Assembly (NCBI GenBank): GCA_024639335.1 | Contig: JAHEIN010000004.1 | Span: 1-49,699, forward strand | Length of the DNA: 49,699 bases | Source: a bacterium | GTDB lineage: Bacteria; Actinomycetota; Acidimicrobiia; Spongiisociales; ZC4RG35 | Direction of reading: 5' to 3' | In this document: piece after piece, positions 1-49,699 of the stretch | How positions within the stretch are numbered: the first letter of the stretch is position 1 | Layout: each line of letters starts with the position of its first letter | Translations under genes and position numbers: made by a program | Notes under the pieces: generated by a model | Database searches by the model: none | What the model saw: only the letters and a program-made list of their open reading frames with translations | What the model was told of the DNA's origin: nothing

Positions 1-667
1 GCTGGGTACGGACTCCTTCGGGGACGTTGGCGTCCGGAGCGACCGGGCGGGGGTTCACGATCGCAGCCCGGGCACCATTGCCACTCGACCCGCCGTTGGG
101 CGCCGGTGCAGGCGTTTCGGCCGGCTTCTCCTCGAGAGCAACGGCCGCCGGGGCCGGGGCCTCCGCCGCAGCGGCGGGGGCGGGGGGTGCGGCCCGCTCG
201 GGAGCGGGTGCTGGGGCTGGGGGGGCCGGCGTTTCGGTGGCAGCCGGGGCCGCGGGGGCCGGAGCGGCTTCGCCCGCCATCTCGGCGAGGACCGAGGCGA
301 CGGATACGCCGAGTGACTTGGCTTTGGCTTCGGCCGACCGTTTCACGAGAGATTCAGGAAGACCGCCGACCTCGGCCGCCTTCTTGAGGAGAGCATCGAC
401 GTCGACCTCCGCTGCGGGAGCCGAAGCCACGGGCTCGGGAGCAGCCGGAGCCGGAGCTGGTTCGTCATCGGCCGGCTCGGACGCCGGGGCTTCGGCGGGG
501 AGGGCACCGGGGTCCGGTACTTCCACCTCGGCAGCGGCTGCTGAGGGCGGCGGGGTGGGCGGCGCCTCGCCCTTCATCTCTGCGAGGACCTGCTCCACCG
601 GAAGGCCGAGCGCCTTGGCCTTCGCCTCGGCGGAGCGTCTGAGGAGATCTTCTGGGATGTCTGCCAT
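1..667 (-). CDS. 5' part (runs off window) of probable cytochrome b subunit IV-like (PetD/QcrC-type) protein with long N-terminal extension containing two copies of a 32-aa module and Pro/Ala linkers
   Basis: Absent from the ORF track because there is no stop in the window. Manual translation from ATG 667: MADIPEDLLRRSAEAKAKALGLPVEQVLAEMKGEA...LPESLVKRSAEAKAKSLGVSVASVLAEMAGEA...NVPEGVRTQ. SD-like GAGG upstream; starts 18 nt after the cytochrome b6 stop. The subunit IV identity is inferred from position only. Confidence 0.6.
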   Translation of the reverse strand, partial: MADIPEDLLRRSAEAKAKALGLPVEQVLAEMKGEAPPTPPPSAAAAEVEVPDPGALPAEAPASEPADDEPAPAPAAPEPVASAPAAEVDVDALLKKAAEVGGLPESLVKRSAEAKAKSLGVSVASVLAEMAGEAAPAPAAPAATETPAPPAPAPAPERAAPPAPAAAAEAPAPAAVALEEKPAETPAPAPNGGSSGNGARAAIVNPRPVAPDANVPEGVRTQ

Positions 668-685
668 GTCGGGAGTCCTCTCGAT

Positions 686-1456
686 CTACAGCGGGCCGGA
701 GATACCGCCGTCCTTGCGGACCCGCCAGAAGTGGACCGCCATGAACAGCACGATGATGAACGGTAGGAACAGCACATGGAGCACGTACCAGCGCAGGATC
801 GTGCCGGCGGTGACCTCGGCGCCCGCCAGCAACGCGAACTTCACCTGTGCACCGAACACCGGAACGAATCCGGCCATGTTGGTGCCGACGGTGACCGCCC
901 ACAGCGCGAGTTGGTCCCACGGCAGCAGGTAGCCGGTGAACGACAGCAGAAGGGTCAGCAGCAGGAGGATGACGCCGACCACCCAGTTGAACTCACGCGG
1001 AGCCTTGTAGGCGCCGTGATAGAAGACCCGGCTCATGTGGAGAAAGACCACCAGCACCATGAGATGTGCGCCCCATCGATGCATGTTGCGGACCAACGAA
1101 CCAAACGCCACAGACGTCGACAACGCCTGGACGTCGGTGTAGGCGTTCTCGACCGTCGGGGCGTAATAGAACATCAGGAAGATGCCGGTGATGGTGAGGA
1201 GGATGAACAGGAAGAAGCTGAGTCCCCCGAGGCAGAGCGTGTAGCTCAGCTTGACGCCGTGGCGCTTCACCTTCACGGGGTGGAGGTGATACAACACATT
1301 GTTCATGATGACGTACGACCGGTTCCTCGGGCTGTCGGAGTAGCCCTTCTTGAACGGCGATCCGGGGCGCAGCACCGACTCGACGAAGCTGCTCGAGGCG
1401 AGCTTGTCGGTCGCTTCGGACAGCCGATCCTTCAAACTGGTGTTGCCATTCGCCAC
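686..1456 (-). CDS. petB: Cytochrome b6-like N-terminal cytochrome b subunit of a Rieske/cytochrome b complex
   Basis: Heme b ligands in [18 protein letters not shown] and [19 protein letters not shown] (14 residues between the His, b6 type), TLCLGG heme ci Cys, [17 protein letters not shown]-terminal GISGPL. Confidence 0.92.
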
Positions 1457-1468
1457 TCGTAGATCCTC

Positions 1469-1918
1469 CTACCAACGCATTCCGTATGAGTAACCGTTCT
1501 TGAAATCCCGCTGACCGGTGTCGACATCCCAGGGGCGGGCGTTGAGGCCGAGCTCGGCCGCTTGGTCGGCGAGCGAGCCCTCGAACTTGCCGAGAGAGAT
1601 CACGCCGGTCGGACAGCGGTCGATGCACAGCGCGCACCTGGTGCACTCGTTCTCGTCGACGACGAAGAACCCATAGTTGGATTCGTCCTCGTTGGGGTTG
1701 TCCACGTTGACCGCCTCGGTGATGGCATCGACACTCAGGTAGTGGATGCACTTCCACGGGCAGATGTCCACGCATCCCTCGCAGAGGATGCACTCGGCTT
1801 GATCGATGTGGAGAAACTGCTTCGGTCGGAGCTTGTCCTTGAAGTAATCGCCCTCGACGAGGGCGAGCTGGTAGTCGTCGCGGAACGGCGGTGTCTCGTC
1901 GACGATCCCCTTCGGCAT
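1469..1918 (-). CDS. 2x[4Fe-4S] dicluster ferredoxin-like protein
   Basis: CILCEGCVDICP and CTRCALCIDRCP motifs; start overlaps the upstream stop. Confidence 0.92.
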   Translation of the reverse strand: MPKGIVDETPPFRDDYQLALVEGDYFKDKLRPKQFLHIDQAECILCEGCVDICPWKCIHYLSVDAITEAVNVDNPNEDESNYGFFVVDENECTRCALCIDRCPTGVISLGKFEGSLADQAAELGLNARPWDVDTGQRDFKNGYSYGMRW

Positions 1919-2562
1919 CAGCGGTCACCCTTGACGAGCGTGCGGCCGTAGGGCGAGGTGACCTCGTCTGGAGCAGCGGCAGACTCGGGGCGCCCGCCGT
2001 AGACGTCCGGGATCTTGTAGGCGAACAAGCCACCGAGAACCAGCATCGCGAGGTTGTAGCCCATCGAGATGGAGTCTTTGATCACGGCCCAGCTGATGCT
2101 GATGTCGTTGCCGAGAACGAGGAACGACGGGATCGGGTCGAGGCCCGGCACCAGTCGCTGGCTGCTCCAATCGAGATCGGTCTGTGAGAAGTTGAGCCAT
2201 TCCGAGGGGACGATTCCGAAGATGACGACGAGTTCGAGCCACGCGAGTGTGGCGGCGATCGACGCCACCGCCCAGGACATCTTGCGGCCGAGTACGAACA
2301 GGAACGCCGCTCCGACCAACATCAGCTGCGAAGCGCCGAAAGCGATCACGTAGCCGAGCGCCTTCCACCAGATCCCCCGTGGCATCCAGTTGAGGAAATC
2401 GACTTGGAAAGGAACGAACTCGCCGTCGACGAGCTCCTCGACCGGGAACTGGGCCCAGTGGACGATGACCACGGCGATGACCATCGCCACGGTGCCCACC
2501 GCCAGCATGGCACTGCCATAGGTGATCCGTTGGCTGGGGCTGAGTTCGCCGAGTCGATACAT
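1918..2562 (-). CDS. Uncharacterised membrane protein (about 4 TM), first gene of the cytochrome b operon
   Basis: Hydrophobic segments; SD GGAGA before ATG 2562; coupled to the ferredoxin gene. Confidence 0.75.
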   Translation of the reverse strand: MYRLGELSPSQRITYGSAMLAVGTVAMVIAVVIVHWAQFPVEELVDGEFVPFQVDFLNWMPRGIWWKALGYVIAFGASQLMLVGAAFLFVLGRKMSWAVASIAATLAWLELVVIFGIVPSEWLNFSQTDLDWSSQRLVPGLDPIPSFLVLGNDISISWAVIKDSISMGYNLAMLVLGGLFAYKIPDVYGGRPESAAAPDEVTSPYGRTLVKGDR

Positions 2563-2744
2563 CAGGTCTCCTGGGTCTTTTCCCTGGTCGGGGCGAGATT
2601 CTAGTCATCCGATTCGACCTGACGGCAAAGCATCGGGAAGCCGACGTCGCACAGGTGAGCGACCAACGTCGTGACGCGAGATGTGAGGACGAGCGCCGCG
2701 ATGGCCAAGCTAACCTCGCCGGTGCCGCCGACACAGAGGTGAGG
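2563..2744. promoter_or_regulatory. Divergent promoter region between the cytochrome b operon and the cbb3-like operon
   Basis: Minus-strand TAGAAT (2598-2603) and plus-strand TAACCT (2711-2716) -10-like hexamers; SD GAGGTGAGG before GTG 2745. Confidence 0.5.
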
Positions 2745-4184
2745 GTGACCACAACAGCGACTGAACAACGGACCGGGCGTCGGGTCGCCACGGAGAACGT
2801 GGCCACCGCTCACCTTCTCGTGTCTTCAGCGTTCCTCGCTCTCGGCGGCGTGTTGACCGTCCTGTCGATGGCATCGGTGTCGTTCATCTCCCTCAGCGGC
2901 CCGTTGTCGTACGGCCGGCTGCGACCGATGACGATGTTGGTGGTCATGCTCGGCTGGCTCGTGCCCGCCTTCGCCGGGGTGGGGTATTACCTGCTCCCCC
3001 GACTCACCGGAACGCCGCTCTTTCAACCTCGCCTCGCAGGGCTCGGGCTCATCGGGACCTCGGGGCTCACGGTCCTGGGCGTCTTGTGGCTGTTCTTCGG
3101 GCTGGGAGACGGAATCGAACCGTTCGGGCTGCCGTGGTATCTCGACATCCTGATCTTGGGCGTGGTCTCGATTCCCGCCGTCGTGACGTTCGGCACCATC
3201 CGCAACCGCTCGGAAGAGAGCGTTTTCGCCTCGCTGTGGTTCGTGATGGCAGCGGTGCTCTGGCTCCCCGGCCTGGCGCTCGTCTCTGCGCTTCCGAACC
3301 TCGCCGCGATCGGGCGCCAGCTACAAGAGGTGGTCTTCTCCACCGGCTTCGGGACGCTGTGGGTGACGGCCATGGGCTTCGGTATCGCCTACTACGTGGC
3401 GGTGAAGCAGACCGACAACCCGCTCGCCAACCGTCAGGTGGCAAAAGCCGGCTTCTGGTCGCTCGCATTCTCCGGTGCGTTCCTCGGACCGGTCCAGATC
3501 GCTTTCGGCCCGACGCCCGACTGGCTCGACTCGGTGTCGGCCGTCCTGTCGCTCGCCCTCCCGGTGGCGGCGATCGCAACGGCTGCCGCAGTCGCAACGA
3601 CCGTCGCCGACGATTGGAGTGACGCTTCGGAGCGCCCGGCTCTCCTGGCCGTCGGGTACGGGCTCGCCTTGGCGATCGTCGCCTCGGTGCTCTCGGTCTT
3701 CGGTGCGTTCTCCTCTGCAGCAGCCCTCGTGGGCTTGAGCGCCTTCTGGGATGGCATTCAGTTCCTCGTTCTCTTCGGCGTGGGCGGCACGTTCCTCTCG
3801 GCATTCGCCTACCAGGCGATCCCCCCGATGACCGGGCGGCAAATCGACGACACCGGCAACGCCGGCCGGCAGATCAGACTGGTCGCCTGGGGTTCGCTGG
3901 GCACCGCAGTGTTCCTCGTCCTCGCCGGGATCCTGTCCGGGTTCTCCTGGACCGGTGGGTCGTACACCGGCTCGTACACCGATGCCGGCGAAGGGTGGGC
4001 CGAAGCCATGGCACTCCCCGATGTGTTGATCGGCGTCGCCGTGCTCGGGGCACTGGTCACCTTCGTGGGCCAACTCCTGTTCGTGCGCAACGTGACCTCC
4101 GCCATCACGAGCGGGACGGCCGGCGCCCAGGAGGTGCTGGTCTACACCCCGGTCTCCGACGATGACGACGGAGGGGACTCATGA
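2745..4184 (+). CDS. cbb3-type oxidase subunit I (CcoN)-fold membrane protein lacking heme/CuB histidine ligands
   Basis: CcoN-like landmarks SYGRLRP, YYLLPRLT, RSEESVFASLWF, YYVAVKQTDNPL, GFWSL, PTPDWL and about 12 TM, but only one His in the whole protein. Start placed at GTG 2745 after the SD. Confidence 0.82.
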   Translation: MTTTATEQRTGRRVATENVATAHLLVSSAFLALGGVLTVLSMASVSFISLSGPLSYGRLRPMTMLVVMLGWLVPAFAGVGYYLLPRLTGTPLFQPRLAGLGLIGTSGLTVLGVLWLFFGLGDGIEPFGLPWYLDILILGVVSIPAVVTFGTIRNRSEESVFASLWFVMAAVLWLPGLALVSALPNLAAIGRQLQEVVFSTGFGTLWVTAMGFGIAYYVAVKQTDNPLANRQVAKAGFWSLAFSGAFLGPVQIAFGPTPDWLDSVSAVLSLALPVAAIATAAAVATTVADDWSDASERPALLAVGYGLALAIVASVLSVFGAFSSAAALVGLSAFWDGIQFLVLFGVGGTFLSAFAYQAIPPMTGRQIDDTGNAGRQIRLVAWGSLGTAVFLVLAGILSGFSWTGGSYTGSYTDAGEGWAEAMALPDVLIGVAVLGALVTFVGQLLFVRNVTSAITSGTAGAQEVLVYTPVSDDDDGGDS

Positions 4185-4927
4185 GTGAAGTCGCCGCCGC
4201 TGCGGCTGCAATGAACATCCCCGAAGAGCTGGTCGAGCGCTCGGCCGCCGCCCGTGCGACAGCGGCCGGGTCCACTACCGAGGAAGTGATCGCCGCCTGG
4301 GCGGGAGGAGCTCCGGCGCCGGCGGCGGCTCCGCCACCCCCAGAGGAGCCGGCTCCCTCGGAAGCGGACGCTCCGACCGAGCCATTGCCCCCGACAGAGC
4401 CGATCACAGCCCCCGCGACAGAACCGGTGGAGCAACCGGCGGCGACGGCAGCGCCGGTGTCCATTGCGGCACCAACGGAGCCCCCGGTGCTCCAGGGACG
4501 AACGGAGCATCCGTTCCTGATCGCCGCGGGAGCAGCCGGGCTGCTCATCGTGGCGCTGCTGGTCGGCTTTCTCGCACCTGCCCTCCCGCAAGAAGGAAAC
4601 GGTGTGTACTCATCTGCGGTTCCCTTGACCGAGGCAGCGATCGAGGGACGTGAGGTGTATCGCAGTGAGGGCTGTTCGTCGTGTCACACTCAGTTGGTCC
4701 GGCCAATCGTCGCCGATGTCGGTCTGGGACCGGTGACGATCTCCGACAGCAACCAGGTTCTCGGCGTCCGGAGGTACGGGCCCGACTTGGCTCACGTCGG
4801 GAGCAGGGTCGAGTCACAATCGTCGCTGTTGTCGGTACTGACGGGTTCGAGCGATCATCCTTCGTACGGGGGGCTGTCGGACACCGACCTCGAGAACCTC
4901 ACCGCCTACCTGTTTCAATCGAAATGA
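4181..4927 (+). CDS. CcoO-like membrane-anchored monoheme cytochrome c with N-terminal module and Pro/Ala linker
   Basis: EGREVYRSEGCSSCHTQLVRP and RRYGPDLAHVGSR match CcoO motifs; one TM; ATGA overlap with the upstream gene. Confidence 0.85.
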   Translation: MSEVAAAAAAMNIPEELVERSAAARATAAGSTTEEVIAAWAGGAPAPAAAPPPPEEPAPSEADAPTEPLPPTEPITAPATEPVEQPAATAAPVSIAAPTEPPVLQGRTEHPFLIAAGAAGLLIVALLVGFLAPALPQEGNGVYSSAVPLTEAAIEGREVYRSEGCSSCHTQLVRPIVADVGLGPVTISDSNQVLGVRRYGPDLAHVGSRVESQSSLLSVLTGSSDHPSYGGLSDTDLENLTAYLFQSK

Positions 4928-4946
4928 GAGACCGGGGAATCGAACG

Positions 4947-5915
4947 ATGAGCGATCAACTGTCATCCGCAGCGCAGGCCATGGGCATTCCGGAGGAACTG
5001 GTCCAGCGGTCTGCCGCAGCACGAGCTGCCGCCGCCGGGACCGACACCGAGACGGTCATCGGCGCCTGGGCCGGGGGTCAGTCCGCTCCCGCCGCAGCGG
5101 CCCCCGAGACACCTGAGCCGTCAAAGGCCGAAGAGCCTGCTTCCGAGCCTGCGAGAAGCGCACCGGAGGCCCCAACGGCCGTCGAACCCTCCCAGACACC
5201 GGCTCCCGCTCCGGCGCCGATCACCCCGCCACCGACGCCATCGGTGGTCTCCCCCGAGGAGGCACTCGACCACGACGTCGTCGTGTCTGTCCCGACTGCA
5301 GGTTTGAAGGAGCGCACCTCGACGACCATTCCTCAGTGGCTGGTGGCTGCACTGCTGATCGTCCCTGCCTTTGGCCTCCTCTATCTCGCAAGCAATGGCA
5401 CCGCCGACGCCACGTGCTCGGAGACCGGAGTCGTGTTGCGGGTCGACCGCGCAACCGGCGCGCTGGAGAACTGCGACGGTTCGGAGTTCTCCGGCCGGGG
5501 CGGAGCTTCCGGTGGCGGCCTCGAGTTCATCACCCTGGGCCAGGAGCTGTATTCCACGTGCTCCGGCTGTCATGGGGTGAACGGAGGCGGCGGCGTGGGG
5601 CCGGCGTTCGGCGGCGTCCTCAACACGTTCGGTGCCTGCTCGGATCACATCGAGTGGGTTCGACTCGGATCCTCCGGTTATCTCGCTGCCGGGCGAAACA
5701 CCTACGGTGATCTCGGGACCTCGGTCGGCGGTGGGATGCCAGGATTTCCCAATCTCTCGGATGAGGAGATCGCTGCGGTCATCGCCTTCGAGCGGATCCG
5801 CTTCGGGGGCGGGGCGGTCGACGCCGAACTCGCCAACTGTGGGCTGATCGAGGCCGCAGACGCAGAAGGGGAGGCCCCTGGGGACGAGGCATCCGATCCG
5901 ATGACAGAAGGCTGA
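4947..5915 (+). CDS. Membrane-anchored monoheme cytochrome c with N-terminal module
   Basis: CSGCH heme motif, GGGMPGF distal Met, one TM (WLVAALLIVPAFGLLYL), four additional Cys. Confidence 0.85.
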   Translation: MSDQLSSAAQAMGIPEELVQRSAAARAAAAGTDTETVIGAWAGGQSAPAAAAPETPEPSKAEEPASEPARSAPEAPTAVEPSQTPAPAPAPITPPPTPSVVSPEEALDHDVVVSVPTAGLKERTSTTIPQWLVAALLIVPAFGLLYLASNGTADATCSETGVVLRVDRATGALENCDGSEFSGRGGASGGGLEFITLGQELYSTCSGCHGVNGGGGVGPAFGGVLNTFGACSDHIEWVRLGSSGYLAAGRNTYGDLGTSVGGGMPGFPNLSDEEIAAVIAFERIRFGGGAVDAELANCGLIEAADAEGEAPGDEASDPMTEG

Positions 5916-5947
5916 TACCGGTCGTCGGACTGCGGCGAGCATCGCCC

Positions 5948-6193
5948 TCACCGTCTCAGCAGGCCCCGGACGATGTCGCGCGTCCCGAAGCTGCCTTCCG
6001 CGATGAGCTGACCCCCACTCGTCGTGAGCACCGGCACGCGCAGCCCGTACTCGACGACCAGCTCATCGTCGGTGTCGATGTCGACCACCTCGAGCTGACG
6101 CCCGAAGAGCTTCGCTACCCGACGAGCCCGAGGCAGAGCGGATTCACACAGGTGGCACGCGGGACGGGTGTAGAAAATCATCTCAGAAAACAT
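5948..6193 (-). CDS. Glutaredoxin-like protein (DUF836/NrdH-like)
   Basis: FYTRPACHLC, VDIDTDDELVVEYGLRVPVL. Confidence 0.85.
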   Translation of the reverse strand: MFSEMIFYTRPACHLCESALPRARRVAKLFGRQLEVVDIDTDDELVVEYGLRVPVLTTSGGQLIAEGSFGTRDIVRGLLRR

Positions 6194-6220
6194 TCAAGTG
6201 CATACCGCAAGGGTCCGATC

Positions 6221-6226
6221 TACAAT
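6221..6226 (+). promoter_or_regulatory. -10 element (TACAAT) of candidate ncRNA
   Basis: Near-consensus -10 lying 7 nt before the first base of a perfect hairpin; no plus-strand CDS follows. Confidence 0.55.
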
Positions 6227-6233
6227 GTGATTT

Positions 6234-6397
6234 GCCGGAGCTGTTCGCAGTTTCGGCCGAGAGAGGCAAGGACCGCCAGTCATGCCAGTTGGGCACAATG
6301 TCCCAAGGTGTGATCGGATAGCCTCCCAGCCCGCCCCACGGCGGTACCTCCACTCTCGAGGATGAGGCCTCCCCTGCCCCGGGAGGCTTCATCAATT
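6234..6397 (+). ncRNA. Candidate structured ncRNA, Ms1/6S-like architecture
   Basis: 5' hairpin GCCGGAGCUG-UUCG-CAGUUUCGGC. Long central stem (CGAGAG/CUCUCG, ACCGCC/GGCGGU, GUCAUGCC/GGUGUGAU, UUGGG/CCCAA) with an asymmetric C-rich bubble. 3' hairpin GAUGAGGCCUCCC/GGGAGGCUUCAUC. Confidence 0.65.
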
Positions 6398-6399
6398 CT
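6361..6399 (+). terminator. Terminator-like hairpin ending the candidate ncRNA
   Basis: 13-bp stem gatgaggcctccc/gggaggcttcatc followed by aattct. Confidence 0.5.
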
Positions 6400-6400
6400 G

Positions 6401-6519
6401 GGCCTGTCTCGCTCCGCTCGCCTCGGCCCGTTCTGGGTGATGGGTTCTCAGTCATGGGTCGTCGTGTCATGGCTCAGAACCCACAACCCACGACTCGCAA
6501 CCGCGAGGCGGCAGCCGAG
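6401..6519. repeat. REP-like palindromic intergenic element, copy 1
   Basis: ggcc..ctcgctccgctcgcctcggccc.gtt..ggttctcagt with tgggt/accca inverted heptamer-like units; similar to 17653-17710. Confidence 0.4.
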
Positions 6520-7401
6520 CTAGCGGACGCCGAACATGAGATCGCGGAGGTTCACGGGGGTGACGGCGAACGTCTCCGGGTCGATCGAGAGAGAGCCGAT
6601 CCGGAGCCCCTGCATGCCTTCACCGGCGTTGGTGCTCACTCGGAGCGCACCGTCGTCGTACTCGAGCCGGCCGAGTCCGAGACAGCCGCCATCGCCGTCT
6701 TGAACGCCGACGAGCATGCCGTGGAGTCTCGATTGTTCGAGAGCCGGGGGAAGTGTCGGAGCGAAGACGGTGGAGCGAACCCGCCAGCGCCCGAGCTCGG
6801 GTGCGAAGGCCTTCCGGAACGCAGCAGTCCGCCGTTCCGCTCGCTCGTCAGGCCCACTGGGGATGAGATCGGGATCGACCGGGATCGAGATGACCTCGAC
6901 CGAGAAGAAACGTTTCAACATCCCGCTGATCGGCTCCATCTCTGCGCCCCGCTGCATCGCCACCACGATGTCCGGCCTCACCAGTTCGGCCTTGTGATAC
7001 TTCAACGTCTCTCCGATCACACCAGAGACCACACTCGAGGTGTCGATGACCACGAGGTCGCACTCTTCTCGCGCACGACCAGCGAGGGCAGCGGTGGCGA
7101 TCGTCTGTTGGAGCACGAGCTTGTTGGGGGAGATTGCTCCGACGAAGTGGAGGGCATCCGCGTTTTCGAGCGAGTCGAGGTCGGCGTGGCTGCGCAGATA
7201 CTTCAGACCGACGCAGGCAGGCGGCCCGATGCGGCTGTTGCTGATGTCGGCGTCGACGAATCCCACCAACTTCCCGGCGTCCATCGCGGCTCGAGCACAG
7301 GCGAGCGCCATCGTCGTCTTCCCGGTATCCATGGCGCCGACGAACATGACGGAGTTGGACCCCACGACCTTCGAGACGACCTCGCTGTGCGCTTCGAACA
7401 T
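6520..7401 (-). CDS. Clp1/Grc3-family polynucleotide 5'-hydroxyl kinase
   Basis: Walker A VGAMDTGKTT, VDADISNSRIGPP, VVIDTS, LKYHKAELVRPD, ERAERR; leaderless TAGCAT-6nt-ATG. Confidence 0.8.
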   Translation of the reverse strand: MFEAHSEVVSKVVGSNSVMFVGAMDTGKTTMALACARAAMDAGKLVGFVDADISNSRIGPPACVGLKYLRSHADLDSLENADALHFVGAISPNKLVLQQTIATAALAGRAREECDLVVIDTSSVVSGVIGETLKYHKAELVRPDIVVAMQRGAEMEPISGMLKRFFSVEVISIPVDPDLIPSGPDERAERRTAAFRKAFAPELGRWRVRSTVFAPTLPPALEQSRLHGMLVGVQDGDGGCLGLGRLEYDDGALRVSTNAGEGMQGLRIGSLSIDPETFAVTPVNLRDLMFGVR

Positions 7402-7487
7402 GTGTCGATGCTACCGAGGGGACACGGCAGCTCCGTGGGTGCTCGCCCGATGGTGATTGTTCCCCGAGCGACGTAGCCTCGTCATCC

Positions 7488-8291
7488 ATGTCGCATGTGA
7501 GTTTTCTGTCGGACTTCGGCCTCACCGACGAATTCGTCGGAGTGGTCCACGGAGTCATCGCAAAACTGGCACCAGACACGACCGTCGTCGATGTCACGCA
7601 CGGCATCCCGAGAGGCGACGTTCGATCGGGCGCACTCGCGTTGGTGCGCGCCATTCAGTATCTGCCCGAAGGCGTGGTTCTGGCAGTCGTCGACCCCGGC
7701 GTTGGCACGAATCGCCGCGCGATCGCGGCCCAGACCGAGTCGAGAATGCTGTTCGTCGGTCCCGACAATGGGCTGCTGGGGCCGGCGGTTGCCACGATGG
7801 GTGGCGCCACGAAGATCGTCGAGTTGACCAACCCGGCGGCGCAGATCCCGAGCGTCGGTGCCACCTTCGCGGGCCGTGACATCTTCGGGCCGGCTGCTGC
7901 GCTGTTGGCGTCTGGTGAAGCGTCGGTCGATGATCTCGGGCCCGAGGTCGCACCCGACTCGGTGACTCCCCTCTTGATCCCCCTGCCTGAGATCGAACCG
8001 GGGCGGGTCGTTGGCGAGGCCTGGTGGGTCGACACCTTCGGCAACGTTCAATCCAACATCGGACCCGAAGACCTCGCGGTGGCCGGGATCACGCGAGCGG
8101 TCACGGTCACGGTGCGGGTCGGAGCCACCGAGCACGAGGTGCCATGGGTGGATGCATACGGTGACGTGGACGAGGGTGAACCGCTGTTGTACGTGGATTC
8201 GTCCGGCCTGATGGCCGTGGCCGTTCGGGCAGGCTCGGCGACGTCGTATTTCAATCTGGCAGCTGGGACGGCACTGACTCTGGTGGGTTGA
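7488..8291 (+). CDS. SAM hydroxide adenosyltransferase / DUF62 (chlorinase/fluorinase superfamily)
   Basis: FLSDFGLTDEFVG, DVTHGI, VVDPGVGTNRR, GPDNG, TFAGRDIFGP, DTFGN. Confidence 0.9.
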   Translation: MSHVSFLSDFGLTDEFVGVVHGVIAKLAPDTTVVDVTHGIPRGDVRSGALALVRAIQYLPEGVVLAVVDPGVGTNRRAIAAQTESRMLFVGPDNGLLGPAVATMGGATKIVELTNPAAQIPSVGATFAGRDIFGPAAALLASGEASVDDLGPEVAPDSVTPLLIPLPEIEPGRVVGEAWWVDTFGNVQSNIGPEDLAVAGITRAVTVTVRVGATEHEVPWVDAYGDVDEGEPLLYVDSSGLMAVAVRAGSATSYFNLAAGTALTLVG

Positions 8292-8373
8292 GAAGCTCGA
8301 CAGTCTGGTAGATGGCCGCTCCGGCGATCACGAGCAGGAGAACGATCACGACGATGGCGGTCGCTGGACGCAT
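8251..8373 (-). CDS. Small single-TM protein (40 aa)
   Basis: MRPATAIVVIVLLLVIAGAAIYQTVELLNPPESVPSQLPD; CACACT -10-like 7 nt before ATG; below the ORF-track cutoff; 41-nt convergent overlap with the DUF62 gene. Confidence 0.5.
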   Translation of the reverse strand: MRPATAIVVIVLLLVIAGAAIYQTVELLNPPESVPSQLPD

Positions 8374-8507
8374 TCCCCTCAGTGTGGACACTGCCGGGAT
8401 GTGATCAAAACCGAGTACGCCTCACAGAGGACCACCCTGCTCCGCAGCGTGCAGCGGTTGGGCCGATCGGCCCTCAAGTTTGGGGCGATTCGGTCGAAAA
8501 CCTCACT

Positions 8508-9194
8508 ATGCGTCACATTTTGCAGAGTTTTCTCACTCTGAGTGCAATCTTGGCGCTGACCGCTGCCGCACTCCCTGCTACAGCGACTCCAACAGACGAG
8601 GCAGAATTCGTCTCGCTCATCAATCAGAGTCGGGCCGCTGCCGGCCTTTCGGCACTGACCGTCTTCGCAGATCTCACCGACGACGCCCGCATCCACACCG
8701 CAGACATGATCGGTGCCGGCCGGGTCTTCCACAGCAGCAACGCCCAGCTCGGCTCCTACGCGACCGGTTGGTCGCTACTCGGCGAGAACGTCGGCATGGG
8801 CCCGAACCCCGCTCTGCTCCATCAGGCGTTCATGAACTCCGAGAGCCATCGATCGAACATCCTGGGTGACTACGACCTCGTCGGGGTCGGCGCCGATCGC
8901 TCGGCCGACGGTGTCATGTTCGTGACCGTTGTGTTCATGAGGACCGCTGCACCGCCGACCACCACGACCACCACCCCACCGCCGACCGTTCAACAGACGG
9001 CCGCCGAACCAACTCAGGTCGAGCCGTCGACCCTCGGCGCCGCCACCGGTTCCCGGCCGGCTTCCAAGGTCGCCGGCGCGGTCAACGACCGGACGTTCGA
9101 GGTGTTCCGGCCGGTGTTCTCCCTGTTGAGTTCGGCCGGGGGCGACCCCATCGTCCGATTCACGTCGAACGGGACCCGAGTCATCATCGAGTGA
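8508..9194 (+). CDS. Secreted CAP (SCP-like) domain protein with Thr/Pro-rich tail
   Basis: Signal peptide, INQSRAAAGL, HTADM, GENVG, FMNSESHRSNIL. Confidence 0.85.
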   Translation: MRHILQSFLTLSAILALTAAALPATATPTDEAEFVSLINQSRAAAGLSALTVFADLTDDARIHTADMIGAGRVFHSSNAQLGSYATGWSLLGENVGMGPNPALLHQAFMNSESHRSNILGDYDLVGVGADRSADGVMFVTVVFMRTAAPPTTTTTTPPPTVQQTAAEPTQVEPSTLGAATGSRPASKVAGAVNDRTFEVFRPVFSLLSSAGGDPIVRFTSNGTRVIIE

Positions 9195-9538
9195 AGCGGA
9201 AACGGCACACCGAGGAAGCAGAACTCGACAACAACGCCCGAGGAACCCTGCCGAACGATCGAACCGCACTTCCCCGAGCGGAGGACCGACGACCGAGCAC
9301 CTCGGGCGTTGTCCACTGAACGTATCGATGCACCAGAGTCCGGTCAACACGATCGTTTTGCCATGTCTTGCGGCCCTTCCGGCTCGGCGATCGCCTTGAA
9401 CGGAGGCTCGACGCGGCTGTGGTGCAAGAACGCGGTTCCTTGCGCCGGCCACCCGAATCCGCGACTCCGATCCACAGTCTCTGTCCACAATCGGTGTGGA
9501 AAGGAATCTGCCCGAGAGGTCAGGTGAGTTTTCGCGAC

Positions 9539-9958
9539 TCAGCCGGCGCCGAACGCCATGCGGACGAGTGGCCTGAAGGTCGACTCGACCTGGTCGTAGA
9601 GCTCACCGAGCACCGAGTCCAGCAACTCGAAAGAGACGTCCTCGTTCGGCAGGCGGGAGCGGAGAACGATGCCCCCGTCCTTGGCGAGCGCGTAGTGCAC
9701 CCGAAACGTCGATCGATTCCGATCCAGTACCAGCCGATATGCAGACTCCTGGTTCGCATGGGGCTCGGGAATGACGTAGAGCTCGGCCGTCAGTGATCGC
9801 TGATCCGGCGACCACCACACGGTTGAGGCGTCCCTCGTCTCCTGCCGCATCCGAACGGCGATCCGATCGTCGACCTGTTCGGCGTATTCCACAGAAGACT
9901 CTTCGTCGGCGATCCACCGGTCGATGGCACCATGGAGGATCTCAGCCGCGCTCGGCAC
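9539..9958 (-). CDS. YbjN-domain (T3SS-chaperone-like) protein commonly downstream of mshA
   Basis: YVIPEPHANQESAYRLVLDRN, LDSVLGELY; start uncertain (GTG 9958 or ATG 9976), overlapping the mshA end. Confidence 0.75.
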   Translation of the reverse strand: MPSAAEILHGAIDRWIADEESSVEYAEQVDDRIAVRMRQETRDASTVWWSPDQRSLTAELYVIPEPHANQESAYRLVLDRNRSTFRVHYALAKDGGIVLRSRLPNEDVSFELLDSVLGELYDQVESTFRPLVRMAFGAG

Positions 9959-11171
9959 GGTGGATGGCTCCCTCATAGAGCTCGAGAAACCGGTTCGCCG
10001 TCGAATCCCAGCTGAATCGCTCCGACCACCGCAAAGCGCCGGTCGACAGACGGGCGGAGAGCTCGGCATCGGAGAGGAGCGAGATCACTGCGTCAGCGTG
10101 ATCTTCCGGATCCCAGCCATCGATGAGGATCCCAGAACGACCGTCGGCGACGACGTGTTCGAGCCCACCCACGCGAGCGGCCACCACGGGCACCCCACAG
10201 GATTGGGCCTCGGCCGCAACCAGGCCGAACGACTCGCTCCGTGACGGCACCATCACGACATCGGCTGCCCGGTAGTACTCGGCCAGCTCGGTGTGTGGCA
10301 CGGCGGCGTGGAAGTCGACGACGCCTTCGAGATCGAGCTGGGCGGCACGAGCGGTCAGCCGGTCGAGCTCGTCCTCGCCCGCCGGACCCGATGCTCCTCC
10401 GATCACCGAGAGCCGAAACCCGGGGATTGCGGCAGCAACGATCGCCGCCACCTCGAGTGCCACATCCACACCCTTCAACGGCTGAATCCGCCCAGCCACC
10501 ACTGCGTGGGCCCGGTCCACATCCCAGCCGACGCTTCGCCGGGCCTCCGATCGATCTCCGGGAGAGAACACGCCGTGATCGATACCGGGCGGCGAGGTGC
10601 ACAGCCGGGTCGGATCCGCCCCGTAGTGCTCCATCAGTTCCTGCGCCTCGAGCGGTGTGGCAGCCACGACACAATCGGACTCTGCGATGACTTCCAGCTC
10701 GGCGGCGATTCTGGCGGCGGACTCCGGCGCCTCGTCGAAGCGTTTTGCCAGGTCCTTTACCCGCCCCAACGTGTGGAACGAGTTGGCGAGAGGCACGCCC
10801 AGTTTCCGTTTGACGACGAGGCCTGCAGACCCGCTCAGCCAGTAGTGGCTGTGCACGACGTCCGGCGGGTCCACGTCGAGGACCGCCATCACTCCCTCTG
10901 CGAACTCCTGCACCCAGTCGACCATGTCGCCGATCGGGGCGTACTCGGGCGGGCCGGCGTCCACGTGGAACACCCGATAGCCGTCGTCTACCTCGACGAG
11001 GTCGGGCTGTTCTGGACCCGTCCGCCTGGTGAACACGTCGACGGCGACGCCCCGCCCGGTCATGGTTCGGGCGAGCTCGTCGATGTAGACGTTCATTCCG
11101 CCTGCGTTCCCGACGCCAGGCTGCATCAGCGGTGAGGTGTGCATAGAGAGATATGCGACGCGCCGGATCAT
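9942..11171 (-). CDS. mshA: D-inositol-3-phosphate glycosyltransferase (mycothiol biosynthesis)
   Basis: HTSPLMQPGVGNAGGMNVY, HSHYWLSG, GRIQPLKG, SRSESFGLVAAEAQSCG. Confidence 0.9.
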   Translation of the reverse strand: MIRRVAYLSMHTSPLMQPGVGNAGGMNVYIDELARTMTGRGVAVDVFTRRTGPEQPDLVEVDDGYRVFHVDAGPPEYAPIGDMVDWVQEFAEGVMAVLDVDPPDVVHSHYWLSGSAGLVVKRKLGVPLANSFHTLGRVKDLAKRFDEAPESAARIAAELEVIAESDCVVAATPLEAQELMEHYGADPTRLCTSPPGIDHGVFSPGDRSEARRSVGWDVDRAHAVVAGRIQPLKGVDVALEVAAIVAAAIPGFRLSVIGGASGPAGEDELDRLTARAAQLDLEGVVDFHAAVPHTELAEYYRAADVVMVPSRSESFGLVAAEAQSCGVPVVAARVGGLEHVVADGRSGILIDGWDPEDHADAVISLLSDAELSARLSTGALRWSERFSWDSTANRFLELYEGAIHRAERG

Positions 11172-12079
11172 GCGGCTGTCCCCGTCGAGATCCGGTACAG
11201 AGGTCGAGGTTCGGCTCCCAACCTGAATTTGTAGGTCTCGTCACCCTTGAGAAAATCGAAACGCGGAAGCCGCTCCGCAATGGCCTGCTCGATCAGCGTG
11301 CCGACGATGGCGATCCCCGGTGAAGCATCGGCGAGGCCGGGGTCGTATGACGAGTTGTACAGATAGATCCCCTCGTCATCGGAGAACGAGAACAGCGATG
11401 CGGCAGCACGATCGGTCTCCGGGACACGGAGGACATCGAGCCTCCACCCATCCAGCTGAACGAGCGTTGCGAAGAATGCTTCCCGCTCAGGCGTCATGAA
11501 CTGTCCCTTGTCACCGTCCGACAACCGGTGCAGACGGACGAACTCGTCGAACGCCCAGTCCGGCTCATGGTGAACCTCGTGCACGACTTCACCCAGCACG
11601 TCTTCGTAGCGCCGCCGTTTGCGGCGCACTTCGTGACGCTGCTTCTTCGACAGCATCCCCAGATAACCCTCGAGCGTGTCGGGCAGCGGGACGACCGCCG
11701 AGACCGTGTGCTCCTCGATGTGCACGGCGACGCCCCGATCGGCCAGCGCTGCGGCGAGCGGTCCGCAGGCCTCCTCGGGCAGCGAGTCGAGCTCCAGCGC
11801 GTAGCCGTCGCCGATCATTCCAGCCAAGGCGTCGGCGATGGCGTCGACACGGTCGCCGAGCGGGGAGTGGTAATCGGTGAGATCGGGGTGCCCGGCAATG
11901 CGCACGGCCCCGCCGGAAACCGTGATGGGGAGCGCTCCCCGGTCGTTGCCGATGACATCTGCTTCCTCGCCGCGAAACGCCGTGACCGCTTCGACGAATG
12001 TGGCGTGCGGAAACGGCCCGACCGCCGGCGCGAGCGGGCGAAGGGCGGGGAGTCTGGGAAGCGTGGTTGGGATCGTCAT
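11168..12079 (-). CDS. GNAT-family acetyltransferase (CelD/BcsL-like)
   Basis: YLGMLSKKQRHEVRRKRRR, YLYNSSYDP, SPGIAI, FDFLKGDETYKFRLGA; ATGA overlap with the asparaginase stop. Confidence 0.85.
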   Translation of the reverse strand: MTIPTTLPRLPALRPLAPAVGPFPHATFVEAVTAFRGEEADVIGNDRGALPITVSGGAVRIAGHPDLTDYHSPLGDRVDAIADALAGMIGDGYALELDSLPEEACGPLAAALADRGVAVHIEEHTVSAVVPLPDTLEGYLGMLSKKQRHEVRRKRRRYEDVLGEVVHEVHHEPDWAFDEFVRLHRLSDGDKGQFMTPEREAFFATLVQLDGWRLDVLRVPETDRAAASLFSFSDDEGIYLYNSSYDPGLADASPGIAIVGTLIEQAIAERLPRFDFLKGDETYKFRLGAEPRPLYRISTGTAA

Positions 12080-13020
12080 TGCAGGGTCAGTCGTACGACG
12101 GATTCCACCGTACCGACCTCCCGTCCGCCACCGGACATCGGCACCCGCGTAGCGGATCGGAGGGCATCTGCCACGGACGGGGTCACCCAATCGAGCTGGG
12201 TCAAGACGTCGGTCACGACCGGGCCGATCGCTCGAGACTCGCCGTCTGCGATCTTGATTGCGATCGCTCCGCGATCTTCAATCGTGAGGCCGAGATTGCC
12301 CTCCGCTCCGAGCTTGGAGACTCCGTTGGTGTGGATCGCGAACTCGGCGTCGGGCCTGCCCATGCCAGAGGCCAGTCGTGGGAATCGGTGCATCGCCTCG
12401 AAAACACGGGCGAAGCGCTCGTCATTCCCGAGCCGGGCGAATGCACGCGCGAGCGATCGGGTCGAAACCGTGAAGGTCGGCGCACCACAGCCATCGACAC
12501 CAACATCGAGGGAGCGCTGACCGGTCGCCTCGGCGAGGGTCGTTCGCATCCGTTGCTGGAGTGGATGGGCCGGGTCCAGGTAGCTGTCGAGGTCCCAGCC
12601 TGCACCAGCACACGCTCTGAGGAACCCGGCGTGCTTCCCGGAGCACTTGTGGAAGACCGGCTTCGGCCAACGTTGCGACGCCCAGAGCATGCGATCGCGG
12701 TGGGCCCCGGTGGGCCACGCCGCAGGAGTGCCGAGGTCCGCTTCGGTCAAGCCCGCCGACCGAAGCATCTCACGGACCGTGGCGATGTGGACGGGTGCAC
12801 CGCTGTGGCTGGCACAGGCCAGCGCCAGCCACTCGGGCGGGAGGTCAGGGCGGATCTCATCGGAGACGGCCGCCAGAAGAGGCTTGATCGACGACCTTGC
12901 GAAGAAGGTCCGGTCGATGTCGCCGCTCGAGGCGATCAGTGTGCCGGAGAGGTCGACCACGGCTACGGCACCGTCGTGGATCGACTCCGTCACACCCGAA
13001 CGGGTGACTGCGGCCAACAC
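12076..13020 (-). CDS. L-asparaginase II (Rhizobium etli AnsA/ReAV type)
   Basis: RSSIKP, CASHSG, HKCSGKHAG, DGCGAP, SKLGAEG, KIADG. Confidence 0.85.
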   Translation of the reverse strand: MLAAVTRSGVTESIHDGAVAVVDLSGTLIASSGDIDRTFFARSSIKPLLAAVSDEIRPDLPPEWLALACASHSGAPVHIATVREMLRSAGLTEADLGTPAAWPTGAHRDRMLWASQRWPKPVFHKCSGKHAGFLRACAGAGWDLDSYLDPAHPLQQRMRTTLAEATGQRSLDVGVDGCGAPTFTVSTRSLARAFARLGNDERFARVFEAMHRFPRLASGMGRPDAEFAIHTNGVSKLGAEGNLGLTIEDRGAIAIKIADGESRAIGPVVTDVLTQLDWVTPSVADALRSATRVPMSGGGREVGTVESVVRLTLQ

Positions 13021-13030
13021 GTTGGGCGAT

Positions 13031-13564
13031 TCAGTCGTCGCCCGGGGCCGAGACCTCGGCCTTGAACCGCTCGGCGATCAGATCACTGAGCGTATCGATC
13101 ACCCGCTGGGCTTCGAGGCGCTGGGTGTTGATCTCGCCGACCATCTTCTCGAACCCGTCCAGCGATGCCTGCAACTCCTCCTCGGTTGCATCATCGAGCC
13201 GCGTCAGCACACCATCGCCCATCACCTCGTCGATGTCGCGCTTGCCGATCTCCGGGAGTGGTGGAAGGTCGGTGACGATGTGCCGTGTACCCCGTGGTTC
13301 GGTCCGATCCTGGCGCTCGGGATCGGTGAGGATGTCGACGAGCGATTCGATGAGCGAGCGGTCTTCTTCACCCGCCCGGCGGCGCTGTTCGAACTTGACG
13401 AGATCCATGCGCCCGTACAGGAGTCTCCGGTAGTAGGACAGTTCGTTTTCGACCTCCACGGCGGTGGAGCGATGCTCTCGAAGCTCATCGAGGCTCAAGT
13501 CGTCGAGGCCCTCGAGGTACTCGGGGTCCAGGACACGGTCGAGACGTCTGCGATGCTGCTGCAT
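13031..13564 (-). CDS. RsiG/AmfC-family anti-sigma-like protein
   Basis: RRLDRVLDPEYL, LSLDELR, ELSYYRRLLYGRMD coiled-coil motif; leaderless TAGTCT-6nt-ATG. Confidence 0.75.
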   Translation of the reverse strand: MQQHRRRLDRVLDPEYLEGLDDLSLDELREHRSTAVEVENELSYYRRLLYGRMDLVKFEQRRRAGEEDRSLIESLVDILTDPERQDRTEPRGTRHIVTDLPPLPEIGKRDIDEVMGDGVLTRLDDATEEELQASLDGFEKMVGEINTQRLEAQRVIDTLSDLIAERFKAEVSAPGDD

Positions 13565-13573
13565 GGCAACAGA

Positions 13574-14665
13574 CTACCGGCAGGCTACTGCGACGGTTGG
13601 ATATGGATTCACCGCCGCGGCACCCCGCCCACCGGGGTGGATCTCGAAATGCAGGTGTGGTGGGCCGCCGCGGGCGTTGCCGGTGTCACCGTTGAAGCCG
13701 ATCAACTGTCCGGCGGAAACCCTGGCGCCGTTGGACACGTTCCAGCCGGACAGATGGGCGTAGTAATAGCCATAGCCGCTGTCGGCGGACAGCCAGATGG
13801 TCCTGCCACCGAGGCCACCGGATCGAATCGAGACAGTCCCGTCGGCGACGGCGATGATGCTGGCGTTCCACCCTGCGAACATGTCCGTTCCCCTGTGAGA
13901 CCGGCCGCCGGATCGAGGGAAGCCCCAGGAGTCGATGAACGAAGACCCGGGGATCGGACAGCGGAAGCCGCTGATCGCCCCGACCCCGGCAGAGCGCCCA
14001 CCGGCCGCGGCGGCGCGAGCCGCCCGGGCGGCGGCTTGCTCACGGTTGTACTGGTTGGTCAGATCCCGACATCCGACCGACAGCTTGTTGAACTCGGCGT
14101 TGGCCTCGTCGGCGATCCCGAGAACGGTCTCGGCGAATGCAGCTCGCTCCGCCTCGACCTCACGCAACTGGGCGTCCAGCTGCACGAGCTCGCCCTCGAA
14201 ACGGTCGAGGTCGTTGCGGATGGCGAGCAGATCGTCGAGCGCAGCCATGCTGTCGCCGGTAGCGGCATCCAACAACTCGTTGCCCGTGAGTGCCTCGTCG
14301 AGCGACCCGGCGAACAGCACGATCGACGACGCCCCTCCAGCCTCCATGTAGAGCTCGACGGCGAGCTCGTTGATCTCGTCGCCCGAGGCCTCGATCTGAC
14401 CGGCACGGCGGTCGATCGACTCGTCGATGTAGGCGCGCTGATCCTCCAGCGCAGCGATCTCGCCCAGCGTCTGCTCCCAGGCGAGTTTGGCCTGGTCGGC
14501 CTCTCGCTGCTTTTCCTGCCACACGGCATATTGGGCGCTCGAGCTGGCACAGGCGGCATCGACTTCGCTCTTGGTGACCGAGAAAGCCGGGGGCTGGGCC
14601 ACCGATCCGAAGAGAGCGACAGCCAGAAAGAACGCCAGGCCGCGAAGCGCGGACCTCATTCGCAT
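13574..14665 (-). CDS. Secreted M23 peptidoglycan endopeptidase with N-terminal coiled coil
   Basis: Signal peptide, coiled coil, HRGTD, YYAHL, HLHFEIH. Confidence 0.9.
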   Translation of the reverse strand: MRMRSALRGLAFFLAVALFGSVAQPPAFSVTKSEVDAACASSSAQYAVWQEKQREADQAKLAWEQTLGEIAALEDQRAYIDESIDRRAGQIEASGDEINELAVELYMEAGGASSIVLFAGSLDEALTGNELLDAATGDSMAALDDLLAIRNDLDRFEGELVQLDAQLREVEAERAAFAETVLGIADEANAEFNKLSVGCRDLTNQYNREQAAARAARAAAAGGRSAGVGAISGFRCPIPGSSFIDSWGFPRSGGRSHRGTDMFAGWNASIIAVADGTVSIRSGGLGGRTIWLSADSGYGYYYAHLSGWNVSNGARVSAGQLIGFNGDTGNARGGPPHLHFEIHPGGRGAAAVNPYPTVAVACR

Positions 14666-14784
14666 GAGGGGAATGGTACCTCCATGTGCGAGTCACACCA
14701 GACGCGAAGGTCAGTTCACAGTTGTCGGTCGGCCGCCTTTGTCGGAGGCCGGAAGCCGGAAGTCGTAAGCCGTAGGCTGCTGCC

Positions 14785-15144
14785 ATGAGAATCGTGCTGT
14801 TCGTGGCGGTGGGTGGGGCGATCGGTGCCGTCGGGCGCTACCTGCTGTCGACCCCGATCAACGAGCGGATGGCGCCTTGGGGAACGATCCTCGTCAATCT
14901 GGTCGGTTCGGCGATTCTGGGATTCCTCATCGGATGGTTCGCAGATCGCTCGGCCGACCCGGCGATCCAGATCGGCCTGCTCACCGGCGTCCTCGGCGGG
15001 TTCACCACGTTCTCGACCTTCTCGGCCGAGACCATGCTGCTGGTGGACGCCGGCCGCTGGCAACCGGCCATCGTGAATGTCTTCGTCTCCGTATTCTTCG
15101 GAGTGGCTGCGGCAGCGGTCGGCTACTCGGTGGGTCGCGCGTGA
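14785..15144 (+). CDS. crcB: Fluoride channel Fluc/CrcB
   Basis: GGAIGAVGRY, PWGTILVNLVGS, GVLGGFTTFSTF. Confidence 0.93.
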   Translation: MRIVLFVAVGGAIGAVGRYLLSTPINERMAPWGTILVNLVGSAILGFLIGWFADRSADPAIQIGLLTGVLGGFTTFSTFSAETMLLVDAGRWQPAIVNVFVSVFFGVAAAAVGYSVGRA

Positions 15145-15150
15145 AGGAGC

Positions 15151-16149
15151 TCAGGCCACCAGGCGGAGGACTGGAAGGAACACCGCCGCAGCAAGGACGA
15201 GACCGTCGAGAGAAGCCAGCAGCCCCGGTGGACGGTTGACCAGCTCGACACGCCTGGTCCGAAGAAGGGATCCGAAACCTCGACCTGCGATCAACGATGC
15301 TGCGATCACGACCCCCATGATCAGGAAAGTGACCAGGTCGAGATCCCAGATGCTGGCGATGGCCAATGAGGTCCCGATCGCCCCCAACGTGGTCGCAGTG
15401 AACGGATCGCCGAATGGGAGATGTGAGAAGCGCTCGATCACCGCTCGGATGGCGATCGCTGCGATGGCGACAGTGATCAGGACGCCGGTCGCTCGATTGA
15501 CCGGGACGAACGACTCGCGGGCGAGCAACAGCGAAGCCACGGCGGTCGCCGACAAGACGGAGATCGCAAGTGACGGGACGAGCGCCACGAGGGCGCGTGA
15601 CTCGTCCGACGCCACCGACCAGGCGAGCGGCACGACCACCGCGACGATCAGGGTGACGCCGAGGCCCTGGGCCCCGAGCATCCTGGTCGAAACGACGGCG
15701 ACCAGGACTCCCAGTACGGCGGGGATGAGTGGGATGTCTCTCGCCCGCTGTGCGGCGACAGAGGCGACGTCGACAGTCCAGAACACGACGACTCCGACGA
15801 CGGCGACGGACCACCAGGTACTGGTGTCCAACGTGTTCAGAAAAACCAACACGAGCCCGACCACGATCGCCAGGATCGGCTCCGAGCCAGTGGAAAACTC
15901 CGTCATCGGACCGGCTCCGCCCGAGACCGGGGGGATCAGCGCCACTTCGTCAGTCGGCCCCACCGGCTGCTCGCTCACTGCCTCGTCGCCATTGACCCAG
16001 ACCCGCGCACGCTTGGCCGCTTCGGAGAACGCAGGGCCGAAGCGTTGAGCCGCCGATTCGAGAACTCGAGCCACGGTGGGCTCATCGATCTCGATCGAGC
16101 TGGTGCCGGCGACGTCGCGCAGGCCGGCGAACAAACGAAGTCGTGCCAT
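15151..16149 (-). CDS. Fusion of MoaD/ThiS ubiquitin-like domain (aa 1-78, ends PPVSGG) to a multi-TM CdsA-like membrane domain
   Basis: MARLRLFAGLRDVAG...VWVNG...DEVALIPPVSGG, then about 8 TM ending GRGFGSLLR...PGLLASLDGLVLAAA; leaderless TAGTGT-7nt-ATG 16149. Confidence 0.75.
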   Translation of the reverse strand: MARLRLFAGLRDVAGTSSIEIDEPTVARVLESAAQRFGPAFSEAAKRARVWVNGDEAVSEQPVGPTDEVALIPPVSGGAGPMTEFSTGSEPILAIVVGLVLVFLNTLDTSTWWSVAVVGVVVFWTVDVASVAAQRARDIPLIPAVLGVLVAVVSTRMLGAQGLGVTLIVAVVVPLAWSVASDESRALVALVPSLAISVLSATAVASLLLARESFVPVNRATGVLITVAIAAIAIRAVIERFSHLPFGDPFTATTLGAIGTSLAIASIWDLDLVTFLIMGVVIAASLIAGRGFGSLLRTRRVELVNRPPGLLASLDGLVLAAAVFLPVLRLVA

Positions 16150-16229
16150 CGGCGCCACACTACCCGAGCGGCCGGAGCGCACTCTCGATCCTTTCCGCTG
16201 GTTCGACGGCAGCGGTACGCTCCCTGCGT

Positions 16230-16673
16230 ATGGACGAAACGCCGGTAGTTGCGGTCGAGATCCCCCAGGTGGGTGATGATCGGCACAAGAACTGGGCGAA
16301 GGTGGTCCACTCCGTCGACCCCGACAAATCATCGGGTTGGGCATTCATCGGCGACTTCATCGCCACCGGGGGCATCCAGGACGTGCCGGCAGGATCGGTG
16401 GTCCTCGTCTACGGCGAGCGAGGCTCTCGCTCCAATCCCCGGTCCGAAGCCAAGGTGTATGTCGTGAATCCCGATTCGACTCTCAGCGAACACGGGCAGG
16501 CGAAAGGGCGAGCCTGGGCTCGGACGCTACGCGATCCGGTCGAGGAATTGTTGAAAGATGACCTGCCAACGCATCGTGGTTGGCAGCCCGACCTTCTCGG
16601 CTTCACTGACCACGCCCTGGCCGAGGAACTCGTCAGGCGTGGGTGGACGGTCCAAGAACCGGAGGAATCATGA
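16230..16673 (+). CDS. Hypothetical protein
   Basis: Globular-looking 147 aa (KNWAKVVHSVDPDKSSGWAFIGDF); TACGCT -10 8 nt before ATG; ATGA overlap with qor. Confidence 0.7.
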   Translation: MDETPVVAVEIPQVGDDRHKNWAKVVHSVDPDKSSGWAFIGDFIATGGIQDVPAGSVVLVYGERGSRSNPRSEAKVYVVNPDSTLSEHGQAKGRAWARTLRDPVEELLKDDLPTHRGWQPDLLGFTDHALAEELVRRGWTVQEPEES

Positions 16674-17653
16674 ACAACGAACCAAATCACGGGATCTCCG
16701 TCAGGGCCACCGGCGGGCCGGAGGTCCTCGAATACGGCGAGCTCGCCCAGCCTGAGCTCGCGCCGTCGAAGGTCGTCATCGACGTCACCGCCGCCGGTGT
16801 CAATTTCATCGACACCTACCACCGTGGTGGCCTCTATCCGATGGAACTGCCATTCACACCCGGCCTCGAAGGCGCAGGGACCATCTCGAGCGTCGGCGTC
16901 GAGGTCGAGGGATTCTCGGTGGGCGATCGCGTCGCCTGGACCAGTTCCATCGGCAGCTATGCCCAACGGAAGGCAGCTGCGCCCGACAGCCTCGTCCATG
17001 TTCCCGAGGCCGTACCGCTGGACACGGCAGCAGCCGTGATGCTCCAGGGCCTGACCGCCCACTATCTCGCCACCGACACGTTCCCACTACATGGGGGACA
17101 CACCGTGCTCATCCATGCGGGGGCGGGCGGGGTGGGGCTGCTGCTGACCCAGATCGCCAAGTTGAAGGGGGCAGAGGTGTTCACGACCGTCGGCAGCGAC
17201 GACAAGGCTGAACTGTCGGAAGCGGCCGGAGCAGACCACGTCATCTTGTACGAAGATGTCGATTTCGCCGACGCCGTGACCGAGATCGCCGGGCATCGGC
17301 CGATCGACGTGGTCTATGACGGCGTCGGCAAGACGACGTTCGACCAGGGCATCTCCGTGCTGCGGCCCAGAGGCATGATGGTCACGTTCGGCAACGCGTC
17401 CGGCCCGGTCGACCCCGTCTCACCTCTCGACCTGATGACCAACGGCTCGATCTATCTCACCCGGCCGACCCTGTTCGACTATGTCTCCGGCCCCGAGGAG
17501 CTCCGATCGAGGGCCGCAGATCTCTTCGCCTGGATCGAATCGGGCGACGTCGACGTCCGGATCGGCGCCACTTACCCAGTCTCGGAGGCCACCGCCGCCC
17601 ACACCGCCCTCGAAACCCGCCAAACGACGGGCAAGGTGTTGCTGGTTCCGTAG
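16670..17653 (+). CDS. qor: NADPH:quinone oxidoreductase (MDR/zeta-crystallin family)
   Basis: GVNFIDTYHRGG, PGLEGAG, LQGLTAHYL, HAGAGGVG, VYDGVG, TTGKVLL. Confidence 0.9.
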   Translation: MNNEPNHGISVRATGGPEVLEYGELAQPELAPSKVVIDVTAAGVNFIDTYHRGGLYPMELPFTPGLEGAGTISSVGVEVEGFSVGDRVAWTSSIGSYAQRKAAAPDSLVHVPEAVPLDTAAAVMLQGLTAHYLATDTFPLHGGHTVLIHAGAGGVGLLLTQIAKLKGAEVFTTVGSDDKAELSEAAGADHVILYEDVDFADAVTEIAGHRPIDVVYDGVGKTTFDQGISVLRPRGMMVTFGNASGPVDPVSPLDLMTNGSIYLTRPTLFDYVSGPEELRSRAADLFAWIESGDVDVRIGATYPVSEATAAHTALETRQTTGKVLLVP

Positions 17654-17710
17654 GCCCTCGCTCGCTGCGCTCGCATCGGCCGTTGTCGGTTCTCAGTTCT
17701 CGGTTGTCCA
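17653..17710. repeat. REP-like intergenic element, copy 2
   Basis: ggccctcgctcgctgcgctcgcatcggccgttgtcggttctcagttctcggttgtc; shares its core with 6401-6452; lies between convergent genes. Confidence 0.4.
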
Positions 17711-17754
17711 TTCCCGAAAAACGTGTCCCCGCCTCTGGGAGAACACCCGCACGG

Positions 17755-18723
17755 TCAGCGGCGGAGGACGTCCAGGGTCCTCATGACGGCTCTCGTGTCG
17801 GCGAGAGGGTGGCGGGGGCTCTCGGTGAGGCCGGCGGCGAGACAGAGCTCGACCTCTGCCACCTCGAAGGCGTAGCCGGAACCCTCGTAGTCGACCTCCC
17901 AGGAGCCGAGGAGCTCACCCCTCTTCCAGTGCTCGACCCGTGAGCTGTGGTGAAAAGGTGAGGTGAGATGCAGCCGGCCGAGGGGGCCGGACACGGTCGC
18001 TGTGAGTGTCGTGTCGGAGACGAACGACGAGCCGAGCAATGACAACACGTCGTTGTCGTGCTTCATCGTGATGGCGTATTGGGCATCCACTCCGGTGTGG
18101 GTGCGGGTGTTCGTGGCGAGTATCTCGACGGGCGGGCCGGCGAGGAGCTGGGCGAACGTCACCGGGTAGATCCCGACATCGAGCAGCGAGCCGCCGGCCT
18201 GGGCGGGGTCGAACCAGCGGCGACCGGGATCATCGTTGGCGAGAATCCCGAAGTCGGCGAGGATCGTCCGGATCGGGCCGATCCTGCCATCGGCGATCAA
18301 CGATTCGAGCAGCATCCACGAGGGCTGGAAACGCATCCACATGCCCTCCATGAGGAACACGCCCGCCTCCTGCGCCGCCTCGATCATGCGGTCGGTGGTG
18401 GCGAGATCCGGTGTCAGCGGCTTCTCGCACAGGACCGGTATGCCCGCCTGGAGGCAGGCGAGGGCGTCCTGGAGGTGATTGGTGTGCGTCGAACCGACGT
18501 AGACGACGTCCGGGCGATCGGCGACGAGCGCATCGATCGGCCCGTGACGGGCCTCGAGACCGCGCCGATCGACGAACGCAGCGGCCCGTTCCTCTGCTCG
18601 TGACGCCACGTTGGCGACAGTCGAGCCGTGCTCGGCGATTGCGTCGGCGAAGGCCGATGCGATCCCGCCGGTTCCGATGATTCCCCATCGCAGATGCGGG
18701 GCCTGAGTCAGATGATCGTCCAT
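17755..18723 (-). CDS. Gfo/Idh/MocA oxidoreductase
   Basis: WGIIGTGGIA, VLCEKP, MEGMWMRF, GGSLLDVGIYP. Confidence 0.9.
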   Translation of the reverse strand: MDDHLTQAPHLRWGIIGTGGIASAFADAIAEHGSTVANVASRAEERAAAFVDRRGLEARHGPIDALVADRPDVVYVGSTHTNHLQDALACLQAGIPVLCEKPLTPDLATTDRMIEAAQEAGVFLMEGMWMRFQPSWMLLESLIADGRIGPIRTILADFGILANDDPGRRWFDPAQAGGSLLDVGIYPVTFAQLLAGPPVEILATNTRTHTGVDAQYAITMKHDNDVLSLLGSSFVSDTTLTATVSGPLGRLHLTSPFHHSSRVEHWKRGELLGSWEVDYEGSGYAFEVAEVELCLAAGLTESPRHPLADTRAVMRTLDVLRR

Positions 18724-18770
18724 TCCGTTTTCGACGGTACCGCCGTCGGCGCCGGTCGGGCTTCGATCGT

Positions 18771-19916
18771 TCAACCCATCTCCGCGAGTTTCTCCAGTGC
18801 CTCGTCGATGACCGGATCGTCCTTGCAGAAGGCGAAGCGCACGAGTCTCTTGCCCTCATCGGAAATCGAGTAGAAGGCCGAGGGTGGGATGGCGGCAACG
18901 CCGACCTCGGTGATGAGATGATGAACGAAGGAGACGTCGTCCTCGAATCCGAAAGGGCGGTGGTCGGCGAGCACGAAGTAGGTTCCCTGCGGCTCGTACA
19001 CCTCCAACCCGATGCGCCGCAGACCTTCGACGAGCCGGTCCCGCTTCGCCCGGTACAGGTCGGTGAGCTCGCCGTAGTAGCTGTCGTCGATCCGGAGTGC
19101 GGCGGCCGATCCGTACTGCATGGCGTTCGGGACGGTGAAGGTGAGGAATTGATGGGCAGCCCTGATCCCGGCGGTGAGCTCGGGGACTGCGATCGCCCAT
19201 CCGGTCTTCCATCCCGTGAACGAAAAGGACTTTCCGATCGAAGAGATCGTGATCGTGCGCTCGGCCATCCCGTCCAGCGTGGCGAGTCGGATGTGATCAC
19301 TGACGTAGACCATCCGCTCGTAGACCTCATCGGTGATGGCGACGAGATCGTGGCGGCGACACAGATCGGCGACCGCCTCGAGTTCGGCGCGGTCGAACAC
19401 CCGCCCTGTCGGATTGTGGGGCGTGTTGATCAGGATCGCCCTGGTCCGGCTGGACACCGCCGACTCGAGCGCTTCGGGGTCGAGCCGGAAGTCGGGTGCG
19501 TGCAACGTGACGAACCGCGGGACGGCGCCGGAGAGGGCGCAGCCCACGGGATAGGCGTCGTAATAGGGCTCGATGAGGATCACCTCGTCGCCGGGGTCGA
19601 ACGTTCCGATGAAGGTGGCCGCCAGCGCCTCTGTTGCGCCAGAAGTGACCGTCACCTCCCGGTCGGGGTCGACCGTGACCCCGGTGTCCGCCTGCCATCG
19701 ATCGGCGACCGCAGACCGGAGCTCGGCCGTCCCCATCGACGGCGGATACTGGTTCCAGCCGTTGCGGAGGCCGTCGATCGCCGCCTGTTTGACCGACTCG
19801 GGGCCCTCGAACGTGGGGTATCCCTGACCGAGATCGGTAGCGCCGTGTTCGCGGGACAGCGCGGAGATCTCGGTGAAGATCGTCGATCCGAACGGCTGGA
19901 GGCGTTGGCTGACCAT
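18771..19916 (-). CDS. PLP-dependent aminotransferase class I/II (YbdL/DapC-like)
   Basis: LGQGYP, GATEAL, NTPHNPTG, DEVYE, SIGKSFSFTGWKTGW, RFAFCK. Confidence 0.9.
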   Translation of the reverse strand: MVSQRLQPFGSTIFTEISALSREHGATDLGQGYPTFEGPESVKQAAIDGLRNGWNQYPPSMGTAELRSAVADRWQADTGVTVDPDREVTVTSGATEALAATFIGTFDPGDEVILIEPYYDAYPVGCALSGAVPRFVTLHAPDFRLDPEALESAVSSRTRAILINTPHNPTGRVFDRAELEAVADLCRRHDLVAITDEVYERMVYVSDHIRLATLDGMAERTITISSIGKSFSFTGWKTGWAIAVPELTAGIRAAHQFLTFTVPNAMQYGSAAALRIDDSYYGELTDLYRAKRDRLVEGLRRIGLEVYEPQGTYFVLADHRPFGFEDDVSFVHHLITEVGVAAIPPSAFYSISDEGKRLVRFAFCKDDPVIDEALEKLAEMG

Positions 19917-19950
19917 GGTTCGGCAGGCTACCGGCTCTCCGCCTCCCGCC

Positions 19951-20835
19951 TCAGACGGTGCCGGCGGCAGGCTTGGTCGTGGAGGCAAACACGACGCCGA
20001 GAGCGATGAGCACGATCCCGGCGAGCAGCGCCGATGTCAGCGGCTCACCGAGGACGGCGACTCCCAGGAGAGAGGCGACGGCCGGTTCGAGCAAGGTGAC
20101 GACGACCACCACGCCGAGCGACAGCCTCTGGAGACCGAGCCCCCAGAGGATGTACGCGACCGACAACGTGAAGACGCCGAGATACCCGACTGTCGCGATC
20201 GAGCCGGCCGAGGCGAATGCCTCACGTGCTGAGCCGATCGCAAGCGGGATGAGGAGGACCGTTCCCGCGCCGAAGACCACCCCGATCGCAACGTCCGGCT
20301 CGACTCGCCGCATCAATCGCTGCGCCGCCAGACCGTAGAAAGGAAAGGTGGTACCGGCGATGAGCGCCAGGCCGACACCGGCGAGATCGACATCGGGTGC
20401 ATCGAGCGTCAGCAGCGCAACCCCCGCGATTGCCGCCAGGGCACCTGCGGCCCATCGGAGCGACGGCGACCGTCGGGTGACCAAGAGATCCATCAAGCCT
20501 GCCACGATCGGGCCCGTTCCGATCGTCACCAGTGTGCCGAGGGCGACGCCGGTGCGCGACACCGCATCGAAGAAACTGAGCTGATAGCCCGCCACTGCGG
20601 TGCCCCCGAGCAGCACCCAGCGCCAATCCAGCGATCGGATTGGGATCGTGCGATGCCGGAGCCACATCCAGAGGGCCAAACCGAGACCACCGATCACCGC
20701 ACGCCACGCCCCCGCTGCGCGGGGTGACAGCGCCTCCGGGCCGAGTTCCGCCGCCGTGCCGGTGGTGGCAAAGAGCATGGCGGCGGCCGCCACCGCCAGT
20801 GTGGCTCGCCGGACGGAGGAACGGTCGGACTGCAT
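19951..20835 (-). CDS. DMT/EamA-family transporter
   Basis: About 10 TM, two EamA halves, TLLEPAVASLLGVAVLGE. Confidence 0.88.
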   Translation of the reverse strand: MQSDRSSVRRATLAVAAAAMLFATTGTAAELGPEALSPRAAGAWRAVIGGLGLALWMWLRHRTIPIRSLDWRWVLLGGTAVAGYQLSFFDAVSRTGVALGTLVTIGTGPIVAGLMDLLVTRRSPSLRWAAGALAAIAGVALLTLDAPDVDLAGVGLALIAGTTFPFYGLAAQRLMRRVEPDVAIGVVFGAGTVLLIPLAIGSAREAFASAGSIATVGYLGVFTLSVAYILWGLGLQRLSLGVVVVVTLLEPAVASLLGVAVLGEPLTSALLAGIVLIALGVVFASTTKPAAGTV

Positions 20836-20914
20836 GCCGGAAAGCTAACGCTCGGGGGTTGGTCGCGGTGCCGCGGCGGACACCTCGCTACGAGGAGGGG
20901 CGTTCTACCCGGTC

Positions 20915-22027
20915 CTATCCGCCTGAGACCGCCAATTCGGGGACGGGGCGGTTCCAGCGGCCATCGAGGTAGAGATGTGGGAGCTTGACGGGGCGGGGGC
21001 CATGGGTGTGGCCTCTCGCCATCCGTGATGCGCCATCGTGCGGCCGGGCGGTGCGGTCGAAGGTCCCCGTGATCGCAGAGAGCTCCTCGAGTGACTCGAC
21101 GGTGGACAACTTGCGCCGGATCTCCGGGCCGACCGGATATCCCTTCAGATACCAGGAGGTGTGCTTGCGGAAGCTGCGGATCCCCCGATACTCCTCGAAC
21201 CAGTCGACCAGCAGGGAGGCGTGGGTCTCCATCGTGTCGGCGACGTATCCGAGGTCGGGGACGGTCACGACCTCCTCGCCCGCGAACACCTTGGCGAGAT
21301 CGCCGAACAGCCAGGGTCGCCCGAGGCACCCGCGACCAACGATGACTCCGTCACAGCCGGTCTCTTCGACCATCCGGATGGCGTCGCTCGCCTCCCAGAT
21401 GTCGCCGTTTCCCAACACGGGGACGTCGAGAGCGTTCTTCAGCGTTGCGATCGCCCGCCAATCGGCGTGGCCGGAGTACAGCTCCTCGGCCGTGCGGGCA
21501 TGCAACCCGACAGCGGCTACACCCTCGTCTTGGGCGATCCTGCCGGTGTCGAGATAGGTGAGGTGCTCGTCGTCGATTCCCTTGCGGAACTTGACGGTGA
21601 TCGGGGCGGCGCCGGCGTTGGCGACGGCAGCGCGAACGATGTCACGGTACAGGTCACGGTTGAAGGGAAGCGCTGCTCCCCCGCCGTTGCGCGTCACCTT
21701 GGGAGCTGGGCAGCCGAAGTTCAGATCGACGTGGTCCGCTCGACCTTCGGTGACCAGGTGCTCGACGGCTCGCCCCACGTAGTGTGCGTCGGTCCCGTAG
21801 AGCTGGATCGAGCGTGGTGACTCGTCGGACGGGAACGTTGCAAGCAGCCGGGTCTTCTCGTCGCCCTCGACGAGTGAGCGCGCACCGATCATCTCGCAGA
21901 CGTAGATCCCCGCCCCGAACTGCCGGCACAGCCGCCGGAATGGCGCGTTCGTCACGCCTGCCATCGGAGCGAGCACGACGGGTGGATCCACGGTCAGGCG
22001 ACCGATCTGGAGTCGGGTCGGAGTCAT
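20915..22027 (-). CDS. dusB: tRNA-dihydrouridine synthase
   Basis: LAPMAGVT, DLNFGCP, KFRKG, HARTA, GNGDI, GRGCLGRPW, RKH. Confidence 0.92.
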   Translation of the reverse strand: MTPTRLQIGRLTVDPPVVLAPMAGVTNAPFRRLCRQFGAGIYVCEMIGARSLVEGDEKTRLLATFPSDESPRSIQLYGTDAHYVGRAVEHLVTEGRADHVDLNFGCPAPKVTRNGGGAALPFNRDLYRDIVRAAVANAGAAPITVKFRKGIDDEHLTYLDTGRIAQDEGVAAVGLHARTAEELYSGHADWRAIATLKNALDVPVLGNGDIWEASDAIRMVEETGCDGVIVGRGCLGRPWLFGDLAKVFAGEEVVTVPDLGYVADTMETHASLLVDWFEEYRGIRSFRKHTSWYLKGYPVGPEIRRKLSTVESLEELSAITGTFDRTARPHDGASRMARGHTHGPRPVKLPHLYLDGRWNRPVPELAVSGG

Positions 22028-22092
22028 CGGCAGAAAAGGGTAACCGGGAAGGGACGTGAGACCAGAGGCGAGTCGAGAGACTCACGTCGTCC

Positions 22093-23298
22093 TCATCTTC
22101 GGCGAGGTGCCACGGATGGGAACCTCACCGTGGTCGAGAGTCCTCCCCCGGGATTCGGGACGGCCTCCACCGTCGCACCATGCGCCTCTGCAATGGCTCC
22201 GACGACCGCCAGGCCGAGACCGACGCCTGATGCGCGGTCTTCCTCGATGCGCTCGAAGGGCCGGTACATTCGGCTCACATCGGCACCTGCGAGTTGCGGA
22301 CCGGTGTTCTCCACCATCAGAAGGGCCCCGGATACGTCGGAATCAACCGCCACGTTCACGCTTCCGCCCTCCTTGTTGTGCAGAATCCCATTGACGACGA
22401 GGTTCCGAATCAAGGACCGCAGGAGCGACGAATCACCTTGGACCTCGGCGTCGGCCAGCGAGAGATCGAGTTCGATGCCATTGGCGTCTGCGACCGGGAC
22501 TGCCCCTGCGACCACCTCTCCGACCATGCCACCGAGGTCGATGGTCTCGCTCACGAGGTTCCCGCTGCGTGACCTCGTGATGGACAACAGTTGGGAGATG
22601 AGTCGCTCACTGCGGTCGACTTCCTGCTGGACGGTCGTGGCGAGCGCCCGTTCAGCATCGGTCGCAGCCGGAGCGGCCAGGTGGTTGTCCGCCTCGACAC
22701 GCATCACGCTGAGCGGCGTCCTGAGCTCGTGCGACGCGTAGGCGGCGAAGCTGCTCTGATTTGCGTATCCCCGCTCGACACGATCGAGCATCTCGTCGAA
22801 GGTGTCGGCGAGCTCCTTGATCTCATCGGACGGGCCTTCGAGCGCAACCCGCTGCGTCAGGTTCGCCTCTGTGAAGGTCCTGGCCGTCTGCGTGATCTCG
22901 GCGACCGGATCCAGCGCACGCCGGGATATCAGCCACCCCACGATGCCGGCGACCACGGCCACGATCGCCAGGGCGATGAGCGATTGAAAGAGAATCGAGT
23001 TCAGGAGATCGGTGCGGAGCCGAGCTTCGAAGCTCTCTGCGGCCTCGCGCAGTGTCCGGCCGTCCTCGAGTACGAGATCTGCCAGAGGGCTCGGGATTGC
23101 ATCAGCACCTTGTCCGCCGGCGAAACCGGGGAGCTCGATTCCGAACTCGTCGGAGAACGCCCGCCTACCGCCCTCGGGCAGATTGCGGATCTCGGCGTCC
23201 ACCAGGAAGTAGTTGAGGCCCACGAGTGTGAGGCCGGCGACGAGGAACGTCGCTCCGAACAACACAGCCAGCCGGGTTCGGATCGATGCCGTCCGCAT
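22093..23298 (-). CDS. HAMP-domain sensor histidine kinase
   Basis: Two TM, DEIKELADTFDEML, ASHELRTPL, NLVVNG, GVGLGL. Confidence 0.92.
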   Translation of the reverse strand: MRTASIRTRLAVLFGATFLVAGLTLVGLNYFLVDAEIRNLPEGGRRAFSDEFGIELPGFAGGQGADAIPSPLADLVLEDGRTLREAAESFEARLRTDLLNSILFQSLIALAIVAVVAGIVGWLISRRALDPVAEITQTARTFTEANLTQRVALEGPSDEIKELADTFDEMLDRVERGYANQSSFAAYASHELRTPLSVMRVEADNHLAAPAATDAERALATTVQQEVDRSERLISQLLSITRSRSGNLVSETIDLGGMVGEVVAGAVPVADANGIELDLSLADAEVQGDSSLLRSLIRNLVVNGILHNKEGGSVNVAVDSDVSGALLMVENTGPQLAGADVSRMYRPFERIEEDRASGVGLGLAVVGAIAEAHGATVEAVPNPGGGLSTTVRFPSVAPRRR

Positions 23299-23954
23299 CA
23301 GATGAGCCGGTATCCGACGCCGGTGACGGTCTCGATGACCGGCGGATCACCCAGCTTGCGTCTGAGCGTCACCATCGTGATTCGGGGAGCGTTCGTGAAG
23401 GGATCCGCGTGCTCGTCCCAGACCCGCTCGAGGAGCTCCTCGGCGGACACGACTCTGGGATGTGCGGACAGCAGCACTTCGAGGACTCCGAACTCCTTCC
23501 TGGTGAGCCGGACTTCCTCGCCGGCCCGATCGACCCGGAATGCACTCGGATCGAGCTCGATGTCCCCGTGCCGCAAGACCGGCTGAACGGCGACTCCCGG
23601 TCTGCGCGCCAGTGCGCGCACGCGGGCCTCGAGCTCGGCCATGGCGAAGGGTTTGGAGAGATAGTCGTCCGCTCCGAGCCCGAGACCCTCGACCCGATCA
23701 TCCAACGACCCCGAGGCCGTGAGCATGAGAATCCTCGGCGAGTCCGAGCGCGTCACGAGTTTGCGAGCGACGTCATCTCCATGGACCACCGGGAGATCAC
23801 GATCCAGGATCACGACGTCGTAGCTCGTGACGTCCGTCTTGAGCAGTGCTTCGGCTCCGTCGAACGCCACATCGACTGCGAGTCCGGTCCGGCGCAGGCC
23901 GTCGGCGACTCCACCGGCGAGGGCGCGGTCGTCTTCGACAACGAGGATTCTCAT
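23298..23954 (-). CDS. OmpR-family response regulator
   Basis: MRILVVEDD, LDRDLP, GADDYLSKPF, IETVTGVGYRL. Confidence 0.92.
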   Translation of the reverse strand: MRILVVEDDRALAGGVADGLRRTGLAVDVAFDGAEALLKTDVTSYDVVILDRDLPVVHGDDVARKLVTRSDSPRILMLTASGSLDDRVEGLGLGADDYLSKPFAMAELEARVRALARRPGVAVQPVLRHGDIELDPSAFRVDRAGEEVRLTRKEFGVLEVLLSAHPRVVSAEELLERVWDEHADPFTNAPRITMVTLRRKLGDPPVIETVTGVGYRLI

Positions 23955-23989
23955 ACGGTCAGTGTGCCAGGAGCGCGCCATCTCGCAGT

Positions 23990-25204
23990 TCATTCCGACC
24001 TGAGCGCTTCGGTCGGAGACAGGCCCGCTGCTCGCATCGCCGGGTAGAGCCCTGCGACTGCTCCGATTGCGACGGCTGCGGCCAATCCGCCGGTCACGGC
24101 GATGGTCGGAATGATGATCGTCCATCCCTGGCTGGCGGCGTACCCGGCGGTGACGGCGGCGCCCAGAATGACGCCGGCGACACCTCCGAAGAAGCCCAGC
24201 AACAACGACTCGGTGAGGAATTGCAGCAGGATGTGGGTTCGGGTTGCTCCGATCGCTCGACGCAATCCGATCTCGCCGCGACGCTCGATCACTGCGATGA
24301 CCATGATGTTTGCGATCCCGATGCCGCCAACGAACAATGCCACCGCACCGAGCCCCAGGAAGAGACTCGAGAAGGCGTCTTCGGCGGCGGCCTGAGCGAC
24401 GAGCACGTCAGACGGCCGACTGACCTCGACTTCTTCGGGGTTCTCGGGGTCGACCGATCTCGGGATCAACTCCCTGGTCTCGTTGACGAGATCGGGATCG
24501 ACGCGCAGATAGACGGTGCCGGGAGCGAGGTCCTGGTTCAGGAAGTCCTCGGCGGCATCGACCCCGACGATCGCTGCGCGATCGAGGTCTGCCGCCAGCA
24601 CGAACGGTTCGAGGACACCGATCACCTCGACCCACTGCTCACCGAGCCACACGAAGACCCCGTCACCGACCTCTCCGATTCCAAGGCGTTCTGCGGCGAC
24701 AGAGCCCAGAACCACTGCCGGATACTCGCCGGCCGCTTCAGTGAGGAAGGAACCGCTCGCCACCGATCCGTTGAGCGTCTCCAACAGGTCTGACTCCGCA
24801 GCAACGACGCTGATACCGCCCGTTTGTCCAGAGGGGATGAAGTCGGTGCGAAGGACGTCGACGTTCACCGATGAGACCGCCGACACCTGCTGGACCGTTC
24901 CGATCCGTCCGATCATCGAAGATGCCGTCTCGGGAAGCTCGGCGTTGCCGATCCCGAATCCGGTTCCCGCTTGCACCGTCAGGAGGTTGGTGCCGAGAGC
25001 ATCGAGCTCCGCCAAGAGATCCGACTTCGAGGACTCACTGAGACCGAGGACTCCCACGAGTGCAGCGATACCGATCGCGATGCCGAGTGCCGAGAGGATC
25101 GTTCGGCCGCGACGGGTCCCGAGACCCGACGAGCCCACCCGCATCACGTCACGGAACCGAAACCGACTCGGCTCGACCACTTCGGCCGTGCGAACGAGGG
25201 TCAT
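23990..25204 (-). CDS. MacB/FtsX-family ABC transporter permease
   Basis: LSALGIAIG, GGIGIANIM, ERRGEIGLRRAIGA, GLYPAMRAAGLSPTEALR. Confidence 0.92.
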   Translation of the reverse strand: MTLVRTAEVVEPSRFRFRDVMRVGSSGLGTRRGRTILSALGIAIGIAALVGVLGLSESSKSDLLAELDALGTNLLTVQAGTGFGIGNAELPETASSMIGRIGTVQQVSAVSSVNVDVLRTDFIPSGQTGGISVVAAESDLLETLNGSVASGSFLTEAAGEYPAVVLGSVAAERLGIGEVGDGVFVWLGEQWVEVIGVLEPFVLAADLDRAAIVGVDAAEDFLNQDLAPGTVYLRVDPDLVNETRELIPRSVDPENPEEVEVSRPSDVLVAQAAAEDAFSSLFLGLGAVALFVGGIGIANIMVIAVIERRGEIGLRRAIGATRTHILLQFLTESLLLGFFGGVAGVILGAAVTAGYAASQGWTIIIPTIAVTGGLAAAVAIGAVAGLYPAMRAAGLSPTEALRSE

Positions 25205-25914
25205 GAGAGGCTCAGCACACCGTTGTCGTGCTCGATTCGGCCATCCAGCACTCTCACCTGCCGAGGTAGCGATCCGGCGATGCGATCGTCATGCGTGATC
25301 ACAAGCAGGGTGCTCCCCTCGTCGTGCAGGCCTCTGAGCAGATCCATGACGGCGGCGCTCGACTTCGAGTCGAGGTTCCCGGTCGGCTCGTCGGCCAGGA
25401 TGAAGGCCGGCGAGTGGACGAGGGCACGCGCGATCGCCACACGCTGGCGTTCGCCACCGGACATCATGGAGGGAACATGTGTCAGTCGATGGTCCAGTCC
25501 GACCCTGCGGAGCGCTTCGACCGCCATCTCACGTCGGATCGTCGGATCGATTCCGGAATACAGGAGACCGTTGGCGACGTTCTCGATGGCCGTCGTTCCT
25601 GCGAGTAGGAAGAATCGTTGGAACACGAAGCCGATCTTCCGGCCTCGCAACGCAGACAGCTGCTTGTCGTCCAGTTCGGCGGTGTCGACGCCATCGATGA
25701 GGACAGAGCCATCGGTTGGTCGGTCGAGGGTGCCCATGATGTGGAGCATCGTCGACTTGCCGCTCCCGGATGGACCGACGACCGCAGCCATCTCCCCCGG
25801 GTGCACGACCATCGAGACACCGTCGAGGGCACGCACGGGCGGAGTCCCCGGATACGCCTTGACCACGTTCCGAAGTTCGAGCGCAACGGGGGAACCGGAG
25901 CGATCACGGCTCAT
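25201..25914 (-). CDS. ABC transporter ATP-binding protein (MacB/LolD type)
   Basis: GPSGSGKST, MSGGERQR, ILADEPTGNLD, ITHD. Confidence 0.95.
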   Translation of the reverse strand: MSRDRSGSPVALELRNVVKAYPGTPPVRALDGVSMVVHPGEMAAVVGPSGSGKSTMLHIMGTLDRPTDGSVLIDGVDTAELDDKQLSALRGRKIGFVFQRFFLLAGTTAIENVANGLLYSGIDPTIRREMAVEALRRVGLDHRLTHVPSMMSGGERQRVAIARALVHSPAFILADEPTGNLDSKSSAAVMDLLRGLHDEGSTLLVITHDDRIAGSLPRQVRVLDGRIEHDNGVLSLS

Positions 25915-27986
25915 CTGGGGACCACCACCTCCATGCCGGCTTGGAGCCCGGCACCGCTGATCTCCACGAACCCATCTGCGAACATGCCGGTCTCCACACC
26001 GACGAGACGCGTGCCGTCGCCCTCCGGGATCTCGATGGCGTACCCACCCTCGACCAGGGCGAGGAGAGCGCTGACCGGCACCGACAGGACGTCGGCGGCC
26101 AGCTCGGCGGTCACCTCTACGTCGACATCCGCTCCGATCCAGACCTCGTCGATGGGCTCGAACGGCTGGATCTCCACCTCTACGTATGCCTCGGATCCAT
26201 CCGCTCCACCCCCGAGCGGAACATTGCCGATGTCAAGCACCGTCGCGGGCACGTCCGTCCCGTCGGGGAGGTCGATGGTCACCTCGGTTCCGATGTCGAG
26301 CAACGATCGATCGGACAGCGGCAGCTGAGCCACGACTCGTTGGGTCGTCACGAGTTCCTCACCGGTTCTGGTGGGGGTCAACGAGAGCAGCGGGCTGCTC
26401 GGGTTCACCGTCGATCCGAGGACGCCGAGTTGATCGTCGACCAGCGATGGTCCCTCGACGAAGACCACCGAACCGAGCGAGACTTCGCCGGTCGCTTCGA
26501 GGCCGAGTGACTCCTGCCAAGTTGAGACTGCGGTGGCGGTGGCCTCGTCGTAGATGCCGTCGACCGAGAGGCTGCCGCCGGCGTCGAAGCCCAGAGCAGC
26601 GAGGTTCGATTCGAGCTGGGTGATGTCCGGGCCCATCGAGGAGCCGACTGACAGGTCGCGCCACGCCGGGGCCGTTCCGTACATGAGCACGGTGTAGGTG
26701 GAGCCGGTGGCGAGCTGCTCGGCGGCGTTGAGACGTTGCACCTCGAGGCCGGCCTGCGCAGACTCGAGCGAACTGTATGCCGCGTTGACAGCTGCCGGAT
26801 CGGCTCCGGCGATGAGATCAGCCAGGCGATCCCGAGCGTTGAGCAGGTTGGACTCGGCCTGGGCGATCTCGGTGTCGTTTGGGCCGGCAACGAGGTCGTC
26901 GTAGGCCTCGGCTGCCCGGGTGAGGTTGATCTGAAGCCGATCGAGCTCTTCTTGGGGGACGCCGGCCTCGGCTTCGCTCAGGTTGTTCTCGGCCACTTCG
27001 ACGTTCAACTCGGCGGTTTCGACGCTGTTCAAGGCGTTGTCGTATCCGACGTTGGCGGTGATGAACGACTGTGTCGTCTGAGCCGACGGGCTGTCACCGG
27101 CAGCGAGGAAGTCGGAAACCGCTTCGACGAGGTCATCGGTCTCGCCGGTGCTGAGAGGAAGGTCGTCCTCGTCGCAGACCGACACCGGAATGGTCGGCAA
27201 GGCGCAATAGGCGCTCTGGGCGGTCAGGGCGGACACCAGGGCGGTGTCGACGCCGTTTCGGGCCGATGCGAGGCTCGCCGACGCCTGATCGACCTGCTGT
27301 TCGAGGGCTAGGAGATCCTCGGGTTCGACTCCGTCGCGGGCGTCGTTCGCTGCGTCTCTGGCAGACTCGACTGCGAGCGCGGCCTCAGCCAGTTCCACTT
27401 CGGATGGTGGCTCCAAGAGATCGTCCAGGGCCTTCAGCGCAGCTTGCACCGCCACCTCGGCATTGACGATCTCAGCCTCGGACGGTTGGTCGGTGATCGA
27501 GGCCACGTTGTTTCGTGCACTCGCAACCTGTGACTCCGCCGACTGGATGGACTGGTTGATCTGTGCCATCTGAAGCGCAGTCAGCTCGTCCGAGATGACG
27601 GCGATGATGTCGCCACGTTCGACGATCAATCCATCGTCCGCCAGGAAGGTGAGTGACCCGGCGACCGACGCATTGAAAGTCAGCCCCTCTGCGAATTCCA
27701 GCGATCCCTCGAGCTCTTCGAATTCCGCCAGATCCCGTATCTGGATGGAAGTGGTGGCGAGTTGCACCTGCTCGGACTCGACGTCCCGTTGATCACCCAC
27801 GACCAGCAAATACCAGACCGCCGCACCAGCCACCACGATGGCTCCGATCACAAGCAACCACCAGCCCCTACGCCGTGGCCCGTGTTCAGAGGTCGGCGCC
27901 GCGATCTCAGCGGCTCGGTCCGTCACAGCCGCGCCCGAAGAGCCCGTGGAGATCCCCACGGACAGTTCCTCGTCACCTGTGGCCAT
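25911..27986 (-). CDS. Membrane-fusion (HlyD/MacA-like) adaptor with long coiled coil and peptidoglycan-binding domain
   Basis: N-terminal TM, long helical hairpin, GPDITQLESNLAALGF...TATAVSTWQ PG-binding motif, VLSVPVSAL, VETGMFADGFVEISG. Confidence 0.82.
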   Translation of the reverse strand: MATGDEELSVGISTGSSGAAVTDRAAEIAAPTSEHGPRRRGWWLLVIGAIVVAGAAVWYLLVVGDQRDVESEQVQLATTSIQIRDLAEFEELEGSLEFAEGLTFNASVAGSLTFLADDGLIVERGDIIAVISDELTALQMAQINQSIQSAESQVASARNNVASITDQPSEAEIVNAEVAVQAALKALDDLLEPPSEVELAEAALAVESARDAANDARDGVEPEDLLALEQQVDQASASLASARNGVDTALVSALTAQSAYCALPTIPVSVCDEDDLPLSTGETDDLVEAVSDFLAAGDSPSAQTTQSFITANVGYDNALNSVETAELNVEVAENNLSEAEAGVPQEELDRLQINLTRAAEAYDDLVAGPNDTEIAQAESNLLNARDRLADLIAGADPAAVNAAYSSLESAQAGLEVQRLNAAEQLATGSTYTVLMYGTAPAWRDLSVGSSMGPDITQLESNLAALGFDAGGSLSVDGIYDEATATAVSTWQESLGLEATGEVSLGSVVFVEGPSLVDDQLGVLGSTVNPSSPLLSLTPTRTGEELVTTQRVVAQLPLSDRSLLDIGTEVTIDLPDGTDVPATVLDIGNVPLGGGADGSEAYVEVEIQPFEPIDEVWIGADVDVEVTAELAADVLSVPVSALLALVEGGYAIEIPEGDGTRLVGVETGMFADGFVEISGAGLQAGMEVVVPR

Positions 27987-28048
27987 CAGCCAGTGCCTCC
28001 ATGCCCGGCAAGGCCGAAGATCTCTCGCGTCGATTCGTCCGTCTCATC

Positions 28049-28690
28049 TCAGTTCTCCGGCACCGGGAGATTCACGCGTTCTGCGCACTTCTCGAAGATC
28101 ACCTCGTTGTCGGGATCCTCGAAGTCCACTCGGTCCCCGAACAGCGCCTCCGGGCCGGGCGGGATCGCAGGTGAGTCGTCGCCTCCGTCCCGGTTGCCGC
28201 CGAAGAGGCCGGACAGGTCGGGGTCATCGACATCCAGGCCGTTCTCCCGGAGGCATGCTGCGAACGCAATCAGCGTGTCCTGGATCTCGTTGATGTCGAC
28301 CTCACTGCCTCCCGCACCGAACGCCACGTCTTCGATGTACTCGGAACAGACCTCGAAAGCGTCGAAGAGCGCCGGATCGGGCTCACCGTCATCTCCAGCT
28401 CCCGGGCCCACGCCGACGAACTCGACCGAGCCGTCGGCATTGACGATCGGGTCCTGAAAGTCGGAAACGCCGTTGTCGCGCATGCAGTCGGCAAACGCCA
28501 GAACCTGCTCTTCGACCGTCTGCTCCGGCTCGGCCGCAGTCGTCTCGACGGTTGGAGCGGCGGAGTCGTCCGTGAGCGTGGCCAGCCCGCCGGAGTCTTC
28601 GTCGTCGGTGGCCGATCCGCCACACGCCGCGATGCTCACGCCGAGCGCGACGACCAACGCCAGCTTTCGGTTCATTTTTCGAGATCTCAT
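28049..28690 (-). CDS. Lipoprotein with two Cys-containing repeats, first gene of the exporter operon
   Basis: Lipobox IAAC; FADCMRDNGV...AFEVC and FAACLRENGL...IFEKC; leaderless TACGTT-6nt-ATG. Confidence 0.8.
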   Translation of the reverse strand: MRSRKMNRKLALVVALGVSIAACGGSATDDEDSGGLATLTDDSAAPTVETTAAEPEQTVEEQVLAFADCMRDNGVSDFQDPIVNADGSVEFVGVGPGAGDDGEPDPALFDAFEVCSEYIEDVAFGAGGSEVDINEIQDTLIAFAACLRENGLDVDDPDLSGLFGGNRDGGDDSPAIPPGPEALFGDRVDFEDPDNEVIFEKCAERVNLPVPEN

Positions 28691-28789
28691 GGGGACAACG
28701 TACGGATCCGGCGCTAAAGCCTCCGTTGGGCGGACATATGCCCCACGTATGGTCCTCGAGTCTGGGTGTTCGTCGGCGGAGAAGTTCGC

Positions 28790-29434
28790 TCAGACGATGA
28801 CGATGTGGAGATGCTTGGGGCCGTGGACACCGAGGGTCACGATCGACTCGATGTCCGCAGTCTTCGACGGTCCGGTGATGAACACGACGTTGGAGCCCTC
28901 AGCCATCCGGGCAGACGGATCTGCGGCCCAATGAGAAGCCGACCGGAAGATGCGTTCTCTCGGGAGGACGGCGACGTGGACCAGCGGCACCAGCGACGCC
29001 ATGCGCGGCTGTCCGGGTCCTGACCTGACGACGATGGTGCCCGTCTCGGCGAAGGCCGCCTCGGCGCCGGTGATTCCGAGCTGGCAGTCCATGTATGCAG
29101 CGTTGTGCTCGGCACGCCCATCCACCCCACGAGGAGTCTCGGTGTGAATCCGGCGCGGCCCGTCTGGGAGCTCATCGAGACCGTCGATGCGGTCGGCGTC
29201 CCAGCTGATGTAGTTGTCGATGGCGTAGCGGTCGATGACCTCGGAGATGACGTCGTCGACGGGAACGGTGTGGATCTCGGCAGCCATCTTCTCGGCCATC
29301 TCGATGAATCGCGTAACGAGGTCGACCTCGGGAAGCTCCGGTACCCATTGGCCCGGATCATCCGGAGGATGATCGGGCAGGATCGCCGAAGCCTGGGCGG
29401 TCTCGACTCGCGCCAGGAAGTCCGATCTCTCCAT
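28790..29434 (-). CDS. lutC: Lactate utilization protein C (LUD domain)
   Basis: AFAETGTIV, RMASLVPLVH, FITGPSKTADIE, GVHGP. Confidence 0.88.
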   Translation of the reverse strand: MERSDFLARVETAQASAILPDHPPDDPGQWVPELPEVDLVTRFIEMAEKMAAEIHTVPVDDVISEVIDRYAIDNYISWDADRIDGLDELPDGPRRIHTETPRGVDGRAEHNAAYMDCQLGITGAEAAFAETGTIVVRSGPGQPRMASLVPLVHVAVLPRERIFRSASHWAADPSARMAEGSNVVFITGPSKTADIESIVTLGVHGPKHLHIVIV

Positions 29435-30825
29435 CAGCCTCGATGCTCCTTCCACCACGAGTGGAAGGACTGGTCGGCGGGGGCCGGCAGGTCGCGGGTG
29501 GTGGTCCAGTTTCCGGCTTGGAAAGGGAGCCTCGTGATCCACTCACCTGTCGCCTTCCCGAACACTCCGCCGGCGACGAGGAACCCGCGCCACAGGACCG
29601 GGTTGGTGGCGATCCTGCGATAGGCGGCGAGCCCGGGCCCCAGCCAGGCGAAGTCGCCGCCTCCTTTGCTCATCGATTCTGTGCGCTGTTCGAGCAGCAG
29701 GCTCGGAATGTCGATACGGATCGGGCACGCATCCTTGCATGCGCCGCACAGCGAAGAGGCGAAAGGCAGATCACCCCATTCGTCGTGACCGAACAGTGCC
29801 GGCGTGAGGACTGCACCGATCGGACCGGGATACACGCTGCCGTAGGCATGTCCGCCCGCCTCTCGAAACACCGGACACACGTTGAGGCAGGCGCCGCAAC
29901 GGATACAGGCGAGGATCTCCGCCGAGGAGGAGGCGAGCGCTTCGCTGCGACCGTTGTCCAAGATGACCACGTGCAGCTCATCCGGCCCGTCCTGCTCGTC
30001 GTACGCCCGTGGCCCGGTGATCAGGTTCGTGTAGACGGTCAGCGCCTGGCCGGTGCCGGAGCGGGCGAGCACCTCGAGCATGACGGTCAGGTCTCCGGCG
30101 TTCGGGACGAGCCGCTCCATTCCCATGATCGCCACATGGATTCGTGGAGCTGTCGTGGTGAGGCGAGCGTTCCCCTCGTTCGTGACGGTGCTGATCGTGC
30201 CCGTGTCGGCGACCCCGAAATTGACGCCGGAGATCCCCATGTCGGCCCCGAGGAAGATCGATCGGAGGTGCTGTCTGGCAGCAGCATTGAGGTCGACCGG
30301 GTCGTTGCTGTAATCCATGTCGAGCACGTCGGCGAACAGTTCGGCGACCTCGTAGCGGTCCTTGTGCATCACCGGCGAGATGATGTGCACCGGCCGATCC
30401 CCCGAGATCTGGACGATGAACTCGCCGAGATCGGTCTCCACGACGTCGAGGCCGTGGGACTCGAGATGGTGATTGAGTTCGATCTCCTCGGTGACCATCG
30501 ACTTCGACTTCACGACGGAGCGAACCCCTCGATCGGCTGCCACCTGGGAGACGTATCGGTTGGCCTCGTCGGCGTCGGCGGCGAAATACACGTGCCCGCC
30601 GGCTCGCTCGACGGAATCGGCGAACTGTGCGAGGTAGTCGCTGAGGTTGGCGAGCGTGTGGAGCCGGATCTCTCGGGCCCGGTCACGCATCGACTCCATC
30701 GGTGGGTACGCCGCGGAGGCGCTGATCCGATCGCGGGTCTTGCGGCGGGTGGCCTTGCCGATGTTGACCACCTTCTCGGTGCCGAGCTCTCTGGTCGACC
30801 GCTCGCGGAACGTGACCGGCGTCAT
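29434..30825 (-). CDS. lutB: Lactate utilization Fe-S protein B
   Basis: KSKSMVTEEI, ETDLGE, NEGN, CIRCGACLNVCP, YPGPIG, SSLCGACKDACP. Confidence 0.92.
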   Translation of the reverse strand: MTPVTFRERSTRELGTEKVVNIGKATRRKTRDRISASAAYPPMESMRDRAREIRLHTLANLSDYLAQFADSVERAGGHVYFAADADEANRYVSQVAADRGVRSVVKSKSMVTEEIELNHHLESHGLDVVETDLGEFIVQISGDRPVHIISPVMHKDRYEVAELFADVLDMDYSNDPVDLNAAARQHLRSIFLGADMGISGVNFGVADTGTISTVTNEGNARLTTTAPRIHVAIMGMERLVPNAGDLTVMLEVLARSGTGQALTVYTNLITGPRAYDEQDGPDELHVVILDNGRSEALASSSAEILACIRCGACLNVCPVFREAGGHAYGSVYPGPIGAVLTPALFGHDEWGDLPFASSLCGACKDACPIRIDIPSLLLEQRTESMSKGGGDFAWLGPGLAAYRRIATNPVLWRGFLVAGGVFGKATGEWITRLPFQAGNWTTTRDLPAPADQSFHSWWKEHRG

Positions 30826-31541
30826 GTCTCGTCCACCAACAGTTCGACGATGTGGCGCGTCTCGACCTTCGACCCCTGACGGTGCAGCCCCCCGCCGATG
30901 TGCATGAGACAACTGACATCCCCACCAACGACGGCGTCTGCGCCGGATGCGATGATGTTGTCGATCTTGGTCTGGAGGATCGCCGAAGAGACCTCCGGCA
31001 GCTCGATCGAGAACAAGCCACCGAAGCCGCAGCACTCGTCGGCACCTTCGAGATCGCATCTGCTGACCCCCTCGACACCGTCTACCAGCGCCTCGATCTC
31101 GCCGTCGATGCCGAGGCCTCGAAGGCCGTGGCATGACTTGTGAACGGCGACCGAGGTGTCGCCGGCCGCTGTGACCTCAATGCCGAGATCGTGGACGAGG
31201 TACTGGCTGAGTTCACGGACCCGATTGGCGACCCGCTTTGCCGCTGCGGCCTCGGGACCCGACGAAAGCAGCTCACCGAAGCGATGGATCATCATGTCGG
31301 CGCACGATCCCGAGGGCACGACGATCGGGCCTTCGGTCCCGTCGAGTACTGCCACCGTGTGCTGCGCCATCGCCCGGGCGTCCTCTCGGAAGCCGGCGTT
31401 CAACGCCGGTTGACCACAGCACGTCTGGTCGAAGGGGAACTCCACCGTCTGGCCATTCGCCTCCAGCACCTGCACGGTCGCTCTTCCGACCTGTGGCGCG
31501 AACCCGTCCACCAGACACGTCACAAAAAGCTGCACGACCAT
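30822..31541 (-). CDS. lutA: Lactate utilization protein A (CCG domains)
   Basis: LFVTCLVD, QTCCGQP, SGSC, HKSCH, ECCGFGG, SCLMHI. Confidence 0.92.
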   Translation of the reverse strand: MVVQLFVTCLVDGFAPQVGRATVQVLEANGQTVEFPFDQTCCGQPALNAGFREDARAMAQHTVAVLDGTEGPIVVPSGSCADMMIHRFGELLSSGPEAAAAKRVANRVRELSQYLVHDLGIEVTAAGDTSVAVHKSCHGLRGLGIDGEIEALVDGVEGVSRCDLEGADECCGFGGLFSIELPEVSSAILQTKIDNIIASGADAVVGGDVSCLMHIGGGLHRQGSKVETRHIVELLVDET

Positions 31542-31582
31542 GAAGGACACACTACCGGCTCGCACGTGCCAGACTCTGGGGC

Positions 31583-32218
31583 ATGAATTCACACGTCGAT
31601 CTCCACGCGGCCGTCGATGATCTGGCTGCACGTGATCTGCATCTCGCCAAGATCGTCAGGTTTCGCGGCCGCCCAGAGCCGTTCTCGAGGCCGGCGACGT
31701 TCCAGACCCTGGTCCTGCTGATCCTCGAGCAGCAGGTCTCCCTCGACTCGGCCCGAGCCGCCTTCGATCGGCTCGAGGCCGCCATCCCCGGAGTCGAACC
31801 GGTCGATCTCCTCGGTCTCAGCGACGCCGAGATGCGAGCGATCGGGTTCAGCAGACAGAAGACCAGGTACGTACGCCGGTTGGCAACCCGACTGCTCGAC
31901 GGGAGGCTGTCCATCGATGCATTGGCCTCGTTGAGCGACACCGAGGTACGGGCCATCCTCACCGAATCGCCGGGAATCGGACCGTGGACGGCGGACGTGT
32001 TCCTCATGTCGAGCCTGGGACGCCCCGACATCTGGCCGGTCGGAGATCGCGCCTTGCAGGTGGCGACGGCCGAGGCGCTCGAACTCGCCGAGGTCCCCGA
32101 CCAGACCGGCCTGACGGACATCGGTGAGCGATGGAGGCCGCATCGGACCGCCGCTGCGCAGATCTTGTGGCACGGCTACCTGGCCGGACGGAACCGCACC
32201 ATCCCGACGGGACCCTGA
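31583..32218 (+). CDS. alkA: DNA-3-methyladenine glycosylase II (HhH-GPD)
   Basis: ILEQQVS, GFSRQK, PGIGPWTAD, DIWPVGD, WRPHR. Confidence 0.85.
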   Translation: MNSHVDLHAAVDDLAARDLHLAKIVRFRGRPEPFSRPATFQTLVLLILEQQVSLDSARAAFDRLEAAIPGVEPVDLLGLSDAEMRAIGFSRQKTRYVRRLATRLLDGRLSIDALASLSDTEVRAILTESPGIGPWTADVFLMSSLGRPDIWPVGDRALQVATAEALELAEVPDQTGLTDIGERWRPHRTAAAQILWHGYLAGRNRTIPTGP

Positions 32219-32351
32219 CCATCCCGACGGGCGTGAGGAACGAGCCAGGTAGGTAGGGATTCCGAGGCAGTCGGGGGGCTCGATGAACCCGATCGACACG
32301 AGCGGCTACGAGGTCGTGGGGGTCGACGAACACGACGATGCCGGGCCGAGG

Positions 32352-33569
32352 TCAGACTCCGGACACTCCCGCAGACGGGTGCACGCGGAAGGCAGGGCCC
32401 CCGGTGGTTTGTTCCGAGGCTTCGATCACGGCTTCGATGCGGCCAGGTGGACAGATCGCAATGGCATATCCGCCGAAGCCGGCGCCTGTGAGGCGCGCCC
32501 CGTGTGCTCCCGCCTCTCGCATCGCTCCGGTGAGCCGATCGAGAGCAGGCGACGATGCCCCGAAGTCACGCAGCGAGTCGTGGGAGGCGTCGAGCAACCT
32601 GCCGAGCTCTCCGAAGTCGTCGGACTCGAGCACCACCTCCGCGTCGTCGACGCGGCGCGCCTCGGACAGAACGTGGGCAGCGACTGCCCTGATCGGCAGA
32701 CCGACGTCGGGGTCGAACTCGGTGGCGGTGAGTTTGACCATGCGCTCGACGTCGACGCCGAGCCGGGAGGCCACCTCGGCGGCGCTCGCCTCGGTTGGCA
32801 GCAAGTCGACCAGCGTTGACGAGCGGACTCTCGACAGCACGGGCGGCTCGCCTGGATCGACACCCTCCTCGGTGGCCAGAAGCATCGCTGCGGCCCGACA
32901 CGCAACCACCCGCGAGTTGTAGGAGTGATTCGCATCTCCGCCTTTCGGCGCGGAGCGTCCCGAGTAGGCCGCCACGATGCCGAGCTCATCGGAGATCGGA
33001 ACGTGTTTCGTCTGGAAGGGGTCGAAGTCGATCCTGAGCGCGTGCCCTTCGGAGGCGAGCGAGATCACCGTCTGGTCCATTGCGCCGCTCTCCACACCGA
33101 TCGATCGCTCTGCGGCAAGGGCGAGCTCCGGCAGCTCCTCTCGCAATGGCGGGTCACCCCCATAGGTGCCGAGCGCCATCAGCACACCGACCGTGAACGC
33201 CGACGAGGAAGACAGGCCGCCTGTAGCCGGCAAGTCGGCGTCGATGAGCACCCGAGCCCCGCCGACGAATCCGACGACGTCGACTGCAGCCGCGAAGTAG
33301 CGATGCCAACCGGAGAGCTCCGACCGATCCCCGCCCAGCTCGATGGTGATCGGGTCCGGGTGGGTGAGTGAATCCACCTCGACACCGGCCGGCCCATCGC
33401 ACACCGCCACGTACACGCCCCTCTCGATGGCGAACGGCATGACGGGCAGCAGCGAGTAGTCGGTGTGCTCGCCGATCAGATTCACTCTGCCCGGTGATCG
33501 GATGACGACGCTGGGCGCCGCGTCGTGGCGCTCGCGAACGGCCTCGATGACCCGGGTCAGCGCATCCAT
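32352..33569 (-). CDS. Galactokinase/GHMP sugar kinase
   Basis: PGRVNLIGEHTDY, PATGGLSSSSA, GAMDQ, SHDSLR, GARLTGAGFGG. Confidence 0.88.
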   Translation of the reverse strand: MDALTRVIEAVRERHDAAPSVVIRSPGRVNLIGEHTDYSLLPVMPFAIERGVYVAVCDGPAGVEVDSLTHPDPITIELGGDRSELSGWHRYFAAAVDVVGFVGGARVLIDADLPATGGLSSSSAFTVGVLMALGTYGGDPPLREELPELALAAERSIGVESGAMDQTVISLASEGHALRIDFDPFQTKHVPISDELGIVAAYSGRSAPKGGDANHSYNSRVVACRAAAMLLATEEGVDPGEPPVLSRVRSSTLVDLLPTEASAAEVASRLGVDVERMVKLTATEFDPDVGLPIRAVAAHVLSEARRVDDAEVVLESDDFGELGRLLDASHDSLRDFGASSPALDRLTGAMREAGAHGARLTGAGFGGYAIAICPPGRIEAVIEASEQTTGGPAFRVHPSAGVSGV

Positions 33570-33640
33570 GCCGCCATCGTATCTGCGAGCAACGGTCCCG
33601 CGTCCTCCTGGAGGAAATGGCCGGCTCCCTCGATCATCCG
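33557..33640 (-). pseudogene. C-terminal remnant of a haloalkane dehalogenase-like alpha/beta hydrolase
   Basis: IEGAGHFLQEDAGPLLADTMAAWMR* resembles the catalytic-His C-terminus of these enzymes; the upstream part shows no hydrolase motifs and runs into the divergent lipoprotein gene. Confidence 0.5.
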
Positions 33641-33735
33641 ACCCGAGATCGGCGCCGACACCGTATGGTTGAGCGGGGCTGGCACAACAGCGAGGTGCAT
33701 CGGCGCCCAGGTCGGGATCGGCAAAGGAGAATCTG

Positions 33736-34416
33736 ATGGTGTTTCACGGGCGAGCAGCGATGATGGCGACGATCGCGCTGATCCTGGCTGCATGCGGAAC
33801 CAGCGGCGATTCGACGACGACCACCGAGGCCAGTGCCGCCGGCGTGGTGACGGAGACGACCGTCGCTCGGGTCACCACCACGACGGCAGCGCCGACCACG
33901 ACGCAGCCGCCCACGACGACCACGACCGAGGCCGTCGTTGCAGGGAGTGACTGTCTGGTCGGTACCTGGGAGCTCGACTCAGCTGCCTTCATCGAGCAGA
34001 TCTTCTCGGTGGCGGCAGAAGAGGAGACCGGGTTCGAAGAGCTCGGCGAGGTGGAGATCTCGCACGGTGGAGGCGCATTCATCGTGACGATGAGCGACGA
34101 CGGCACCTACGTCGGGGTCCGCGACAACTGGCAGATCCGGGTCAGCGCCGACGAGGGGACTTTCGTCAACACGCTGGACGGCGAGGAGGTCGGCACCTGG
34201 TCGGTCGACGGCGACCAGCTCACCGTCACATCGGAGTCCTCGACGCTCGAGGTCAGCTTCGCTGCGGAGATCGACGGGGAACTCCAGGAACTGCCGTTCG
34301 GTGGCAGTCAGACGGTGGCCACGCGAGAACTGGGCGGAACCGGTCCCTTCACGTGTACCGACGACACGCTCGAGGTGACGCTCGGGGGAGGAACCTCGAC
34401 GTTCGCCCGCCGCTGA
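33736..34416 (+). CDS. Lipoprotein, Thr-rich linker plus beta-rich (lipocalin-like) domain
   Basis: Lipobox LAAC, TTTT runs, CLVGTWELD, GTWSVDGDQLTV, FTCTDDTL. Confidence 0.75.
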   Translation: MVFHGRAAMMATIALILAACGTSGDSTTTTEASAAGVVTETTVARVTTTTAAPTTTQPPTTTTTEAVVAGSDCLVGTWELDSAAFIEQIFSVAAEEETGFEELGEVEISHGGGAFIVTMSDDGTYVGVRDNWQIRVSADEGTFVNTLDGEEVGTWSVDGDQLTVTSESSTLEVSFAAEIDGELQELPFGGSQTVATRELGGTGPFTCTDDTLEVTLGGGTSTFARR

Positions 34417-34875
34417 TCACTCCCCGATGTCTTCGTTCCAGAGGCTCGGGTTGGCGGCGATGAAGACCTCCATCAGCGCGACACAATCGGGGTCGTCGAG
34501 AACGTCGAGCGAAACGCCACGGGATCTCGAGTAGTCCTCAGGCCCGCGAAAGGTTCGGTTCTCGCCGATCACTACCCGGGGAATCCGGTACAACAGCACG
34601 GCGCCGGTGCACATGTCGCACGGTGAGAGCGTCGAGTAGAGCACGGATCGTCGGTAGTCGGCGGCACTGAGCCGTCCGGCGTTCTCGAGTGCATCAATCT
34701 CGGCATGGAGCACTGCGCTCCCCCGCTGGATCCGCCGGTTGTGCCCGCGGCCGACGATCGCGCCGTCTATGGCCAGTACCGAGCCGATCGGGATCCCGCC
34801 TTCGGAGTGGCCGCGCCGAGCTTCGGCGAGCGCCTCGGCCATGAACTCGAGATCCGGAGGATCGGGCTCACTCAC
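34417..34875 (-). CDS. Cytosine/nucleoside deaminase (CDA fold, FCY1-like)
   Basis: EGGIPIGS, HAEIDALE, TLSPCDMC, WNEDIGE. Confidence 0.9.
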   Translation of the reverse strand: MSEPDPPDLEFMAEALAEARRGHSEGGIPIGSVLAIDGAIVGRGHNRRIQRGSAVLHAEIDALENAGRLSAADYRRSVLYSTLSPCDMCTGAVLLYRIPRVVIGENRTFRGPEDYSRSRGVSLDVLDDPDCVALMEVFIAANPSLWNEDIGE

Positions 34876-35281
34876 CGCCAGTGGTCTTGCGACCGAAGAT
34901 CCCCGAGATCCGTTGCTTCATTGCGTCGCGTCTCGCCGCTCCTGAGGCCGGGTCGAAGAAGTAGGCCACGGCCGCGCCGAGGGCGAACACCCCGACGAGC
35001 GTCCGCTTCTTCGGCTTGGCCGGGACGGTCGCCACCACCGGCACGGCCGCAGCGATCCGCTCCGGCAGGTCCGAAGACCAGTCCCGGATGCTGTGGAGGG
35101 ATTCGGTGGCAGCCTCGCGTGCATGACCCACCGGGTCGTTGTCGGCGAGCCAGACTCCCATCCGCTCGGCGACCTCGGCAGCTTCTGCTGCGATCATCTC
35201 GCCCACGTCTGACAGTCGCTCGCCGGTCTTGACTCCCGCCTCGGTGATCTGGTGTGCTGCTTGTTGCGCCCTGGCGTTCAT
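34868..35281 (-). CDS. Hypothetical protein with YtxH-like C-terminal membrane segment
   Basis: SD GGAGGT before ATG 35281; GAAVAYFFDPASGAARR. Confidence 0.65.
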   Translation of the reverse strand: MNARAQQAAHQITEAGVKTGERLSDVGEMIAAEAAEVAERMGVWLADNDPVGHAREAATESLHSIRDWSSDLPERIAAAVPVVATVPAKPKKRTLVGVFALGAAVAYFFDPASGAARRDAMKQRISGIFGRKTTGGE

Positions 35282-35343
35282 GTCGCGACCTCCGTCGATC
35301 GATGTCGGGCTGATGATGGTCCGCCTCGCCCGACTCTGCGAGT

Positions 35344-36657
35344 TCAGAGACCCGGGTCGGCCAGGCGCAGACCGTCGACGAGTTCGAACAGCGACTCGAC
35401 CCCAAGATGCGACCAGACGGAGACGACGACGCCGAGGTCGGGGACATAGATGTCGATTCGCGGTGCACCGGCCACCAGTTCCTCGGACCCGGGGGCCCGG
35501 ATCAGGAGCCGGTCGAGCGGAATGGCGGGGTCGCCCACCCTCGGGAGGATGAAGCCGACGCTGCCGTTCTCCCACCGGACATCGGGGGTCTCGTCCGGAA
35601 TGCTTCCGATCGATGAGACGGTGACGCCGACCGCTCCTCGACCGCACGAGCGGCACGGGTAGTCGAGTGTGTCGTGGCCGGGACCCGAGCCGATGTCCCA
35701 GGCGAGCGACCACATGGGTTGGGTGGTCGTCCGAACCGAGGCACCTTCGGGGATTCCCGCGGTTGGAATGAATCCCAACGTCTCGGTTGGCGGCGCCGGC
35801 CACGCCTCCGGATAGCGCACCGCCGGTGCCGCCCAGGGAGCCGGCCCGCGATCTGCTGTCGCCGGGACCTCGTCGCCGATCGGCTCCGCCTCGAGTCCGT
35901 CGACCAGGCGGAGCGAATCGACGAGGGCCAAGAGATGCCCGTCGCCCAGGTTCGACCACACCTGGTATCCGCACAGCTGACCTGGGATCGAGAACTCGGC
36001 GAGACGCTGTTGGGCGGAATCGTCGAAACCCTCGCCTCCGTACCCGACCACTTGGTCTCCGTAGGAGACGGTGACCGGCATGCGGGTGCCGATGTCCGCC
36101 CAGGCGGGCGACCCGACCCCTGCGATACCGAAAGCGGAGCGCAGGCCGGGCATGTCCCAGGCGAGGGCCCATCCGCCGGAGAACTCTGCTCGTCGGAGCG
36201 TGGCTCGGTCGACGTCGGTGGTGACCGGATACAAACCTGAGCACCACAGCTGATTCTCGGCGCGTCGCCACTCTTCGACGAGCACACTCGGAACTTCGGC
36301 GAGATCGAGTGGTTCACGATCCCAGGGGGCGACCTCACCGATCGAGAAGACGGGGGCGGTGTCGGCCACGTCGGGTTCGGTGTTCGGCACAGCGAGGCTG
36401 GTGGCCGTCCGCGTGTCTTCGTCGGGGACCGGCCCGGTGGCGATCGGCCCGGGCTGGATCGACGTCTGGCGGATCAGCAGGGCAGCCACCCCGGCTACCA
36501 CGATCACTGCGGCAGCTGCGCTCAGCGCCACCTGCCATCCGGCGCGTCGCCTCGGGGTGGACCCCGGCGATTGGAGCTCTTCGGCCAGATCGTCCCAGAA
36601 GCCGGGCAGGTGCTCGGGAACCTCCTGGAGGGCAGCCCGAATGTCTTCAGGTGTCAT
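35344..36657 (-). CDS. Putative membrane anti-sigma factor with duplicated extracytoplasmic domain
   Basis: Coupled (ATGA) to the ECF sigma; short N-terminus (PEHLPGFWDDL), one TM, two repeats ending WSNLG..LVDSLRLVD and WSHLG..LVDGLRLAD. Confidence 0.7.
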   Translation of the reverse strand: MTPEDIRAALQEVPEHLPGFWDDLAEELQSPGSTPRRRAGWQVALSAAAAVIVVAGVAALLIRQTSIQPGPIATGPVPDEDTRTATSLAVPNTEPDVADTAPVFSIGEVAPWDREPLDLAEVPSVLVEEWRRAENQLWCSGLYPVTTDVDRATLRRAEFSGGWALAWDMPGLRSAFGIAGVGSPAWADIGTRMPVTVSYGDQVVGYGGEGFDDSAQQRLAEFSIPGQLCGYQVWSNLGDGHLLALVDSLRLVDGLEAEPIGDEVPATADRGPAPWAAPAVRYPEAWPAPPTETLGFIPTAGIPEGASVRTTTQPMWSLAWDIGSGPGHDTLDYPCRSCGRGAVGVTVSSIGSIPDETPDVRWENGSVGFILPRVGDPAIPLDRLLIRAPGSEELVAGAPRIDIYVPDLGVVVSVWSHLGVESLFELVDGLRLADPGL

Positions 36658-37193
36658 CCTTCCTCACCTCCCAACTCCTTCCTCATTGCCGCTCGAGCCC
36701 GATTCAGTCGCGATCTGACCGTTCCGACGGGCACCGCGAGGACATCTGCGGCAGCGGCGTAGTCCAGCCCTTCGACGTCCACCAACGCCAGCACGGCGCG
36801 ATGCTCGGTCGTCATCTGTGCGAACGCTGCGGCGAGATCGAGCCTTGCGATCCCGTCCCCCGCGGGATCGCTCATGACCGCAGCCGTTTCGAAGAGCTCT
36901 ACGTCGTCCCGGCGACGGCGGATGAGATCGATGCAGGCGTTGTGGACGATCCGAAACATCCAGTTCTTGAACGAAGCGTCACCTCGGAAGCGTCGAATCG
37001 CCCGGAACGCATTGAGATACGCATTCTGCAAGGCGTCGTCCATCGCCGTCCGATCACCGAGGATTCGGTACGCGTAGGCGCGGAGCTGCTCGTCGTACAG
37101 CCGGATCAACGCCGTGAAGGCGACCGGGTCGCCGTCTCTGGCTTTCCGCAGGTGGAGGCTCTCCGGTTCCATCCGCACCATTGTCGTCATCAC
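36654..37193 (-). CDS. ECF RNA polymerase sigma factor
   Basis: DDALQNAYLNAFRAIRRFRG, WMFRIVHNACID, GTVRSRLNRAR; true start may be 37172-37193. Confidence 0.92.
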   Translation of the reverse strand: MMTTMVRMEPESLHLRKARDGDPVAFTALIRLYDEQLRAYAYRILGDRTAMDDALQNAYLNAFRAIRRFRGDASFKNWMFRIVHNACIDLIRRRRDDVELFETAAVMSDPAGDGIARLDLAAAFAQMTTEHRAVLALVDVEGLDYAAAADVLAVPVGTVRSRLNRARAAMRKELGGEEG

Positions 37194-37253
37194 ACGAGTG
37201 ATGACGGAAGAGAGTCCGCCTGCGTTCCACCCGATCTTCTACTGTGTTCAATC

Positions 37254-37421
37254 GTGAAGACGTTCTATCGATTGGTCGGGCTTGCAGTGTTGGGGGCGGT
37301 CGCGTTCGTAGCGCTCGGCCCGCTGTTGCCTCCCGGCAACCCGATCGGTGATGCCGCCGACGCCTTCCTCGATGCCATGTCGGCCTTCTGGGGCCAACCC
37401 ATCACCTCGGTCGGCCCCTGA
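37254..37421 (+). CDS. Small membrane protein (55 aa)
   Basis: VKTFYRLVGLAVLGAVAFVALGPLLPPGNPIGDAADAFLDAMSAFWGQPITSVGP; TACTGT -10 8 nt before GTG. Confidence 0.55.
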   Translation: MKTFYRLVGLAVLGAVAFVALGPLLPPGNPIGDAADAFLDAMSAFWGQPITSVGP

Positions 37422-37470
37422 GTCTCACCGGCTCGGTCTTGAAACGACGGTGGCCGGGGGTATCGCTCGG

Positions 37471-38514
37471 CTACCGCTCGAGTTCGACGGTTCCGAGGGC
37501 GTCCCACGCAGTGAGGCCACATGCTTTTCGGACCATCCCGTACGGGTAGGGCGGGATTCCCGGCGCCGAGATCGCCGTGAGGCTGGTCATCTCCTCGACG
37601 GAGAGCATGACATCGACCGAAGCGAGGTTGGAGTCCAGCTGATCGACGGTGCGCGCACCGAGGATCACCGACGACACCCCCGGACGTTGCCGAACCCAAG
37701 CGAGCGCGACCTTGGCGAGGCTGATCCCCCGATGGGTGGCGATCCGTTCCATCGCCGCAAGGATCTGCCACGTGCGCTCGGTGTTGCGGGTGTGATACGC
37801 CTCGACACCGCGATCGGGATCCTCACCCAGCCGCGTGTTCCCGCTGGGTCGAGTCTCTCTCGAGTACTTTCCGGTCAGCCAGCCGCCCCCGAGCGGCGAC
37901 CACGGAAGGATCCCGATCCCCTCCTCGAGGCACATCGGCATGACCTCGAGCTCGATACCGCGGTCCAACAGGTTGTACTGCGGCTGAACCGTCACCGGAC
38001 GGGCCCAGCCGTGCATCTCGCAGCGGTCGACGATCCGCTGCATCTGCCAGCCGGTGACATTGGACCAGCCGACCTGCCCCACCATCCCGGCTCTGACGAA
38101 CTCGTCCAGCGTCTCGAGCGTCTCGTCGAGCGGGGTGTGGGGGTCCCAGCCGTGCATCTGGTACAAATCGACGTCGTCGACTCCCAGCCGCCCGAGGCTG
38201 GCGCGGAGCGCCCGTCGCAGATGACGCCGGCCGGTACCCGTCTCCAGCGGGCCATCGCCCATCGAGAAGCGGGCTTTGGTCGCCAATACGACGTTGGGGC
38301 GTTGGTCGGATCGGGCGAGCCAGCCTCCGATGATCTCCTCGGACACCCCCTCCGAATACACGTCGGCCGTGTCGATGAAGGTCCCGCCGGCCTCGACGAA
38401 TCGATCGAGTTGGGCGTGTGCGCCCGACTCGTCGGTCTCTGCGCCGAAGGTCATCGTGCCGAGACCGAGCACGCTGACCGGGGTTCCGCTGTTGCCGAGA
38501 TATCGATGTTCCAT
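37471..38514 (-). CDS. Aldo/keto reductase
   Basis: LGLGTMTFG, IDTADVY, LATK, DLYQMH, QPQYNLL, WSPLGGGWLTGKY. Confidence 0.92.
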   Translation of the reverse strand: MEHRYLGNSGTPVSVLGLGTMTFGAETDESGAHAQLDRFVEAGGTFIDTADVYSEGVSEEIIGGWLARSDQRPNVVLATKARFSMGDGPLETGTGRRHLRRALRASLGRLGVDDVDLYQMHGWDPHTPLDETLETLDEFVRAGMVGQVGWSNVTGWQMQRIVDRCEMHGWARPVTVQPQYNLLDRGIELEVMPMCLEEGIGILPWSPLGGGWLTGKYSRETRPSGNTRLGEDPDRGVEAYHTRNTERTWQILAAMERIATHRGISLAKVALAWVRQRPGVSSVILGARTVDQLDSNLASVDVMLSVEEMTSLTAISAPGIPPYPYGMVRKACGLTAWDALGTVELER

Positions 38515-38618
38515 TCGACAAACCTACCGGTCGTCATCGCTGACCCGATTCTCCGCCTGATCGTGGGGCTGCGCCTGCCCGCGATCGCCAAGCAGCGCGA
38601 GCGCCGGTGATGGAGGGG

Positions 38619-38632
38619 GGGTGCTAGCACCC
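38619..38632. promoter_or_regulatory. Perfect 14-bp palindrome, candidate operator
   Basis: GGGTGCTAGCACCC, about 105 nt upstream of the cytolysin-like gene. Confidence 0.45.
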
Positions 38633-38737
38633 GTCTGAAGACTCATCCCTCTGTCACCTCAAGACACCTGCCTGGGCCATCGAAACCACCGAGGTTCTCC
38701 CGCATCGTGATGTCACGCCACGAACGAGGAGAACATC

Positions 38738-40339
38738 ATGCCGAAGACGAGAACGACCATCGCCGTCCTGATCGGGCTTGCGATGATCACCAGCGCCTGT
38801 GTCGTGCCATCGGCAGGGGCAGGCACCATCACGACTGCCACCGAGCCGCCACCGCCCGGGCCAACGACCACCACTCTGCCGGACGCCACCGAGACGACCG
38901 TCGCCGAAACGACGACGACCACAGAACCGCCGCCCCCCTCGATCGATCCCGAGGTCGAGCCGCTGCTGCGGTCGATCGCATCGTGGCAGGTGCCGACGGT
39001 GACCAGCGTGGACGGCCGGGTTCTGAGTGCGGACACCTGGGATATCGGCAAGACTCGAACGAGCTGTCTCGTCGATCAGCCGCGCACGCTCAGCCGCGCC
39101 TTCGACGAGTTCGCGGCGTTCCCGTTCTCGGGGCCCTTGGCCCCCGGCCTCATCGTGGAAGGCTCGGGTGTGGTCGAAGGGGACCTTCGGGTCGTTCCGC
39201 TCGACAGGGCCCCGTTGACTCTGGTCTCGAGTCTCGATTCCGAGAACCCGACGATCGCGGTCGATGCTCCGACGACGTCGAGCATTCAGGAGGCGATCAG
39301 CGCGCTGAAGCGAGACGCCGACGCCCAGTTCACGGGTGTGGACATCACCCCCGCCGACATCACCTTCGTCCGAGAGGAAGTGCACTCTTACGAGGAGGCC
39401 ATGCTCGGTATGGGGGTGTCCCTCCACTATGACTCCCCCGGGCTCCGCACCAAGTTCGAGTCGTCGTTCTACCAGGAGTCTCGCTCCGAGAAACACTCGA
39501 TCGTCGCCAGCCTCGTCCAGCCGATGTTCACGGTTCGCGCCGACACGTCTCGCATCGACGACGCCGCCGACTGGTTTGCCATCACCACCTCCACGTCGGA
39601 TGTGGAGCGTCTGATCTCCAACGGCGCGATGGGCGACGGCAACCCGCCGGTTGTCATCGACAGCGTCACCTATGGACGGGTGATGTATTTCACCATGACG
39701 AGCTCGCTCGCCAGCGATTCCAGTGAGCTGATCGCGACGATGGAGGCCGCATACGGAGGACTCGGCGGCGAGGCCGGCCTGACCGACCGACAGAGGAGTG
39801 TGCTGAACGAGTCCCGGCTCGAGGTGATCGCGTTCGGTGGAGACCAGGACGTTGCGTTCCAGGCGCTCAAGAGTGGACGTCTCAACGACTTCTTCGCCAG
39901 CGTGAACACGACCACCGCAGCACCGTTGTCGATGACCGTCCGGACGCTGACCGGCGAGCTGGTCGAGGTGGCCGACGAGGCGACGCTGCAGAGCGTGTCG
40001 TGCAGCGAGACGACCTTGCCGTACGCATTCGGGGTCGAGGTCCGCAATCTCAACGGCAGGGCCATCATCAAGGTCAACGATGTTCAGATCGCCGATTGGT
40101 CGAACCACTCGGGCTTGCGGACGATCGACGTTCCGGCGAACCGCCTCCGTCCCGGCGCCAACTCGATCAAGATCGAATACTCCGACTGGTTCCCCTGTAG
40201 CGGCTCGTCCATCACCGCCACCATCCTCCGCGATGGGTCGAGAGTGGGCAGCTCGGCCAAGGAGTGGGACGCCCCGGCGTGCTGGTTCGACCTGACGTGG
40301 GACATCAACACCAACGGCACGGTCGTGGCCCGACCATGA
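38738..40339 (+). CDS. Thiol-activated/cholesterol-dependent cytolysin-like (CDCL) lipoprotein
   Basis: Lipobox-like ITSAC, Thr/Pro linker, PGLIVEG, RAPLTL, QPMFTV, PPVVIDSVTYGRVMY, IAFGG, PLSMTVRTL; distinct C-terminal beta domain without the ECTGLAWEWWR undecapeptide. Confidence 0.8.
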   Translation: MPKTRTTIAVLIGLAMITSACVVPSAGAGTITTATEPPPPGPTTTTLPDATETTVAETTTTTEPPPPSIDPEVEPLLRSIASWQVPTVTSVDGRVLSADTWDIGKTRTSCLVDQPRTLSRAFDEFAAFPFSGPLAPGLIVEGSGVVEGDLRVVPLDRAPLTLVSSLDSENPTIAVDAPTTSSIQEAISALKRDADAQFTGVDITPADITFVREEVHSYEEAMLGMGVSLHYDSPGLRTKFESSFYQESRSEKHSIVASLVQPMFTVRADTSRIDDAADWFAITTSTSDVERLISNGAMGDGNPPVVIDSVTYGRVMYFTMTSSLASDSSELIATMEAAYGGLGGEAGLTDRQRSVLNESRLEVIAFGGDQDVAFQALKSGRLNDFFASVNTTTAAPLSMTVRTLTGELVEVADEATLQSVSCSETTLPYAFGVEVRNLNGRAIIKVNDVQIADWSNHSGLRTIDVPANRLRPGANSIKIEYSDWFPCSGSSITATILRDGSRVGSSAKEWDAPACWFDLTWDINTNGTVVARP

Positions 40340-40368
40340 CGAGCAACCTGGTTGTCCGGCCGGCGGGA

Positions 40369-41592
40369 TCAACCGCCGGCCGGCGCCCTCGCTTCGACTC
40401 TCGTGCCACCGGGACCGGACTCGATGTCGAGGCTGCCGCCGACGACAGCGATCCGGTCGGACATGTTCACGATGCCGTGCGACCGTTGGACAACGCCAGC
40501 ATCGAAACCGGGCCCATCGTCGGTGATGGTGAGCGCCACCTGTCCGTCGTCACTCGTGAGAGAGACTGCGATCGGTGCGCCGCCGGCATGCTTGGAGGCG
40601 TTGGACAGCGCCTCGAGGCACGTGAAGTAGAGGGCCGATTCGACGTCGCGACCCAGGCGACCGACGTCGGTCAGGGCGTCCACCGACACACCATCGAACC
40701 GTCGGGCGGCGGCGGCGATCGCCTCACGAAGGCCCCTCGTCTCGAGCAGCGGCGGATAGATGCCATGCGACAACTCACGCAGGTCGGCGGAGGCGTCCTC
40801 GATCTCGGACACCAACTCGGCCACGTCGCCCGCCAGCTTCGTGCCGATCGCCTGAGATTCGAGCAACCGAAGCCGGATGCCGATGGCGACGAGCCGAGCT
40901 TGGGCACCGTCGTGGAGGTCTCGTTCGATGCGGCTTCGCTCGGCGTCCGCCGCAGCAACGACACGGCGCCTCGATTCGGACAAGAGGGATTGCGATCGCG
41001 TCAGGTTCTCGTTCAACGCCCGAGCCTCGGCCAACGCACCGAGCTGGAGCTGGTTGTTCTGCCAGACGATCAACCCGATCGGGATGATCTGCGCCACGAG
41101 CGCTCCGACGACCAGGCCGAATTCGAGTTCGTCGGCGATATCGACGACAACCCCGCCGTCGTCGTTCAACAGACCGATCGAACCGACGAGGCCGGCAACT
41201 GCCGCCCCTCCTCCGATCAACCATCGGAGCGCGCCACCGGCGACGTATGGGGTCGCGAGCACCACCGCCATCAGGACTGTGAGCGCCATGACCGGCCACA
41301 GAAACGGAAACAGCAGCGAGACCCAGACGGCGACCTGCCAGTTGCCGGCGGCGATCCAAGCGAGCGCAGCGACCGTGTCGGTTGGCAGCACGCGCTTGGC
41401 TCGAAGCAGGGCGCCGATCAGGATCGACAGTGGCAGGAGTACCAGCCAGACGCCTCCGACCTGCACGAAGAGCCCGTTGGCGACGACGACGAAGGCGGCG
41501 CCGACGATCCCTCCCCACAAGTCGAGTTCGATGAACGTTGCAACCGGCGAAGCGTCTGCGTGGCCTTGTCGTATCCGAATGCGCGACACCAT
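40369..41592 (-). CDS. Membrane sensor histidine kinase (HisKA_3, NarX/DesK type)
   Basis: About 6 TM, ERSRIERDLHDGAQ, EALSNASKHA, DDGPGF, GGSL. Confidence 0.9.
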   Translation of the reverse strand: MVSRIRIRQGHADASPVATFIELDLWGGIVGAAFVVVANGLFVQVGGVWLVLLPLSILIGALLRAKRVLPTDTVAALAWIAAGNWQVAVWVSLLFPFLWPVMALTVLMAVVLATPYVAGGALRWLIGGGAAVAGLVGSIGLLNDDGGVVVDIADELEFGLVVGALVAQIIPIGLIVWQNNQLQLGALAEARALNENLTRSQSLLSESRRRVVAAADAERSRIERDLHDGAQARLVAIGIRLRLLESQAIGTKLAGDVAELVSEIEDASADLRELSHGIYPPLLETRGLREAIAAAARRFDGVSVDALTDVGRLGRDVESALYFTCLEALSNASKHAGGAPIAVSLTSDDGQVALTITDDGPGFDAGVVQRSHGIVNMSDRIAVVGGSLDIESGPGGTRVEARAPAGG

Positions 41593-41609
41593 GCGGGGAG
41601 CGTAGGAGC

Positions 41610-41975
41610 GTGAATCGGGTCTTCGTGGTCGACGACACCGGCTGGTTCCGCACGGCGGCACGGGCCGTGATCGCTGCGACCGACGGCTTCGAGTTCGCCG
41701 GCTGGGCAGCCTCGGCCGCAGAGGGCGCCAGTGCGCTCGCCGACGCCGATGTGCAGCCCGACCTGGTGCTGATTGACGTCGACCTCGGAGATGGGAGCGG
41801 CATCGACCTGACTACGCGCCTCACGCGGTCGCTGCCGGGTCTCCGCGTCCTCCTCGTCTCGACGCTCGATCGTGAGGACCTCCCCGCGGGTGCGGACTCC
41901 TGTGGAGCGATCGGGTTCCTCTCCAAGATCGACCTCTCGCCGGCCATGCTCCGCCGGCACACCGGTGTTCCCTAA
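41610..41975 (+). CDS. Single-domain (REC-only) response regulator
   Basis: VFVVDD, PDLVLIDVDL, LVST, FLSK; SD AGGAG before GTG 41610. Confidence 0.8.
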   Translation: MNRVFVVDDTGWFRTAARAVIAATDGFEFAGWAASAAEGASALADADVQPDLVLIDVDLGDGSGIDLTTRLTRSLPGLRVLLVSTLDREDLPAGADSCGAIGFLSKIDLSPAMLRRHTGVP

Positions 41976-41984
41976 CGTGTGGGC

Positions 41985-42653
41985 ATGATTCGTGTGGTTC
42001 TCGCCGACGACAGTCTGCTGATCAGACAGGGGCTGAGCGCCCTCATCGGCTCGCTCGACGACATCGAACTGGTGGCGGAGGCATCGAACGTGCTCGAGTT
42101 GATGTCGAGCCTCGACGAGCATGCACCCGACGTCGCGATCACCGACATCCGCATGCCACCGACCCACACCGATGAAGGCATTCGAGCGGCGATCGAGATC
42201 AGACAGAACCACCCGAACGTCGGGGTGGTCGTCCTCTCGCAATACGCCGAGCCCTCATTCGTCCTCTCGTTGTTCGAAGAGGGGTCTGAGCGACTTGGCT
42301 ATCTCCTCAAGGAACGAGTCGGGCCAGGCGACCTCGAACGGGCCGTGAGAGCCGTCGCCGGCGGCGGTTCGTCGGTCGACCCACGCATCGTCGACGTGTT
42401 GGTGAGCAGCAAGTCCAGCCGACCGTCGCCGATCGATGAGCTGACGCCTCGCGAGCGCGAAGTGTTGGGGTGTATCGCCGAAGGTCAGAACAACGCCGCA
42501 GTTGCGGAGACCCTCGTCATCAGCGAGCGGGCCGTCGCCCGACACATCAACTCGATCTTCGCCAAGCTCGCCCTCGGCGAGGAGGAAGGCGCGCACCGCC
42601 GGGTCAAAGCGGTGTTGCTGTGGCTCTCCGATCACGACGGGGGACGGTCGTGA
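41985..42653 (+). CDS. NarL/LuxR-family response regulator
   Basis: VVLADD, TDIRMPP, LSQY, YLLK, LTPREREVL, HINSIFAKL, HRRVKAVL. Confidence 0.92.
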   Translation: MIRVVLADDSLLIRQGLSALIGSLDDIELVAEASNVLELMSSLDEHAPDVAITDIRMPPTHTDEGIRAAIEIRQNHPNVGVVVLSQYAEPSFVLSLFEEGSERLGYLLKERVGPGDLERAVRAVAGGGSSVDPRIVDVLVSSKSSRPSPIDELTPREREVLGCIAEGQNNAAVAETLVISERAVARHINSIFAKLALGEEEGAHRRVKAVLLWLSDHDGGRS

Positions 42654-43066
42654 ACCGGTCTGGACGGTGCGCGTGCAGCTCGATCCGGTTCAGGGTCGAC
42701 GGGCCGATGCGCCCGGTCATCAACTGTCACTGCGAGCGATGCCGGCGGATCACCGGGCACTTCATGGCGGCGACCGGGTGCGATGACTCGCTGCTGGTGC
42801 TGGAGTCGAACTCGAGTCTGTCCTGGTATGAGCCGGCGCCCGGCATCTTCTACGGCTTCTGCGGGGCGTGCGGATCGACGCTGTTCTGGCGGGCCGACGC
42901 CATTCCTGGATGGATCTCCGTTGCTGCCGGCAGCCTGGACCGGCCAACCGGGCTGACCACCGAGGAGGCTTGGTGGACGTCGGAGGCTTCCGACTACCAC
43001 GTGCTGGATCCGACGATCGAGTCCTTCGAAACCGAGCCGCACGACCCTGCCGAGGAGGTTTCGTGA
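42650..43066 (+). CDS. GFA/CENP-V family Zn-binding protein
   Basis: GRCACSSIRF, CHCERCRR, FCGACGS. Confidence 0.88.
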   Translation: MNRSGRCACSSIRFRVDGPMRPVINCHCERCRRITGHFMAATGCDDSLLVLESNSSLSWYEPAPGIFYGFCGACGSTLFWRADAIPGWISVAAGSLDRPTGLTTEEAWWTSEASDYHVLDPTIESFETEPHDPAEEVS

Positions 43067-43536
43067 TCCGGCCGGCGACTGCCGCCGACGCAGCGCGGAT
43101 CGCCGAGATCTACGCGCCACATGTCACCGACTCGGCGATCTCTTTCGAGGAGTCGCCTCCCGATGCAGTCGAGATCGTCCGCCGGATGGAGAAGGCGCAT
43201 CTCTGGCTCGTCGACGAGACCGACGGGGTGATCGGCGGCTACGCCTACGGGACACCATGGCGGTCACGACACGCGTACCGCTTCACGGTTGAGACGACGG
43301 TCTATGTCGCTGCCGAACGCCACAGGCGCGGGATCGGGCGCCGCCTGTACGAGGAGCTCCTCGAGCAACTCGGAGCGCTCGGGTTCGTCACGGCAGTGGC
43401 TGGCATCACCCTGCCGAACGACGAGAGCGTCGAGTTCCACCGGGCACTCGGCTTCACCTACGTCGGCACATTCCCCAAGGTCGGATACAAGTTCGACACC
43501 TGGTACGACACCGGCTGGTTGTCACGCCTGCTGTGA
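43063..43536 (+). CDS. GNAT N-acetyltransferase (Pat/YncA-like)
   Basis: IRPAT, ISFEE, RHAYRFTVETTVYV, PNDESVEFH, VGYKFDTWYD. Confidence 0.88.
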   Translation: MIRPATAADAARIAEIYAPHVTDSAISFEESPPDAVEIVRRMEKAHLWLVDETDGVIGGYAYGTPWRSRHAYRFTVETTVYVAAERHRRGIGRRLYEELLEQLGALGFVTAVAGITLPNDESVEFHRALGFTYVGTFPKVGYKFDTWYDTGWLSRLL

Positions 43537-43551
43537 GCCCCGGCGATCCGC

Positions 43552-43974
43552 TCAGAAGAGCTGCTCCCCTGGCAGTCCGCCGGCCTGCCTGATCCACGAC
43601 GAGAGCTGTGCCTCGTCGAAGTCGTCGTCCTCACCGATGTGGGAATAGCGGACGTCGGGGTGTTTCGAGTCGACCGGTGGCATCGGCTCGAGCGAGGCAC
43701 CGTTGAGCCACGTCAGCTTCACGTACTTGGTGAAGCAGTGGAAGCTCAGGAACCATCCCTGTCCCTCGATGCCGTAGAACGGCGAGTTCCACCGGACCGC
43801 CTTCTGCACGTCGGGAACGACTCGCCCGACGAGCTCGTCGATACGGTGGCCGACGTCGTGTTTCCATCCCGGCATCGCAGTGATGTAGGCCTGCACCGGC
43901 GCGTCGCCGTCGCCTTTGGGAATCTGAGGGTTCCCCCCGGACAACAACTTCGGCTTCGACTCTTCACCGCCCAT
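43552..43974 (-). CDS. DUF1801 (YdhG-like) protein
   Basis: LLSGGNPQIPKGDGDAPVQAYI, AVRWNSPFYG, FHCFTKYVK; start uncertain. Confidence 0.8.
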   Translation of the reverse strand: MGGEESKPKLLSGGNPQIPKGDGDAPVQAYITAMPGWKHDVGHRIDELVGRVVPDVQKAVRWNSPFYGIEGQGWFLSFHCFTKYVKLTWLNGASLEPMPPVDSKHPDVRYSHIGEDDDFDEAQLSSWIRQAGGLPGEQLF

Positions 43975-44231
43975 CCCTTGCTTCTTCCTTCTCGTTGCCG
44001 GCCCTTCCGGCATGATGGCACACCAGGCGGCCGCCTGAGACCTGAGACATCGATCGAGGTCCGCGAAAATTCCCGGCCTCTTGGGTTTTCGCGTTGGCGG
44101 ATCGCCGGATAGCTTCCCGCCCGCATCTTCGGATGACTTCCCCACAGAACTGGCCGTCACCCGGCCGCGTGGTTTTTTTCGCGCGCTCGGCGAGGTCGCG
44201 AAAAATGACCTCATCTGGGTCGAAGAAACCA

Positions 44232-44261
44232 TTGACTGAGTGACACCTGTGTAATTACAGT
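44232..44261 (+). promoter_or_regulatory. Sigma70-type promoter of nrdJ
   Basis: TTGACT-18nt-TACAGT. Confidence 0.65.
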
Positions 44262-44272
44262 CTTGTATCCCA

Positions 44273-44319
44273 CCCCAACATGTGGTGTCTGATACGCAGA
44301 GGACCACAACATGTAGTGG
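44273..44319 (+). promoter_or_regulatory. Tandem NrdR boxes
   Basis: CCCCAACATGTGGTGT (44273-44288) and CCACAACATGTAGTGG (44304-44319), 31-bp periodicity, directly upstream of an RNR gene. Confidence 0.88.
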
Positions 44320-44415
44320 TTGGGACGAATACAGCGCCCGAGAATGGGTTCTTTCAGCCGGAAAGAGCCCGTCCAGGGTCAGTTGTCAGCGAAGAAGAGA
44401 GGGAGCCCCCACATC

Positions 44416-47823
<3,408 letters not shown>

Positions 47824-47890
47824 ATCTCAGAGGGGGCTGAGGCTTCACCCGCTCGGGGGGAGTCGGACCGCCTCAGTTGGGCTGAGAAAC

Positions 47891-47921
47891 GGGAGGGGAG
47901 GGCTTCGGTCCTCCCCTCCTC
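47891..47921 (+). terminator. Hairpin terminator after nrdJ
   Basis: gggaggggagggc-TTCG-gtcctcccctcct. Confidence 0.65.
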
Positions 47922-47961
47922 GCATTCGGTACGGTGTTTCGCGACCACCGGAAGGACCCAC

Positions 47962-48351
47962 ATGAACGAGGTGACCGAGCTTCGTGTCGCCATCACCGTT
48001 GCGGACTTCGAAGGGGCCGTCGCCTTCTATCGAGACTCGTTGGGGCTCGAACAGGTCGCGGACTGGAGTTCCGACGAGGGGCAGGTGATCTTGCTGTCCG
48101 CCGGTCGAGCGACGCTCGAACTCCTCGACGACGCCCAGGCGGCGCTCGTGGATCAGGTGGAAGCTGGGCGCCGGGTGGCGGGGACCGTCAGGCTGGCTCT
48201 CGAAGTCGACGACAGCGACGAGATGGCGGATCGACTCGTCGAAGCCGGAGCCCTGAGAGTTGCCGAGCCGACCACGACGCCGTGGGGCGACCGAAACGCC
48301 CGGGTCGAATCACCCGACGGCATGCAGCTCACCCTCTTCTCCAATCGGTAG
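47962..48351 (+). CDS. VOC/glyoxalase family protein
   Basis: AVAFYRDSLGL, TLEL, LALEVDD, TPWGDRNARVESPDG. Confidence 0.88.
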   Translation: MNEVTELRVAITVADFEGAVAFYRDSLGLEQVADWSSDEGQVILLSAGRATLELLDDAQAALVDQVEAGRRVAGTVRLALEVDDSDEMADRLVEAGALRVAEPTTTPWGDRNARVESPDGMQLTLFSNR

Positions 48352-48573
48352 GCGCGCACACTCCGATCCCATGGCCCGTGACGGGGTTCTGCTCGCTCGT
48401 CGCGACACGTCATAGGATGACCGAATGGCCTAGGCGAGCGCCTCGCCGATCGACTCCGGGACACTCTCAAGATTCCTGCCCATCGCGCAACGAGTCTTCG
48501 GCGGGTAGCAACGGAAGGGCTTTCTGGATGCGTCGCGACCGGGGGGCGCAACTCACGCTCGGAGCGCAGGGTG

Positions 48574-49656
48574 TCAGGTGGGTGGGTCGCTGTTGGATCT
48601 TGCGGGCGGAAGAAAGCGTCTTCGGCGGGTGGGGCTGTTGGGGTCGATTCGGAAGCCTCGTCCGTGGACGACGACATGGTGATGGAACCAACACAGAGAG
48701 GTGAGGTTCTGGTGGTGGTGATCGCCGTCGTCGGTGCGGTGTTGGATGTGATGGGGTTGGAGCCGGTAGCTCGAGCCGCAGCCGTCGGCGGTGCACATCC
48801 CGCCGTCCCGCCACACCACGTAGCGGCGGGTCGCCCGTGGGATCGCAGTTGAAGCATTGCCGACCCGGAGCGGCTCACCGTCTCCTGTGAGGGCCACCAC
48901 ATCGATCGTCGATTCACACAGCAGCCGATGCAGGGTTTCCGGGCCGATGCGGGGACCGGATGCGATCCATGCGTTCGGTCGAGCAGTGCCGGTGGCGTCG
49001 ACGAACACGGTGGTGTCGACCTGGCCTCCTCCGGCACCGTCGCCTCCGCGGTCGCACAGCACGAACAGCGCATCGGCTCGACGGGTCGCCCGGCTTTCGC
49101 GATGCGCAGACGGCGGCTCGGGGAGCTGGTCGGCGACCTCGTCGAGGGTGTCGGCCACGATCTTGCCCTCGAGTGCCGGCAGCTTGCCCCACAGACTCCA
49201 CGCCGACTCGTCCAGCGTGGGTTGGATCGCCAGGAACCGATCGTCGGAGGCGTCACACTCGTCGTCGTGCGAGATCGCGATACGGCGGGCGAGCTCGGTG
49301 CGGAGACCGATCATGTCGAGTTCGAGGTGCGGGTCGGTCACGCCGGAGGCGGCCAGTTCCGCGACCCGGTCGAACGACACGCCGTCCGCCAGGAGTCGGT
49401 CGAGGTCGGCCGAGTCGATCCGTGCCACCGTGGCGAGCTTCCTGGCCGAGGATCGAGTGACATCGAGGCGACCGATCATCCAATCCTCGAGGGTGCGCAT
49501 ACCATCGCAGAGTGGGATCTGTCGGCGGTCTACTTCACGCACGAGCCGGACTTGGACGGCCTTCAGTTGGGCCTCGGCGGTGCGCACCGACTCGACCAGC
49601 GAGTCGAGTTGATCGCTGGTGAGCTGTGCGATCTGATCGGCAGAAAGAGCTTCCAT
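48574..49656 (-). CDS. DUF222 / HNH endonuclease (13E12-repeat-like)
   Basis: RRADAL, RLLCES, RDGGMCTADGC, HHIQH...NLTSLCWFHH. Confidence 0.88.
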   Translation of the reverse strand: MEALSADQIAQLTSDQLDSLVESVRTAEAQLKAVQVRLVREVDRRQIPLCDGMRTLEDWMIGRLDVTRSSARKLATVARIDSADLDRLLADGVSFDRVAELAASGVTDPHLELDMIGLRTELARRIAISHDDECDASDDRFLAIQPTLDESAWSLWGKLPALEGKIVADTLDEVADQLPEPPSAHRESRATRRADALFVLCDRGGDGAGGGQVDTTVFVDATGTARPNAWIASGPRIGPETLHRLLCESTIDVVALTGDGEPLRVGNASTAIPRATRRYVVWRDGGMCTADGCGSSYRLQPHHIQHRTDDGDHHHQNLTSLCWFHHHVVVHGRGFRIDPNSPTRRRRFLPPARSNSDPPT

Positions 49657-49665
49657 CTGGGGTCC

Positions 49666-49687
49666 AACCTACCGAGGGGGTAGGACA
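49666..49687 (-). promoter_or_regulatory. RecA-NDp (PafBC-type)-like promoter
   Basis: Minus strand TGTC-12nt-TAGGTT, 9 nt before the DUF222 ATG. Confidence 0.45.
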
Positions 49688-49699
49688 GAAATCGCCCGT

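Follow-up and report, generated by a model that had tools for sequence, protein, structure and literature searches.

A homologue of the cbb3 oxidase subunit CcoN in which every haem and copper ligand has been lost is, judged by sequence comparison, maintained by purifying selection in the Acidimicrobiia, alongside a CcoO-type cytochrome c and a membrane-anchored cytochrome c. Its gene diverges from the operon encoding what appears to be the organism's only complex III. The protein is probably a scaffold for c-type cytochromes.

We analyzed a DNA stretch of 49,699 nt (the window) in contig JAHEIN010000004.1 of assembly GCA_024639335.1, from a member of the Acidimicrobiia (Spongiisociales; ZC4RG35). 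The feature studied here occupies positions 1-5915. An initial annotation had read it as two divergent operons that together specify a candidate respiratory supercomplex.

Organization of the two operons

The left operon lies on the reverse strand. It begins with a membrane protein of 214 aa having four long helices (the 4-TM protein, 1918-2562), which falls into no Pfam or NCBIfam family, followed by a 2x[4Fe-4S] ferredoxin-like protein of 149 aa with two C..C..C...CP motifs (1469-1918). The stop codon of the former and the start codon of the latter overlap by one base. Next come cytochrome b6 (256 aa, 686-1456), identified by PF00033 (160.5 bits), its pattern of histidine residues and its haem-ci motif, and the N-terminal part of subunit IV (2-667), which is truncated by the edge of the window and carries two copies of a small module joined by Ala/Pro-rich linkers. 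A neighboring contig carries on the operon with genes for a Rieske protein, a dihaem cytochrome c and a small TM protein, together with nuoA-D. The Rieske protein and the dihaem c thus lie to the left of the window, where the initial annotation had suggested looking for them.

The right operon lies on the forward strand. It comprises the CcoN homologue (479 aa, 2745-4184; PF00115 118.8 bits, cut-off 34.8), a CcoO-like monohaem cytochrome c (4181-4927; FixO 41.6 bits) and a membrane-anchored class I cytochrome c (4947-5915). The stop codon of the CcoN gene overlaps the start of the CcoO-like gene (ATGA). The GTG start codon at 2745 has GAGGTGAGG upstream and is also the start in the database copy P0001; the longest open reading frame would begin at 2655. 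Given the start at 2745, the operons diverge from an intergenic spacer of 182 bp (2563-2744), and the gene order and coordinates agree with those initially assigned. A sigma-70 consensus scan of this spacer gave no promoter-like site, although that consensus is uninformative for a high-GC actinobacterium, and a repeat scan of positions 1-6200 returned only short GC-rich matches of the kind expected by chance. The sequence is found in nine DNA holders from four studies, in sediment and soil metagenomes; no RNA holders are listed.

The CcoN homologue lacks all ligands to haem and copper

Positions 12-457 of the 474 in the family profile, effectively its full length, match the solved CcoN chain 6xkw_n with E = 2.1e-43, and 3mk7_A gives E = 2.2e-42. 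With the PF00115 match, this points to a 12-helix fold of the COX1 type and to homology with CcoN. Its TIGR00780 score of 96 bits is far under the equivalog cut-off of 583. The ligand residues were located by what we take to be the residue numbers of Pseudomonas stutzeri CcoN. When the protein is aligned to solved CcoN chains, pairwise or by profile, its six ligand positions are occupied by T, F, V, Q, L and L, and that of the cross-linked tyrosine by G. The whole protein contains a single histidine.

This loss extends across the family. In 91 database clusters the numbers of histidine residues in the six ligand columns are 0, 0, 0, 1, 0 and 0, and of 94 related loci two have one of the six and the other 92 lack them all. 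The columns of the low-spin haem b ligands are Ala/Thr and Leu/Val/Ile, with no histidine in any cluster or locus. That of the high-spin haem b3 ligand is Leu, Ala or Gly (histidine in 0/91 clusters), and those of the CuB ligands are Phe, Ala/Val/Leu and Gln, the one histidine among the 91 clusters falling in one of these. The tyrosine column is Ala, Gly or Ser in the clusters. The protein retains the SYGRLRP motif that in true CcoN abuts a haem b ligand histidine, and 79 of the 91 clusters share a histidine close to the beginning of the first helix; in six of ten distant homologues Y, C, L, F or V stands in its place. The invariant and near-invariant columns include no Met, Lys, Cys or extra His.

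The alignments to solved chains and the counts over clusters and loci thus bear out the initial description of a ligand-less CcoN. Because every haem and copper ligand has been lost, we conclude from these alignments that the protein cannot reduce O2 or NO and cannot be an oxidase. 'Catalytically dead' was an apt term for this core, even though the gene is conserved. Divergent relatives of the oxygen reductases have been described before. The NOR families (qNOR, gNOR and others; 10.1101/2021.10.15.464467) have lost the tyrosine cofactor or changed a ligand in the part of that account used here, whereas the present family has replaced all of them, including those of the low-spin haem. Within the excerpt used here, a survey of the HCO superfamily gives the active-site histidine residues as essentially invariant.

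Selection and distribution

Comparison with four relatives gives dN/dS = 0.09-0.16 for the CcoN homologue, and the Rieske gene is comparable at 0.05-0.11. The reading frame is open for about 470 codons in nearly all genomes. In all 94 loci located via the CcoN homologue the gene is divergently paired with the operon of the split cytochrome b6 complex (b6c). Among loci with enough flanking sequence, the upstream genes are present in 76/76, 71/71, 66/66, 64/64, 61/61, 58/58 and 55/55 cases, the first two values being those of the 4-TM and ferredoxin-like genes, and the downstream genes in 66/66 and 61/61. The layout is the same in more distant families (10 loci) and in a family with 1-Mb genomes (four loci), with CcoN identities of 24-32%.

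The synteny that the initial annotation proposed to survey is therefore found in every relative examined. The expected co-occurrence holds in one direction: the CcoN homologue is always accompanied by b6c (94/94), but b6c often occurs without it. At E<=1e-30 the CcoN homologue is present in at least 69 of 301 genomes of the class, a lower bound, and 232 have no match at that threshold, while the b6c/ferredoxin operon is present in 271 of the 301 at E<=1e-74. In eight b6c loci from six other families, no CcoN homologue lies closer than about 9 kb, which indicates that b6c works without it. Since the b6c operon is class-wide and also found alone, the relic of the oxidase would be an accessory and not an obligate partner.

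The associated c-type cytochromes

The partnership with the CcoO-like protein is suggested by the overlap of the adjacent genes, by the FixO match and by fusion proteins in distant families. Two of these join COX1 to FixO (loci L088 and L090), and one joins COX1 to Cupredoxin_1 (L092). A search at E<=1e-20 gave no longer fused forms of 952-2715 aa, which is weak evidence. That a cupredoxin takes the place of the haem domain in one lineage suggests that electron carriage is the conserved role.

In the CcoO-like protein an Ala/Pro linker connects the N-terminal module to a single TM segment, and a haem domain bearing CSSCH follows; the residue at the Met sixth-ligand position of CcoO is here His. 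The CxxCH motif is intact in 85 of 85 such domains, and the column of the sixth ligand is His in 76 and Met in 9, and nothing else. His/His ligation is therefore most likely from the sequence. Such ligation usually lowers the potential of the haem, and a simple relay to a high-potential oxidase thus fits less well. The product of the third gene has an N-terminal module, a Pro-rich linker and a single TM segment ahead of its haem domain (CSGCH, with an MP motif), and its only cbb3-related match is weak (E = 0.0033). Where the relic is absent, four loci still encode a weak homologue of this protein divergently from b6c, so the third cytochrome c may be a partner of b6c rather than of the relic.

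The arrangement resembles the cbb3 oxidases CcoN-CcoO-CcoP in several respects. The 12-helix subunit is homologous over its full length, the gene for a CcoO-type monohaem cytochrome c adjoins with overlapping stop and start codons, and a further cytochrome c is encoded downstream in the place of ccoP. It differs in that the six histidine ligands and the cross-linked tyrosine are absent, with no sign of O2 binding in the sequence, and in that the sixth ligand of CcoO, Met in the oxidases, is His in most members. The third gene encodes a monohaem class I cytochrome c, and a cytoplasmic module has been added.

The left operon encodes complex III

The cytochrome b6 contains four histidine residues (H-x13-H and H-x14-H) and the haem-ci motif TLCLGG, which is found in 90/90 full-length orthologues; it is the sole cytochrome b found in the genome. 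The TM part of subunit IV, with the APWY Qo motif, is on the neighboring contig (L003, 12112-13050), and APWY is present in 83 of 85 orthologues. The dihaem cytochrome c has the motifs CGDCH and CARCH. Taken together, the separate b6 and subunit IV, the four histidine residues, CxGG, APWY, a Rieske protein with CxH...CxxH, the c-type subunit and the matches to PF00033 and PF00355 are those of a split b6-type complex of the APWY clade. The left operon and its continuation are thus shown, at the level of sequence, to encode the only complex III of the organism, a predicted menaquinol:cytochrome c reductase of that clade.

On the same basis it carries two extra subunits found throughout the class, the 4-TM protein and the cytoplasmic 2x[4Fe-4S] protein. 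The latter lacks both a signal peptide and TM segments, its C-terminal tail is conserved, and its gene is the most conserved of the cluster (dN/dS 0.008-0.041). The model of the 4-TM protein has no match in the PDB at E<=0.001 (best 0.48), and its ESM Atlas matches are unnamed Actinomycetota clusters only. The conserved neighbors of the cluster are the nuo genes and genes for a glutaredoxin-like and a Clp1-type P-loop protein.

To call the b6-type complex undescribed, as was done initially, was too strong. Kao and Hunte 2014 (PMC4122944) report, in the portion drawn on here, a split APWY-type cytochrome b with CxGG in an Acidimicrobidae isolate. The complex shares with that clade the split b6 and subunit IV, the APWY Qo motif and the CxGG haem-ci motif, although the usual motif there is WCMGG and here it is TLCLGG. 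The main text of that paper, to the extent used here, names no ferredoxin-like or 4-TM subunit specific to Acidimicrobiia, no CcoN relic and no module. The cytochrome b6 also scores 305.7 bits against ExtP of the selenite/tellurite reduction operon (NCBIfam cytb_ExtP, cut-off 290), but subunit IV reaches only 57.3 bits against ExtQ (memb_ExtQ, cut-off 150), so the ExtP/ExtQ pair is not found. None of the 12 proteins scanned against NCBIfam matched another Ext family. From these scores the name ExtP would be an over-call.

In the genome, which is 91.6% complete, we found one true COX1 gene in addition to the relic, and no cytochrome bd. The true COX1 is that of a caa3 oxidase, the only terminal oxidase found, whose CtaC carries CVGCH in its own fused cytochrome c domain.

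A three-helix module shared by both operons

The window contains four copies of the module. In subunit IV (reverse strand), copy 1 at 560-667 is short and without helix 1 (HMM iE 4.9e-19, and alignment), and copy 2 at 263-400, placed via the positions of the open reading frame, has the full three-helix form (HMM iE 9.7e-22). The others are at 4181-4315 in the CcoO-like protein and 4947-5084 in the cytochrome c, on the forward strand. An HMM built on these copies and searched across the whole genome matched the window proteins and one further protein (E = 2e-13 to 1e-24); the next best match had E = 0.18. The further protein is polytopic and encoded beside the caa3 oxidase operon, and its gene is <=6 kb from ctaD in 26 of 31 family genomes that hold both. 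The module linking the two operons was thus correctly recognized, and it extends to a neighbor of the caa3 operon.

The module is always N-terminal to the TM segments, in one to seven copies. Its AF2 model has three helices with a pLDDT of 91.6 and no match in the PDB at E<=0.001, designed helical repeats coming closest (2.3); Pfam at E<=10 gave nothing usable (LysM_RLK, 0.19). Profile and model together indicate a genuine domain of three helices that belongs to no known family. The multi-module subunit IV P0102 has weak whole-protein matches to HTH families (best Xre-like-HTH, 7e-10), with no single stretch that passes. We rejected a role as a DNA-binding HTH because the module sequences, by reading, have more acidic than basic residues and because it sits on a core subunit of b6c. 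A complex prediction of the module (cytochrome c type) with the ferredoxin-like protein, the 4-TM protein and residues 1-145 of subunit IV gave 0.00 twice; this four-chain prediction is uncalibrated and was given no weight.

Discussion

We propose that the 12-helix CcoN relic serves as an inert membrane chassis. It would hold carriers of single electrons at the outer side of the membrane, namely the haem c of the CcoO-like protein, in one lineage the cupredoxin, and perhaps also the third cytochrome c. The resulting complex, with haem c only, would be an accessory of b6c positioned between its dihaem cytochrome c and the caa3 oxidase, where it would work as a relay and/or a docking adaptor. 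The three-helix module on the cytoplasmic side could be a protein-binding tether that gathers the proteins bearing it (subunit IV, the CcoO-like protein, the cytochrome c and the membrane protein beside caa3) or brings them to a common partner. Taken as a whole, we judge this proposal to be evenly poised between right and wrong.

The gene pairing suggests a putative physical supercomplex of the products of the two operons. Models for the gene pairing are the bc1-cbb3 (CIII2CIV) supercomplex of Rhodobacter capsulatus (PMC7876108), which joins complex III to a C-family oxidase, and the actinobacterial bcc-aa3 supercomplex (PMC8361435, PMC5040959), which joins it to an A-family oxidase. Within the parts of these reports used here, such systems share with the present one a dihaem c subunit and, as connectors, cytochromes c anchored in the membrane. 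In both, the two partners are active and their association has been shown structurally, whereas here the C-family partner is dead and the association is putative. Moreover, the obligate bcc-aa3 supercomplex is a III2IV2 assembly having an unsplit QcrB with a dihaem QcrC; here a dihaem c is present but the cytochrome b is split, and it scores 109 bits against the bc1_QcrB_actin cut-off of 500. A more speculative extension, which we consider conceivable but doubtful, is a III / pseudo-IV / IV respiratory megacomplex in the Acidimicrobiia. A former cbb3 partner of b6c would have lost its catalytic centre once the caa3 oxidase took over, and been retained as a bridge of haem c (or copper), with the three-helix tether on the cytoplasmic side. 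A bolder addition is that the class-wide 2x[4Fe-4S] subunit might lie beside haem ci and couple the low-potential chain of b6c to a cytoplasmic redox partner.

Other explanations may be weighed against a scaffold for electron carriers. The complex might be structural or regulatory, or act in assembly, stabilizing b6c or signaling inward as a redox sensor, with a haem c that is vestigial or used for sensing only. The likely His/His haem is better matched to sensing or storage than to passing electrons to an oxidase, b6c functions without the relic in many families, and the order of small cytoplasmic helical domain, TM segment and periplasmic domain is one that we take to resemble one-component membrane sensors. 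The HTH matches of P0102 would fit too, but the acidic module, in tandem on a core b6c subunit, is ill-suited to DNA binding. The invariance of CxxCH, a sixth ligand strictly His or Met and the cupredoxin substitution point instead to electron carriage, and we regard this explanation as unlikely. Less likely again is that the right operon is an alternative outlet, passing electrons from b6c to an extracellular, anaerobic or other periplasmic acceptor in place of caa3, which the initial annotation had named as its second option. Low-potential His/His haem c, as predicted here, is typical of chains leading to extracellular and anaerobic acceptors, the cytochrome b6 exceeds the cut-off for ExtP (of Geobacter-type operons), and the metagenomes holding this DNA are from sediment and soil. 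Yet the conserved neighborhood has no gene for a multihaem cytochrome, porin or reductase, the ExtQ score is low, and the module also links to the neighbor of the caa3 operon.

That the CcoN homologue retains enzymatic activity or binds a cofactor through unconventional ligands is very improbable. The first-helix histidine and SYGRLRP might be taken as traces of such a function, but that histidine is dispensed with in most of the distant homologues, Ala, Phe, Leu or Gln occupy ligand positions, and the near-invariant columns offer no substitute. That it is a decaying pseudogene, or adjacent to b6c by chance, is scarcely credible. One copy from the 1-Mb-genome family (G089) is indeed broken by one TGA and one TAA. 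For the window's own family, however, selection and synteny refute decay, the frame being open in nearly all genomes, and the adjacency persists in all 94 loci down to 24% identity.

A search of open-access papers and the main texts of bioRxiv preprints turned up no account of the ligand-less CcoN family, of this gene pairing or of the three-helix module. Within the open-access literature this would be the first haem-copper-oxidase family found to have lost all cofactor ligands and yet be conserved. As a clean respiratory pseudo-enzyme, it lets one ask what roles an oxidase core has beyond catalysis. The source annotation of these proteins is 'cbb3-type cytochrome c oxidase subunit I', and studies of metagenome-assembled genomes list cbb3 oxidases by homology alone (e.g. 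PMC8357290, whose relevant part is cited for the practice and not for carriage of the relic). To deduce high-affinity, microaerobic respiration in Acidimicrobiia from this gene would be wrong. The b6c complex with its ferredoxin-like subunit is an uncharacterized, class-wide complex III of an abundant class of sediment, soil and marine bacteria, and the module adds a new small domain as a marker of respiratory membrane proteins, making the tethering of bacterial supercomplexes testable.

Organization of the divergent operons

The genome that contains the window comprises 3.2 Mb in 296 contigs and is 91.6% complete. The window is its contig C285, and all the relatives named here are Acidimicrobiia MAGs. 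Two operons diverge from a spacer of 182 bp. The minus strand encodes a 214-aa membrane protein (1918–2562) with no Pfam or NCBIfam family, a 149-aa ferredoxin-like protein (1469–1918) with two C..C..C...CP motifs, whose start overlaps the stop of the membrane protein gene by one base, a 256-aa cytochrome b6 (686–1456; PF00033, 160.5 bits) with H-x13-H, H-x14-H and CLGG motifs, and the beginning of subunit IV (2–667), cut by the window edge. The plus strand encodes a CcoN homolog (2745–4184) with a GTG start preceded by GAGGTGAGG, a CcoO-like protein (4181–4927) whose start overlaps the CcoN stop, and downstream of it a cytochrome c (4947–5915). The initial annotation described these genes correctly at every point that could be checked. 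We refer to the CcoN homolog as the relic, and to the complex III of the left operon as b6c.

Bases 1–482 of the window are 98% identical to the end of contig C40 (locus L003, 12621–13102), and because of this overlap C40 is very probably its left neighbor. The contig break lies inside the Ala/Pro-rich linker of the subunit IV gene, and the linkers of the two ends differ slightly; this looks to be due either to strain heterogeneity or to a break that a repeat caused in the assembly. The transmembrane part of subunit IV, with its APWY motif, is encoded on C40, where the operon goes on to a Rieske protein (CVHLGC...CPCH), a 589-aa diheme cytochrome c (L003 9480–11249, minus strand; CGDCH and CARCH) and a 118-aa membrane protein. 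The Rieske gene that the initial annotation proposed seeking to the left of the window is therefore present, together with the diheme c. Immediately beyond the small TM gene are nuoA, B, C and D (L003 6090–9034), on the same minus strand as the b6c operon. The order is unbroken in relatives with long contigs, and locus L004, on a contig of 434 kb, extends from nuoD to the right-hand operon. In the relatives nuoA lies 0.5–4 kb past the small TM gene, and it is similarly placed in many related loci. The complex I and complex III genes form a single long neighborhood.

In the diheme c of this lineage CGDCH is at position 106 and CARCH at 485, separated by a very acidic insert of ∼300 aa. This has DxDGDG-type repeats, which match the bacterial TSP3 repeat weakly (E = 0.0025) and short of the cut-off. 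The insert seems to be absent from the diheme c of other families, since tblastn covers just the two heme-domain ends of the query. On the other side, most related loci keep three neighbors downstream of the right operon, in an order and on strands that vary by family: a glutaredoxin-like gene (5948–6193, minus strand; PF05768), a Clp1-type P-loop gene (6520–7401, minus strand; PF16575) and a 267-aa ORF (7488–8291, plus strand).

A CcoN homolog without cofactor ligands

The relic matches Pfam COX1 with 118.8 bits (cut-off 34.8) and the solved cbb3 CcoN chain 3mk7_A with E = 6.4e-16. A database search with the protein returned 96 clusters, 91 at E ≤ 1.9e-57 and, after a gap, five at E ≥ 6e-13. 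The profile of the 91 clusters matches solved CcoN over nearly its full length (6xkw_n, E = 2.1e-43; 3mk7_A, E = 2.2e-42). The six histidine ligands of heme b, heme b3 and CuB, which we take to be placed as in the P. stutzeri CcoN numbering, are faced by T, F, V, Q, L and L in the window protein, and the cross-linked tyrosine by G. The whole protein contains one histidine. Among the 91 clusters histidine occurs 0, 0, 0, 1, 0 and 0 times in the six columns, and the conserved columns of the family include no Met, Lys or Cys. None of the six histidines is found in 92 of 94 loci (the species-genome collection supplied 80, and 14 were fetched from other genomes), and a single one in the other two. 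By sequence, canonical ligation of the oxidase cofactors is impossible in the relic. Its dN/dS of 0.09–0.16 against four relatives is comparable with that of the Rieske protein (0.05–0.11) and the diheme c (0.08–0.24), so the gene is not decaying but under selection. The ligand-less CcoN of the initial annotation is thus borne out. In a family with 1-Mb genomes, the relic copy of genome G089 has internal stop codons.

In the portion consulted, a survey of the HCO superfamily names only one family whose active-site histidines are not ‘completely conserved’, and this family replaced a single histidine (10.1101/2021.10.15.464467). Almost all the relics lack all six ligand histidines, those of the low-spin heme included. 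A full-text literature search found no description of a ligand-less CcoN family.

Conservation of the operon pair

When one genome per species was scanned, 155 genomes proved to have a relative, and the best 80 loci of these were used. Synteny was scored by tblastn with the window proteins, taking as denominators the loci whose flanks reach far enough. The opposite strand carries, upstream, the 4-TM protein (76/76), the ferredoxin-like protein (71/71), b6 (66/66) and subunit IV (64/64), and further out the Rieske protein (61/61), the diheme c (58/58) and the small TM protein (55/55). The CcoO-like protein (66/66) and the cytochrome c (61/61) follow downstream, on the strand of the relic. The divergent layout is kept in ten distant loci with CcoN identity of 27–35%, and in four loci of the ∼1-Mb-genome family with identity of 24–26%. 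The window's genome has a single cytochrome b, and the relic gene invariably diverges from the operon of its host's sole complex III.

In a sample of 301 genomes from the class, cytochrome b6 was detected in 288 with E ≤ 1e-20; the stricter cut-off of E ≤ 1e-74 leaves 271, with 76–91% identity. The relic profile matches at least 69 of the 301 at E ≤ 1e-30, a lower bound since the diverged relics of G005 and G141 (two of the four 1-Mb-genome loci) scored below the cut. Eight b6c/ferredoxin loci from six further families have no CcoN homolog within ∼9 kb of b6; in four of them the divergent side carries a weak homolog of the third cytochrome c, and nothing else of the right operon. From these distributions, b6c and its two additional subunits are class-wide, and the relic operon is an accessory that adjoins b6c wherever it is present. 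The proposed pairing of the operons therefore holds for synteny, being seen in every locus with a relic, but co-occurrence goes in one direction only, as b6c also occurs without the relic. These tallies, and they alone, rest in part on genomes flagged unpublished (G254 and G212).

The split b6-type cytochrome b is itself in print and not new. The part consulted of an earlier study reports it from deep-branching Actinobacteria, one Acidimicrobidae isolate among them, with APWY and CxGG as its motifs, and the authors state that no member of the APWY-type clade had been characterized (PMC4122944). The cytochrome b6 lies above the NCBIfam ExtP equivalog cut-off. The Ext name for the b6/subunit IV pair was rejected and should not be transferred, since subunit IV falls below ExtQ. 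Homologs of the ferredoxin-like protein form 2445 clusters at E ≤ 1e-10, with names that are generic or ‘NuoI’ only. Some sources call the homologs of this gene (1469–1918, minus strand) ‘NADH-quinone oxidoreductase subunit I’; as the gene always sits in the b6c operon, this name is probably wrong.

Electron carriers and the terminal oxidase

CxxCH is kept in all 85 CcoO-like homologs. The column of the CcoO Met ligand holds only His (76) or Met (9). A change of the sixth ligand from Met to His usually means a lower heme potential, which suggests a lower potential in most CcoO-like members. In distant families CxxCH lies near the C-terminus of a 640–775-aa CcoN homolog in 8 of 10 loci; Pfam confirmed COX1 plus FixO on both of the fused proteins scanned, and the fused CcoO forms have Met at the sixth-ligand column. 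Nine of the ten distant CcoN homologs have none of the six histidines, and the remaining one (L089) keeps one. In one locus (L092) the relic is fused to a cupredoxin (Cupredoxin_1, 36 bits, cut-off 27). This protein (L092 8093–10237, minus strand) has extra TM segments after the relic and then a cupredoxin domain ending in a C..H..M motif, and genes for a CcoO-like protein and cytochrome c lie ∼6 kb away. By its gene and domain arrangement, the relic stays joined to a heme c or copper carrier, genetically and in some lineages covalently. We argue from the recurrence of these fusions that it would serve as a chassis in the membrane that holds an electron carrier on the periplasmic side.

The genome contains one true COX1 besides the relic (515 bits, contig C223), and no cytochrome bd was found in the 91.6% complete assembly. 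The true COX1 sits in a ctaC-ctaD-ctaE-ctaF-ctaG-like operon (names assigned from translations). The CtaC C-terminus is a cytochrome c domain with CVGCH, which makes the enzyme a caa3-type oxidase by sequence. Electrons from b6c must reach caa3 via c-type hemes, and the candidate carriers are the diheme c, the membrane-anchored cytochrome c and the CcoO-like heme.

A three-helix module common to both operons

An HMM built from the four window copies of the module was searched against all six-frame ORFs of the genome. It matched subunit IV (two copies), the CcoO-like protein, the cytochrome c, the duplicate of subunit IV on the C40 end and one further protein (E = 1.9e-13); the next match was at E = 0.18. 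This gap confirms the shared N-terminal module of the initial annotation. The additional match, 442 aa long, is a polytopic membrane protein that belongs to no known family, and its gene lies 3.5 kb from ctaD. Among 37 genomes of the window's family the polytopic protein is found in 35, CtaD in 32 and both in 31. The two genes share a contig in 27 of these 31 and are no more than 6 kb apart in 26 (one of them, G319, unpublished), always on opposite strands. By these profile matches, the proteins of both operons and a neighbor of the caa3 operon evidently have a private domain in common. In locus L087 a 521-aa ORF (6427–7992, plus strand), regulator-like by eye, lies between the polytopic protein and the caa3 operon.

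In the fetched loci 245 ORFs carry 260 copies of the module; each of these ORFs is a cytochrome c, subunit IV or a truncated frame. A search of 1.84 billion cluster representatives gave 456 matches at E ≤ 0.001, with 1–7 tandem copies. Carriers are single-TM cytochromes c, subunit IV and 5–8-TM proteins, and the module is N-terminal to the TM segments in every complete protein judged. Four tandem modules occur in a cytochrome c of L093 (6617–8383, minus strand), and seven in the 618-aa database protein P0097. As it precedes the first TM segment in proteins whose heme domains must be outside, the topology points to a cytoplasmic location. The predicted structure is three helices (pLDDT 91.6); there is no Pfam family for the module, and the model has no significant match in the PDB. 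In three of the four loci of the 1-Mb-genome family (L101, L102, L103 and L109) the modules of adjacent cytochromes are identical within a genome, and in L103 they differ by one residue; the sequence differs between genomes. The pattern suggests that the modules undergo gene conversion or are matched to a partner. Outside supplementary tables, which might list such proteins, we found nothing in print on the module, the 4-TM subunit, a class-wide ferredoxin-like subunit, or a ligand-less CcoN with a fixed b6c pairing.

Possible function of the relic module

The relic, the CcoO-like protein and possibly the third cytochrome may form a membrane module containing only heme c, which would dock to b6c and/or caa3 and act there as a relay or adaptor. 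We give this reading about an even chance. The fusions to carrier domains and the module near ctaD are consistent with it; what fits a simple relay to the oxidase least well is the His ligation of most CcoO-like hemes, with the lower potential that it suggests. It is rather unlikely that the relic is instead a structural or sensing partner, a role that His ligation would suit and that CxxCH in every CcoO-like homolog speaks against. That the right operon is an outlet to another acceptor seems less likely still; His ligation would suit it, and the module on a neighbor of the caa3 operon stands on the other side. Residual cofactor binding by the relic is very improbable, with no Met, Lys or Cys among the conserved columns.

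We found no ligand-bearing intermediate between cbb3 and the relic. The simplest history that we infer for the relic is a former b6c–cbb3 pairing whose oxidase lost its chemistry.

Follow-up and report, generated by a model that had tools for sequence, protein, structure and literature searches.

Subunit I of the heme-copper oxidase (HCO) superfamily carries His ligands that are treated as its invariant signature. The window (the whole stretch of DNA analysed, 49,699 nucleotides) contains a gene whose product has the length of CcoN, the subunit I of cbb3 oxidases, and an earlier note had read it as an intact homologue that has lost every heme and copper ligand. We asked whether this reading holds, how old such a state may be, and what a protein of this kind could do in the cell. 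We refer to the protein as pseudo-CcoN; the features discussed below are collected in Table 1.

Table 1. Features at the pseudo-CcoN locus (positions in the window).
Feature	Position	Strand	Description
PetD/subunit-IV-like protein, N-terminal part	2..667	-	two N-terminal module copies; runs off the contig end and continues on contig C40
Cytochrome b6-type cytochrome b	686..1456	-	256 aa; PF00033 160 bits, NF040969 305.7 bits (cut-off 290)
2x[4Fe-4S] ferredoxin subunit	1469..1918	-	149 aa; without signal peptide or TM segment
memb214, membrane protein of no known family	1918..2562	-	214 aa; first gene of the b6c operon
Intergenic region between two divergent operons	2563..2744	.	182 bp
pseudo-CcoN	2745..4184	+	479-aa C-family HCO subunit I homologue without the six His ligands and the cross-link Tyr
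CcoO-like monoheme cytochrome c	4181..4927	+	248 aa; PF02433 41.6 bits (cut-off 29.6)
Membrane-anchored monoheme cytochrome c (CcoP-like domain, PF13442)	4947..5915	+	322 aa

Homology and ligand positions

The frame of pseudo-CcoN is open, starts with the GTG at 2745 just downstream of an AGGTGA, and its stop overlaps the ATG of the CcoO-like gene by 4 bases, in agreement with the earlier description of an intact, translationally coupled gene. The database gene call (P0002) has the same 479 residues. An alternative GTG start for the frame lies at 2655. The protein is a true C-family homologue, as had been proposed: PF00115 matches it at E 3.6e-34 and 118.8 bits (curated cut-off 34.8) over profile positions 2-414 of 436, which places it in the HCO superfamily, and in the PDB its family profile (E<=1e-3) matches nothing but CcoN chains of cbb3 oxidases. 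Of the five PDB matches, 3mk7_A from Pseudomonas stutzeri is the best, aligned over chain residues 14-464 at E 6e-16 when the single sequence is the query and at 3.9e-45 when the family profile is; another is 6xkw_n, from the bc1-cbb3 supercomplex of Rhodobacter capsulatus. The protein does not belong to NorB (cNOR or qNOR), given that its PDB matches are all CcoN and the His ligands are absent; nor does it reach the ccoN equivalog profile TIGR00780, where it scores 97.2 bits against a cut-off of 583.15. The figure of about 12 TM segments given previously depends on full-length alignment to CcoN; in the hydropathy plot about 10 strong hydrophobic segments are seen. Pseudo-CcoN contains no Cys, eight Met, two Lys and a single His (H23), located in ATAHLL as first noticed in the earlier note.

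To map the ligand positions we used HMMER alignments to 3mk7_A, with residue numbers counted on the alignment. In 3mk7 we take H60 and H347 to be the ligands of the low-spin heme b, H345 that of heme b3, H207, H257 and H258 those of CuB, and Y251 the cross-linked active-site Tyr. In pseudo-CcoN, H60 is replaced by T63 (RLRPLH to RLRPMT), H257 and H258 by V250 and Q251, Y251 by G244, and H345 and H347 by L341 and L343 in the pairwise alignment or by I338 and F340 in the profile alignment (GHVH to GIQF). The counterpart of H207 is F202 or T200; the profile puts WYGHN in an insertion that the pseudo-CcoN family does not have. Three of the four motif pairings proposed before were therefore reproduced, while that of WYGHN is a few residues off. 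Since no His is found anywhere in the ligand regions of pseudo-CcoN, the loss of the heme and CuB ligands does not depend on the alignment. The two ligands of the low-spin heme are also missing from every relative in its clade. Replacements at the ligand positions among relatives are mostly hydrophobic (T/A, F/L, V/A, L/I), although in the family of the window protein Gln is seen repeatedly at the H258 column (GPxQ). At the Y251 column, where 96% of 28 canonical rows carry Tyr, the 87 ligand-less rows show no majority residue.

Columns conserved in at least 85% of the 28 canonical CcoN rows, ligands excluded, are mostly not kept in the 87 ligand-less rows, where they drop to 18-60%. They include T208, A233, A310, E125 and A282 (window-protein numbering), which are presumably K-channel or Ca-site residues; insofar as this assignment is right, the proton-channel and Ca-site residues are not conserved in the family. 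Columns common to canonical and ligand-less rows fall in predicted loops, and those conserved in the ligand-less rows alone are mostly Gly or Pro, plus R86, R323 and E463. No polar or charged TM column conserved family-wide was found in this comparison of 28 with 87 rows. In a set of 64 rows, no Met, Cys or Lys column is at least 80% conserved, and the sole His column is H23 (55 of 64 rows), which lies outside the canonical pocket. H23 is absent in L037, L041-L044, L047 and L049-L052, and some full-length members, such as P0028, are free of His altogether. Tyr81/82 and Tyr216/217 are conserved in the family; canonical CcoN shares the second pair, which does not serve as a ligand there. From these columns, a new active site in the family is not evident.

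Age, selection and spread of the ligand-less state

The ligands are absent in all relatives checked (33-89% identity), in all of P0003-P0109, in 20/20 loci fetched from the class (Acidimicrobiia) and in 35/35 further loci, and the ligand-less state is common to relatives down to 25-33% identity across many families. The pseudo-CcoN family comprises 316 clusters at 50% identity (E<=1e-30), with canonical CcoN interleaved from about E 1e-67 downward. A scan of genome contigs with the single sequence gave four close loci, and the wider sample came from a genome search, in which 119 of the 301 sampled genomes of the class had the gene; within one family, whose genomes are ~1 Mb in size, 51 of 65 had it. 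We built a quick tree with FastTree (140 rows) from the top-150 representatives and selected rows, dropping those with fewer than 380 filled columns. Sixty-four rows, the window protein among them, form a clade with an SH-like support of 98; 59 of these have no ligands and five are 'partial' under a lax rule of +/-3 columns. Since the backbone of the tree is poorly resolved, we make no claim on whether the ligands were lost once or several times. There are also partial forms: L070 retains His at just the H60 and H347 columns, and L065, L066 and L072 at just the H347 column.

Selection on the gene was estimated from its orthologues. Its dN/dS is 0.09-0.10 against three that are 84-87% identical and 0.165 against one that is 72% identical, with dS in the comparison (~0.95) close to saturation; the dN/dS is 3-6 times higher than that of cytochrome b6 or the ferredoxin. 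The gene is hence not decaying, which favours the reading of the earlier note: dN/dS is far from 1, and intact ligands are seen in none of the orthologues in its clade. Four matches do contain in-frame stops (a TGA in G028, G154 and G089, and a stop in L025). Judged from these comparisons, the ligand loss is old and maintained. With ligands and Tyr lost clade-wide in a gene under selection, it follows that pseudo-CcoN cannot reduce O2 or NO by known chemistry, which bears out the previous suggestion. The sequence turned up in nine sequencing runs of DNA type from four studies, sediment and soil metagenomes, and in none of RNA type, which is uninformative on expression.

Partner cytochromes and the divergent b6c operon

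Pseudo-CcoN has kept its cytochrome partners, again as claimed before. The CcoO-like protein combines a cytoplasmic N-terminal module and a Pro/Ala-rich linker with a single TM segment (~108-139), a heme c site (CSSCH) and RYGPDL, so that an adjacent CcoO with membrane anchor and heme is present at the locus, and CxxCH is kept in 25/25 aligned orthologues. In 9/20 fetched loci, from several families, the CcoN-like and CcoO-like proteins are fused in one frame of 643-715 aa, and eight of the nine fusions have CxxCH. These fusions, together with the retained heme of the partner, argue for a physical complex. The distal motif of the CcoO-like protein is HPSY in the lineage of the window and MPSY in the fused relatives; with His as distal ligand the heme potential is probably lower, and an electron relay to the caa3 oxidase fits less well. 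The third protein has the same kind of N-terminal module, one TM segment (~126-153), CSGCH and MPGF. It is not a diheme CcoP, having one CxxCH and one PF13442 domain (27.7 bits against a cut-off of 27), and its homologue is a divergent neighbour of the b6 operon even where pseudo-CcoN is missing.

The strongest clue to the role of the locus, missed in the earlier note, is its linkage to a cytochrome b6 operon on the opposite strand. The region between the two operons is presumed to be a control region shared by both. The pseudo-CcoN operon lies head-to-head with the series memb214, ferredoxin, cytochrome b6, PetD, Rieske and cytochrome c in 18/20 fetched loci from 11 families; the start codons are 157-387 bp apart on opposite strands in 14/14 further genomes inspected by eye, and the adjacency persists at CcoN-like identities down to ~25%. 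In L042, L043, L065, L066, L071 and L072 a gap of 4-7 kb separates the module from the b6 operon; in the first two it measures ~4 kb and memb214 is missing. Most other families of the class have the b6c operon but no module, so that b6c function as such does not require it. The cytochrome b of the window is the only one that the genome search found in its own genome. The protein memb214 has no Pfam or NCBIfam match. Its His35, in the first TM segment, is invariant among 22 aligned orthologues, and the N-terminal segment that carries it is present in 22/22 genomes with the module and in 0/5 without, counts that come from related genomes and are not independent. A bis-His heme shared between subunits through His23 of pseudo-CcoN and His35 of memb214 was considered and is unsupported, His23 being absent in many members.

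The ~35-aa cytoplasmic N-terminal module occurs in four proteins genome-wide (E<1e-10), namely the PetD-like protein (twice), the CcoO-like protein, the downstream cytochrome c and a multi-TM protein encoded ~5 kb from the caa3 operon. No Pfam family matches the module at E<=5, nor was one found for the caa3-linked protein. The earlier note had raised the matter of a separate intact oxidase, and the genome has one: a canonical HCO of caa3 type, the only one found, located elsewhere from the pseudo-CcoN locus and bearing a cytochrome c domain on its subunit II. Cytochrome bd was not found in this genome. FixH and FixS (of ccoGHIS) are assembly factors of cbb3 oxidases; the genome search yielded neither, which at a completeness of 91.6% does not prove that they are absent.

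Possible roles and known systems

Most likely, pseudo-CcoN is not the oxidase that its label names but a structural subunit. Its homology to CcoN, the ligand loss, purifying selection, the gene fusions and the linkage to the b6 operon are established; we infer that it carries no cofactor, associates physically with b6c and caa3, and acts as a scaffold. We lean, somewhat beyond an even chance, towards a selectively maintained cbb3 descendant that would hold c-cytochromes in a b6c-to-caa3 chain. A CcoN descendant that has lost the catalytic Tyr and can no longer ligate CuB or hemes b and b3 through the canonical residues would still sit in a membrane complex with the CcoO-like cytochrome, which the CcoP-like cytochrome probably joins. 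The c-hemes would be the only redox centres of this complex, and the 12-helix protein would serve as their membrane scaffold, mainly through its outer-face loops. The module would form an accessory part of the chain around the Rieske/cytochrome b6 complex of the class, keeping membrane-anchored c-cytochromes placed between that complex and the caa3 oxidase. Among the three roles suggested before, a scaffold is thus favoured, a canonical proton channel is disfavoured because the non-ligand columns of canonical CcoN are not kept, and a quinone site is unsupported. Speaking against the scaffold reading are the frequent occurrence of b6c without the module, the distance between module and b6 operon in L042 and L043, the HPSY ligand, the higher dN/dS at a dS near saturation, the in-frame stops and the conserved His23, which it leaves unexplained. 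Tentatively, and with clearly less confidence, one could go further and regard pseudo-CcoN as the molecular fossil of a b6-coupled cbb3 oxidase and as an adaptor that joins b6c, the two c-cytochromes and caa3 in an obligate supercomplex, with the N-terminal module as a common assembly handle.

Other explanations account for part of these observations. A neofunctionalised membrane protein, in which the former heme/Cu cavity conducts protons or ions or binds a quinone or small molecule and the c-cytochromes are secondary, would agree with a 12-TM protein being under purifying selection even where the genome measures ~1 Mb, with the recurrent Gln of GPxQ and with His23 in TM1. We consider it unlikely, as the non-ligand columns of canonical CcoN, presumably with the K-channel and Ca-site residues among them, are not kept, no polar or charged TM column is kept family-wide, the specific conservation is mostly of Gly and Pro, and the ligand replacements are mostly hydrophobic. 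About as doubtful is an independent module of pseudo-CcoN and its two cytochromes, for example a c-cytochrome anchor for another pathway, which merely has a regulatory region in common with b6. Families with b6c alone, the six loci with the module at a distance and a His/His heme suited to a lower-potential path are what such independence would predict, but it is hard to reconcile with an adjacency kept to ~25% identity, with an N-terminal module common to the PetD-like protein and the neighbour of caa3, and with the co-occurrence, in related genomes, of the His35 segment and the module.

Catalysis or redox activity could also survive if heme or metal were still bound through non-His ligands, for which the conserved Tyr81/82 and Tyr216/217 would be the candidates. 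This is improbable: outside of H23 no Met, Cys, Lys or His column reaches the 80% level, full-length members without any His exist, and the second Tyr pair is a conserved non-ligand in canonical CcoN. Least credible of all, with hardly any weight left to it, is a recently inactivated cbb3 gene heading for loss. The four matches with in-frame stops could be cited for it, but it is contradicted by a dN/dS of ~0.1, by the spread of the ligand-less state over many families and by an intact frame that overlaps the next gene.

The scaffold reading can be set beside several known complexes. As in CcoNOP of P. stutzeri (3mk7), the CcoN alignment is full-length, the gene order is N-O-(P-like) and the CcoO-like protein keeps its TM anchor, CxxCH and R.GPDL, and N-O fusions are found in some annotated cbb3 genes (NF011053) too. 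Unlike CcoNOP, subunit I is without its six His and Tyr, the third subunit is monoheme, ccoQ was not seen at the locus, and the CcoO-like protein has a distal His where its fused relatives have Met. The R. capsulatus supercomplex (6xkw) likewise connects Rieske/cytochrome b and an HCO module via membrane-anchored c-cytochromes, as does the actinobacterial bcc-aa3 supercomplex. The HCO of 6xkw is, however, an active terminal oxidase, as is that of bcc-aa3, whereas pseudo-CcoN would be cofactor-less and its association is suggested by gene linkage only. An analogy, in an unrelated fold and complex, is offered by the peptidase-like core proteins of mitochondrial complex III, catalytically dead subunits kept as structure: there too an enzyme fold has been selected after the loss of its catalytic residues. 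Our literature search, which did not extend to subscription journals or supplements, turned up no published account of a CcoN or HCO family without ligands, nor of this b6c-linked module; supplementary tables of HCO surveys might list such sequences.

Further precedents are eNOR, bNOR, sNOR, gNOR and nNOR, genome-mined HCO families without the active-site Tyr that had been mis-annotated as oxygen reductases, gNOR being the first HCO family with even one active-site His replaced, according to a preprint (Murali et al., 10.1101/2021.10.15.464467). Pseudo-CcoN resembles them as a mis-annotated HCO without that Tyr. These families retain hemes and a metal site, and their kin are the B family or qNOR. 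Pseudo-CcoN, by contrast, relates to the C family and has all His ligands replaced, with no catalytic site. A large, maintained ligand-less family would show that the HCO fold can be retained for a non-catalytic job, and for bioenergetics the pseudo-CcoN module would be a new kind of complex III accessory module; if the adaptor reading were true, this would be the first HCO subunit I known to work without heme and without copper. Proteins of this type are labelled 'cbb3-type cytochrome c oxidase subunit I' in the sources, and where genomes have been taken to show that Acidimicrobiia and some other Actinomycetota respire microaerobically with high affinity, the claim may for that reason rest on a protein unable to reduce oxygen.

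Loss of the cofactor ligands in a CcoN homologue

The window is the entire contig C285 of a metagenome-assembled genome of 3.2 Mb (completeness 91.6%). The GC3 of its pseudo-CcoN gene (0.82) indicates that the frame is coding, and the gene ends 4 bases into the following ORF, its stop codon overlapping that ORF's ATG. The protein matched PF00115 with 118.8 bits, well above the cut-off of 34.8, and the ccoN equivalog model with 97 bits, far under its cut-off of 583. In the PDB, cbb3 CcoN chains were the only matches, whether the query was the single sequence or a family profile of 64 members, and the best was 3mk7_A, the CcoN chain of Pseudomonas stutzeri cbb3 oxidase, which was covered over nearly its whole length (E 6e-16 and 3.9e-45, respectively); neither search found a NorB, A-family or B-family chain at E 1e-3. 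The PF00115 match and the restriction of PDB matches to cbb3 CcoN identify the protein, at the sequence level, as a C-family heme-copper oxidase (HCO) subunit I homologue.

The earlier note had described a CcoN homologue without heme or copper ligands, and this was confirmed. The protein contains one His (H23), no Cys and 2 Lys, and in HMMER alignments all ligand positions of 3mk7_A fall on non-His residues. With the residues that we take to have ligand roles numbered on the printed HMMER alignment, H60 corresponds to T63, H207 to F202 or T200, Y251 to G244, H257 and H258 to V250 and Q251, and H345 and H347 to L341 and L343 (pairwise) or I338 and F340 (profile). The loss does not depend on alignment detail, because there is no His anywhere in these regions. 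The motif pairings proposed in that note were upheld, save for that of WYGHN, which shifts by a few residues; in the pseudo-CcoN family this stretch of canonical CcoN is deleted. No known HCO chemistry would let pseudo-CcoN reduce O2 or NO, and the database label 'cbb3 oxidase' given to its homologues is misleading. An HCO survey preprint (10.1101/2021.10.15.464467) describes the active-site His as fully conserved in all families but gNOR, where one is replaced, and the literature searched held no description of a ligand-less CcoN/HCO family of this kind. We regard the family as a presumably cofactor-less branch of C-family HCOs.

Coordinates of the genes, motif sites and interrupted homologues discussed in the text (C223 and C40, other contigs of the same genome; G028, G154 and G089, sampled genomes)
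Feature	Position	Strand	Remarks
PetD-like gene	1-667		broken by contig end
Ferredoxin and cytochrome b6 genes	686-1918	-	
memb214	1918-2562	-	214-aa membrane protein
Pseudo-CcoN	2745-4184	+	open frame, 479 aa; GTG start, AGGTGA before start
CcoO-like protein	4181-4927	+	PF02433, 41.6 bits vs 29.6; one TM segment; CSSCH; RYGPDL
Membrane-anchored monoheme cytochrome c	4947-5915	+	CcoP-type domain (domain match)
Glutaredoxin-like protein	5948-6193	-	PF05768
CLP1_P P-loop protein	6520-7401	-	PF16575
SAM hydroxide adenosyltransferase	7488-8291	+	PF01887/PF20257
CAP-domain protein	8382-9194	+	PF00188
N-terminal motif site	4181-4330		
N-terminal motif site	4947-5096		
N-terminal motif site	2-667	-	
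N-terminal motif site	C223:29126-30514		
N-terminal motif site	C40:42114-43100		
In-frame TGA, otherwise full-length match	G028:C9:67672-69078		
In-frame TGA, otherwise full-length match	G154:C11:9110-10471		
In-frame TGA, otherwise full-length match	G089:C1:1003110-1003862		

Maintenance and distribution of the ligand-less form

A word-indexed search with the window protein gave 117 homologues, and those at 33-89% identity (P0003-P0109) all lack the ligands, with 0-8 His each. When 1.84 billion representatives were searched exhaustively with the profile, 2069 matched with E<=1e-3, 316 of them with E<=1e-30. Within the best 150, canonical CcoN carrying all six His turns up only from about E 1e-67 onwards, mixed with CcoN-CcoO fusions that have no ligands. 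FastTree, run as a quick tree on 140 rows (87 ligand-less, 28 with all ligands and 25 partial, scored by a lax +/-3-column rule), placed the window protein within a 64-row clade with SH-like support of 98, of which 59 rows are ligand-less. Since the backbone is unresolved, we do not claim a single loss of the ligands.

Nei-Gojobori dN/dS was 0.09-0.10 against three orthologues at 84-87% identity and 0.165 against one at 72%, at a dS of about 0.95, close to saturation; cytochrome b6 (0.016-0.032), the ferredoxin (0.008-0.041) and memb214 (0.07-0.14) served for comparison. By these sequence measures pseudo-CcoN is a CcoN descendant free of cofactor ligands and under purifying selection. The low ratio and the ligand-less state throughout P0003-P0109 make it extremely improbable that the gene is decaying on its way to loss.

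Of the 301 genomes of the class that were sampled, 119 matched the family profile (E<=1e-20): 34/35 in the window's own family (f1), 6/9 in f2, 13/16 in f3, 7/7 in f4, 2/3 in f5, 2/2 in f7, 1/1 in each of f8, f13 and f16, and 51/65 in f12, whose genomes are of about 1 Mb; the other 38 families had none. Acidimicrobiia are named in the source labels of homologues. All 20 class loci fetched lack His at the ligand columns, save for a single vestigial His in L045 (H257 column), as do 35/35 additional loci. In a sample of the phylum, 31/301 genomes matched. Of eight loci taken from its other classes, L067-L069 are canonical CcoN with the full ligand set, L065, L066 and L072 (all f56) keep His at the H347 column only, L070 (G303:C5) keeps it at the two heme-b columns only and L071 (f58) keeps none, so that graded degenerate forms of CcoN exist. 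A ferredoxin-cytochrome b6 operon is found 5-7 kb away from the copies in f56 and f58. In-frame TGA codons interrupt three otherwise full-length matches, and the match of one further locus (L025) also contains an in-frame stop; these could be sequencing errors or lineage-specific losses.

The b6c operon and the heme-c partners

Divergently from pseudo-CcoN, 182 bp away, runs the Rieske/cytochrome b6 (b6c) operon, with memb214 (assigned to no family), a 2x[4Fe-4S] ferredoxin, cytochrome b6 (NF040969, 305.7 bits vs 290) and a PetD-like protein; relatives and contig C40 add PetD, a Rieske protein and a 630-aa cytochrome c. The remainder of the broken PetD-like gene is on C40, and a near-identical overlap of about 160 residues indicates that the two contigs probably join there. 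By tblastn, the head-to-head arrangement is found in 18 of the 20 fetched loci, from 11 families and down to about 25% CcoN-like identity; in the other two (L042, L043), which lack memb214, about 4 kb separates the operons. Coordinates compared by eye in 14 additional genomes placed the first genes 157-387 bp apart on opposite strands in all 14.

Pseudo-CcoN is tied not only to this locus but also to a heme-c-bearing partner, the CcoO-like protein: CxxCH is present in 25/25 CcoO-like sequences. A single frame of 643-715 aa encodes both proteins in 9 of the 20 fetched loci (CxxCH in 8/9), and these fusions argue that the two proteins still share a complex. Across the window's CcoO-like protein and those of loci L003-L006 and L037-L056, the distal-ligand motif is MPSY or a near variant in the fused forms (f2, f3, f7, f13, f16), HPSY, HPNY or HPKY in f1 (window included), f5, f8 and f12; one f4 locus has QPSY. 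The pattern resembles a switch from Met to His, which would be expected to alter the heme potential.

A cytoplasmic motif of about 35 aa, IPEELV.RSA.ARA...G...E.V, for which there is no Pfam model, stands at the N-terminus of the CcoO-like protein and the cytochrome c and, in two copies, of the PetD-like protein; behind it come a Pro/Ala-rich linker and a TM segment. When the four copies in the window were made into an HMM and all six frames of the genome were searched with it, the matches were the window proteins, the PetD continuation on C40 and, about 5 kb from the caa3 operon, a multi-TM protein of 398 aa (E 5e-11); nothing else fell below E 1e-10, and the next match was at E 0.04. The genome has one cytochrome b (the b6c copy) and one FixO match (at the pseudo-CcoN locus). 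Its one canonical oxidase is of A type and comes with COX3, CtaG and a subunit II that carries a cytochrome c domain. Cytochrome bd, FixH and FixS were not found, absences qualified by the completeness of 91.6%.

Possible role of pseudo-CcoN

On shared profile columns, 87 ligand-less rows were compared with 28 canonical ones. Conserved in the canonical rows only are the ligand columns and other positions, presumably K-channel and Ca-site residues; in the ligand-less rows only, mainly Gly and Pro plus R86, R323 and E463. P48, G57, R58, G119, W165, YY216/217, FW237/238, P256, W260, T332 and several Gly are conserved in both, and by CcoN topology most of these would lie in loops, many on the outer face, the side that binds CcoO and CcoP in cbb3. 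That the protein took on a new function as a conduit or in binding seems unlikely to us. Binding of a cofactor in a non-canonical manner is more doubtful still: conservation stays under 80% in every Met, Cys and Lys column of the pseudo-CcoN rows, and the sole frequent His, H23 (55/64 rows), is absent from many fusions and from f12.

The b6c operon is near-universal in the class, with memb214-like matches in 262/301 genomes, and in five fetched genomes without pseudo-CcoN its divergent neighbour is a monoheme cytochrome c (3) or a geranylgeranyl-reductase-like gene (2). To a locus of b6c plus cytochrome c, the CcoN/CcoO pair is therefore either an accessory that was added or a neighbouring remnant. 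An independent module sharing only regulation with the b6 operon is, we judge, as unlikely as a new conduit; the conserved head-to-head layout and the N-terminal motif common to proteins of both operons speak against it. We lean, with moderate confidence, towards a scaffold role in the membrane for pseudo-CcoN, within a c-cytochrome module derived from cbb3 that would be an accessory of the b6c-to-caa3 chain. Against this scaffold reading, the b6c complex occurs without the CcoN/CcoO module in many families, and the likely His/His heme of the window lineage fits an electron relay to caa3 less well.

In memb214, His35 of the first TM segment is invariant (22/22), and in the homologues of the five genomes without pseudo-CcoN (L058-L062) the N-terminal TM segment and its His are absent, or the N-terminus is unrelated; these genomes are related and the counts are not independent. 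The four genes downstream of the module seem unrelated to respiration. In the class's Rieske/b6 operon, the soluble ferredoxin gene is always directly upstream of cytochrome b6, which carries TLCLGG near its N-terminus, presumably at the place of the heme ci Cys of b6f; a ferredoxin-linked n-side path at cytochrome b6 is conceivable.
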